Below, in pieces: positions 1 to 64,000 of a stretch of DNA of 64,000 nucleotides. The DNA is from Mustelus asterias (taxonomy: Eukaryota): positions 71,982,001-72,046,000 of the forward strand of contig NC_135801.1 of NCBI RefSeq assembly GCF_964213995.1, given 5' to 3'. A program made the position numbers and the translations under genes. The notes under the pieces are model-generated. The model saw only the letters and a list, made by a program, of their open reading frames with translations. It searched no databases and was not told where the DNA came from. The first letter of the stretch is position 1, and each line of letters begins with the position of its first letter.

Positions 1-254
1 AAATACCTCATCATATCAATAGGAGGAGCAATTCTAATGCATATAAGGAAGACTGGATTGCATTTCTTCCTGCTCAGATTTAAAATGAAAGATAAGCCGT
101 TAACTGCATTTTACTTTATACTTTCCTTGCACTTACTCGGGTAACTGTAAATGTTAGCAATAGACAGATCATTACTGATTATATCAGAACATGGTCTACT
201 TCAAACTGACAATAAATATAAGTTTGAACTGTCTGAATCTCAAGCTATCCGCAG

Positions 255-1198
255 GATTGAAAATAAAACAGAAAAGCGTTTGAAATACGCAGGAGGGCAG
301 GCAGCATCCATGGAGATAGAAACAGAGTTAATGTTTCAAGTTGAATATGTCTTTCCTTCAGAATTGAAGGATAGGTTTTATGCTGTTGAAAGGGATGAGG
401 GGAGGAAAGATAAAAGGGAATGTCTGGGTTAGGTTAGAGAGTGGAAGGGATTAAGTGACAAAGATGTCATTGAGTAAAAGACAAAGGGAGTGGTAACAGC
501 GGTGATAAAGAAATAAAGGGTGGGATTTTCTGGCCATGTTCGCCACAGGGTCCGAAAATCCCGCCTGAGGTCAACAGATCAGCGTCCCACCCACTACGAT
601 TCCTGTGGTGGGCGAGATGGGAAAATTCCGCTCAAAGAGTGGGGTTTTCTGGCCACACGCATCCCAAGACTGGAAATTCCCACCTGAAGTCCTGAATGGT
701 ATACTGAAATTTCTGTCTCGCCTGTTAATTCCCACGGTGGGCAGGACCAGAAAGCCTTGCCCAAACTATTTGTTCAGACTTGGTTACTGAGACTTGGACT
801 GAGAATGGCAGAATAGTCAGTCCAAGAGCAAAAACATGTAAAACAGAACTAAGAGCAGCGCAGAGTGAAAAACCAGAATGATAATGGCGAATAAAGTTCA
901 GGCTCTGAAATTGTTGAACTCAATGTAGAATCTGGAAAACATTACTGGAAGATGGGGTGCCATTCCTCAAGCTTGTATTGAGCTTGGCAGAGGACAGAAA
1001 TGTGAGCATGGGAGCAAGGTGGTGAGTTAAAATGGCAAGTTACTGGAAGCTCAGGGTCATGCTTGCAGCCTGAACTGAGGTGTTCCAAAAAGCAGTCACC
1101 CAATCTGAGTTTGGTCGCCCCAATGTAGAGGAGACTGCAGCCAATACAGGAAACTAAATTGAAAACAGTACAAGTAAATCGCTGCATCACCTGGAAGG
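255..1198 (-). mobile_element. Old Penelope-like element, 3' part (GIY-YIG C-terminus plus terminal repeat); continues at 1804-1860
   Basis: ORF 942..1217 reads QRFTCTVFNLVSCIGCSLLYIGATKLRLGDCFLEHL (GIY-YIG); terminal-repeat-like segment at 260-370; split by a younger PLE and by MITEs. Confidence 0.75.
518..762. mobile_element. Two tandem ~120-bp MITEs (PIF/Harbinger-type)
   Basis: Imperfect TIRs GGGTGGGATTTTC..GAAAATTCCGCTC (518-633) and a second copy at 637-762; AAA at 515-517, 634-636 and 763-765 fits 3-bp TSDs. Confidence 0.7.
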
Positions 1199-1803
1199 GG
1201 ACAGTAAGAAGTCTCACAACACCAAGTTAAAATCCAACAGGTTTATTTGGAATCACAAGCTTTCGGAGTGCTGCTCCTTCACCAGGTGAGTTGAGGTGGG
1301 TTCACAAACACGGCATATATAGGCAAAGACACAATTGCAAGATAATTACAGATTGGAATGTGAAGAATGATTGGAATGTGAATCTTTACAGGTAATCAAG
1401 TCTTTACAGGTGCAAACAGTTTGCGTGAAGAGAGGGATAATCACAGATCAAAGCGGCATGAATTGTCTCAAGCTAGGACAGTTAGTGGGATTTTGCAAAC
1501 CCAGGCAATATGGTGGGGGTGACAAGTGGCGTGATATGAACTCAAGATCCCGGTTGAAGCCATCCTCATGGGTGCGAAACTTGGCTATCAGTTTCTGTTT
1601 GGCGATTCTGCGTTGTTGTGTGTCTTGAAGGCTGCCTTGAAGAACGTTTACCCGAAGATCCAAGGCTGAATGCCCTTGACTGCTGAAATGCTTCCCGACT
1701 GGAAGGGAACACTCCTGCTTGGTGATTGTTGCGCGGTGTACGTTCATCTGCTTTCGCAACCTCTGCATGGTCTCACCGATGTACCACGCCTCGGGACATC
1801 CTT
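1199..1803 (-). mobile_element. Young Penelope-like element, 5'-truncated (GIY-YIG C-terminus plus pLTR)
   Basis: ORF 1448..1768 follows a YIGET motif and matches copies at 16268 and 20653; 10-bp TSD ACCTGGAAGG at 1189-1198 and 1804-1813. Confidence 0.9.
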
Positions 1804-2636
1804 ACCTGGAAGGAGTATTTGGGGCCTTGGACAGTGAGGAGGGAGGAGGCAGCTTCCCAAGGTACCTTTGCATGCAATCACAGGAGTTTTAACACCTACC
1901 TACTCTCTTTGATATACTTTGATATTTATTTTATACTTTGATATTTATTCAGTTAAAGATGTTGTGTAATGTAAAACTGAAATGTATTCAGTCCATTCAC
2001 TGGCATTTTTACAAATATAATAATCGACTTAATATTGAACTTGGCATGCTTTGTGCTGAATTTCTCTTTAACTGACTCACAGGGGACAGATCAGTCACTA
2101 AGTGCTGGGAACCCAGAATTTGGGATGTTATGTTGATATGTCCAGGGGCACTGGTCAGTGAAGGTCAAAAGGACAGATAAGCCTTTGCTGGAATCAGGGT
2201 GGTTCATTAGATGGGTGGTGATGAGGGGGAGGTGTTGATTATGGAGTGAGCAGCAGTGAAGGAGCGGGTTGACCATGGAGGAGGAGTGAGGAGTGAAGAG
2301 TGAAGAAGGTGGAGTGCGGTTTGGGTGGGCTGCTGATCTTTGGCTGGGTGGGAATTCTGGAGCCTGATGGAATCAGAGGTCAAGGAGAGGATGGGGAGAA
2401 ATCAGATGTCTGAACGAGTGGTCAGAGGCCTGAGAGGGTGGTTGTTGGAGGTCTGATTGGGGGCATGTCGTGAACCTTATGGTGGGATGTGGTTGGGAGA
2501 ATCTGGGGCTGTAGAGAGGGAGCGGGGAATTGGAGGGGTGAGGGGATCAGAAACTGATAGAAACTGACTGCATCAGGGAACTGGAGCAGCGCTTGATGAC
2601 CTTAGTCTAGTCAGGGAGAATGAGAGACAAATAGAC

Positions 2637-3470
2637 ATGAGTTATAGGCAAGTAGTTACACCGGGGCCTCAGGGGGAAGACACGTGGGTCACAGTTAGGA
2701 GGAGTAAAGGTCATAAGGGTAACGTACCAGAGAGTATTCCAGTGGCTGTCTCTCATAATAGGAAGGGCTCAGCGACAAGTGTGAGAAGGGAGGGGAGTGA
2801 GCAATTAATGGAGGGGTCACCTGTGGTTGTCCCACTCCAAAACAAGTATATTGTTTTGGATAGTGTGGAGGAGGATGACTCTCCAAGGATAAGCCACAGT
2901 GATCAGGTCACTGGCACACAATCAGGCTCTGTGGCCTGGAAAGGAAAGAGAGAGGTTAGGAGAGCAATAGTGGTGGGGGACGTGTCGGTTAGAGGCACGG
3001 ACAGGCAATTCTGTGGGTGCGAACAGGACTCCAGGATGGTAGTCTGCCTACCTGGTGCTGGGGTACTGGATGTCTCCGAGCGGATAGGAAGCATATTAAA
3101 AGGGGAGGATAAAGAAACGGATGTCATTGTACACATTGGTGCAAATGACGTAGATAGGAAGAGCAGGGGGATCATACGAGAGCAATTCAGGGAGTTGGGA
3201 AATAGGCTAAAAAGTAGGGCCTCCGGGGTGGCAATCTCTGGGCTGCTCCCAATGCCTAGGGCCAGTGAGGCTAGGAATAGGGAGATAGTACAATTGAACG
3301 CTTGGCTAAAGGACTGATCCAGGAGGGAGGGTTTCATATTCCTGGATCACTGGGACGTTTTCAAGAGAGGAGGGCACCTGTACAAGAAGGACGGGTCACA
3401 ACTAAATTGGAAGGGCACAAATATCCTGGCTGGGAGTTTTGCTAGTGCAGTTCGGGTGGGTGTAATCTAA
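2637..3470 (+). pseudogene. CR1 ORF1, SGNH esterase domain (internal stop at 3315-3317)
   Basis: Motifs IVVGDVSVRG, VVCLPGA, VHIGAND, SGLLP typical of CR1 ORF1 esterase. Confidence 0.85.
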
Positions 3471-3499
3471 TATGGCAGGGGGGTGGGGATCAAAAAATT

Positions 3500-6365
3500 A
3501 TGCCTACAAGTGTAGAGGCTGGGGACGAGCTTGGGGCCAGGACAAGGCTGGCAAAGAAGAAGAGCACTCTGGGGGAGGATGACCTCACTGAGCCTGGAGG
3601 TCTGGAGTGCATCTACTTCAATGCAAGGAGCGTAGCAGGTAAGACAAAAGAACTTAGGGCCTTAATGCATACGAGGAATTTGGATGTGGTTGCGGTGGCA
3701 GAGACTTGGTTGAAAGAGGGACAGGACTGGCAACTGAATATTCTGGGGTACAAGTGTTTTAGGCGAGACAGAGGAGGGGCCAAAAGAGGTGGGGGAGTAG
3801 CAGTATTAGTTGGAGAGCATATTACAGCGGTGCAGAGGGAGGACAATTAAGAGGGGTCGTGTAACGAGTCACTGTGGGTGGAGCTCAGAAACAGGAAGGG
3901 CGCAGTCACTACGTTGGGGGTATACTACAGGTCCCCCAACAGCCCAAGGGAAGTGGAAGAACGGATATGTCAGGAGATAATGGATAGGTGCAGGAAAAAT
4001 AGGGTTGTTGTAGTGGAAGACTTCAATTTCCCTGGTATAGACTGGAAATCGCGTGGGGCTGGGAGTCTGAATGGGAAGGCATTTGTAAAATGCGTACAGG
4101 AAGGTTCTTTGGAACAATATGTAGATAGCCCGACTAGAGAGGGGGCTATACTGGACCTAATACTGGGGAATGAGCCCGGTCAGGTCTTCAAAGTTTCGGT
4201 AGGGGAACATGTGGCAAATAGTGACCACAATTCTGTTAGCTTTAGGATAGTGATGGAAAAGGATGAGTGGTGTCCCAAGGGTAAAGTGTTGGATTGGGGG
4301 AAGGCTAACTTGAGTGGGATTAGGCAGAAATTGGCAGCTGTTGATTGGGAGAGGCTCTTTGAGGGTAAATCCACATCTGGCATGTGGGAGTCTTTTAAGG
4401 AACAGTTGTTAGAGCTGCAGGATAGGCATGTGCCTGTAAAAAAGAAGGATAGGAAGGGTAGGATTCGAGAACCGTGGATAACCAGGGAAATTGAGGGATT
4501 GGTCAAAAAGAAAAGAGTGGCATATGTTAGGTCCAGGCAGTGAAAAACGGAGGGAGCTCTGGAGGAATACAAAGAAAGTAGGAAAGAACTCAAATGAGGA
4601 ATTAGAAGGGCAAAAAGGGGTCACGAAATGTCCTTGGCAGACAGGATTAAGGAGAATCCCAAGGCATTTTATTCATACGTTAGGAACAAAAGGGTTGTCA
4701 GGGAAAAAATCAGACCTCTCAGGGACAAAAGTGGGGAATTATGCTTAGAGCCCAAAGAAGTAGGGGAGATCCTAAATGAATACTTTGCGTTGGTATTCAC
4801 AAAGGAGAGGGATGTGTTGACTGGGAGTGTCTCGGAGGGGAGTGTTGACCCGTTAGAGAAAATCTCCATTACAAGGGAGGAAGTGTTAGGTTTTTTAGGG
4901 AATACAAAGACTGACAAATCCCCAGGGCCTGATGGAATCTATCCAAGGCTGCTCAGGGAGACGAGAGATGAAATCGCTGGGCCTCTGACGCAAATCTTTG
5001 TCTCGTCACTGGACACAGGTGAGGTCCCAGAGGATTGGAGGATAGCTAATGTGGTCCCGTTATTTAAGAAGGGTAGGAAGGATAACCCGGGAAATTATAG
5101 ACCGGTGAGCTTGATGTCCATGGTAGGGAAGTTGTTGAAGAGGATTCTTAGAGATAGGATGTATGCGCATTGAGAAAGGAATAAACTCATTAACGATAGT
5201 CAGCATGGTTTTGTGAGAGGGAGGTCATGCCTCACTAACCTGGTGGAGTTTTTTGAAGAAGTGACTAGAATGGTTGACGAGGGAAGGGCCGTGGATGTCG
5301 TCTATATGGACTTTAGTAAAGCATTTGACAAAGTCCCTCATGGTAGGTTGGATCTCATGGGATAAAGGGGGAGGTGGCTAGATGGGTGGAGAGCTGGCTT
5401 GGTCACAGAAGACAGAGGCTGGTGGTGGAAGGGTCTTTTTCCGGCTGGATGCCTGTGACTAGTGGTGTTCCGCAGGGCTCTGTATTGGGACCTCTGCTGT
5501 TTGTGATTTATACAAACAATCTGGAAGAAGGTGTAACTGGGGTGATCAGTAAGTTTGCGGACGACACGAAAATGGCTGGACTTGCAGATAGTGAGGAACA
5601 TTGTCAGAGGCTACAGAAGGATATAGATAGGCTGGACATTTGGGCAAAGAAATGGCAGATGGAGTTCAATCCAGATAAATGCGAAGTGATGCATTTTGGT
5701 AGAACTAACGTAGGGGGGAGCTATACGATAAATGGCAGAACCATAAAGGGTGTGGATACGCAGAGGGACCTAGGTGTGCAAGTCCACAGATCCTTGAAGG
5801 TGACGTCACAGGTGGAGAATGTAGTGAATAAGGCATATGGCATGCTTGCCTTTATAGGACGAGGCATAGAGTATAAAAGTTGGGGTCTGATGTTGCAGTT
5901 GTATAGAACGTTGGTTCGGCTGCATTTGGAATACTGCGCCCAGTTCTGGTCGCCACTGTTCTGGAGGCTTTAGAGAGAGTGCAGAGGAGGTTTACCAGAA
6001 TGTTGCCTGGTATGGAAGGGCTTGGTTATGAGGAGAGATTGGGTAAACTGGGGTTGTTCTCACTGGAAAGATGGAGGATGAGGGGTGACCTAATAGAGGT
6101 GTATAAAATTATGAAAGGCATAGATAGGGTGAACGGTGGGAAGCTTTTTCCCAGGTCGGTGGTGACGTTCACGAGGGGTCATAGGTTCAAGTTGAGGAGG
6201 TTTAACACGGATATCAGAAGGACGTATTTTACACAGAGGGTGGTGGGGGCCTGGAATGCGCTGCCGGGCAAGGTGGAGGAGGCGGACACACTGGGAACAT
6301 TTAAGACTTATCTAGATAGCCACATGGACGGAGTGGGAATGGAGGGATACAAAAGAATGGTCTAG
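3500..6365 (+). pseudogene. CR1 ORF2, APE endonuclease plus reverse transcriptase, broken by stops and frameshifts
   Basis: YFNARS, VAETWL, DFNFP, SDHNSV (APE); KSPGPDG, NYRPVSL, GVPQGSVLGP, KFADDTK (RT) across ORFs 3500, 3878, 4628, 5374 and 5979. Confidence 0.95.
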
Positions 6366-6994
6366 TTTGGACCAGGGAGTGACGTGGGCTTGGAGGGCCG
6401 AAGGGCCTGTTCCTGTGCTGTATTGTTTTTTGTTCTTTGTTCTTTAATGGTGGGTAATCAGAGGCCTGATGGTGGTGTGGGTGTCCTAAGCCTAGTGGCA
6501 GGATTAGAGACCATAGGGGTGGAGAGAGGGGTGGTGGGAAGTCATAGTAGACTTGCCCCGTTGCTGAGACTCTTCAGGGAGGTAAGTGAATCCTGGAGGC
6601 AAGTGTGAAGGCACTTACTTCCTGAAACTGCCAAATCCTCTCCTCAATGGAGTTGCTGGCTTTCCCAATGCTTCCGAAACCTGACTGGCTTGAGTTAAAG
6701 TTGAAAGATGTTTGACAAGAAGGCTTGTGGCTTTGTTATCATATTTAAAGTTCCCAGCTTCCTATTTTGAGCAGATTTCTCACACATCAACCAGCCACCC
6801 AATTGAAACCTGACTGTTAAATGTCCTCCTTCCAAGTTAGTTAACATATAAACAACCTAAAAACAGGTAGGATTATAGATAGGTCTTTGATATAAGGGGC
6901 ATGGTTTTCTGAATTGTGTCTCTCAGTCTGGCAATGATCTTTAATTCAACATCTCCGGCACTTAGCTGCCCTGCAATGAGAATAGAATAAAGTA

Positions 6995-7368
6995 GAACTC
7001 ATAGAACTCATAAAATCCCTACAGTGCAGTGGGAGGCCATTTGGCCCATCGAATCTGCACCGACTCTCTGACAGAGCATCTTAACCAGGCCCAACCCCTG
7101 CCCTATCCCCCTAACGCCCCTGACCCCACATATATACCCCAATAAACCCCTTAACCTGCAAATCTTTGGATACTAAGGGACAATTTAGCAAGGCCAATCC
7201 ACCTAACCTGCAGATCTTTGGACTGTGGTAGGAAACCGGAACACCCGAAGGAAATCCACGCAGACACGGGGAGAACTTGCAAACTCCGCAGTCACCGAAG
7301 GTTGGAATTGAACCCGGGTCCCTGGCGCTGTGAGGCAACAGTGCCAACCACTGTGCCACTGTGCCACC
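6995..7368 (-). mobile_element. HE1-type V-SINE (tRNA head, CR1-like tail)
   Basis: Reverse strand shows A/B boxes TGGCACAGTGG and GGTTCAATTCC, the V-domain and a TTCTATGA tail. Confidence 0.9.
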
Positions 7369-7599
7369 CTAGCAGTAAATGCACTGAAGATATCACACTC
7401 ATCTAAATAGAAAGTGCAGGTTCCAGTATTGATCTGTGTCTGGGCCTTACAATTGTCCTTAACACTTCTGGGCTAGGAAAGAAAGAGATTGAGTTAAGCT
7501 GACCATCATCCAATGGTCACTGACTATACCAGGCTGAGCTTCAATGTTCCTCATGCATGAACAGCTGTCATTCTCACTGTTCAGCTGTTCAGCACTTCA

Positions 7600-7940
7600 G
7601 GGGCGGCACAGTAGCACAGTGGTTAGCACTGCTGCTTCACAGCTCCAGGGACCTGGGTTCAATTCCCGGCTTGGGTCACTGTCTGTGTGGAGTTTGCACA
7701 TTCTCCTCATGGCTGCGTGGGTTTCCTCCGGGTGCTCCGGTTTCCTCCCACAGTCCAAAGATGTGCGGGTTAGGTTGATTGGCCATGCTAAAATTGCCCC
7801 TTAGTGTCCTGAGATGTGTAGGTTAGAGGGATTAGCGAGTAAATGTGTAGGGATAAGGGGGTAGGGCCTGGGGTGGGATTGTGGTCGGTGCAGACTCGAT
7901 GGGCCAAATGGCCTCTTTTTGCACTGTAGGGCTTCTATGA
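7600..7940 (+). mobile_element. HE1-type V-SINE
   Basis: GGCGGCACAGTAGCACAGTGGTTAGCACTGCTG head, V-domain, GCACTGTAGGGCTTCTATGA tail. Confidence 0.92.
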
Positions 7941-8439
7941 TACACTTTTGACTCCCCCTGTAACCAATTGGAAAATTAACAAATAAACAGATCAAGCAAA
8001 CATGATAGCCCGTAATCTCGATTCACAGTCTTTTGAGTGTATCAAATAAACATAAGGTCAAATTAACAAACATAATCTAATGTAATTTCAAGTACTAGAC
8101 TCGAAGAGGCTCTGTAACTGAAGGAAAATAGTCAAAAGAATTTTACCGAATCAAATTAGAAATGTTATTTGGGGGGCCAGTGAAGCACTCCAGCCCCTGT
8201 GGTATCTACTGGTCATGGAAGGGTTCCCTATTTATACTCTTTTTATTAGAACAAAAAATATCAATAAATTAAATGAAGGTGGTGGGGTGGGGGGATGCGG
8301 GGGTGGTGGGGGAGTGTTGGTGACAGACCTAGATGGGGCACTATCATCGAAACAAAGCATCAAAAAGGAACCTTAACTAACGAAACCAAAATGTCATTCC
8401 CAGGGGTGATGATGTACCCCAGCCCCCACGGCCCGGTTC

Positions 8440-8617
8440 CTAGAATCCTAGAATCCCTACAGTGCAGAAAGAGACCATTCGGCCCATTGAGTCTGCACTG
8501 ACCGCAATCCCACTCAGGCCCTATTCCCGTAACCCTGCATATTTACCCTGCTAATCTCCCCTGACACTAGGGTCAATTTACCATGGCCAATCAACCTAAC
8601 CTGCACATCTTTGGACT
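8440..8617 (-). mobile_element. HE1-type SINE, 3' half
   Basis: Matches the 3' half of the other copies. Confidence 0.85.
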
Positions 8618-10429
8618 TGTTGGCAATGTCCCCTGGCACGGTTCAGGCTTCTGGTTGCAGAAGGCCTGAAGTGTGCCAGTGGACATTGCGTGCTCTCACT
8701 CCAAGGCCACCCAACCACAAATGTAGCCATGGTAGAGGGGCAGACAGTCGGATCGGACAACCTGTTCAGGTTTATATGTGAACACTGATACTTGACTCCC
8801 TGCACCAATGGAATAGTTCCCTGGCAACCGTTAATAGCCTCAGAAAGAAAGGAGAGAAAATTGCTTTCCTCAGTTGAACTGTCAGATAGAACACTAGGTG
8901 GAAGCACGATACCAGGTCAATGGTAAAGCCAGGAGCTATTGGTGATCCTGTACAACAGAGCTCACCTTGAAGTTAAGGCAGGCGACTGCGTAGACAGTTC
9001 AAGTTAGAGAAAATCAATCAAGTTTATGAGTTTCATTATTTGAAGAAAGCTTAAAGGAGAAATTAAATTGAATATTTGATCAGCTTTTTGAAATTCTCTT
9101 TTATGTTTTATAAGCACATTCATTTGACCAATCCTGAATTTTATCCTAATTTTAACCCTTTCCATATCTAGAGGAATTTTGAAACTGAACATATTGTTGT
9201 CTAATTTAGTTTGAAACCAGATTCTGGATCTTTTAATGCTGACAGCAAAATAAACCGGTGGCCCAAAAACATTTTTCCATTGTCTAATTTGCTGATAATT
9301 TCAATGTGATCCCAATTTTAGCCTAACTTTTCAGAGCTTTTGCCTAAATAGGGAAAAATGATTTCGAATGATCACATAGCAAGAGTTCAAACCTAGGAAT
9401 AAAAAATTGTATCGTTAGGCCATAGCCTGACCGAAAAAAATCAATCATAAATTGATATTAAGGAGGGGCGGGACAGGGGTGAGGGTGGAATGTGAAGCAC
9501 TGGCACAATGGATTCTATAATTATAGTGATCTAATTAGCTGAGCAACCCAAATTCCTTTGCATCAATCAGCAATAAAAATCAATCATGCTATCCTACCGT
9601 TCGTACTGACTTACCTACAACTGCATACGAGATGTGTTATTATTTTCCCAGCCAGTATTTTTAACTTCATCGATCGGATATGTTACTGGAGTTTTCTGTC
9701 GTGTATACGTACACACATATGGTACTAGTGTAGCCACAGAAAGTTAAGTAGAATGAAAAGCCTTCTTGGGAACCAGTTAATTATCGGTTTTGTAAGGTTT
9801 TGCACAGTTGTAAGGATTTCATGCTGAGAAACAGCACATCCTTGCAAAGAGAATAAATGATGGCTGCTTTCACTGTCCAGTTGGAACATTCTGATGAATG
9901 TTTCAGCTGCTTGTCACAAATGTGGCTATCTGCAAACAGTGTGAGAGGCACAGATAAATGTGTCTTCTATTCCAATGAACAATAGGTCCCTTCACAGTTG
10001 TGAACATTCTCATCCAAAGGAGAACCTGTGTTGGGTGCCATGAACGAGTTTCTGATCCATTCAACTTAGAGAGGAGATGTAGTTATAAACATGGGGAATG
10101 TAGATCGTCATTTTTAATAATTGTAACATTTGTCACACATTTTAAAGTACTGTACACTCTTTTATGTGTAGGGGCGGTGTGGGGGATAGGGAGGAGGGGG
10201 AGAGATGTATGGAATTTGCCTTGTGCACAATACATCCAGTGAGTTGGTGGAGTGATTACGCTGCATGCTGGCCTGTGCCAGCCGGACACATTCTGCAGCA
10301 GACCTCATCTGAATGGAATTGGCAAGCTCCAGGTGCCAAATGGGTTCCTGATGCAGCTGGCCAGATTGGGGCCTGAGGACTTCCGTTAACTCTGACACCA
10401 GGCTGACCTGAGGATACAAATAGGCAGAA

Positions 10430-10707
10430 CTTAAAGTTTAAAGTTTATTCATTAGTGTCACAAGCAGGCTTCCATCAACTCTACAATGAAGTTACTGTGA
10501 AAACCCCCTAGTCGCCACACTCTGCCGCCTATTCGGGTACACTGAGGCCAATACACCTAACCAGCACGTCTTTCAGACTATGGGAGGAAACCCACGCAGA
10601 CACGGGGAGAATGTGCAGATTCCACACAGACAGTGATCCAAGCCGGGAATCAAACTCGTGTCCCTGGCACTGTGAGGCAGCAGTGCTAACTACTGTGCCA
10701 CCGTGCC
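10430..10707 (-). mobile_element. V-SINE, alternative-tail subfamily
   Basis: HE1-like head and V-domain, but the tail is of the GTGGCGACTAGGGG..CACAGTAACTTCATTG..CTTGTGACACTAAT type. Confidence 0.85.
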
Positions 10708-12047
10708 TTGTACTCCTGCAGCTGATATAGGACCAGAGTTTGCATTGCACAGCAGCCTATTTCAAATGGGTGGGCTGGTTATACATTTACATAAATGTTT
10801 TACATACATTTTCATCATGGAATCTAGCATCAGGCAAGATTTGGGTGTCTGAGAGGCAGCTATGGTAACCGCAACTCTCCCATTCTATTTTCACCTTCTA
10901 AAGGGCAAAGGAATGAGCAAGAAGTGGTGACCTAGCCAATAATACTCCTGAAGCAAGTCTGTTCGCTGCTGTGACTTAGAATCCTATGAGGATTCAATGA
11001 TGCAATGCTCAGAGGTGTAACAGACTTAAATACTTGTATGATTGTATAATATGGGGAGGTAATTTTTATCTAACCCACTTAGTGGAAATCTGGTGGGGTC
11101 AGATTGATGATCTATTCATCTTACACCCCACCCAATTTGGCTTCCATATGAACTATATACAAAATCAGGCAGTGTATGAAATAGGTGGCCTATCAGATCC
11201 GGTAATGTTCCCACAAGTCAGAATTACTCCCTGGGCAGAATTTTCTGTTCTGAAGATGGGAAAGCTGACATGGCTCCTGCTAGCCGGTGGGAAAGGTTGC
11301 AGTACCAAGTCATCCACTATTTAGCTCATTATGTATGCATAAATGAGCGGCTCGTCTCTTGTGGCAGGGTGGGCTGAGATTCATCCGGCCTGCCGCTACC
11401 TCATCGACGAAGGGCCGTACGCCATTTTTAAATGGCACCCGTACACACACCAAAGCTCTGTGCATAGCATCCTTAATCCTTATACTCAGCACATACAACA
11501 GGCATCATCTGCTTTTGTAACCATCCTGCTCGCAGTCTGTCCATCTGTCTTTTTTACAGGGCAAGATTGCAAAGAAAAAGAGGGAGAGATCCAAGACTGA
11601 AGTGGGGGTGATGCCAATGCTCAGGCTATGCACCCCCTTTGAACAGCAGGTGGCAGAGCTGGCTAGAGAGTATCGGTATTGTTCTTAAACCGAAGGTAAG
11701 ATCGGCGTCTCCCAACAAGCCAGTGAGGGTCCATTGAATAGTTTTTACACACCCACTGACACTGTGGGCACCCACCTAGGTCATCTCAGACAGCAGGGTG
11801 TGGTTGTCAGCAGGTTGCTCCACCTCTGCTGTGGATGCCAGGGATGCAGGGTGGTAGTTGCAGGGTTAGGAAAATTAAGACATTTTGAGATGCAATGGTG
11901 GCATGGGTGTACACTCACTATAGATCTTGCACATCTGCAAATCTATTTTGTTTTTCTGAAAGTCTCATTTAGTGAATGGCTCTTCAATCTGATGCAATGC
12001 TCAGAGGTGTAACAGATGCCCCCTGCTTCACTTATCTTCTATCATGT

Positions 12048-12377
12048 GGGCGGCACGGTGGCACAGTGATTAGCACTGCTGCCTCACAGCGCTAAGGACC
12101 CAGGTTCAATTCTGGCCTTGGGTCACTGTCTGTGTGGAGTTTGCACATTCTCCCCGTGTCTATGTGGGTTTCCTCCGGGTACTCCGGTTTCCTCCAACAC
12201 TCCAAAGATGTGCGACTTAGGGGGATTGGCCATGATAAATTTCTCCTTAGCGTCAGGGGGATTAACAGGGTAAATACATGGGGTTACAGGGATAGGGCCT
12301 GGGTGGGATTGCTACTGATGCAGACTCAATGTCACGAATGGCCTCCTTCTGCACTGTCGAGTTTCTATGATTCTATG
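12048..12377 (+). mobile_element. HE1-type V-SINE
   Basis: Full head, V-domain and TTCTATGATTCTATG tail. Confidence 0.9.
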
Positions 12378-13156
12378 TCCCTCAGGTCTATGGAGTTTCC
12401 CTCAATTTCAGTTCAGTAAGTTGTCTTTATGTCTGCAGAAGTGGCATGAACAAAGCCAGTTGCTCTATTAACATGGTGGTTGGGCAATTCATATGTAAGA
12501 CTTGCATCAGTTGATCATATCATATGACATCATAAGTATAGATGTTACCGTTCTGTTCATATCCTGATGCTGCTGAACTGAGTTCTGTTCTTTGTGGATG
12601 TTACAGCTTTTAATGGTAACTGAATTTGGAATCATTCCAACCAGGTGCATTTTTCACTGGCCCCCATACAATATCTGTCCGGTGTGGGTTACAGTTTAAG
12701 TAATATTCTTAGCCATTTATGCCTAAAAATTACTCATTTAAATTTTCCACTTTATACCTGTGTGATGCAGAGCTATGGACCTAACGAGCACTTGGTGACT
12801 CCTGAAATGTCTATTGGAAGACAACTATGTAATGTTATAGTTCTGTGTCTAGTCTCATGATGCTGGCCTATTGCATATGCTGATCTGAATCCCTGTGTTA
12901 ACTCTTAGAACATGGTTATCTAATTGAGATACTCCCATCAGTGTCCTCGGTGTCCACTTGTATATCTTAATCTGCCAGAATGAAAATGTGGAGGCCTCTA
13001 GCGGGATGAGAGCGATGCCCCACTGCATCTGCTGTGTGCATTTTATTATCAATAAATGCAGTGTCAAGGTTGACTGGGTCACCTCACTCCAGGTGCCATA
13101 GCAATGCTGGACATGAACTTGAGAAGTTCCAGACAAAGGCTGGGTCACAAGTATAG

Positions 13157-13464
13157 GGTGGCATGGTGGCACAGTGGTTAGCACTGCTGCCTCACAGCAC
13201 CAGGTACGTGGGTTCAATTCCCGGCTTGGGTCACTGTTTGTGTGGTGTTTGCACACTCTCCCCATGTCTGCGTGGGTTTCTTCCGGGTGCTCCAGTTTCC
13301 TCCCACAATCCAAAGATGTGCAGTTTAGGTTGATTGGCCATGCTAAATTGCCCCTTAGTGTTGCAGGGTAAAAAGTGGGGTTGTGGGATAGGGCCTGGAT
13401 AGGATTGTTGTCGATGCAGACTCAGTGGGCCGAATGGGTTCCTTTTGCATTGTAGGGATTCTAT
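13157..13464 (+). mobile_element. HE1-type V-SINE
   Basis: Full head, V-domain and tail. Confidence 0.9.
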
Positions 13465-15340
13465 TTGTCAATGGTACCACTGAAGCTCTCTCTCTGCACA
13501 CAAAGGCAACATGACTTGTAGACTTGCATCTATGATTGAGAGTGAGAAATTACAGTGATCCTGGGTCGCACCAAATGCCTCGGTGGAGTTGGTCTCACCT
13601 CCTCAGCTTCTAGGTCTTAATGATGCCACACTGGCCCAAGTTCCTCAGGGTTCTTCCCTTTGCCCTGCCTGAGGAGGACAGACTCTTCTCCTCCTCCTCT
13701 GTCACACGAAAGCCATGAAGAAGACTGAGCTTCCTGCTGTCTGCACTCTGCACTCTTCCTCTTGTCTGTGGAAAAAACAGTCCAGAAACATGAGTGAACA
13801 TTACCCTTCAATCGCCAAGCTAGGAAGTCACGGTGAAGCCGTTAGGCTAACTTGTTCCAGGCATTCCATTCTCAGATCCTCCCTTCAGCTATCGTACAGC
13901 CTTGAGGATTACTGGTAGCTGAGTTTCTGCACTCTCACCCACTTCACCCCTTCCCACCAATACTCCAGACATGGCAGTACATTCAATAGAGAGTTGGATC
14001 TGCATGAGTATTGCCAAGCATCATCAGCCTCAGTCAGGGCACCGTCACATTGCTTCCTTTGGAGTAGATGAGAGCCCAGCCATGCACAAATGTAATGGCA
14101 GTCACCACTGAGCTGTGTAAAGCATGAACCTCCCAGCAGTAATGCATGGGGTTGTTTGAAGCATTTTGAGTATATACTTTAGCTGTGGCCCTTTGATAGT
14201 TAGATCCTTCCAACCTTTGCACAGTCCAGTGAAAGAACCAAATAGTCAGCCATACCCAATCTACACTTAGCCCCAAGCTCTATTGAATTCTTGCAAGAAT
14301 GCACAACGTGAATTAAGGTGCCCAAATCCTTCAATTGGCATTTGAGTCTTCCTAACATTTCTCAGTTGAGCCTTTCCCTCCATGTCCTGAAGTGGTTATT
14401 ATTAGGATGCATCTCAATCGGCCCAAAAAGTTCAGTAGTCAACTTGTCCCACAATCCCTCAGAACCTTCTCCCAGCGATTTCTTTCCAAGGTTATTTTTC
14501 AACTGCATCGTTATATTAACTGTCAAAATGGTGCTGCTCCTCTTTTACTATACCAGCTTCCAACGCCTGTCTTCACTGTCCAAGTCCCTCCCATCATCCT
14601 GGCAGGGCAACATGTGCAAATTATCCTCCCTTCATTTACACTGTTGCCTCCTCATTTAACCCTGGCGCCCAACGTCATTCCTGTAGATATCCCAGTACCC
14701 CGCATTGAACCATTTTTTGTGAATGCCCCATGTTGACTTCACTCCTCCTCATCTTGAGGCCCCAGAGTCTTGACCTACTGAGAGCACCCCACTTAAACAT
14801 AGAGTGCTCCTCTCTCGTTTACCCGTTCTCCATTTACAGGCTGCAGATGCTTCCCCTGCCTGTGACAGTACCAGACATCTTTGGTACACTCTGGTTCACA
14901 CCAAATATCTATGTGGATTTGGTCTTACCTCCTCAGCTTCTGAGTCTTCATGAAGCCATGTTGGCCCAAGTTCCTCAGGGCAAGGTTTTTCCTTTTGCCA
15001 AGTCTGAGGGTGACAGACCCCTCTCCTCCTCCTCTATCAATTAGATTAGGTTTGCAAACATGATTCCGGCGAGCTGGGTTTTTAATGAGCATTCATGAGA
15101 TGCAAAGGCATGCAAATGCAATTCCCAGCATGGCGCAGCGGGCAACCCGACCCATCATGAAGGTTGGGAAGGGAAAATTGCAACCTACTTCCCTCCCGCT
15201 GGAAAACTGACTTTGGGCCTCACTCGGAATTTTCCAATGCCACCTGCCACAAATCCCACCATCAGCGAGATCGGAAAGTCCACTCATTGCAGCTTCAATG
15301 AGAAATGTGTTCAGGCCCGATTGGCGATGACTGAAATTGT

Positions 15341-15459
15341 GGATGGGATATTCTGGCTGCGCTCGCCCCAAAGCAGGAAAATCCCACCTGAGGTCCACGG
15401 ACCTGCCCGTGTCCCGCCCGCTGTGACTTCCTGGCGGGCGGGACGGGAAAATTCCACCC
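15341..15459. mobile_element. ~120-bp MITE (same family as 518-633)
   Basis: Imperfect TIRs GGATGGGATATTC / GAAAATTCCACCC; TSD TGT at 15338-15340 and 15460-15462. Confidence 0.75.
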
Positions 15460-15689
15460 TGTGTCTCTTATTGTCCTTATAAGAAAGTTTCTATTGATGA
15501 ATCTGTTTTCACTGCTGTGTCTAAAGAGTGTTGTAAAATTCAAATTTATTTTTGCAATGATTCTAAACAGAATTTGCTGCTATTTAAAGAAATAAAAAAA
15601 TAAGCTTATTAGGTTCCAAAGATTCACAGACGTTCGACCCAGAAGTTACTTTGTTTGTCTATCGAAATTTTTAGTTTGTATATCAGCAC

Positions 15690-16110
15690 AGTTGGCAGTA
15701 CAGTCTCTGAATCTCAAGGTTCTCCCACTCTTGAGCTCGAAAATCAAGGCTGACATTTCAGTGCAGTATGGAGGGAGCATTGCAGTGTGAGAGGTAACGT
15801 CTTTCAAATGAGATGTTGAAGCAAGACCACATTCGCCTGCTCGGGTGGATGTAAAATTTCCGATACCACTATTTCAAAGAAGAACAGGAGACTTATCGCT
15901 TAAGCCGCGGCCAATATTTTCCCCTCAATCAGCATCGCGCACACAGAAAACAGATTATCTGTTCACTATTGTGCTATTGTTTGTGGGAATTTGCTGAGTT
16001 GCTGTGTTTCCTACATTACTGCTATGACCACACTTCAATAAGTACTTCATTGCCTGTAAGGCTTTGAGAAATCCAGTGGTCATAAAGGTGCAATGAAGGC
16101 ACCTCTTTCT
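15690..16110 (+). mobile_element. Deu-domain SINE (SacSINE1/AmnSINE1-like), old
   Basis: Resembles the recalled Deu-domain and tail consensus: GGTGGATGTAAAA..CACTATTTCAAAGAAGA..CAGATTATCTG..AAGTACTTCATTG. Confidence 0.75.
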
Positions 16111-16267
16111 TTCTTTAGAAATCTGGAAAATATTGCCCACCATCCTATCCCCTTTATCATTTAACCTTTTACACTTTGAAGCCAAAGGGCTAAAATTTAG
16201 CGTATCTGTTTTTTATCACAGGGGCTTAAAGTTTGTGCTGCCATTTTGTCACTCTGATAGTACTTTG

Positions 16268-17900
16268 GAGTAAGGAGTCTAACAACACCAGGTTAAAGTC
16301 CAACAGGTTTATTTAGTAGCAAACGCCACTAGCTTTCGGAGCGCTGCTCCTTCATCAGGTGAGTGGGAGATCTACTCATAAACAGCAAACAGGGCATATA
16401 AGACACAAACTCAATTTACTGAATAATGAATAATGATTGGAATGCGAGTCTTTACAGCTAATCAAGTCTTAAAGGTACAAACAATGTGAGTGGAGAGAGC
16501 ATTAGCACAGGTTAAAGAGATGTGTATTGTCTTCAGACAGGACAGCCAGTGAGACTTTGCAAGTCCAGGCAAGTTGTGGGGGTTACAGATAGTGTCACAC
16601 GAACCCAAGATCCCGGTTGAGGCCGTCCTCATGTGTGCGGAACCTGGTTATCAGTCTCTGCTCAGCAACTCTGCACTATCGTGTGTCGTGAAGGCCGCCT
16701 TGGAGAATGCATACCTGAATATCAGAGGCCGAATGCCCATGACCGCTGAAGTGCTCCCCAACAGGAAGAGAACAGTCTTGCCTGGTGATTGTTGAGCGGT
16801 GTTCATTCATCCGTTGTCGTAGCGTCTGCATGGTTTCCCCAATGTACCATGCCTCGGGACATCCTTTCCTGCAGCGTATCAGGTAGACAATGTTGGCCAA
16901 GTTGCAAGAATATGTACCGTGTACCTGGTGGATGGTGTTCTCACGTGAGATGATGGCATCCATGTTGATGATCTGGCATTTCTTGCAGAGGTTGCTGTGG
17001 CAGGGTTGTGTGGTGTTGTGGTCACTATTCTCTTGAAGGCTGGGTAGTTTGCTGCGGACAATGGTCTGTTTGAGGTTGTGCGGTTGTTTGAAGGCAAGAA
17101 GTGGGGGTGTGGGGATGGCCTTGGCGAGATGTTCGTCTTCATCAATGACATGTTGAAGGCGCTGGAGAAGATGTCGTAGCTTCTCCGCTCCGGGGAAGTA
17201 CTGGACGACGAAGGGTACTCTGTCCACCGTGCCCTGTATTTGCCTTCTGAGGAGGTCGGTGCGGTTTTTCACTGTGGCGCATCGGAACTGTCGATCGATG
17301 AGTCGAGCGCCATATCCTGTTCTTATGAGGGCATCTTTCTGCGTCTGGAGGTGTCTGTTGCGATCCTCCTCATCCGAGCAGATCCTGTGTATACGGAGGG
17401 CTTGTCCGTAGGGGATGGCTTCTTTAATGTGTTTAGGGTGGAAGCTGGAGAAAGTGGAGCATCGTGAGGGTATCCGTGGGCTTGCGGTACAGTGAGGTGC
17501 TGAGGTGACCGTCCTTAATGGAGATGCGTGTGTCCAAGAATGCAACTGATTCCGGAGAGTAGTCCATGGTGCGTCTGATGGTGGGATGGAACTTGTTGAT
17601 GTCATCATACAGTTGTTTCAGTGATTGTTCGCCATGAGTCCAAAGGAAGAAAATGTCATCGATATATCTAGTGTATAGCATCGGTTGAAGGTCTTGTGCG
17701 GTGAAGAAGTCTTGTTCGAACCTGTGCATGAAGATGTTGGCATATTGAGGTGCAAATTTGGTCCCCATGGCTGTTCTGTGTGTCTGGATGAAGAACTGGT
17801 TGTTGAAGGTGAAGACATTGTGATCCAGGATGAAGCGGATGAGTTGTAAAATTGCATCTGGAAACTGACAGTTGTTGGTGTTGAGTACTGAGGCAGTTGC
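16268..17900 (-). mobile_element. Penelope-like element, 5'-truncated: RT C-half, GIY-YIG, pLTR
   Basis: ORFs 17433..17972 (TAMGTKFAPQYANIFM, YTRYIDDIFF) and 16676..17608 (NIVYLIRC..WYIGET), with frameshifts. Confidence 0.95.
16326..16367 (-). ncRNA. Minimal type I hammerhead ribozyme motif in PLE pLTR
   Basis: Reverse strand: CAC-CUGAUGA-A-GGAGC(AGC)GCUCC-GAAA-GCUA-GUG. Confidence 0.75.
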
Positions 17901-18554
17901 ATGATGTTGCATGATGGGCTTGGAGCCCAGTGTCTGCCATTCTGGTGAAAGTCCACAAGTGTCCATCTGCAAAGCTGAAGTCCCTTGGATAGCACAACAT
18001 TCCTCGATCCTCCCTGACTATAAGCACCAGCACTCAAAAGCAGACTCAAAAATATTCCACAGCACTTCCACAAGTTCAAGCAAGGCAGAAATAATTCAAA
18101 ATAACCCGACTTGGAATTTGGGTGCCAAGCCCTTGAATTAACACCGCTCATTGCTGTTCTTACAACTTAGCAGTTGCTCTTTGCAGAGTGACAGACAAAC
18201 ATGTTGCATGGATTTGCATGGCCCAGATGAGGAAATCTGGTGCTCCATCAGCCAGGAGAAGTTTGCAACATCAGGATAGTACCCCCACTACTTGCTTCCG
18301 GCATATGCAGATGACATCTACTTGGATGCCCTTCTCAAAAGGGAGAGGCACATGGGCTGTCGATGGCAGCTGGTGACAGAGCAAACACCTCCAGGAGGGC
18401 ATAAGGTTCATATAGTTCCAGCACTAGCAGCCTGACAGATGAAATTCACACTCCAATATTTTCCATCAATAGATATTACTTTAGCATAAAAAAGTGTACA
18501 TTTTCTCCAGTAAAAAGTGCTTACATAAGTATGCAACTACATGTTTAAACATTA

Positions 18555-19870
18555 TTCATTCATGAGATGTGAGCATCATTGGTTCAGGCCAGTATTTATT
18601 GCCCATCTCTAATTGCCCTTGAGAACATAAGAACATAAGAAATAAGTGCAGGAGTAGGCCATCTAGCCCCTCGAGCCTGCCCCGCCATTCAATAAGATCA
18701 TGGCTGATCTGAAGTGGATCAGTTCCACTTACCCGCCTATAACCCCTAATTCCCTTACCGATCAGGAATCCATCTATCCGTGATTTAAACATATTCAACG
18801 AGGTAGCCTCCACCACTTCAGTGGGCAGAGAATTCCAGAGATTCACCACCCTCTGAGAGAAGAAGTTCCTCCTCAACTCTGTCCTAAACTGACCCCCCTT
18901 TATTTTGAGGCTGTGCCCGCTAGTTCTAGTTTCCTTTCTAAGTGGAAAGAATCTCTCCATCTCTACCCTATCCAGCCCCTTCATTATCTTATAGGTCTCT
19001 ATAAGATCCCCCCTCAGCCTTCTAAATTCCAACGAATACAAACCCAATCTGCTCAGTCTCTCCTCATAGTCAATACCCCTCATCTCTGGTATCAACCTGG
19101 TGAAGCTTCTCTGCACTCCCTCCAAGGCCAATATATCCTTCCGCAAATAAGGGGACCAATACTGCACACAGTATTCCAGCTGCGGCCTCACCAATGCCCT
19201 GTACAGATGCAGCAAGACATCTCTGCTTTTATATTCTATCCCCCTTGCGATAGAAGCCAACATCCCATTTGCCTTCTTGATCACCTGTTGCACCTGCAGA
19301 CTGGGTTTTTGCGTCTCATACACAAGGACCCCCAGGTCCCTCTGCACAGCAGCATGTTGTAATTTCTTTCCATTTAGATAATAATCCAGTTTGCTATTAT
19401 TTCTTCCAAAGTGAATAACCTCGCATTTGTTAACGTTATACTCCATCTGCCAGATCCTCGCCCACTCACTCAGCCTGTCCAAATCTCTCTGCAGACATTC
19501 TACGCCCTCCACACAATTCACTTTTCCACTTATCTTTGTGTCATCTACAAACTTTGTTACCCTACACTCAGTCCCCTCCTCCAGATCGTTTATATAAATG
19601 GTAAATAGTTGAGGCCCCAGTACCGATCCCTGCGGCACGCCACTAGTTACCATCTGCCAACCAGAAAAGCACGCATTTATACCAACTCTCTGCTTCTTGT
19701 CGGATAGCCAATCCCCAATCCACGCTAACACCCTACCCCCAACTCCGTGCGACCCAATCTTCTTCAGCAGAAGATGGTGAGGAGTTGCCTTCTTGAGCTG
19801 CTAACATTGTGGTGAAAGCACTCCCATCATGCTGTTCGGAAGGGAGCTCCAGCAATTTGACCCAGCAATA
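18555..19870 (-). mobile_element. 3' end of a second LINE family (CR1/L2 group), split by the CR1 at 18623-19770
   Basis: AATTGCCCTTGAGAA..GATGGTGAGGAGTTGCC rejoins across the insertion; same tail as 47345-48080. Confidence 0.65.
18623..19770 (-). mobile_element. CR1 LINE, 5'-truncated, largely open RT C-terminal frame
   Basis: ORF 18556..19731 with GVPQGSVLGP and KFVDDTK; (CTTATGTT)n tail; short AGAA duplication at the ends. Confidence 0.95.
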
Positions 19871-20652
19871 ATAAATTGATTTGTTATGTCACAGTAAACA
19901 TGGCGTCAGTAACCAAACTGATGGCTGTGAGGGTCAGATCAAATGGTGTTGCTCTTGCCCTTGATAGTGAATCTGCACTGGCTGTTCAGGAGGTAATTTT
20001 TGGGTATCTGAAAGCAAAAAGGTAGAAGAGGAAGAGGGTTGGGTTGAGAGAAGGTGAGGTAGGATGGAAAGCCAAATGTCTCTGCTCACACTATCTACAG
20101 CTCTCACCTCATACCAGATAGCAGGATGAGGGTGAAGTGGAAATTGAGAATGTTACAAGGCAGGAACACAGTGTCATCCTGATTGTCCTTGGTGGTGTCC
20201 GATGTAGTGGTCTCAGTCACTGCCGGGCTTATCCTGCAAGAGAAAGGAAAGACCATCGGTGAGCGTGTTGCACTTCCTGTGATGTGCCTGCCACAGCCAG
20301 ATAGCTGAAGATTAGGAATGGGTCCTGGTGGGTAAGTGGCTGTAGTGCATTGAGCATCCTGAGAGGTTGGTGGTGCGGTGGGTAGGGGATGTCATTTAAA
20401 TATACTTCCACTGAACTTAACCAAGAGTGTGAAGTTACTGAACTTTTTCCGGCACCACAGACAGATCCTCAGGGCTAGACTCCAGAAACTGACCTCCCTG
20501 GTCATCTGTTCTCATTCCCTTTTCCGGGTGTGCCCCAAGGCTCTCCGGGCGTCCTGTGGACTTTCTTCTCCTATCCACCTCAGTCACTAAGGCCCCCAGT
20601 TCTGCTTCTGAGAACTAGACAGCCTTCTCCAAGCTGTTCTGCTTCTGCTGCT

Positions 20653-21337
20653 CCAGGTACACGGTACATACTCTTGCAACTCAGCCATCGTTGTCTACCT
20701 GTTACGCTGCCGGAAAGGATGTCCCGAGGCATGGTACATTGGGGAGACCATGCAGACGCTACGACAACGGATGAATGAACACCGCTCGACAATCACCAGG
20801 CAAGATTGTTCTCTTCCTGTTGGGGAACACTTCAGCGGTCACGGGCATTCGACCTCTGATCTTCGGGTAAGCATTCTCCAAGGCGGCCTTCACAACACAC
20901 GACAGCGCAGAATCGCTGAGCAGAGACTGATAGCCAAGTTCCACACACATGAGGACGGCCTCAACCGGGATCTTGGGTTCATGTCACACTATCTGTAACC
21001 CCCATGACTTGCCTGGGCTTGCAAAATCTCACAAACTGTCCTGTCTGGAGACAATACACATCTCTTTAACCTGTGCTTAACGCTCTCTCCACTCACATTG
21101 TCTGTACCTTTAAGACTTGATTACCTGTAAAGACTCGCATTCCAACCATTATTTTGTAAATTGAGTTTGTGTCTTTATATGCCCTGTTTGTGAACAGAAC
21201 TCCCACTTACCTGACGAAGGAGCAGCGCTCCGAAAGCTAGTGGCTTTTGCTACCAAATAAACCTGTTGGACTTTAACCTGGTATTGTGAGACTTCTTATT
21301 GTGTTTACCCCAGTCCAACGCCAGGATCTCCACATCA
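20653..21337 (+). mobile_element. Penelope-like element, 3' part (GIY-YIG, pLTR, tail)
   Basis: WYIGET motif upstream of ORF 20750..20998; TSD CTGCTGCT at 20645-20652 and 21338-21345. Confidence 0.93.
21202..21245 (+). ncRNA. Minimal type I hammerhead ribozyme motif
   Basis: CTGACGA at 21211-21217, stem II GGAGC/GCTCC, GAAA at 21232-21235, palindromic AGCT, stem I TAC/GTG. Confidence 0.75.
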
Positions 21338-22929
21338 CTGCTGCTTTATTAGCAGAGGGCTTCCTTCTAGAAAAACATTCCAGGCACTACATCAACAGTT
21401 GCTGTGGACAGAGGAACAGGCTGCCTTTAAGAAGTGCAGGTTAGCTGTACACTGTGCTAACCACTCACACTTTCTGTCCCCTGTGGAATGTACGGTCTCC
21501 TGATGACGAACAGGCAGAAATGTGATCTCTGTGTCCGGTTTCTTTCTAATTGAACCGTTCCCCATTTGTGTCAACAAACTTAGAATTCGATTAGCTGTTA
21601 ACCATACTTTGTGAAGATCAACTTCCTGATATTTCTCTCAGATTTACCTTTTCCCAGTGTGAACATTTATGTTCCTTGTCCTACTTTCAAAGTTTACCTT
21701 ATTTGAAATAGCTTTTACATTTTCAAATGTTGAATACTAAAGATTTCAGTGAAAATTCATTACATACTGCAGCATTTTAATATGAGCTTCTGAATTGTTG
21801 AAATTAATGCTCTGGAATTAAATAACAATGGAAAAACAATGGTAGCTGCTGCTCTCCCTGGTAATGTTTAGTAAACACTATTCACAGAAGTCAGGATGGG
21901 AACAGCTATGAGTATAACAATTACAGCAGTTTGGGGGCCTGATGCAGCGATTAAACAGCATCAACATGTACAGATAATTACTTCTGTTATCACCGGCTTG
22001 ATGAGGTCACACGATTAAATGACAAGCTGGTTTTTAGCTTTGAGTAATAGCTATATAATTAAAACCTGAATGAAAAATTGAGGAGACGCTATCTGACTGG
22101 TATTGTTTTACACAACTGAAGTAGAAATCTCACTGGATTGCATTGGAGACATTCTTCTGAGATTAGAGAAATCCACATAATGGGTTTCTTGTCTTAAATC
22201 CACACATCAAGGGAGCTGTCAAGAACAAGTATGATGATTCTCCCAGAGACAAGGAATTAAAAGTAAGTTCAATGAGATGACGAGATATTTCCATATATTG
22301 TACTGTAACTTAAGATTAGTTTTGGAGATGACAATGCTACGGCACTACAGTAAACAGCATAAAATGAGTTAACAAAGGAAGAGCCTTTTTATTGGAACAC
22401 AGGGGTGCATTGAAATCAGAGTAGAATTGAATCAGTCAGTTTCAAGTAATATTAAGAGACTTACAAACCTGACACACATACCATGTGACCTAGTTGTGCC
22501 TTTTATTGCTGTTTCCCCTGATCTAGATAAAGCCTTTGACAGTGTGCAATAGAATATGAGTTTTTTTGCAGAAACCCTCCCTTCTACACAGTATAAGAGC
22601 TCCCGGACTAGTTAAATTCCTCAGCTCAAGGTTGGCACTCCAGATGGTTCAAATGAAGCTCCTGTTAGGCCACAACTGGCATCCGGTTCAACCATCTCTG
22701 TCATTAATGTCACAGAATGGTCAGTGCCCCAGAGCATGGCACACATGCTTTGAATGTCAGTGTGCGGTTCCTGCATGCACTGTGGGTCTGCCGTATAAGG
22801 CTCTCTATGAGGTTACTCACTCTCTCATTTGAGAAACTTATGAGTTCAAAGTCCTGGTTCACGTGAGCTGAATGGACTCCTCCATTCTCAGCCCATGACC
22901 CGGCACTGTGGCAGGAAACTCTGACATGT

Positions 22930-23292
22930 GGGAGGTGATGGCCTAGCGGTATTATCACTAGGCTATTAATCCAGAAACTCAGCTAATGTTCTGGGGACCC
23001 AGGTTTGAATCCCGCCACGGCAGATGGTGGAATTTGAATTCAATAAAAAATATCTGGAATTAAGAATCTACTGATGACCATGAAACCATTGTCGATTGTC
23101 GGAAAAACTCATCTGGTTCACTAATGTCCTTTAGGGGAGGAAATCTGCCATTCTTACCTGGTCTGGCCTACATGTGATCCGAGAGCCATAGCAATGTGGT
23201 TGACTCTCAACTGCCCTCCAAGGGCAATTAGGGTTGGGCAATGAATGGTGGCCAGCCAGCGATGTCCATGTCCCATAAATTAATTTTTAAAA
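22930..23292 (+). mobile_element. tRNA-derived SINE, family 3 (tail shared with the second LINE family)
   Basis: A box TGGCCTAGCGG, B box GGTTTGAATCCC, tail GGGCAATTAGGG..GGCCAGCCAGCGATG; other copies at 32875 and 62115. Confidence 0.85.
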
Positions 23293-24229
23293 ACCTGCTA
23301 ATCTTTGCAGAACCTCTTTGGTTGTGATTTTTGGGTCTGACATTTGTGCCTAGCTGAACAGATAACATTTGCCCTCCATCCTCCGAGAGGGACTGTCCAT
23401 AGCTGCCTCTGCCTCTCTCACCTCCTTTTGCCCATGTTGCTGCGCTCTTCACCTGGGGACAACACATGAGGGCCCACCGATATGATTGCATCTGTGCTGC
23501 TGGAGAGCATCCTTGTGGGATATGATGGTTCCTACTGTGTCTGTTTCTTGTGAGTGCATTGATCCTATTACAAGACTCTGGAACTCCCCCTCCTGGTCAG
23601 AACCTGTGGGAGACACGAGAGATCATGGTTAGAATTGTACACTCCTCTGGGGAAGGAATGGCAGATAGGGGAGACAGTAAAATTGGCCTCTATTATAGTG
23701 GTGCCATGCCTGGTGCCTACCCGTGCCCTCTCACCCCCATAGAAGTCAAGGCATCGAAAGACCTGCTTGCCCTGTGCGTAATTGAGGCCCTCAAGTGGCT
23801 AATCAGTGGTGACAAAGGGCCTCCTTCTATCGCTGCTGGCATGTTTCCCGCGGTGGGGGAGACTGGTGTAAAATGTCCAAGCTGCAGGCATAGTCAGGGT
23901 AAGGAGCAAGTCTGCCAAGCAAAGATGGGCTCGTCCCCATCTTTTACACTGGAGGAACAGGAAACCTGCCCCCAGCATAACATTCAGCCCATATCGGCAT
24001 CTGAGATCAGAAGCCTCTGCCGTGTTGAGGTTTCCCAATGTAGCTGACTCTTTGCAAGCTGTCAGACAGGGAGGAATGCTCTTCACCCCTCCAGCCACTC
24101 CATCTGCAGGTTTGAATATGTTTTCACCCTCTCCACTTCCTTCTTGTGGGGTCACCCTTGTAATTTCTGTGGCTCCCTCTTCCATGGCAGTCATGAGGTA
24201 GAGACAGAGCACTCCTATATCAGAGCTCC

Positions 24230-24700
24230 TTCCCTGAGTTCCAGGACCTTAACCCAGCAACAGTGAAGGAATGACAATAACTATCAAAATCAGTGTGTTC
24301 TGTGATGTGGAGGGAATGTCAAGGTGGTGCTGTTCCAATGCAGCTGCTGCCGAGTCCAGGCGGTAGAGGTCATGGGTTTGGAAGATGCTGTTGAAGTTTG
24401 TGAGTTGCTGCAGTGAATCTTGTAGTTGGTGCACACTGCTGCCATTGTGCATTGGTGGTGGAGTTTAAATTTATTTATTAGTGTTACAAGTAGGCTTACA
24501 TTAACACTGCAATGAAGTTACTGTGAAAATCCCCTAGTCGCCACACTCCGATGCCTGTTCGGGTACATTGAGGGAGAATTTACCATAACTAATGCACCTA
24601 ACCAGAGGGAGCAGATGTTTAAGATGATGGATAGGGTACTGATCAAGTGGGTTGTTTTGATTTGAGTGGCATTGAGCTTCTTGAGTGTCCTTGGAGCTAC
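24230..24700 (-). mobile_element. Old LINE 3' fragment with a nested alternative-tail V-SINE fragment (24465-24603)
   Basis: Similar to 47480-47830; nested SINE tail. Confidence 0.65.
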
Positions 24701-25206
24701 CAATTGGCCACCACATCCACCCTCCATCCAATTCGCAGCTTGTCTGTTCAAAAATCGCAGGCTGTGACATCTCCCCCAATGCCACCAATACAATCGCCCT
24801 TCCCTGCCCAACCCCACCCCATACATTTAAGGAGATTTACCCCCAACAGTTTCTGGCCGGAATGATCATTTTTGGCATTTCAAACATTTGAATATCACAA
24901 TGAGCTGTTTTCCTCACTGAAGGTTGGGAGTGACATCGACCAGTCCATACCAGCTGTGGTCAAAGAAGGGACAAGAAGAACAACAACAGATGAGGGAGCT
25001 TCAAGGGGTTAACACCATTGTTCTGCGAAGAGACCAGGGAGGTGGAAGGCTGCTTGCTGCCAGTCTCACCTCATAGGGTCTATGGATTCAGATTGGGCTA
25101 ACTGAACCTCAGTGAGGAGCAGTGAAACAAATGGGGCTTCTTACTGTCTGTCATTGCAGGGAACTGCAGGAAGCTGTAGCCCAGTGCCACCACAGGCACT
25201 ACACTT

Positions 25207-25560
25207 AGAATCATAGAAGAATCATAGAAACCCTACAGTGCAGGAAGAGGCCATTCGGCCCATCGAGTCTACACCGACCACAATCCCACCCAGGTCCTAC
25301 CCCCATATCCATACATATTTTACCCGCTAATCCCTCGAACCTACACATTTCAGGACACGAAGGGGCAATTTTAGCATGGCCAATCAACCTAGCCCGCACA
25401 TCTTTGGACTGTGGGAGGAAACCGGAGCACCCGGAGGAAACCCACGCAGACATGAGGAGAATGTGCAAACTCCACACAGACAGTGACCCAAGCCGGGAAT
25501 CGAACCCAGGTCCCTGGAGCTGTGAAGCAGCAGTGCTAACCACTGTGCTACCGTGCCACC
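25207..25560 (-). mobile_element. HE1-type V-SINE
   Basis: Full-length copy. Confidence 0.92.
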
Positions 25561-25726
25561 TGCACTTGTTCAAAAGATGAAAGCATCATTTGCTGCCTTT
25601 GAGATCACAATGTTTTTTGCAAGCTCTGTAGTAGCTGTGGATTTAGCAAAGCCAGATAACGTGTCTGCAAATGATGGTCAGTGAGATGGAAGTTGTTTTT
25701 TGACAAGGATCAGTTGGGGTTCTACA

Positions 25727-25815
25727 TGCTAAATTCTCCCTCAGTGTACCCAAACAGGCATCGGAGTGTGGCGACGAGGGGATTTTCACAGTAACTTCAT
25801 TGCAGTGTTAATGTA
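25727..25815 (+). mobile_element. Alternative-tail V-SINE 3' fragment
   Basis: GGAGTGTGGCGACGAGGGGATTTTCACAGTAACTTCATTGCAG. Confidence 0.75.
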
Positions 25816-26739
25816 ATGGATTTTAACGGTGGTGGAGTGGGGATAGGCGGTATGTGGAGCACTTTAGGCAAAGCAATGTTCATGAGTTGCTACTGAATTC
25901 CTCTGGTTGTCGGCGGATGTCAATGTTTTCCTACAGTTGCTGAATCCTCTAGTTTATCAGCTTCCTACTCTTCATGTAGATCATAGCCTCCTTTCACCTG
26001 TCGCCAACATTATCTCTCGCCATTGCAGGGCAAAGTGACTTTACTCACGGACCACCTCCCCCCCCCCCCCCCCCCCATGCCCTGCAGAGCCCCCCCACCC
26101 TCCCACCCCTACCCTTTTCCAAGCAGCTTAAGATCCTTCTGAATGGATAGGATCCAGCAGCCTCTGCCCCATGGTGAGTTAGGTGAGCAGGAGGGTGGCA
26201 GGTGGGGATCCTGCCACCTACCCACCTGTAACTAAGTGGCAGGAAGATCCTTCACGAGTTGAGGCTCATAAATGAGAAATTCATACTTCATCCCACCACC
26301 GCTGGGGTCTATACAGTCCGTGGGGGACACACCATGCAGAGAGGACAATAAGCAAACTCTGGTGGACTCCAGAGTGGAGGCTCCCTCATTCAAAAGCACT
26401 TAGTGCCTGTTTCAGGGAGCTGGCATTGGAAAGTGGGGGGAACCTGCTGAGAGACAAACCCCCTGCCCTAGCTTCTGACAATCTCCACCCTCCCCCCACA
26501 ACCCCCACACCCCATTCTCCGATGACTCCCTTTCTGCAATCCCTTTCCCACCATCATTCACCAATGCCTGGGTCCCTCCTCAATCTGATATCTTTGCTGG
26601 GTGTCATAAAGGCAACAGCCACCACCTTGCTGGCAGTGCTGCTGAATTCAGCCTCTGAGCTGGAGCTGCCGCCCTCTGAAGTACAATGCAATGCCATGAG
26701 AAGTTGATCTACTTGAAGGTGCTATACGAATACAAGTGG

Positions 26740-26894
26740 TTGAGATTATTCATGAAGGCCCGCCTTCTCAAACATGTCCCTCTCCTGAGGTGTGGTGATC
26801 CTCAGGTTTAATCACTTCCAGTCAGCTCTCCCCCCCCTCAAAGGAGAGGGCGGCCTATGGTCATCTGGAATAATGGTGACTTTTACCCTTACCT
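26740..26894 (+). mobile_element. 3' body of a fourth SINE-like repeat (hairpin-rich, head missing)
   Basis: Hairpins CCTGAGG..CCTCAGG and CTCTCC..GGAGAG; resembles a recalled shark SINE body; single copy in this window. Confidence 0.45.
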
Positions 26895-27911
26895 ATTGAT
26901 GATATTAGATTTTGGTAACTTGCTGCCAGGTATCAATTATTCTACGCATCCTCTTCTCTAGCAGCTTGTTTTAGACTCTGACTGTGTACAATCAGCTTTT
27001 GGCACTGATTCTCAACAGTGGCCTTATTTTACTAAATTGTGTCTTGTAGAGGATGGTGGCACAAGGATTAGCATTGTCCGCTTTTGTTTGCTTATGATTT
27101 GGAGCAACTCGCAAGTGTTATTCAGAGATTATCAAAGAAAATCAAACGAGATCATGACCATACGATGATGCGATATATATTATCAAATTTATTAATCTTT
27201 AGGATGTTGAAAATCTGAAATTCCATCAGAATATTTTACAGGGCTCCCTATAGAATTGATTATCTTTAAAAGGCATCATCTGGACCTTAAGCCAACAGAT
27301 TTTAAATGAGCAAGCCCAGAAATAATGCTCCAAACGTGACTCTCTCATTCTGTCACATCTCCTTGCAAACGGAAACAGTGTACAAAATAAAACTCAATGA
27401 GAACTCAAACACAATCAAGTAACTTTGTTATAAATTGCTGAGGTAGAGAGTTTCCATTATTATTTACTTGCATTTCTGAATAATAGTCTCAGAAATTATG
27501 CCCAGGAGAATGCATTGTATCATTTGCTGTTGTAAAACGTATATGTGACTTCATTTTTAACCAGTTTTATTTTTCATTTTGTGAGAATGTTTGTTCATCA
27601 AGGTCGGGAAAGCCACAGCGTTTTCTAGTTTATGATCAGCGTCAAGAACACCCAAGTTGGTCTAATGATGCTTTGACAAATTCGGAAATGGAACAAGTTC
27701 TTTTCAGTTGCAAATATGCAATTGCTTAGCTTGTGATTCACAAAAGTACACTGGGGTAAGTGAGCGAATAAAATGGTAAAGATGGTAGGAAACAGGGAAT
27801 ACTTAAGAAAGCTCAGGTCAACTTTAATGTTCTGCAAAATCTATCAGCTGGATTTTCCCCCTGGGGATGAGGAACAGAGTGTTTCAGATCCTAAATGGAA
27901 GGCAATCACTC

Positions 27912-28160
27912 ATTTATTTATTAGTGTCACAAGTAAGCTTACATTAACACTGCAATTAAGTTACTGTGAAAATCAGGTACACTAAGGGAGAATTTAGCAT
28001 GGCCCATGCATTTAATCAGCACATCTTTTAGACTGTGGAAGGAAACCGGAGCTCCTGGAGGAAACACACGCAGATATGGGAAGACTCCAAACAGATGTGA
28101 CCCAAGGCAGGAATCTGAGTCCCTGGTGCTGTGAGACAGCAGTGCAACCATGTCGCCCAT
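27912..28160 (-). mobile_element. Alternative-tail V-SINE, diverged
   Basis: Head, V-domain and alternative tail. Confidence 0.8.
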
Positions 28161-29351
28161 TGGGACTTTCATGGGTGCTTAATTGGCATAGCGATAGGTT
28201 CTCCATCCAATTAAAGATGGAACATAAGAACATAAGAAATAGGAGCAGGAGTAGGCCATCGAGCCCCTCAAGCCTGCTCCACCATTCAATAAGATCATGG
28301 CTGATCTAATAGTGGGTTCAGTTCTACTTACCCACCCGCTCCCCATAACCCTTAATTCCCTTAATGGTTAAAAATCTATCTATCTGTGACTTAAACACAT
28401 TTAACGAGGTAGTCTCTACTGCTTCATTGGGCAGAGAATTCCAAAGATTCACTACCCTCTGGGAGAAGAAGTTCCTCCTCAACTCTGTTCTAAATTGACT
28501 CCCCCGTATTTTGAGGCTATGCCCCCTAGTTCTTGTTTCCATTGTAAGTGGAAATAACCTCGCTGCCCCTTCATTATCTTATATGTCTCTATAAGATCTC
28601 CCCTCAACCTTCTAAACTCCAAAGAGTACAGGCCCAGTCTATTCAATCTCTCCTCATAAGCTAACCCCCTCATCTCTGGAATCAACCTGGTGAACCTTCT
28701 CTGTACCCCCTCCAAAGCTAATATATCCTTTCTTAAATAAGGGGACCAAAATTGTACATAGACTCTAGGTGTGGCCTCACCAGTACCCTGTACAGTTGCA
28801 GCATGACCTCCCTGCTTTTATACTCCATCCCTCTCACGATAAAGGCCAACATTCCAATTGCCTTCCTAATTGCCTGCTGCACCTGCAAACTGAGTTTTTG
28901 TGATTCATGCACAAGGACCCCCAGGTCCCTCTGTACAGTAGCATGTTGTAATTTTTCACCGTTTAAATAATAGTCCATTTGACTATTATTCCTTCCAAAG
29001 TGGATAACTGCACACTTACCAATGTTATACTCCATCTGCCAGATCCTTGCCCACTCACTTAGCCTATCCAAATCTCTCTGCAGACTCTCTGTGTCCTCCA
29101 TGCAATTTGCTTCCCCACTCATCTTTGTGTCATCCGCAAACTTTGTTACCCTACACTCAGTCCCCTCCTCCAGATCGTCTATGTATATGGTAAATAGTTG
29201 AGGCCCCAGCACTGATCCCTGCGGCATGCCACTAGTCACTGATTGCCAATCGGAAAAGCACCCATTTATTCCGACTCTCTGCTTTCTGTTAGATAGCCAA
29301 TCCTCAATCCACGCTAACATTTTACCCCCAACTCCGTGTACCTTTATCTTA

Positions 29352-29546
29352 GTCCAAAGATATGCAGGCTAGGTTGATTGGCCATTCTAAATTGCCCCTT
29401 AGTGTCCTGGGATGCAAAGGTTAGAGGGATTAGTGGGTAAATATGTAGGGATATGGGGATAGGGCCTAGGTGGGATTGTGGTTGGTTCAGACTCGATGGG
29501 CCGAATGGCCTCTTTCTGCACTGTAGGATTCTATGATTCTATGATT
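29352..29546 (+). mobile_element. 5'-truncated HE1 SINE inserted in the CR1 RT
   Basis: Interrupts the CR1 frame; TCTTA present at both ends. Confidence 0.88.
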
Positions 29547-29893
29547 CTTATGCAGCAACCTTTTGTGAGGCACCTTATCGAATGCCTTCTGGAAATCTAA
29601 ATACACCACATCCACCGGTTCCCCTCTGTCAACTGCACTCATTATATCCTCAAAAAATTCCAGTAAATTAGTCAAACATGACTTTCCCTTCATGAATCCA
29701 CGCTGCGTCTGCTTGATTAAACCATTCTTTTCCAGGTGTTCTGCTCTTTCTTCCTTAATGATAGATTCCAGCATTTTCCCAACTACGGATGTTAAGCTAA
29801 CCGGCCTGCAGTTACCTGCCTTTTGTCTACCTCCTTTTTTAAACAGTGGCATTACATTAGCTGTTTTCCAATCAGCTGGCACCTCCCCAGAGT

Positions 29894-30149
29894 AAGAAGT
29901 TTAACAACACCAGGTTAAAGTCCAACAGGTTTATTTGGTAGCAAAAGCCACACAAGCTTTCGGAACTCTAAGCCCCTTCTTCAGGTGAGTGGGAATTCTG
30001 TTCACAAACAGAGCATATAAAGACACAGACTCAATTTACATGAATAATGGTTGGAATGCGAATACTTACAACTAATCAAGTCTTTAAGAAACAAAGTTAA
30101 ACTTCTTACTGTGTTTACCCCAGTCCAACACCGGCATCTCCACATCATG
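29894..30149 (-). mobile_element. PLE pLTR-only insertion with inverted tail, inside CR1
   Basis: 13-bp TSD ACCTCCCCAGAGT at 29881-29893 and 30150-30162; hammerhead motif at ~29950-29992. Confidence 0.9.
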
Positions 30150-31926
30150 ACCTCCCCAGAGTCCAGTGAATTTTGATAAATTACAACTAATGCATTTGCT
30201 ATTACTTCTGCCGTTTCTTTTAGTACCCTGGGATGCATTCCATCCGGACCTGGGGACTTGTCTACCTTTAGTCGCATTAGCCTACCCAGCACTACCTCTT
30301 TAGTAATAGTGATCGTTTTAAGGTCCTCACCCCCTACAGTCCCATGACCGTCAATTATTGGTAAGCTATTTGTGTCCTCCACTGTGAAGACCGACACAAA
30401 AAACTTGTTTAAGGCCTCGGCCATTTCCTTGTTTCCTATTATTAAATCCCCCTTCTCATCTTCTAAGGGACCAACACTTACTTTAGCTACTCTTTTCCGT
30501 TTTTTATATTTGTAAAAACTTTTATTATCAGTTTTTATATTTTGTACTAGTTTACTTTCATAATCTATCTTTCCTTTCTTTATTGCTTTCTTAGTAGTTC
30601 TTTGGTGTTTTTTAAAGCTTTCCCAATCTTCTAGTTCCCCACTAATTTTGGCCACTCTGTATGCATTGGTTTTTAATTTGATACTCTTCTTTCTTTATTT
30701 CCTTAGTTATCCATGGCTGGCTATCCCTTTTCTTACATTCCTTCTTTTTCACTGGAATATATTTTTGCTGAGTACTGAGAAAAATCTCCTTAAAAATCCT
30801 CCACTGTTCCTCAACTGTCCCACCAATTAGTCTGTGTTCCCAGGCTACATTAGCCAACTCTGCCCTCATCCTATTGTAATCCCCCTTGTTCAAGCAGAGG
30901 ACACTGGTTTGGGACCCTACTTTCTCACCCTCCATCTGTATTAGAAATTCAACCATATTGTGATCACTCATTCCAAGAGGATCCCTCATAAGGAGATCAT
31001 TAATTTTACCTGTCTCATTACACAGGACCAGATCCAAGATAGCTTGCTCCCTCGTAGGTTCTGTAACATACTGTTTGAGGAAACTATCGTGACAGCATTC
31101 TAAGAACTCTTCCTCAAGTCCACCGCATCCGACTTGAGTTGACCAATCAATATGGAGGTTAAAATCCCCTATGATTATTGCTGTTCCATTTCTACATGCA
31201 TCTGTTATTTGTTTGTTTATAGCCCGCCCCATCTTGAAGTTATTATTTGGAGGCCTATAGACTACGCCCACCAGTGACTTTCTCCCCTTACTATTCCTTA
31301 TCTCCACCCACAACGATTCCATATTATGCTCCTTAGAGCCTATATCATCTCTCACTACCGCCCTGATGTTATCCTTAATTAACAGAGCTACCCCACCTCC
31401 TTTTCCTTCCTGTATATCCTTCCGAATTGTCTGATACCCCTGGATATTTAGTTCCCAGTCCTGGTCACCCTGCAACCACGTTTCTGTAATGGCCACGAGA
31501 TCATACCCATTTGGACTGATTTGTGCCGTCAACTCATTCACTTTGTTTCGAATGCTACGTGCATTCAGGTAAAGTGTCTTTATGTTAGGCTTTCTTACCT
31601 GGACCCGATTTGTTAGTGCATTCCTTTGTTTGCATGCTCTGTCCCTTCCTATCACAGACTGGTTATTCTTCCCCAGACCATCTCCTTGCACTGTGTTGAC
31701 CACCTCCCTTCTCATGCTTGTCACCTTTTTTACTCTGCCTGAGGTTAGATTCCTGCCACCTTCCATACTCTATTCTATTACATGGTCTAGAAACTTTACT
31801 AACCTCTCCTGAGCCCTCGGCTCCTTTAACTAGTTGAAAGTCCTCACCATTAACCTGCACTCCTACCCTCTCCTTTACCTTTGATTTTCTAATTCTCCAT
31901 ACAACTGAACCCCCCCCCCCCACTAT

Positions 31927-32826
31927 TTAGTTTAAAGCCCTATCTACAGCCCTAGTTATACGATTCGCCAGGATTCTGGTCCCAGCACGATTCAGATGAA
32001 GACCATCCCTCCGGAACAGGTCCCTTCTTCCCCAATACTGGTGCCAATGTCCCATGAATTCAAACCCATTCCTCCCACACCAATCTTTGAGCCACGCATT
32101 TACCTCCTTAATCTTATTGACCCTGTGCCAATTCGCTCGTGGCTCAGGTAGTAATCCAGAGATTATTACCTGTTTGGTTCTGCATTTTAATTTAGCTCCT
32201 AGCTTTTCATATTCCCTTAGCAGAACCTCTGTTCCTGTTCTACCTATGTCGTTGGTACCTACATGGACCACAACAACTGAATTTTTACCCTCCCACTCCA
32301 AGTTCCTCTGCAGCCCAGATGAGATATCCTGAACCCGAGCACCAGACAGGCAACACAACCTTCGGGATTCTCGATCCTGGTCACAGAGAACAGTGTCAAT
32401 GCCCCTAACTATACTATCCCCAATTATGGCAACATTTCTTTTTTCTCCCCCCACTTGAACAGCTCCCTGTACCACGATGCTGTGGTCAGTTTGCTCATCC
32501 TCCCTACAGTACCCGTTCCTGTCCACACAGGGAGCAAGAATCTCAAACCTGTTGGACAGGTTCAGGGACTGAGGGTCCTGGAACTCTACCTCCTGGATCC
32601 CGCTACCTGCCTCACTCGCAGCCACACCCTCTTGTCCCTGACCACTGGCTGAATTCAAGCTAGTTATTGTAAGGGGTGTGACTGCCTCCTGAAACACAGC
32701 GTCCAGGTAACTCTCCCCCTCCCTGATGTGTCGCAGTGTCCGAAGCTCAGAATCCAGCTTATCAACCCTGAGCCAGAGTTCCTCAAGCAACCAACACTTA
32801 CTGCCGACATGCTGACTGGAAACCAC
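31927..32826 (-). CDS. CR1 ORF1: coiled coil plus SGNH esterase, open frame
   Basis: IIGDSIVRG, HVGTNDIG and RDGLHLN catalytic blocks are intact; N-terminus probably truncated. Confidence 0.8.
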   Translation of the reverse strand: MVSSQHVGSKCWLLEELWLRVDKLDSELRTLRHIREGESYLDAVFQEAVTPLTITSLNSASGQGQEGVAASEAGSGIQEVEFQDPQSLNLSNRFEILAPCVDRNGYCREDEQTDHSIVVQGAVQVGGEKRNVAIIGDSIVRGIDTVLCDQDRESRRLCCLSGARVQDISSGLQRNLEWEGKNSVVVVHVGTNDIGRTGTEVLLREYEKLGAKLKCRTKQVIISGLLPEPRANWHRVNKIKEVNAWLKDWCGRNGFEFMGHWHQYWGRRDLFRRDGLHLNRAGTRILANRITRAVDRALN

Positions 32827-32874
32827 AATGGAAGGCAGTCTCTTGACCGATCAGAGGCCTTCTTTTTTCCCTTT

Positions 32875-33250
32875 TTAAAAAATTTGTTCATGGGACATGG
32901 ACATTGCTGGCTGACCAACATTTAGTGCCCATTCCTAATTGCCCTTGGCTCAGCCATTTCAGAGGGCAGTTGAGAGTCAACCACATTGCTGTGGCTCTGG
33001 AGTCACATGCAGGCCAAACCAGGTAAGGATAGCGGATTTCCTTCCCTAAGGGGCATTTGTGAACCAAATGGGTTTTTCCAACAGTCGACAATGGTTTCAC
33101 GGTCATCAGTAAATGCTTTATTACAAATAATTTTTATTGAATTCAAATTCCACCATCTGACATGGTGGGATTTGAACACAGGTCCCCAGAACATTAGCTG
33201 ATTTTCTGGATTAATTGTCTTGCAATAATACCACTAGACCATTGCCTTCT
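32875..33250 (-). mobile_element. tRNA-derived SINE, family 3
   Basis: Reverse complement of the 22930-23292 family. Confidence 0.85.
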
Positions 33251-35896
33251 TTCTAGCTTGAGAGGAGCAGTTGGTTGCAAAGCAAGGTAAGAAAGAGAGC
33301 GGATGCTTCAAACGGGAAGCACTCTCTCTCCAACCTGTTTGAATCTTTAGTTATAAAAGTCAACAACTGAGGGAGAAAGGCGATGCGTGGATGTGTGGAA
33401 CCCCTCCACTCCCCTTCTTTCCTTCTCTCTGCTCACTCTGATCAATAAAATTTAGAGAAGCCAGCCTCTGATTGGACAAACTGGAATAGCACAAACCTCA
33501 AATTGCATTGCTCAGCCTGACATGCAGCGATTTCACAGAACCCAGTTTGTGAAGCCTTGATATAAGTTATTTGGTACACAAAATAATAATCTGCTTTTTC
33601 AGGTATTCTGACATACAGTTTGCACTGCATTTGCTTTCTGGACTCGGTGCATTTGGTGTGATAGATGGAGTAAGAATAATTCTCCTCATGGCTGAATCCA
33701 TCCTGTGCAACATTGAATATAGCTGGTGGGGTCATCAGATTCTAGAAAGTTATGACCAGAGCAATGAGTTTGTGGTTAGAGCACAGGGATCACTATTATT
33801 TAAACCAGATCACCATATATATGACAAGAACAATATTCTGCAACAATGTAAAAACTCATTTTGGGATACCAGCAACAGAGCTTTACCCTTTGAAATCTGG
33901 CCTTTATACTTTTTGTTGAAATGTTCCCTTGCTTGCTGAACCATGGAATGCATGGAGAAGCTTTAGTATCCCTGTCTATAATCTATTAGAAATCCTTGAG
34001 ATATTTCCTTGCTTTTGGCATCAGTTAAGGTCAATGCTATGGGTTTGTGAGCTTAATTGCATTTCTTTCTATCTGCACTCTGTTTATTAGGCAACTTATT
34101 AATTACAAAATTCCTCAGTGATGCTTGTGTTTTAACAAGCTTTCTGCATTTTTCTGTAGTGACAAATGTCATGACTGCATTGTGCATTGAGAAAGGCCAT
34201 TTTTGGGTTCTGGTTTTTAGATCAGACCCAGTGGCTGTATCAATCCAGAAGCTGTGCATTCAAATCTCACGATAGGAAGTGGTGGATATATATTTAACAA
34301 ATCGAATGAATTTTCAGCCAGCACCAGAAAACAATAGCAAAAGCTGTTGGTTTGTCTAAAAGAACCTAAATGCTTTGCTAATGTCCTTCAGAGGAAGAAA
34401 CTTAATTTGGCCTCTATGTTCTCTATTAAGTGGCTTGGATTATAAAGCAGAATGCTATTTGTATGCCATTATGATAAAATTGCATTTTAAACATCCTATT
34501 GTTAGTACTTTTTGCTACGTATAATTATGTATAATTGTGTATTCCAATCTGTTTGCCCATGTGGCTGCAATTCAAAAGTTCATTTAGTGTAAAGCATTTT
34601 GGGATGTCCCGAAGAAGTGACAATGTGTTATGTCAGCATAAATGCTGTCCTTCAGTTCACTTACTTTAGGTATATTGAAACATTTAATCATAAGAAAATG
34701 TTTTTTAGTCAACAGCATTTCTCTGGGTTTATTTTAGAATTTAAAGGGATAACAACTTCAAAAATAAGTTTGCAAATTGTTTTTTGGCATTAATTCAAAG
34801 CACTTTATGAGCCAGTTTTGTGTGATATATCATGAAATTAAAATAGGATTGCCAAAAAGAAACTTGAAGAAATATTAAGATTCCTGACTCTAATTAAATA
34901 GATAAATCACAAAATATGGATTAGCAATATTTCACATAGTATTTCATATGTTTACCATTATTATATAACCAAAAGAGTGTTGATAAGGAGAAAAATATCA
35001 ATGGGAAGATGGAACAGACATGCTCCCCGTACAAGGTTGGCCTGTCTACTGTGATGGGGGGGGGGGGGGGCGCGGTGGGCAGGAGAGTTGTTTATGCTTA
35101 ACAAGTTAATTTAACATATTTGCGATCTTTGAAACAAATATGCAAAAACTACCTGGTACTTGGAACACACATGCAATGGGTTAATATCAACTTAACGTGG
35201 CTTGACAATGGATTGTACTAATCATCAAAATGTTGCATGATGTGTTTAGCATTTTGATATTGTTGCAAACTGTTAATGGGAATTGCAATCTCAAATTTGA
35301 TCTGGTGGGTCTGGCTAATTTTGTCCATGTATTTGGAATCTTGCAAGTTGTCTGTAATTTGGAGATAATATGCGAAATATTTTGTGATTTCACAAGTACA
35401 AATTGGTCATGTGATGACTGTCTGCAGCTTTCCATTTCAGTGATTGAGTTTTGAGATTGAGAATGGTGGGCGGAGGTGGAGATGCTCCTGCCAAAGTCAA
35501 TGGACTTTTAAATGGCTCACCGCATTTTCCAGCCCCATCTCCTCCATAATGAGGCCATGAAATTCACTCTGGTATGTCGCATTTCATAACATGGCAACAT
35601 GCACCTTTTACCTGAAAGTTGAAGTCTGAAGCTATGGTTTATGGTGGGAGAGGCTCCAATATTCTTTCCATCATATGGCTGACCAGGAATCTCTCCCAAT
35701 CTGACAACCTGTCATTGGCAAGTGTTGGAAGGATTATCCGGTTGATACTCAGCCATATTATGAACACATGGTGTTGGTCTCGAACTGAAGCATTTTTGGC
35801 TGAGAGGCAGGCAGGGTACTAACCATTTTGCAACAAGACCTCCAAAGTATATGTTATACATTCAGGTATTTTAAAACCTAGTGATTCACTCATAGC

Positions 35897-36256
35897 GGGG
35901 TCGATTTTACCAAATCGGCTCTAAGTGCCGGGTGCGGTCGTAAATCAGACCCGCGCCCGGCAGCCGCGCTCCAGCGCCCCCATACGCCTTTTTTCGGCGT
36001 GGGTCCAGTGGGCAGGGCCTAGCGCATTTGCAACTGTCGGAGGTGGGATGTGACGTCTCTTCCCTGGGGGGGGGGATTTGACGTCTCTTCCCTGAGGGGG
36101 GGTGGGTGGGGGCGGTGTGATGTCTCTTCCCTGAGGGGGGGGGGGGCAGGGGGGGGATGTGACATCTCTTCCCTGAGGGGGGGTTGGGGGAGGATGTGAC
36201 ATCTCCGCCCCTTCCAGGGGCAGAGACGTCACATCCCCCCCCTCAGGGAAGAGATA
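35897..36256. mobile_element. GC-rich MITE fragment containing a G-rich minisatellite
   Basis: GGGGTCGATTTTACC terminus; repeats of GATGTGACGTCTCTTCCCTGAGGGGGG at 36047-36255. Confidence 0.55.
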
Positions 36257-37000
36257 CTAACCAGTGGAATTAATATGATGACCTGAAAATGATCACAAAT
36301 TTAGCTTCTTAAAAAGCTGCATATTTTTTCCTTCATAAGTGGAACGATGACAGTATTGGGGCCCTTTTCGGTCTTTTTGAAAACTGGAACCATGATGCCT
36401 TGCTTTGATCTGACAGCAGTGCTTTATTGACAGTGAACGGTCAAATAATCTCTTTGCAGGAAATTGCAGAATATTCTAGATGAATGTTATTGCCCTCTGT
36501 GCTTTGGCCGGCAAAGCTGTAATAAACATGATAAGATTGTGAGCTTTTAAAGTTGCTGACAGATTCCTGACAATCATTCATTTGATAAGATGTTGAATCA
36601 ACAAATTAATGCTCCAGTGATTTGCTCCACAGCTGTGTCCTTTATAAAGCAGTCTTTGACATTCAGTTTTCAGTTATAAATACAGATTTATTAAAGTTGC
36701 ACTATAAGAATTGAAGACAACAAAAACCATTTCTGTGGAAAGAAAGAAAACAATACTACACAATACAAATATTAAAGTTCCTTTGGAAGGATATTTTATT
36801 GGTGCCATGCTGTACCTATATGTGTCACAGCACCTTAGCAATTTTCTAGTCCTCCAGTGCAGTAAACACTGTTTTGTACCTAAAAATAGAAAATACCTAG
36901 GTTTTAATGAATAGCATATTGCAGTGAAGTTGTCTGCTAATATTGGGTCACTAGTGTGGAATCTTGTATTGAATAACGTATATCAGAAAATTTGAACCAC

Positions 37001-37270
37001 AAAGTTTATTTATTAGTCACAAGTAAGGCTTACATTAACACTGCAATGAAGTTACTGTGAAATTCCCCGGGTTGCCACACTCCGGCACCTGTTCGGGTCA
37101 ATGCACCTAACTGTGGGAGGAAACCGGAGCACCCGGAGGAAACCCACGCAGACACAGGGAGAATGTGCAAACTCCATACAGACAGTGACCCAAGCCAGGA
37201 ATCGAACCTGGGTCCCGGTCCCTGGCGTTGTAAGGCAGCAGTGCTAACCACTATGCCACCATGCCACCCC
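37001..37270 (-). mobile_element. Alternative-tail V-SINE
   Basis: Head, V-domain and alternative tail. Confidence 0.87.
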
Positions 37271-37556
37271 ATGACACTTTATGTGGAATTTCTGGGACGT
37301 GGCAGAAATGTGCTCCAGATCTTGAGCAAGGAAAGAAAAAGAAATAGGAGCAAGCCATTCGGTCCTTCATGCCTGTTCCACAATTCAGTTAGGTCAAGGC
37401 TAATTTGTATCTTAAATCCACCTATTTATTATGGTTCTGTAATAACCTTAAGGGGGAAGAAATCAACAAAGCTAATATTCTAGCGCAGGGTTTGGAATAT
37501 GTGAGTACTCTATGTGCTGTCATATTGAGGCAGGCATAATATCAAACCTTTTAGCA

Positions 37557-37878
37557 TTATAGAATCCCTACAGTGCAGAAGGAGGCCATTCGGCCCATTG
37601 AGCCTGCACTGACATCAATCCCACCCAGGCCCTATCCCCGTAACCCCACATATTTACCCCGCTAATCCCCCTGACACTAAGGGCAAGTAAGCATGGCCAA
37701 TCAACCTAACCCGTACATCTTTGGACTGTGGGAGGAAATCGGAGCACCCGAAGGAAACCCACGCAGACTCGAGGAGAATGTGCAGACTCCACACAGAAAG
37801 TCACCCAAGGCCGGAATTGAATAGAGATGCCCGGGTGCTGTGAGGCAGCAGTGCTAACTACTCTGCCACCGTGTTGCC
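37557..37878 (-). mobile_element. HE1-type V-SINE
   Basis: Full-length copy. Confidence 0.9.
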
Positions 37879-38599
37879 TCCTCATATGCATGATTTTAGC
37901 ATGCAGCCCAGCATGAAAGACACTGGTTACATGCTGAGCAGATTTGCAAGGTTAACTTGCATCTTCTCGAGAAGAGCAACACTTATTGTACGGAAGTTGT
38001 GCAGATTGTCAATGGAAGAATGCATAGAAGCAAAAGCACAAAAGGTAGAGCCAACTGACAAGAGAAAAGGCTCCCAACATTTTTTTATCCATTCATGAGA
38101 TGCCTGTCAGGGGAGTTTAATTGTGTGGAAGGCCCAACACAGTCCAGGTAAGTGCCTGAATACTGGTAATTGCGTCATTCCTACTAAAAGGAAGTGACAC
38201 AGGTTTCCCACCGGTTCACCAACTGCTGTGTTGGTCCCTTGTCATACACCTTAAATTCTGCCTGATGATGCCACTAAGTTTGCACCAGGAAAAGTTATAA
38301 GTACCTCATTCGAAAGTTGGGTGACTGGCCCTTTAAAAATTCCCTCGTGCCGCATGTTCGGTTTAGGAGAGAGTATTAACAAGAACTGTATGATCCACAG
38401 TGGCAGGTCATGTACCAAATCAGCATTAGAATTTTGGGCATTCTAACCCATGCTTCAAATGTAAGCACGGCACACACATGCTAGCACTCTGTCAGTCATG
38501 TTGCATCATGTGGGCTACACCGGAAGTGGTTGGAAACATCTGGACCAAATTATTTTCCAGTTGTGCTCCACTGTGGTGCCACAGAGCCCAATTTAGCAA

Positions 38600-38960
38600 C
38601 CTTAATATCCCAGCCTTGTAAAAATCTATCAATCTCAGTCTTGACTCCTTTCAATTGAATTTGCCTCGACAGCTTTTTGGGGGCATATAGTTCCAGAGTT
38701 TCACTACCCTTCGTGTAAGGAAGTACTTCCTGATATTGCTCATGACTGACATAATGCCAATTTGAAAGTTGTGCCTCCTTTATTTGGATTCGGTCACGAA
38801 AAGGAATATTTTCTCTTTATCTACCCATTCAAATCCTTTAATCATTTTAAACACCTCAATTATCCCTTAATCTGCTTTTGTCAAAAAAACCCACTCTATT
38901 CTGTGCAACATGTTACTTTTGCGACATTTTATCATTCAGCGAAAGGCATCTTGTTGCAAA
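38600..38960 (-). mobile_element. Old CR1 3' fragment
   Basis: Degenerate match to the CR1 3' region (GTTCCAGAGTTTCACTACCCT..GAAG). Confidence 0.6.
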
Positions 38961-39696
38961 GTCATATGCTTAATTATGAAACCTTCACCTTACAACAAGC
39001 AGAACTGCCAGCTATTCATCCAAATAAACATTGCCAATAGCACCAGGGTCCAATTATTTCTTGACTTTTAAATGAGCTTTCCTGCAGGGAGAAGGGCTGC
39101 GGAAGTCCTATATTGTGATTTCAATCTCTAATGGTTTGAATGAGTTTTGCTAAACCATTAGGGAACCTCCAGGTAAATTATCTGCTTGCTTTTGTCGGTG
39201 GTTGCAGAACTGAGCAGATGCTGGGGGATTGGAAAATCAGGCGAAGACCATTCTCAGTGGATCTATTCCTAGTCTGCACCAAGTGTGACATTTTGGATGG
39301 GCGAAAGGTCATGAACAATGGAACCGAGATTAGAGGGGGTGATAATTAGCTTGTGCAAAAATAATTCTCAACCTCAGCTTGAATATTGAGTACAGTTTTG
39401 GGCAATGTGCCACAGTTGACACAGAGGATAGGAAGTAAATTTTAGTTGGTAAACAATTGGATTGGCTACCTGAATTTTCAAGGAAGGTGAAAAGTGTGAG
39501 GGATATTCACATTGGAAAAATTAAGTACTAAAGATATTCAAAGCAATAGATCAACACTAAATGATGTTCATTATGTAGTTCAGTGGAAGTTTTTGTGGAA
39601 AACAAGGAGATTCCCCCAAAAAACCTAGAATAGAAGGACAGAAAATAAGATTAATACACAGTTAAGATTTACCTAGGAGGCAGTAGATGCGAGAGA

Positions 39697-40060
39697 AAAA
39701 AAGACTTGCATTTATATAGCACCTTTCATGACATCTAGGCATTTCAAAGCACATTGCAATCAATAAAAGACTTTTGAAGTGTAGTCATTGTTATAGTGTG
39801 GCAAACGTGCTAGCCAATATAGGCACAGAAAGCTGCCAAGAGCAGTAATGTGATAATAAACAGATAATCTGTGAATTCTTTTGTGATGTTGATTAAGCAA
39901 TAAGTACTGATCAGGACACCAGCAGTACCTCCCTTGTCCTTGAAAATAGTGCCATGGGATCTTTTATGTCTACCTTGGAAAGCTGACGGGATTTTGCTTT
40001 AATGCCTTATCCAAAAGATGGCATGTCTGACAATGCCTTACATCCTCAGACCTGCCAGCC
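39697..40060 (-). mobile_element. Deu-domain SINE, old; followed by a ~48-bp PLE pLTR scrap (40063-40110)
   Basis: GACTTGCATTTATATAGCACCTTT tail and AATAGTGCCATGGGATCTTTTATGTC Deu-like core. Confidence 0.75.
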
Positions 40061-40764
40061 TGGATAAACCTGTTGGACTTTAACCTGGTGTTGTTAAACT
40101 TCTTTCTGTGCTCAAGCAGGTGATGTGATAAATTTTAAGAGGTTGATGTGTACATTTTTGGTAGATATGGCCTTTGAACAGAATCAGCGATAAAGTAGGA
40201 TAAAAAGTCAGTTATCTTTGGGACTGGCTCAGTGACTGAAAATAGTCATTTCCATTCCTGCATGACCCCTTGTTCCAAAGTAAATGGGACATAAGGAAGG
40301 GTGAAAATTAGTAAGTATGCATTCTGATATGTTATGCCTAACAATGTTCTCCTGGATCTTCCTTTATTTCCGAAAAAGAGCAAGGAAAAAGTTACCCATT
40401 GGTCATTGGGTAGATTTGTTTTCACTTTTGTGCTGCATCAGGGGTTAGCGTTAATGTCAGTTGAGAGGACAATCTGTGTGGTTGTACCATTTAATACATA
40501 AGGTGAACATTGATGGGTTAAAGGTCTTTTCTTTCTAAGTAATAAGAACATGAAGAGATTCCTGATAAACTTTCCCAGCAGCAGACATCCTGTGACAATC
40601 ATTCATTGAAAAGATCTTCACCCCCATCTGCTCGATGGAATGAACCATTCCCTCCATTTTTACAAAATATCATTGTTAAATGCACACACACTGACATCAA
40701 ATTCTACATCAACTCAACCAGCATGGATCCCATTCCTTTCAGTAGCCTTTCCCTCACTGGATAT

Positions 40765-42350
40765 TGCACAGGTGCCAAAGGACTGGAGGACAGCTAATGT
40801 GGTTCCACTTTTCAAGAAGGGCGGTAGAGATAAACCAGGGACCTATAGACCAATGAGTCTCACATCAGTGGCAGGGAAACTATGGAGAAAATTCTGAAGG
40901 AGAGACTTTACAGCCTTGCTCGAGCGAGACCGGAAAATCCCACCCGAGATCAATGGACATTTACGTTGTATGCCCCTTGCCTGCTCTGATTCCGTGGCAG
41001 ATGGGGCAGTAGAATTCCAGCGTTAATCTCCAGTTGGAGAGGCAAGGTTTGATCAGGGATAGTCTGCATGGCTTTGTCAGAGGGAGGCCATGCCTAACAA
41101 ATTTGATTTAATTTTTTGAGGAGGTGACCGCGTGTGTAGATGAGGTTAGGGCAGTTGATGTAGTTTATATGGATTTCAGCAAAGACTTTGGCAAGGTTCC
41201 ACACTGGAGACTGACGAAGAAGGTAAAAGCACATTTTATCCATCGAAAGTTGGCAAGTTGGATCCAAGACTGTCTTAGTGCCAGGAGACAGAGAATGGTG
41301 ATAAAGGACTGTTTGTGCGACTGGAGGTTGGTGTCCAGTGGCATACCACAGAGATCAGTACTAGGTCCCTTATTGTTTGTGATACATATAAATAAGATAG
41401 ATGAGAATGTTGGGGGGGATGATAAGTAAGTTTGCAGATGACACAAGATTGGCAGGGTAATTAATAGTGAGGAACAAGATCTTAGGTTCCAGGAAGATAT
41501 GGATGGGTTGGTCAGATGGGCAGGTCAGTGGCAGATGGAATTTAACCCTGAAAAGTGCGAGGTGATGCACTTTGGAAGGAATAACAAGATGAGGTGGACT
41601 CAGTGAATGGCAGGACACTCAGAAGCCCAGAAGAACAGAAGGGGGCGTGACAGCTTAATAGGTAGCTAAGAAGGCATACGGGACACTTGCCTTAATCAGT
41701 TGTGATATAGATTATAAGAGCAGGGAGGTTATGTTGGAGCTGGACAAACTTTGGTTCGGTCACAGCTGGAGTACTGTGTATGGTTCTGGTCACCTCACTA
41801 TAGGAAGGATGTAATTGCACTGGAGAGGGTGAAGAGAAGATTCACCAGGATGTTGTCTCATTTGAGCTATGAAGAGAGGCTGGGTAGGCTCGGGTTGTTT
41901 TCTTTAGAGCAGAGAAGGCTGAGGGGGGACCTGATTGAGGTGTGTAAGACCATGAGATGTATAGACATGGAGGATAAGAAGCAGCTGTTCCCCTTAGTTA
42001 AAGGTTCAATAACGAGGGAGCATAATTTTAAGTTGAGGGGCAGGAGATTTCGAGGGGATTTGAGGAAGACCTTTCTCACCCAGAGGGTGGTGGGAGTCTG
42101 GAATGCACTGCCTAGGAAGGTAGTACGGGCAGCAAACCTCACAATCTTTAAAAAGTAGGTGGCTAAGCATTAAAGGCTATGGGCCAAATGCTGGAAAGTG
42201 ATTTCTCCATTGGCCTCAAGCGAGATTGTACAAACCTTGGGCGGACGTGCCAGTAAAATTTTGCCCTCAGTGTTGTTTTGTCGGTGCAAACTTGATAGGC
42301 CGAAGGGTTTCTTATGTACTATATAACTCTATGACTATGACTCTATAACA
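40765..42350 (+). mobile_element. CR1/HER1-like LINE, 5'-truncated and decayed; MITE nested at ~40898-41022
   Basis: DWRTANVVPLFKKG, VDVVYMDFSK, ORF 41751; tail GTCGGTGCAAACTTGATAGGCCGAAGGG..CTCTATGACT resembles the HE1 SINE tail. Confidence 0.9.
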
Positions 42351-43730
42351 CTGTTGGAATAAACAAGTGAATTTTGTACTTTTATTAGTGAGTTGCGCAT
42401 GTACATAATGTTATTTTCCCCAGTGCTTTCTTCTGATGACAATCTCGAGTGAATTTTCACACCTCATTGTCAAAGAAGCAAATTGGCCTGCAATAAACAT
42501 TGCTTTAGGCACTAAACAATTTCACAAGATTTCTCATTAATTGTATGCTGCTGCAGCTTCTGAAGAAGGGGAGGAATAGAGCTGTCAGGCCTCTGTGAAG
42601 ATCCAATATTCTCCACCTATGATTGAAATTTTAGAGATCCTTGCTACTTTCTCTTGATGGGGCAGTGTCTAGCTCAATGGGATAAATGCTTTTGCACATG
42701 CCGATTAACAGCAGCATCTTAAAAGGTACATCTACAAGGGCATAAGTGTGCAAAAATATTTACTTTTCATGGACATATCACAAAAAATGATATATTCTGA
42801 ATAGAGTTTATCATTGGCATACATTAATATAAAATATTTGATCACAGGACTTCCCTGGCTGCTCTCTGAGTTTGCACAGTAACTCAGGCGTAGAGATTAA
42901 AATGCTGTCGACCCTTAGTAAGCAAACGTTAAATGTTTTATCATTCACAAGCTGAGTTTCAGTCCTGACAAAGGAATGTGGTGATGTTAGTTCAGAAGTA
43001 CATTCCATGGTAAAGTTAATGAATGCATGTGACTTTACATGTACTTCTTAAAACTCACTTTAAGGTCACATTTTGATATGAAGTGCTTTCTATCGTAAGG
43101 ACTAATCTACACTTGTACCCTTGCCATCAAAGGCCATCAACCAGTTAGATATTTAATTACTTCGGAGATCTTTAATAAATTCATAAAACATATGAATAGG
43201 GTTCAAATATTGGTGCTTTTATTTTGTCAGCTAAGTGCATACATTAAGCAAGTCACAATATTTGATGCAGTTATAAATGTAAACGGGAAAAAGTGGAAAC
43301 ATGACTAAACATAAAAATGTGAAGAAAATAAGAGCAGAAGAAAATGCACTGACCCAGTTTTTCTTTCAGCGCAGTTTCCCCAAAATAGGCCAAACCATAC
43401 AAAAAAATTGAGAAATTTCAAGCACAAATGATGTCCAGTGGTAAATTGAGTCTCTGCAAATTCCTGATGCTGGTTAAAAAATTATGATGTTGCCAGATTG
43501 CCCTACCAACAAAACTGACCACACACACAGCTTGAATTAATCATCATTGCAAATTTTCACTCATTGTACCCATTTGTACGGTATTGAGGATGTTCTTATG
43601 ATTAAGCACTTTTTAGGCGTAAAATATTTTATTAAATAGTTTGCTAAGAAACTGGTTAGTGTACACCCATGCAACTAGTAAATGTTTCCGAACAGTTTTT
43701 TTAGAATCATTTTCAGTTATTTAAAATCAG

Positions 43731-43867
43731 GGCCGGAATTCTCTAGCTGTTTACGTTCCCCCCGCCGCTGCCAGAGAGGTCGGAGAATTTGATGCTCAGA
43801 CAAATCTCTGTTCACTCCTGCGGGATGGGAGAATCTCAGTGGTGTGAACGGCTGGAGACTCCTGCTC
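43731..43867. mobile_element. ~137-bp MITE
   Basis: Imperfect TIRs GGCCGGAATTCTC / GGAGACTCCTGCTC; flanks CAG / CTG. Confidence 0.55.
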
Positions 43868-44089
43868 CTGGTTACTCAGAGATGAGTGATTGGACCGATT
43901 GATTAAAAGTGCTGATATTTAGCGATAAATCCATTTTCAGTTGTATTAATAAAACTGCATGAGGTTACTAAAACATCAAAAATCTATCAATATCAGATCT
44001 GAAAGTTAACAACTGATCTAGTGTCTACTGCCAGTTGCAGAAGAAAATTCTAACCTTTACGAATGTTTGTGCAAAAGGATCTTTTATAA

Positions 44090-45070
44090 TTTCACTCCTG
44101 AATGTTCTGGCTCTAATTTTTTGACTGTGCCCCTAGTTCCTTACTGCCTAACCAGCAGAAATAATTTCAGTCTGTCTACCATAACTGCACCCTTAATAGC
44201 ATAAAAGATTCCATCAAATCAGATTTACCATCTAAATCCTGGGGAATGCAACCCTAGTTTATGTATTTTCTTCCTGTAACGTAACCATCTGAGTTAAGTT
44301 ATCATTCCAATAAACCAAAGCTGCATTCCCTCCAAGGCCAACATATTTTTCCCAAGGTGTGGTGTCCAGAACTGCTCACTGTACTCCAGGTGTGGTCTAA
44401 CCAGGGTTTTTTAAAGATGAAACATGACCTCTATCCCTTGTATTCTGTTCTTTCAGCGTTTCATTAGCCTTCTTAATTATTTTTATACATTAAGAAGTCT
44501 CACAGCACCAGGTTAAAGTCCAATAGGTTTATTTGGTATCACAAGCTTTCGGAGCGCTGCTCCTTCATCAGGTCACTCACTCACCTGATTCCAAATAAAC
44601 CTGTTGGATCTAAACCTGGTGTTCTGAGACTTCTTACTGTGCCCACCCTAGTCCAATGCTGGCATCTCCACATCATGGCTACCATCAACACCGCAAACAC
44701 CTGGCTCAAAGTGGAGAGGAGTTACTCACCTGATGAAGGAGCAGCGCTCTGAAAGCTCGTGATTCCAAACAAAACTGTTAGACTTTAACCTGGTGTTGTG
44801 AGACTTCTTACTGTTCCCACCCCAGTCCAATGTTGGCATCTCCACATCAGTTTTGTACATATTCATGATATTTTATGTACCTGTACAAATTCTCTCCAGT
44901 CCCAACCCTTCAAATGTCTTTGGCTCTCCACTGTTTCTATTTAGAAACCACCTTGTTTTATCCTTTATCTGTCCAAACTGGGAGACATCAGGTTTGCATA
45001 CATTGTAATTCACGGTTTTGCCATTCACTTAATCTATCTATATCTCTGTAATTTTATGCTACCATGTACA
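44090..45070 (-). mobile_element. Old CR1 3' fragment interrupted by a mini-PLE
   Basis: CCCTCCAAGGCCAA..GTACTCCAGGTGTGGTCTAACCAG (antisense of the RPHLEY region). Confidence 0.7.
44491..44849. mobile_element. Mini-PLE: inverted pLTR arm, pLTR tail, putative ORF start, second pLTR
   Basis: TSD TTTTATACAT (44481-44490) / TTTTGTACAT (44851-44860); hammerhead cores at ~44540-44574 (-) and ~44727-44761 (+). Confidence 0.85.
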
Positions 45071-45077
45071 TTACTTG

Positions 45078-45275
45078 TATAAAAACAGAAAATGCTAGGT
45101 AAACTTAGCAGGTCTGGAGCATACACGGAGAGAAAAATAGAGTCAGCATTTCGAGTCCAATAGGAATCTTCTTCACAACTTCCAGTTCTGTACGAGAGTT
45201 ATATAGACTTGAAACATTGACTCCCTGCTTGTTCATGACATCTGTGCCTTGATGTGTCCTAGACACTGCATTTCC
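45078..45275. mobile_element. Degenerate inverted-repeat remnant of the old PLE family terminus
   Basis: Left arm matches 260-370; right arm is a degenerate inversion. Confidence 0.55.
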
Positions 45276-45544
45276 CCCACCCCCACTCCCACCCCCACTC
45301 CCACCTCCATCCCCACGCCTCCCAATTAAAAATTTCAAACAGCATCTGAGTCTGTTGATCTTCATATTCATTGATCAAAGTTTAATACATGCCAGGTTTG
45401 TAACTGTGTTGGGGGAGTGGAAGAGTTGGGTTTCTCATCAAATCCACTGCTGTCACGGATTGTTGGCTGTGGTGTAGGGTTGCAAGGCCTACTGTGTACC
45501 TAGTGGTGGAGCAGTGAAAAACAGGTCACAACCTCAGACGTTTT

Positions 45545-47098
45545 GGCTGGGATTCTCCCAAAAAAAATCTAAGTGCCCAATGTGCAGGAAAACGTGATTA
45601 TTTCCCACCTGTTGTTTGGGCATACTAACCAGAGCGAATCTCTGACATTCTGTGCATTGCAGAGTGGCTCAGCGGGATTCACTCTGGTAAATGGTGGGTG
45701 GGGCCTATTCCCTCCCGAGAGGCCGACAGCATAATGCTGTGTGGGCCACTGCGCATGCACCGATCTGTCAGAACAGAGATCGGCGCATTCACAGTGGCCA
45801 CCCATTGCCAGCCTCCCAATCGCTGGCCAGCCCCACAATCCCCCCATCGCTGGCCTCCCAACCCTCCCCACCCTCTGATCGCTGGCCTCCCAGACCTCCC
45901 CGGGCCAACCCCTATATCCCCCCACCCCCAGTCAGCCTCGATCTCCCTGGCCAGCCTCGAACCCCCCACCCTGATGGCCAGCCTTGAACCCCCCCACCCC
46001 GATGGCCAGCCCTGATCCCCCCCACCCTGATGGCCTGCCCTGGTCACCTCCTCCCTCCCTCCCTCCCTCCCTCACCGATCCCAATTGCAGAGTCACAGTG
46101 GGTCCAGCCCCACTGATCGCGCTCCCCCCATAGGCCCTGCCCCCTCTGGCCCTGCTCCCTTGGCACTACCTGGTGCCCAGTGTGTAGTGCCAAGATGTCC
46201 CTTGGACAGTGCCAGGGTGCCAGGTTGACACTGCCCTAGGGGCACCCCCTCCTTACCCCCGACTTCCCAGGGGGCGCTCAATAGCCTCAGTTCCCTCCAG
46301 TGGGGTGAGGGCGCCTTTTAGTGGGGAGTAGTTGTAAACCTTGCTGGAGGGAACCACTCCCAGTTGCAGATGTTGCAGATGTATAGAACGTTGGTTCGGC
46401 CGCATCTGGAATACTGCGTCCAGTTCTGGTCGCCACACTACCAGAAGGACGTGGAGGCTTTGGAGAGAGTACAGAGGAGGTTTACCAGGATGTTACCTGG
46501 TATGGAGGGGCTTAGTTATGAGGAGAGATTGGGTAAACTGGGGTTGTTCTCCCTGGAAAGACGGAGGATGAGGGGAGACTTAATAGAGGTGTATAAAATT
46601 ATGAAAGGCATAGATAGGGTGAACGGTGGGAAGCTTTTCCCCAGGTCGGTGGTGACGTTCACGAGGGGTCATAGGTTCAAGGTGAAGGGGGGGAGGTTTA
46701 ACACAGATATCAGACGGACATACTTTACACAGAGGGTGGTGGGGGCCTGGAATGCGTTGCCAGGCAAGGTGGTGGAGGCGGACACACTGGGAACATTTAA
46801 GACTTATCTAGACAGCCATATGAACGGAGTGGGAATGGAGGGATACAAAAGAATGGTCTAGTTTGGACCAGGGAGCGGTGCGGGCTTGGAGGGTCGAAGG
46901 GCCTGTTCCTGTGCTGTATTGTTCTTTGTTCTTTGTTCTTTGTTCAGTGAGGTGGGAGATGCTAGCGGGCCCAAAGAATACCGTCCCAGTGTTACGCTCA
47001 AAAATAGCACCTGGGAGATGTCACTCCAGGCCCCCTGTTGGTGTCTCCTGGGCTGTTGCGCTGCTCAAGCAGCACGCGATGCTGGGAGAATCCCGGCC
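45545..47098. mobile_element. GC-rich non-autonomous DNA transposon (PIF/Harbinger-type) with nested CR1
   Basis: TIRs GGCTGGGATTCTCCCA / TGGGAGAATCCCGGCC (15/16); TTT flanks; internal ~22-bp tandem repeats at 45950-46040. Confidence 0.8.
46367..46944 (+). mobile_element. CR1 3' fragment, same subfamily as 2555-6445
   Basis: Open 165-aa ORF nearly identical to 5890-6365; (TGTTCTT)n tail. Confidence 0.95.
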
Positions 47099-47344
47099 TT
47101 TGTGTTTATCTTTGTTTGTGCTAAATGCTGAAGCTGTGGTTAGATTCTGAAGGGTAATGACAGTGAATATTTACAGTTTGCTACCAAAATACCCCAAAAT
47201 TCAAGCTCACTGTGTGACCATTGAAAAAGGATGAAAACCACCATGTCTCCATGAATTTAACCACAAAGCTAAAAATAGGGGCCTGGAGTCTCCATTAGCT
47301 TGTGTTGTTTTTTTTCAGTGCAATTTGCTCTATATTTTCTTTAA

Positions 47345-48080
47345 ATTTATTATTTCACATGATGCGAATGTCGCTGGCCAGGCCAGCATATGTTGCCCAT
47401 TCCTAATTGCCTTTGAAAGGTGGTGGCAAGCTGCCTTCTAGAAATGTTGCAGTCCATGTGGTGTAGGTACATCCACAGTGCTGTTGGGAAGGGAGTTCCA
47501 GGATTTTGACCCAGTGAAAAGGTCAAAAACCTGGAACAATGATATAGTTCCAAGTCGGGATGGTGTGTGACACGAAGGGGAACTTGCGGGTGATGGTGTT
47601 TCCATGCATCTGCTGCCCTTGTCCTTCTAGATGGTAGAGGTTGCAGGTTTGCAAGGTACTGTCAAAGGAGCCTTGGTGAGTTGCTGTGGTGTACCTTGGT
47701 ACACACTGCTGCCACTGTGTGCCGGTGGTGGAGGGAATGAATTTTGAAGGTGATGAACAGGGAGGCAGTCAAGTGGGCTTCCTTGTCCTGGATGGTTTTG
47801 AGCTTCCAGAATGATGCTGGAGCAGCACTCATCCAGGCAAGTGCAGAGTGTTCCATCACACTCTTGACTTGCGCCATGTAGATAGTGGAGAGTATTTGGA
47901 GTGTCAGAAGGTGAGTTATTGACCGCAGTATTCCTAGCTTCTGACCTACTCTTGTAGGCAGTGAATCTTCTAGTACACACTTCTATCCAGGTCTTGCTGC
48001 ATATGGACATGGACTTCTTCAGTATCTGAGGAATCAAGCATAATACTGAACATTGTGCAATTAGCAGGCAGAATGCAGAT
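47345..48080 (-). mobile_element. Second LINE family (CR1/L2 group), 3' fragment
   Basis: ORF 47662..47877 (AQVKSVMEHSALAWMSAAP), a non-LTR ORF2 C-terminus-like segment; tail shared with SINE family 3. Confidence 0.75.
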
Positions 48081-48589
48081 TTGAAGTTATTAAATGGTGG
48101 AGCAGGTGCAAGGGGCTCAATGACCTATTCCTGCTCCTTGTTGGTATCTTTGTATGAATGACACCGCTGCTGACCTTAAGTTGGAGGAAAGGTCATTGAT
48201 GAAGCAACTGACGATGGTGAGCCTAGGACACTAACTCCTGCAGTGATGTCCTGGAACTGAGATTATTGCCATCATTGAGGGTGCAATATTTGTAGAACCT
48301 CCTCTTCCAGCTAGTTGTTTAATTGTCTACAAATTATTTACTACTGGATGTGGCAAAACTGTAGAGTTTAGAACTGATCCATTAGTTATGGGATTGCTTA
48401 GCTCTGCCTTTGCATGCTGTTTCCGCTGTTTGGCATGCAAGTTGTCCTGTTTTGTAGCTCCATCAGGTTCTCACCTCATTTTTCGGTACACCTGGTGCTA
48501 CTTCTGGCATGTTTCACACCCAGAGTACATTCTGTGCCCTTTTCACCCTGAATGAGTCTTCCAATTGGTATTTAATATGGAGGAGAACT

Positions 48590-48847
48590 GATGTTACATG
48601 CAACCACCACCTGCAAGTCCCCCTTCAAGTCATACACCATCCTGACTTGGAACTATAATCACCACTGCTTCACTGTCACTGGGTTAAAATCTGTGACACC
48701 TTTCCTAACAGCACTGTGGGTGTACCTACACCACATAGACCGTAACAGTTCAAGAAAGCGGCTCCAGCACCTTCTTAGGAGCAATTAGGGATGGGCATTC
48801 AATGCGGGGCTTGCCAATGATGGTCACATCTGAAAGAATAAAAAAAT
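48590..48847 (+). mobile_element. Second LINE family 3' end (opposite orientation; further decayed pieces at 48160-48590)
   Basis: CTAACAGCACTGTGGGTGTACCTACACCACA..GCAATTAGGGATGGGCA and A-rich end. Confidence 0.75.
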
Positions 48848-51632
48848 TGTCAAAGGAATAGCTAAGCATTAATTTGCTAATATTAACAGCAGCAATTCTT
48901 AATCTGCATCCCACAAACCTCTGCTTTCATTATTCTTGAATGATTAAAGCCAACATATCATTTTGGTAACTTAATAAAATCAATTGAGCACAATGAGATA
49001 CTAACAGCAGGATTTAAACTCGCATCCTATTTTATATTGGGAGTTTATTCCATTATTGTTGGTGTAAATAGAAGTTATCGGGAGAATTACCTGTAATTTT
49101 ACTCAACAAAAAAAAATGGAATGAAAGGAAATGAGTTTAAGGTGTTATCCTCGAAGAATGTATTTTGTTACTCAGCTACCTGCTAATGCATCACATCAAT
49201 GGGACTTCCAATGTTCAAACCGCCGTATTATCTAAAGTAGGTTATTCTATCTAACAAGGTTGTCACATTGACTGTATGAAACAAAATCCACGCATGGCCA
49301 CAGACTGTCAACTTCCAAGACAATAAGAGCAGGAAGATTTCATTAGCTAGTTAAATATGTAGTATCCTTTTGCAAATAAACAGCCCTCTGTGCCACAAAA
49401 CTAGAAGTCAACTAACCAGCACTTTGTCAGTGGCTTTACAAAGCTCATTCCAAACATAGAGAAAAGTCTGATCAGTTGAATATAAATTTAAAGGGTGCTG
49501 GTTTTTTAAAAAAGTACATTGCAACATTAAAATGAAGTTAATTGTTCTGCATTCAATGTGTGAGCATCAGGTGTCGCATTCACGTAAGCATGCCTAATGG
49601 GCTTATAACCAGCACAGCTCTTAAATCATTAACTAAGCGACAGTAAGGCTGAGAAACATTGTCATGTGTAAGGAGAGTATGTAGATGCATTTCAATTGTA
49701 ATTATCTTTATCACGTGGCAAACATGAATAAATGTTGCATTTTACTGTCCGGGAGAAGACTGTGTCAATCTTTCAACCATTTTTCTGGGGAATTTCAGGC
49801 AGTAATAAATGTACACTTGCATGCTGAGAGGATTTAAACATTAATGAGGCCGTTGTCTTGCTACTTAAACCTTGGGGAAGTAGATGGCTTATTTACCTGA
49901 ACTATAATAAATTATAATTGATTTTTAACAATGCATTTTAAAATATTTCATTGTCATGACAGCAGAACCCATTAGATTTTAATGATATAAATGACATTCC
50001 AGTTTCACTCTTTTGTACTCACTACACAATGAAATTGTTGTCTTTTGTGGGGATCATGCTAGTGAATGCACAGAATTCTACTTGTTCCTCTAGAGACAGC
50101 TCAAAACGCTTTGTATAAAAGCAATCACTAGCTTATCTATCTTAACCCTGAAAGTACTTGCCATTGCTTCAACTTCACTGACAATGTTAAATTCCAGCTT
50201 ATTCAGCATAGTAAGGGTTACACAATAACAATGGATATATTCTCCAAGTCGATACATGGCACAGTTATCTCGGGTCTCAAGTGAACACTGGCATTAGATG
50301 ATACATTATCGTCAGTTAAAGAGACTTGAATTATCTGGCAGGAAAAATAAAAGTCTGATGCTGGGAACAAATAGCCTGTACCAATACCAGCAGCAATGCT
50401 TCCCCTTGTGAATTTTCCAGATAGTTGTAGGCTGTCAGTGTTTGAAGACGTTAAACTGTCACATCTTTGCAGCTAAATTTTAATCCAAAAATTGCACAGT
50501 TGGAGAATTGTGCTGGTGAACTGATGTGTGGAGCTGAACAGAATGGAAATCAATGGGTTCTGCGTCTAGTAATTAAACTGTGGCTCTGGCCTGTAGCCCC
50601 AAATAGTTAAATATTTGAATTGCAGAACAGACCATCACTCTGATCCGCCTGCAATTAATTATAAGTTCTTGATTAGGCCATTAGTTGGAATGATGGTGCA
50701 GTGTCATCCCATTCATTCTATGTCCACGAAGGTGTTAATGTTGCTTGATGTACTGGTTAGAAGTGATCCAACCTAATCTGTTGACCACTCAAACCTAATG
50801 TGGTTTGCCCATTTGAAGCAAGATTTAATCATTTTGCGTTAAATGTTTCAACTGTTTTTGTGTCTTTCTCCCAAAAGATACATTTTCTATCAGCTGTTCT
50901 CCATACTGTAAACAAGGCTTAGCTTACCTCTGTTGTTGGCGTTATTTACCCATGAAAATTGACCTTCGATCACATTAGGGGGTGTTCGTATTGTACATTT
51001 GTTGCCTTGGAGTGGCAAGTGGTGGTTCTCTGTCCGAAAGTGATGTGTCTACTGAGATCAGGTGAAGTTCTCATAAAAAACACATTTTGATTGTAAAGTA
51101 AGCTGCCAATATTTCTCAAATATTCAAAGCTCAAATCAATTTCCCTCTCGCCATTTTTTAGTGCTTTAGGATGTTTACGTGATGGGATCGTATCCTTTTT
51201 GGTTATCTGTAAACATGGAAAAATAACTCCTGTTGTCTCATTTTAAAGTATCCTTGCATAATGCTGTTTCCGTGGGACTTCAATAGGTTTGACAAATTGA
51301 ATCAATTCTAAAGGGGCAACAAAATTTGCAACCTAAATTCATAATGCTTCAACTAATTATTTGCTTTTCTCATATGCTACTTGCTCCCCATATCTGGACT
51401 GTCAAAGGAAGAAGAATTACAAATTGAAAACTCCACCATTCGATCCTCCTGATCACTAATCAATGAACCCAGTTGGAAATGTGCACGTGTGTGTGCCTGT
51501 ATCTGTCTGCTCATTGGGCGAGGACAGCTTGGATTTAGTTCTAATACCTTCCATTGTTAAATAACTTTCCAATACGCTTCCTGCTGGATTTCATCACTGA
51601 CCATCTCTGCTTCCTCCAACCTTATAGACAGT

Positions 51633-51757
51633 GGGCAAGATTTTACAGCCTCGCTCAGGCGAGACTGGAAGATTCCACCCGAGGTCCACGGAGATTTCCA
51701 TTGTGGGAGCCTCGCCCGCGCCGATTCTGGGATGGGCGAGGTGGTAGAGTTCAGGCC
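51633..51757. mobile_element. ~125-bp MITE (family of 518, 15341, 40898)
   Basis: Shared internal GGAAGATTCCACCCGAGGTC; flanks AGT / ACT. Confidence 0.7.
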
Positions 51758-51759
51758 AC

Positions 51760-53030
51760 TGGGTTCCAGGCCATTACCACTCACTGTGTAAAAAAGGATC
51801 TTCCTTACATTCCCCAAATCTCCTGCCCAGGATCTTAAATCTGTGTCCCCTAGCCCTTGTACCATCCGCTGGTGGCAACATCTTGTCTTTGTCCACCTTT
51901 GTCCACCAGGGCACCACGGTAGCACAGTGGTTAGCACTGCTGCTTCACAGCTCCAGTGACCTGGGTTCGATTCTCGGCTTGGGTCACTGTCTGTGTGGAG
52001 TTTGCACATTCTCCTCGTGACTGTGTGGGTTTCCTCTGGGTGCTCCGGTTTCCACAAAGATGTGTGGGTTAGGTCGATTGGCCATGCTAAAATTGCCCCT
52101 TAGTGTCCTGAGATGCATAGGTTAGAGGAATTAGCGGGTAAATATGTGGGGATGTGGGGGTAGGGCCTAGGTGGGATTGTGGTCGGTGCAGACTCAATGG
52201 GCCCAATGGCCTGTAGGGTTTCTATGATTCTTATCTAAGCCTGTCATAATCTTGTACAACTCTATCAGATCTCACTCTCAATCTCATTTGCTCTAAGGAG
52301 AACAACCCCAGCTTGTCCAAATTAATCTGGCAGTTAAATCCTCTTATCCCTGGAACCATTTTGATGCATCTCCTCTGTACCCTCTCAAGGACCTTCACAA
52401 GGAGGGCCGATGAGGGTAGTAGTTGATGTAGCCTCACATGGATTTTAGTAAGGCTTTTGATGTGATCCAGAATGGCACATTGGTCAGAAAAATTAAAAGA
52501 TCACGGGGTCCAAGGGAAAGTTGCAAGTTGGATCCAAAATTAGCTCAGTGGTAGGAAACAAATGTTCATGGTCAGTGGATGTCTTTATGACTGAAACCAG
52601 TTTGTAGTGGGCTTTTGCAGGATTCACCCTCATCTTCCTGCAGAATGCTGCCCAAATTGAATGCAATATCTAATTGTTGCCTAATCAGAGTTGTATTATT
52701 TTCAGAGTACCTTCCCTGCTTTAGTACTCAATATATGTATTTTAAAATTTAAGATCCCATTTTCTCTGCTAACGTATTTCTCAATATATCCTTCCACCTT
52801 CAAAGATCAATGCACATGAACTTCCAGGTCCCTCTATCCCAGGCCATTTGTGACTTTAATCTGTATTGCCTCTCCTTATCTCTTCATCAAAAATGCATCA
52901 TCTCATACTTCTCTACATTCAAATCCATCTGCCAGTTCTACAGGCCTCTCTATGTTCTGATACAGTTAATTGGTATCATCCTCACTGTTCGCCACACCTC
53001 CAAGTTTGGTAGAATCAACAACTTTATGTT
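51760..53030 (-). mobile_element. Old CR1 fragments, including a plus-strand piece at ~52400-52620
   Basis: ORF 52231..52437 (LERVQRR..LGLFSLEQ); the plus-strand piece reads MDFSKAFD. Confidence 0.7.
51909..52230 (+). mobile_element. HE1-type V-SINE nested in an old CR1
   Basis: Full-length copy. Confidence 0.9.
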
Positions 53031-53477
53031 ATTGACATTCAGAGTGCCTGGCACACTCGGTTTAATCCTGAGCAGCAGTCCTCCTTCAAAACTGAGCCAG
53101 ACAGGCCTGGTACTCTGAACACAGATTATTGAAATTGCCACAGTTTTAAGGTATATGGAAATCTGTTAGGCTCTTTCGTGAACATCATTCTCAATTTTAA
53201 TACCAGGAACTAACAATCTATCAAAAGTAAGGGCCGAATAGTGGAGGTCAAAAAAGAAGCAAATGGGAATAATCATTTATGCTATTGGCTGACTTGGGCA
53301 GATGATTTTAACCTGCCAGGATGGGTGTGTATTGATGCATATGTGATGACTAAAAGAGCAAGAATTGCCAGTGTGTTGGGAAGTCAGCAGAAATCTGCTG
53401 ACTTTCACATTTAACTCAAGCACAATTGCTTGTGTGTGAAAAACCTTGTGGGGTAAGCAGATTTGCTAATAACACAT

Positions 53478-53737
53478 TGTGGTAACATGGCCCCTTTAAG
53501 GGGGTGATCCTTTGGGGGCCATGTGGTCAGGCTGGACCCTATTTAGAGGCTGCAAGGGATGCTGAGCCAATCAGGAGCAAGGGCCCTCTTTTCTGGGAAC
53601 CTTAGGTTGGAACCAGGGAGGAGAAGAGAGTAGATTTGTGTATTAGTTCTGTTAGACTCTTATCTTGTATAAATGTTACATTGATAATAAACCGTTCATT
53701 ATTGAAGCCACAATGAGTGGCCTTCGACTTTACTACA
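53478..53737 (+). mobile_element. Probable short solo LTR
   Basis: TGTGGTA..TACTACA termini (6/7 inverted), CCAAT and AATAAA motifs; TSD ambiguous. Confidence 0.5.
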
Positions 53738-55199
53738 CATGTGCTAAAAGCAATTGTACGAGCTAATTCCTAGACCCTGTTTTTTCACGGTAAGTGGATG
53801 AGTTTCCCGAACTCGTCAGGTTGAACAAGGGGAGAGGACAATGTATAGATCAGGCTGAGCAAGTGGCAGGTTAGAAAGACTGTAAATACTAAAATATGTT
53901 CGCTGCCTCTTACCTGTGAAGACCTTGTTCTGGGAGTGCTTTCATTGCTTTGAAGGTGATTTCCAATGGGTTTAAGGTCATTCCTGTAAGGCAGGATTTT
54001 TTGTCCTTGATATGCACTTCCAGGTATCAATCCTCTCTGCAGTATGGGAGCTGCTTATGCAGCTTTACCTCGGATCTCACAAGAGGAATAGAATGAACAG
54101 CAGCAGTAGGAGCAGCCTATACCTCGACCACCTGCCATTCCATCGGACAGAGAGAATGAGCACAGAGCTCCAGCTTGATTGAAGAGGGGATATCCCCAAT
54201 GCAGGGTATCCAGTCAGAGGATTAGTGCCCTGGACATTAATGAGCAGCAATGCCTCACAGTTTCACTTCAGGTCATTGCTGTCTCCTCAAAGAAAACCTC
54301 CTTCCAAGTGGACCAGGCGGATAAACATTGCCAATGGCAGTCAGTCACCCCAGTCCTGATTTGTTTCACTTCCAACTCCTCCCAGTGATGTGTTGGTGAC
54401 ATTTATAGAATCTCACAGTCTGCTGCACACAAGTGCATCTCGCAGGTGACAAATGCCATGTCTTCCAGAGCTGCCACCTGTATCCATTGTGCACCTGATG
54501 AAGCCAGTCAGAAGAAGAGCACTCTTGGGTTTGCAGCTCTTGCTGGATTCCCACAGATACAGGCAATTATAAATTGCCTATATAAGGTAACCAATGCACC
54601 CTCAGATCAACCAGAAAGCTTCATCAACCTTCCACAGCATCAATATTCAGCTGGTCTGCAACTACTGAAAAATTATTATACATATCTATGCAAGAATGCA
54701 AGATATCAAGAAATCTGCCACGACGCCTTTATACTGCACCGGTCAAGTCTCCCACAGATATTCACATGTCCAAGTGGAGGGTTGCTTTGCAGTCAAGGGC
54801 TAACCTTTAGAGATGTGGTTGTTGGCACCTGTGAGGAAACTATCAGACCCAATAGAGGCATGTCCCATCCGTAACCTTTAAAACAAGAGCTGTAATTCGT
54901 TGGGGATATTCGGTAACTAACTTTCGTCTTAAAATTGATACTAGTGTGCTGCAAAAGATGGCTGACAAGGGGTCACCTAACTCTTGACCTGTGGTGTCCA
55001 AAAAGGTGTCACACTGGCTCTAAAGGATAAAGGGAGCTTCCTGATTAAAGACAAGTCAATGTACACATCCTGAGACCACCCAAACTGCATTCCTGACTTA
55101 AATGGGTCATTCTAGAATCCAGACAATGATTGTCTCAAACCCCAAGGTGGATGTCTGTACACAAAGACCCAGGTTGTGGTTAATTAACTTAAGCTCAAC

Positions 55200-55508
55200 T
55201 TCTCGGCCTCTTGGCTAAGATCAGGTGTAGTATCGACATGCTGCGCTTGGTTGAAGTCATTAGGTTACATTTTAGCTTCATTTGAAGCAATTTTTAAAAG
55301 CGGCATCTCGGCTTTTTGGCTAAGATGCAAATGAGATCAAGCCTTGGAGGAGGAGCTATGCCTACTCCAATCAGCTTGGATCATGTAGATCAAGCCCAAG
55401 ACAGGAGGTGAGAGCCCTGTCTTGTCAGCTTGGATCAGGAATGTCTCAACTTGTTGAGACTCTGAATTGGACTTGATTTGATTGAATTGGAATAAAAATA
55501 CACAAAAA
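55200..55508 (+). mobile_element. U2 snRNA-headed retroposon (SINEU-like)
   Basis: U2 nt 5-40 at 55199-55234 and U2 nt 7-27 at 55306-55326; 3' hairpin; A-rich tail; 11-bp TSD TTAAGCTCAAC. Confidence 0.8.
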
Positions 55509-55552
55509 TTAAGCTCAACACCAAATTTGTGAGGGAGCTATGAAGGACCACG

Positions 55553-55845
55553 TACACGGTGGCACAGTGGTTAGCACTGCTGCCTCACAGTGCCAGGGAC
55601 TCAGGTTCAATTCCCAGCTTGGGTCACTGTGTGGAGGCTGCATGTTCTCCTCGTGTCTGTGTGGGTTTCCTCCGGGTGCTCTGGTTTCCTCCCACAGTCC
55701 AACGATGTGTAGGTTAGGTGAATTGGCCATACTAAATTCTCTCTCAGTGTGCCCAAACTGGAGTGTGGCGACTATGGGATTTTCACAGTAAGTTCAGTGC
55801 AGTGTGAATGTAAGCCTACTTGTGACACTAATAAATAAACTTTAA
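55553..55845 (+). mobile_element. Alternative-tail V-SINE
   Basis: Head, V-domain and tail ending CTTGTGACACTAATAAATAAACTTT. Confidence 0.88.
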
Positions 55846-55959
55846 AGCTTTAGTGAGGCAGTTGTCTTGATCTCCCATTTAGAAAAGTCCTGAAGGGATG
55901 GCTGCAAGAATTACACAGAACAACTGCAGAAACAGCAGCAGCAGAAAAGGCAGCAACAA

Positions 55960-56286
55960 GGGGTGGCACGGTGGCACAGTGGTTAGCACTGCTGCCTCAC
56001 AGCGCCAGGGACCCAGGTTCAATTCCAGCCTCAGGTGACTGTCTGTGTGGAGCTTGTATGTTCTCCCCGTGTCTGCGTGGGTTTTCTCTGGGTGCTCTGG
56101 TTTCCTCCCACAGTCCAAAGATGTGCAGGTTAGGTTGGTTGGCCATGCTAAATCGTCCCTCGGTGTCAGGGGAACTCACAATGTAAATATGTGGGGTTAA
56201 AGTGATAGGGCCTGGGTGGGATAGTTGCCAGTGTGCAGACCTGATGGGCCGAATGGTCTCCTTCTGCACTGTAGGAATTCTATGAT
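55960..56286 (+). mobile_element. HE1-type V-SINE
   Basis: Full-length copy. Confidence 0.9.
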
Positions 56287-57645
56287 CCTACTTATACCTT
56301 CAGACCTGGAGACTGCAACATTGCAACATCTCCAAACCTGTTCCTTTATTAAATCCACCATATACAGAAAACAACATCCCGATAGTGGGAGTACAAAGTA
56401 ATTAAACTTTGTGCCTGCTGAAAATCCATCTTTTCAAAGGAATCCTGCAGCAATTCTGAGATATGACTCATGAACTACAAACTGTTCTTTTGTTTATAAA
56501 TGTAAAAGTATATTATCCTCTCAAACTCTATTGTGTGTGTACGCATCTGTGTTGCTGACTGAGTGAACTAGCGATAGATTTTCAGTTTGGAAGTGTGAAT
56601 AAATAACCCCCTTTATTTAAAAAGATGAAAACTTGCTGCTGGCAATTTAAATTGACTGTATATTCAGGAGTTAAGAAACATATACATCTTCCTTTGTGAA
56701 AACACACTGATTAAGGACAGTCATGAAAGAAAATAGGGGTTTCAATTCTCTCTCATCCTTGTCTGTAAAAAACACTAATTGACTTGCAGGAAAGAGACAA
56801 GCCTCATGCCCACAAAAGCAAGCCATGGGGATGGTGATTCAGATGCCTGAACAACATTGACAGCATCCTTTAGTATGTACCAGCCAGCGTTCCCAGAATG
56901 ATAGTGCACAGCATGTCGCAGCAGTGAGGGCTGGAGTTGTGGGAGCAAGTAGGTGATGTCCGCTGTATATCTTCAGAGGAGGAGGAGCAACAGGAGGAGC
57001 TGAGCGATAAGTCTGATTTAGCCAAGGTTTGTCTCAACCTTTCAGTTAGCTGCTCGGGAGTGCCTGGGATGGACTCATTTGTACACACTTCAGCCAATCT
57101 GAAGCAATGCAGCCATCTGACACACCAGTGCTGAATCCATTGCACCACTCTCCTCCCCACCTCCCACCAGCCCCAATTCCCCATTTTGTGTCAGCACAAA
57201 ACAGTCCCACAGTCAACAGCCAATCCCTGTCACTGACACCCGTTACTCGTCTTCCATTCTGGCCATACCATTTTCCTCATGGCTGAAATCCACTCGGCAG
57301 GTGGAAGGCAACAATGGGGAGGACAAACAACAACTTGAATTAATGTAGTGTTTGTATTGGACAGGACAATGGAGCTTTGAAATAAAGGTCATGGTTTGTA
57401 AACATTGAACATAAAAGTGACAATTTAACAGGTGAAAAAAAAGGGGTCAATTTTGACTTGAGTAGAAATGAAAATTGGGTGAGGTATAAAACAGGTAGCT
57501 GACCCACTACCCTCCAATTCCCAGCAGGGGAACAATTAAAAACAACTTTGAAGGTGTTCTCAATGAAACAGAGAAGGGCTACTGGAGAATCTGATAGGAG
57601 TGCCTGAAGCTTTCAAAGGCTTGAGAGAATAAATGGTGAAATATT

Positions 57646-58696
57646 GGGGGTGATTCTTCCAAAAGTGCTGAATTGGTGGGAAGACTATTCTCGATCACGA
57701 CTGTTTTTTCAGTGCAGCTTCAGACCTGAATCTCTGCACTCTGTGCATTGCAGAGGTCACAGTCGTGAATCTCATTAAAAACCCAGGGGGGCGGGGCCTA
57801 TTCGCACCGGAGTCTGACAGCGTCGGAATTCTGCGCATGCGCAGTGACCCTGATCTGTCAGTCTCCCCATTTGCTGGCCAGCTCAATCGGTGGCCAGCCC
57901 GGGACCTCCGCGGTGTTGCCTCTCCAATCCCCCCCACAGCCCGCTCGCAGCCCCCACAACAATTCCTGGGCCAACCCTGACTCTCCCCCCACCCTGCCCC
58001 GGAGCGTCCCAATGTCCAGCCCCCCACACCCAGCAGTGGTGATCCCCCCACCCCCTTCACCCCGGCAGATCCCCCCCGGGAGGCAGGCCCAACCCCCGGC
58101 AGACCACACCCTCCCCCCAGCCTGCCCCGATCGCTGGCCTCCGTCCAGCCCAGACCGATCCCTACGCAGAGTGGCAGCAGGACCCTCCACCCCCACTGAT
58201 CACCCCTAGGCCTCGCTCACAGTAGGTCCCCCCTCTTTGGCACTGCCCGATGCCCGGTGGGCAGTGCCCAGGTGCCCCCTGGGCATTGGCACTTTGCCCT
58301 TTGGGCAGTGCTAGGGGGCACAGGCTGGCACTGCCAGGGTGCCCATGCCTAGGGGGCATCAACCTCCACTGCCCGACCCCTTGAGGGGCCCCGATTGCCC
58401 CCCCCTTCACCCCGCCGGAATGAAGTACTCCTGGCAGGGTGGGAGATTCTATCGGGACCGGCAAGTTCCCAATAATAAAATGCAAAACATAGTTAAACTA
58501 TATTAAAAAAAGATTCAAATCACTTACCTGTCTTCCCGCTGGTTTCCAGCATGGTCTGGTCTCAGACTATTCTCTGGCTCTGGGAGATGCGCATGCGTTC
58601 CCAGCACATGCGCAAATCCCGGAAAAAGGCCGATGACGCGTATCTCCCAGCCCAACCCGCCAGAAAAGTTGCGGTCGCGATGAGAGAATCGCGCCC
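57646..58696. mobile_element. GC-rich non-autonomous DNA transposon (PIF/Harbinger-type)
   Basis: TIRs GGGGGTGATTCT / AGAATCGCGCCC; TSD ATT at 57643-57645 and 58697-58699; internal similarity to 45545-47098. Confidence 0.8.
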
Positions 58697-59182
58697 ATTG
58701 TTTCCAATGGTTGTTGACTTGGTTCCAAGGGGACACAATGTAAGATTAATCTTCGAAGCACAAACAGGAGCTTCGAAGAATTTTAATACTATTTGTTATT
58801 AAATATAATTGTTAGTGGAATATAGGCTTTTATGCTTTTTTTTACTGATAAGAACAGATTTTAAAATTTTTTTAATTTTTACTCCATCCTTAAAGTTACA
58901 AACCCACTGCTCAGGCAAACCCAAATCCATTCCTTCCTTGCTCCAAAAACAAAACTCAAAACCTAATTGAATCCAATTCAAGGTCCCCTCGAGAGAGACA
59001 AACAAGATCCAAGCTGACAGGATGAGGCATTGCACCCCATCTTGAGCTTGATCTAACACTTGATCTTAACCAAAAGGCTGTCAATTGTGGCATTTAAGAG
59101 GATTGGATAAAAACTATAATAATATTAAAATGCACAGGGAAAAGCAGGAAAGTGGGATTGTAATAGATAGATAACTCTCTCT

Positions 59183-59492
59183 TGGTGGCACGGTGGCACA
59201 GTGGTTAGCACTGCTGCCTCACAGCGCCAGAGACCCAGGTTCAATTCCCGGCTTGGGTCACTGACTGTGTAGAGTTTGCACATTCTCTCCGTGTCTGTGT
59301 GGGTTTCCTCCCACAGTCCAAAAATGTGCAGGTTAGGTGGATTGGCCATGCTAAATTGCCCCTTAGTGTTTGGGGGGATTAGCAGTGTAAATATGTGGGA
59401 TTTCGGAAATAGGGCCTGGGTGGGATTGTTGTCGGTGCAGACTCGATGGGCTGAATGGTCTCCCACTGCACTGTAGGATTCTATGGTTCTAT
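59183..59492 (+). mobile_element. HE1-type V-SINE
   Basis: Full length, with a small V-domain deletion. Confidence 0.9.
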
Positions 59493-59879
59493 ATAGGGCT
59501 ATCAATCGGTTAAGTATAATATCTATAAGGCCTTCTTTTGTACTGAAATTCCTGATTCTGTGATTTTAATTTATGATGATCCTAAGTATATCATTTACTT
59601 TGATCATGGTTAGAAGGTTCTTAAATAATTCATACAACAAATGAGAATCCATTCTCACAGTTCATCTCTTGTTGCAAATTGCAGAGCTTCTCTCAATTCC
59701 ATTTTTACATTTTTCTTTAAATACTGGAGCTAAGGTCATGTCACACTCAGTCTCATCGTGCATACTGTATTCACTGCTCACAATACCATCTCCTCTATCC
59801 TGGGAAGAACAAACACAGACTGGCTGATTGCTTTGTGGAACACTCCAATCAGTCTGTGACCTTCCAGTCACTTCCCAGT

Positions 59880-60330
59880 TAAACTTACCATCTTGCTCTC
59901 ATGCTCACATTTCTGTCATTGGCCTGCTATAATGTTCTAGTGAAGCCCAATGCCAGCTGGAGGAACAGCACCTCATCCTCCAGTTAGGTACTCCAAAGCC
60001 TTCTGGACTCAACAGCAAGATCAGCAACATCACACCACAAACCCTCTCTTCCACTTTGATTTTTTTCTCTCAAGTACCAGTTTGTATCTTCTTTAATCAG
60101 ACCAAAATACTGTGGATGCTGAAATAAAAACAGAAAATATATCTTCTTTTCATGTTTTTGCTTTTAATAAAGCTGGCCTTTATTCTGTTATTGACACCTA
60201 CTCTGGACCTATGCTTTATTTCTTTATTGCCACTCCCTTTGCCTTTTGTTCCATAACATATTTGGTTTTTAATCTCCCCCAACCTCTAACCTATCCATGA
60301 TCTTTCCTTTATTCCAACCTTGCCCCTTTC
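59880..60330 (+). mobile_element. Old PLE family 3' remnant
   Basis: TTGCTCTCATGCTCACATTTCTGTC..CAGCTGGAGGAACAGCACCTCATC is homologous to 940-1030 on the minus strand. Confidence 0.65.
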
Positions 60331-62114
60331 CAGTCAAAACAATTTAAATATTATTAAAAGGCTCAATGCTGTATCATCCAGCCTTGTGGAATGTTCTTCC
60401 CCAGCAGTGTGACATCATGCTGATGCGATTCTCTACCAGTCGAGATGACCATGCTGGGGGTTGCTTGGCGCTCCCAGGGTTTGAGGGCTAAGGCTGGGCA
60501 GTGCCAGGGGCACTGAAGTGGGGAAATGAAGTGGGCACACTGAAGTGGTGGTTAGCAAACATATATCTTATGTGCAACAAAGCAGCCAATTCAATTTTAC
60601 TCTTGGATCCCCACTAACCAATGGACAAAATAGGTTGTCATGGAGTGGTGGGGGCGGGTGGGAGTCGGGGGGGGGGGGTCCACTTATATTGTGTTGGGTG
60701 GTGAGAGTGCTCCCCCCCAACATCTGTGGTGGGGAGAGGTCACCCCAAAGCTTGTGGTGGGGTGTCCACCCTGGCCATGGGGAGTTGGAAGGAGTCTATG
60801 ATTTTAGCAGATCAGGGTGTCCTTTAAAAAGACATTCTCTGTTCTTTTTTTTTGTACCTCATTTATAACTTGTGACACTAGCTGCTCTTTCTCAAAGGAA
60901 TGAGACTTGGTCAGCTTATCTGTAGGTTTGTATAGTTTGAGAAGGTCTGCAATCTCCTGATCCAGTAATTTTGTTGCCTGTGGCAAAACTATCCTTTGCT
61001 TGGGTACATTTGATGTTGCTTGTATGCTGAATTCAGTGCACTCACAATGTTTCATTCAAGAGTGTTTACAATGGACAAACAGAAAAATGAACATTATGCC
61101 CAAGTGGAATTAATGGTGGGATTTTGTCTTTATGCTTGCAGTTTTGCCGCACATCAGTGTGAGCTTGCTGTTCAGTAGGGCTCATACCTTCCTCAGAGTG
61201 ACAGTCTGGGTATGTGTGCAGGGTGTGTGAGACTGCGTCTGGGTGTTTAGACAGTTACTCTGGAGTTAGAAGTGTGTTTTTCCTTTTAAGAGCAACTATC
61301 AGGGTAAAACTGACAGAACCATCTGAAGTTAGCAATTTAAATTATTTCTGAAAGATGGTTCCCAGCCCAGCAAAATTGTCCAGATGAAGTTAGCAATTCT
61401 GGGCAATTGTTGGGTAAACCTTTACGTGGGATTCCCCAGCGCATCGATGGGGTACCCCCAAAATGCGATGCTGGGGAACCAGGACATTATGGGCCTAGAT
61501 CTTGAAAGTATCAGTAGTCATGGCAACATCTGGAATAGAGCTGAATGGCACCTCAGGATCTATGACTATATCATGTTTTACTGGGTCAGGTTGTTGTTCT
61601 GTTGTCTCTGCTAGATCCACTTCCTTGTACATCTATAATGTGTGTTGGATCAGTAGCCAGACAATCAGTCAGCAGCTTCAGAACTTACTCTTCAGCCTTG
61701 ACACCGGAGTTTGGGGAGTCAGCTTTGTGTTCTGCACTTCTTTCACTCGGCATTGTTGGAGCTCCTGTTCCCGTTTTCCCTTTGTGAAAATCAGTGCCTG
61801 CATCAGGTTGTCCTCCATCATTGGTGTCCTTACAGTTGCGGCATCCAACTTTAAAATGACCCTGCATCCTGCATGCATGACACTCTGTGTGTATGAAGGG
61901 ACATTTTTCAAGCCTATGGATTTTATTTAGCATCACTTGGGAGCGCTGGATAATAACAGTGACTGCCCTTCTTTCATTCTGGATCTGATGTTTATTCAGT
62001 GCGCTGACACTTCCATTGTTCACAAACTGGACCGATCAGGCTGTCTGACTCCACAATCTATCATCCCAAACCAAAAATCGGCTCTGCCTTCACAGCTGTC
62101 ATTGACTGAACTGT

Positions 62115-62447
62115 CCTGGAGGCAGTGGCATAGTGCTATTGTCACTGGACTAGTAATCCAGAGACCCGGGTTCGAATCCCACTATGGCAGGTGGTGAAAT
62201 TTGAATTCAATAAAAATCTGGAATTAAGTGAAACCATTGTTGTAAAAAGCCACCTGGTTCACTGATGTACTTTAGGAAAGGAAATCCGGTCTGGCCTACA
62301 TGTGACTCCAGGTCCACAGCAGTGTGGTTGACTCTGAACTGCCCCTGAAATAGCCTAGCAAGCCACTCAGTTCAAGGGCAATTAGGGATGGGTAATAAAC
62401 GTTGGCCCAGTTGGCAACACCAACATCTCCTAAATGAATAAAAAAAC
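62115..62447 (+). mobile_element. tRNA-derived SINE, family 3
   Basis: A/B boxes (GGTTCGAATCCC); body and tail as at 22930. Confidence 0.87.
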
Positions 62448-62496
62448 AATGGTGGAACGGTCCCCATTATCTAATCCAGTTTCTAACATTATAGAG

Positions 62497-62951
62497 GGTG
62501 ACATGGTGGCACAGTGGTTAGCTCTGCTGCCTCACACTGCCAGGAATCGATTCTGGCCTTGGGTAACTGTCTGTGTGGAATTTGTACATTCTCCATGTGT
62601 CTGCGTGGGTTTCCTCCGGGTGCTCCAGTTTCCTCCCACAGTCCAAAGATATGCAAGTTAGGTGGATTGGCTATGCTAAATTGCCCCTTGGTGTCCTAAG
62701 ATATGTAGGTTATGCAGGCAATGTGGTTGACTCTCAACTGCCCTCTGGCAACTAGGAATGGGCAATAAATGCTGGCCAGCCAGCAATGCCCATGTCCCAC
62801 AAATGAATATTAAAAAATGGTGGATTAACCATGGTAAATATGCAGGGTCTCGGGATAGGGTGGAGGGCAGGGCCTGGGTGTGATGCTCTTTCGGAGAGTC
62901 GGTGCAGACTTGATGGGCCAAATGGCCTCTTTCTACACTGTAGGGATTCTA
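62497..62951 (+). mobile_element. HE1-type V-SINE with a nested family-3 SINE tail (62718-62817)
   Basis: HE1 sequence resumes at GGTGGATTAACCATGG. Confidence 0.85.
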
Positions 62952-63386
62952 AGGATAATGTTAGCTATTCGCTGGACTGTAGAAAGTCAGGTGAATCTTC
63001 ATTAAGGACAATCCTCCAAAGGCCAATATATGAATTGAATGCATTAATAACCTATTCATAAGTTGCTGTGCCCTCATTAACACCCTATCTTTATAGAATA
63101 TCATCTGCACTGCTGCCAACGAAACATAAGAGTGTCCTAACCTATTCTTTTACAGGCTTCTGTGCCACCTCTGAGGCGGTCCTTTACCTGTTGAATCTGC
63201 GATACCAGTTTTTCACGTCTGTTACTTGGTTGGATTGTAGTCAAAGCAGTTGGATAGAGGGAAGGCTTTATCCATGGCTACCTGTTATTATAGTTTACTG
63301 CCTTGACACTCTATTGGCACTGTTCTTTTTGATTCCTTGCTGCAGTCATTCCTTCGCTGCTGTATACATGATGGTTTTTCCATTCC

Positions 63387-63610
63387 TGATGTGGAGATGC
63401 CGGTGTTAGACTGGGGTAAACACAGTAAGAAGTCTCACAACACCAGGTTAAAGTACAACAGGTTTATTTGGTAGCACAAGCCACTAACTTTCGGAGCGCT
63501 GCCCCTTCATCAGGTGAGTGGGAGTCTAGCAGTGCTCCGAACGTTAGTGGCTTGTGCTACCAAATAAACCTGTTGGACTTTAACCTGGTGTTGTGAGACT
63601 TCTTACTGTG
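63387..63610. mobile_element. Palindromic mini-PLE (two inverted pLTR arms)
   Basis: TSD TTTTCCATTCCTG at 63376-63388 and 63611-63623; hammerhead core at ~63481-63522 (-). Confidence 0.9.
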
Positions 63611-63919
63611 TTTTCCATTCCTGCCATAGTCTGTTTCATTGAGGATCCTTGCCATTGGGTTAGTTAACCGTTGCAATCATAATATCAGAAACAGGCCCAA
63701 AGACTACAGGAAACAAGGTATCCTGAAACATCCAACTATTTACAATGTACAGGGACAGATAAGCATCATATTCCTTCTAGAGGTATCTCTCTCTGAGATC
63801 TACGGACACATGATCTGACATAATTGATAATGTATATAAGCTGTTAGCATAATAGCTATAAACCCTTTATACTGCACAGAGGAGCTGGCTCTCAGTGGCC
63901 ACCACCTCTTCTTGATGTA

Positions 63920-64000
63920 GATGGTTAGCACTGCTGCCTCATAGCACCAGGGACCTGGGTTCAATTCCCGGCTTGAGTCACTGTCTGTGTGGAGTCTGCA
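63920..64000 (+). mobile_element. V-SINE 5' part (runs off the window)
   Basis: TGGTTAGCACTGCTGCCTCATAGCACCAGGGACCTGGGTTCAATTCC. Confidence 0.85.

Follow-up and report, generated by a model that had tools for sequence, protein, structure and literature searches.

A U2 snRNA-headed SINE-like retroposon family in the shark Mustelus asterias and a Keno-type LINE as its probable partner

In a 64,000-nucleotide stretch of the Mustelus asterias genome (the whole of it called the window below), a short unit carrying two pieces of U2 snRNA is bracketed by TSDs, which raises the question of what kind of element it is, what moves it and from where it is transcribed. A first-pass annotation had described it either as a mobilised, U2-headed, partly dimeric SINE or as a non-autonomous derivative of a U2-targeting LINE, and had distinguished it from an ordinary U2 pseudogene on the grounds that its body is non-U2.

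The element occupies 309 bp (55200–55508) on the plus strand between two 11-bp TSDs (55189–55199 and 55509–55519) that are identical at all 11 positions, and it is one member of a U2-headed, SINE-like retroposon family. Its first head (55199–55234) corresponds to U2 nt 5–40, with 34 of 36 positions identical to a U2 gene of the same genome in a by-eye comparison (L031) and an Rfam U2 hit of 45.9 bits (E 2.6e-7); the C at 55199 is common to the 5′ TSD, as its last base, and to U2 nt 5. All other Rfam matches between 54000 and 57000 were far under threshold. Behind this head lies an arm antisense to U2 nt 11–39 (55238–55266; fold z −5.29, equalled by 0 of 200 shuffles), which the first-pass annotation had overlooked, followed by a small hairpin that leads into AATTTTTAA (55275–55297), a non-canonical, Sm-site-like stretch containing a T5 run, for which a direct comparison with U2 was not significant (272 of 1000 shuffles). 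The second head (55303–55328) represents U2 nt 4–27 without the branch-point sequence and has a stem-loop I lengthened by additional pairs (z −3.6); within it, the previously annotated piece at 55306–55326 matches nt 7–27 of the genome's own U2 gene at 20 of 21 positions. Two tandem hairpin modules come next, the first (55331–55384) built as GATCAAGC-C-stem-loop-stem-TCA-GCTTGGATC and the second (55388–55436) present in one copy in a sister family as well, here called family B. None of 1000 shuffles was as good as the similarity between the two modules, and the recurring AGATCAAG proved to be the opening strand of both. A terminal hairpin with an AT-rich stretch (55443–55490), homologous to the post-module segment of family B that runs on into U2 Sm-site and stem-loop III sequence, and an A-rich tail (55491–55508) complete the element. 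The first-pass annotation had correctly placed the hairpin at 55443–55460, the AATAAA at 55492–55497 and the tail; AATAAA is restricted to a young subfamily, to which the present copy belongs, older subfamilies terminating in GGAAAAGTAT and an A-run. Immediately downstream, at 55555–55845 and from 55967 onward, the window holds two tRNA-type SINEs, 88–89% alike and of a common kind that has a B box; we take them to be of the shark HE1 type.

Searches of the 3.68-Gb genome confirmed that the element is not a single-copy chimera, since many dispersed copies with the same ends and different TSDs were found. A DNA search returned 2,538 first-look candidates, and the 40 places that were scored were 96–100% identical over almost the full length and spread over many contigs; a 34-nt core has 4,473 exact matches (reversed control 0), and a 31-mer of the young subfamily has 569. 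Clustering of 77 near-full copies resolved one young subfamily (31 copies, 97.9% identical to its consensus), which the search had favoured, alongside several older ones at about 96%. Exact TSDs of at least 8 bp flank 21 of 75 copies (60 loci), compared with 0.02% of 5,496 mismatched flank pairs, in a strict test that mismatched TSDs escape; a laxer count of 45 out of 75 was set aside, its control having been raised to 21% by the head sequence. Across the 3′ flanks of the 75 copies, no target consensus was found. Tandem arrangements are common, with 12 of 99 neighbour gaps at or below 1.1 kb against 0.15 expected. These shared 5′ ends, TSDs and copy numbers uphold the earlier description of a mobilised, U2-headed, partly dimeric SINE, and the element almost certainly belongs to a real mobile family. 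Public sequencing runs contain the stretch in 19 cases from 8 studies and 8 organisms, 17 of them with at least half of its words, and 6 organisms remain when the two best holders are set aside as possible sources; no RNA run occurs among the listed public holders.

The 5′ ends of the copies are informative about the template. Among 75 copies, 55 start at U2 nt 1–8 (12 at nt 1), 12 at nt 9–29, and 8 are truncated further; the copy in the window begins 4–5 nt short of the full family start at U2 nt 1. Exact matches from U2 +1 were obtained for 40 young copies. In 30 of these, the upstream DNA is unrelated, save for tandem copies and one duplicated locus, and a TSD abuts U2 +1 in 6 (control 0.7%) and lies 2–6 nt off in 4, with none detected in the other 20. 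Unrelated upstream DNA together with TSDs at +1 argues that the template RNA usually began at U2 +1. At one locus (L195:1440–1500), a foreign sequence is joined directly 5′ of a young copy; we take it to be the 3′ end of U6 snRNA, and U6–L1 template-switch chimeras have the same arrangement. First-look candidate counts were very large for U2 (135,653) and for U1 (60,609), and a U1-headed family may also exist.

Family B bears on the origin of the 3′ body. It returned 4,438 search candidates and is represented in the window by a copy on the minus strand (58843–59085), to which the 39 other full-length copies among 40 scored are 83–87% identical. The family is older and combines a single module with a U2 head from which the branch-point sequence is missing, and its 3′ half is homologous to U2 nt 70–170 including the Sm site and stem-loop III-derived sequence (0 of 1000 shuffles); in the window copy, an A-tail, U2 nt 38–53 and a second A-run follow. 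In organisation, family B is close to SINEU-3 as described. Our element aligns to family B over its last 50 nt (6 of 1000 shuffles), and since the 3′ half of that family is U2-derived, the body of the element is, on sequence comparison, probably in part remote U2, linked via family B. The contention that the body is non-U2 therefore stands for direct comparison, in which the 3′ hairpin was not significant (332 of 1000 shuffles), and gives way for these last 50 nt. The element is in any case no ordinary U2 pseudogene, being non-collinear with U2 and losing similarity to the U2 gene at nt 40.

The predicted RNA of the element is strongly folded relative to shuffles (z −5.69). The first head pairs with the 29-nt antisense arm (55238–55266) to form a 25-bp interrupted hairpin over the branch-point-recognition sequence. 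In 25 of the 77 copies, picked to span subfamilies, 98.2% of cells remain paired over 77 pairs while loops are variable, and the head-arm helix (23 pairs) is paired in 98.3% of cells. Two-sided changes affect just 2 of the 77 pairs, one of them in hairpin module 2, and 4 of 500 shuffles matched the covariation score, a value that related sequences can yield without selection. Three of the 77 copies (L077, L100 and L153) are hyper-mutated from A to G on the sense strand, with A>G to T>C ratios of 15:0, 13:1 and 10:0; the whole set has 102 A>G against 47 T>C, a modest excess of 64 against 46 remaining when these three copies are subtracted, compared with 63 against 78 in 63 copies of the neighbouring tRNA-type SINE. 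We infer that these copies reflect ADAR editing of a double-stranded RNA intermediate, and speculate that the fold-back may guard against dominant-negative U2 activity of the RNA. Alu elements are similarly structured and A-to-I edited dimers in which a short A/T-rich linker joins remodelled small-RNA pieces, differing from this SINE in their internal Pol III promoter and 7SL origin.

A candidate for the mobilising machinery emerged from the U2 genes themselves. The true U2 genes lie in arrays on one contig (C24), in units of 1,833 bp and 8,035 bp, the longer of which contains a two-ORF LINE. Its ORF1 has ZCCHC3-type RNA-binding domains and a zinc knuckle, its ORF2 an APE endonuclease, a reverse transcriptase (RT) and a zinc finger, and the closest solved structure is L1 ORF2p. 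The A-tail of the LINE adjoins U2 nt 38, the junction reported for Keno in the available text of PMC6136364; Utopia uses the same junction with a different nuclease, according to the portion of PMC4640811 consulted. One array (L067, G000:C24:44.81–44.94 Mb) has amplified the 8,035-bp unit about 16-fold, each unit comprising an intact U2 gene, a U2 fragment, the LINE and the 3′ part of U2, and the LINE there is split by a tRNA-type SINE and thus a disrupted LINE within a U2 array. Interruptions were present in all LINE copies examined closely, and no open ORF2 stretch longer than 1,144 aa was seen. At its head (L067:1545–1590), the LINE carries its own piece of U2 nt 5–35 with an antisense stretch that folds back (z −2.08), and a deleted variant (L071) has no fold-back (z −0.77). 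The family has at least 497 matches, and none of 30 sampled copies has U2 downstream, which indicates relaxed specificity; the strict U2-gene specificity expected of Keno was not seen here, hence our term Keno-type. Several off-target 3′ flanks (in L200–L229) start with ATCTG or ACTG, as does U2 nt 38–42, which suggests a residual target preference.

The SINE and this LINE are connected by site and by position. The first head of the family, U2 nt 1–39, is the sequence that flanks the site of Keno insertion on its 5′ side. Seven SINE 3′ junctions fall exactly on U2 nt 38 (control 0), out of at least 4,473 copies, and an eighth copy (L147) has a one-base deletion there. A family-like body occurs within 1.5 kb of Keno at 9 of 30 loci, against 0.1–0.25 expected, in the same orientation at 8 and as a diverged opposite-strand relative at the ninth; conversely, the 3′ part of Keno is found at 2 of 90 SINE loci. 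One locus (L230) is a Keno-TSD-SINE-TSD tandem with a SINE of the young subfamily, and another (L029) is a SINE-Keno-SINE run on a single TSD. Outside the U2 piece, the SINE body has no BLAST similarity to Keno (911 of 1000 shuffles score at least as well); its last 14 nt are identical to Keno at 13 positions, a tail similarity that is not significant, shuffles equalling it in 233 and 334 of 1000 trials. Recognition by Keno is thus probably via the A-tail or structure. The partner search proposed in the first-pass annotation, through 3′-end similarity to Tx1, Keno, L1 or Utopia elements, led to a Keno-type Tx1 LINE through the shared site and the tandems and not through the tail, whose match fails the shuffle control. 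We consider it highly likely that this LINE is the mobilising partner of the SINE.

Candidate source loci were found in a variant class of U2 gene that is about 90% identical to the main class, unchanged over nt 1–66 and arranged in short tandem units of about 440 bp. In one cluster (L143–L145 and L150; G000:C21:28.05–28.09 Mb), variant genes carry a paired change in stem-loop IV and, by eye, a 3′-box-like motif. Variant-U2 upstream DNA followed by U2 nt 1–39 occurs at 16 places, which continue into a SINE body in 9, into Keno in 3 and as intact genes in 4. The embedded SINE copies are seamless at nt 39, and 4 of the 9 lie behind a complete spacer, three with the remaining U2 downstream and one with U2 nt 38–58 and a Keno fragment. 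Loci with embedded copies map to G000 C1:80.33 Mb, C8:80.29 Mb, C14:62.23 Mb and C21:28.06 Mb. At least one SINE copy lies in a canonical U2 array, behind a Keno.

Three dispersed insertions, each with its own TSD of 13–18 bp, contain variant-U2 upstream DNA behind a U2 5′ fragment: L146 with 36 nt, L153 (duplicated as L154) with 14 nt and L155 with 93 nt, deriving from three different clusters. Such 5′ transduction indicates that U2-embedded copies were transcribed and retrotransposed; it shows transcription through the spacer and does not imply initiation at +1. In L107 and in the window copy of family B, U2 from nt 38 onward follows the tail, a pattern that RNAs extending into the 3′ flank could have left, as could an insertion into a U2 fragment. 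Upstream of the variant genes, the best match to the canonical U2 promoter stretch (13 of 22) lies in the right place, tied with an unrelated position, and neither U1 promoter stretches at the expected place nor an octamer were found. The first-pass annotation had proposed a search for a master copy under a U2 promoter: SINE copies do sit at 9 of the 16 variant-U2 places, none of them belonging to the young subfamily (0 of 16). Within the element, three T4/T5 runs in the first 120 nt argue against Pol III transcription, and no tRNA gene that would point to a tRNA origin was detected. Transcription of the SINE from U2 units is in our judgement reasonably likely.

Taken together, our favoured reading, held with some confidence, is of a U2-derived, non-autonomous, SINEU-like retroposon mobilised in trans by Keno and transcribed from U2 units that it entered. 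The SINE itself would lack a promoter. A small number of copies would enter the Keno site (U2 nt 38/39) in U2 genes, chiefly in the variant tandem unit, where the SINE head would seamlessly replace the first 39 nt of the gene, and such an embedded copy would be transcribed with the unit, by transcription either starting at U2 +1 or reading through from the preceding unit. The U2 promoter would drive this transcription, and the young subfamily would have used the same kind of source. The Keno ORF2 protein would then reverse-transcribe the RNA from its A-tail and, given relaxed specificity, nearly all products would insert at other sites, giving promoter-less copies whose TSDs vary, such as the one in the window. 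The RNA would be highly structured, with the U2 branch-point sequence concealed in the fold-back, perhaps for that purpose. As a further step, to which we give even chances, the SINE may renew its promoter by homing: its head is U2 nt 1–39, its partner would cut U2 genes there, and an on-target insert would become a source driven by an snRNA promoter, with the snRNA-like RNA under selection to mask or lose the branch-point sequence, like the Keno head and family B.

The best-surviving alternative, which we nevertheless regard as unlikely, is modelled on SINEU-2 and SVA: source copies would be transcribed from unrelated flanking Pol II promoters, U2 heads would be added or renewed when reverse transcription switches template to U2 snRNA, and embedded copies would be occasional sources only. 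Additional U2 or U6 5′ pieces before some copies (L012, L146, L153, L155 and L195) fit such a course, as do the repeated 5′ additions described for SINEU in the accessible part of Kojima 2015 (PMC4494074) and the fact that no young-subfamily copy was found in any U2 unit. Against this model, subfamily-specific changes in head nt 35–39 travel together with the body, the antisense arm is matched to the head, and variant-U2 upstream DNA is the sole 5′ extension found to be shared. Less probable still, at long odds, is a small set of U2-derived non-coding RNA genes that the host maintains for a cellular role, of which the dispersed copies would be Keno-made processed pseudogenes. Stems that are kept while loops are free to vary among subfamilies, and a U2 3′ half retained downstream of embedded copies, would agree with this; the many successive subfamilies, which differ between U2 units, and the position of the source copies, themselves A-tailed and at the Keno site, fit selfish turnover instead.

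An internally deleted, SIDE-like Keno, with its 5′ and 3′ ends joined, is very improbable. It is close to the LINE-derivative option of the first-pass annotation, which partly merges with the SINE option, the head being the U2 target flank that ends at the Keno site; derivation from the LINE by internal deletion did not hold. Keno, too, begins with U2 nt 5–35 folding onto an antisense stretch, and the 13 of 14 shared terminal nucleotides would be expected of it; yet the two fold-backs have different sequences and loops at different positions, the tail match fails to reach significance, and the lack of body similarity largely refutes an internally deleted version of the present Keno. An ordinary Pol III SINE with cryptic A and B boxes in U2-like sequence is the least probable of all, as loose B-box consensus matches within the hairpin modules stand against the early T4/T5 runs, two mismatches in the A-box match of the head and the failure to detect a tRNA gene.

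We return to the reading of a Keno-mobilised element transcribed from U2 units and compare it with known systems. In the available text of Kojima 2015 (PMC4494074), SINEU-1, -2 and -3 are described only in crocodilians, with none found elsewhere, their transcription is an open question, and their partner is Tx1-Mar, which targets a Mariner. Our element resembles them in a U1/U2 head (here U2-derived), a length below 500 bp, a poly(A)-type tail, TSDs or none, a structure shared by many copies, oligo-T runs without a convincing internal Pol III promoter, target use shared with a Tx1-clade LINE, repeated head addition and tandem insertions around one TSD; SINEU-3, as far as that text describes it, has an internally altered U2, as does family B. 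In the SINEU class features compared, the element agrees; it is classed by description and not by body homology to SINEU-1, -2 or -3. Unlike SINEU as described there, it has a Keno-site partner, re-enters U2 genes, has transduced U2-unit upstream DNA and pairs its head with an antisense arm.

The partner LINE shares with Keno, as far as the consulted sections of the source describe it, the 3′ junction in U2, the APE endonuclease, the RT and two ORFs, the name resting on junction and domains and not on an RT tree; it is mostly off-target here, unlike the U2-targeting Keno and Utopia. Those elements are autonomous, unlike the SINE, and the consulted sections of PMC4640811 and PMC6136364 do not mention a non-autonomous partner. 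R2 SIDEs and R2/R1 hybrid SIDEs, from what is accessible of Eickbush and Eickbush 2012 (PMC3414825), are short, non-autonomous elements that occupy their partner's site within a multicopy RNA gene, whose transcripts include them. They are like the SINE in depending on a multicopy RNA gene, and consist of LINE ends, self-excise by ribozyme and are confined to rDNA; the SINE, unlike them, is composed of pieces of the target RNA, retains the host 5′ end and has spread genome-wide. It has neither the 5′ and 3′ parts from a partner LINE that define SIDEs nor the A and B boxes without an early T4 terminator of classical Pol III SINEs. In the literature searched, which did not extend to subscription papers or Repbase Reports, we found no snRNA-headed SINE outside crocodilians, nor any description of the present family, which Repbase and Dfam may hold; the consulted parts of PMC7245038, PMC5786205 and PMC5499810 contain no other snRNA-headed family. 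New here are the probable partner LINE, the candidate source loci and the head-arm fold-back with hyper-edited copies, the SINEU-type mode being already known.

If our reading is true, snRNA-headed SINEs exist in a second vertebrate lineage, where they form at least two large families, and homing would supply a transcription mechanism for them. With candidate source loci, partner LINE and transduced promoter-side DNA in one genome, the transcription of SINEU-type elements becomes directly testable. In this system, a target-specific LINE has a parasite sharing its insertion site, and young polymorphic copies are possible phylogenetic markers. As a mobile RNA that contains spliceosomal sequence, the family also bears on how disturbance of splicing may be avoided.
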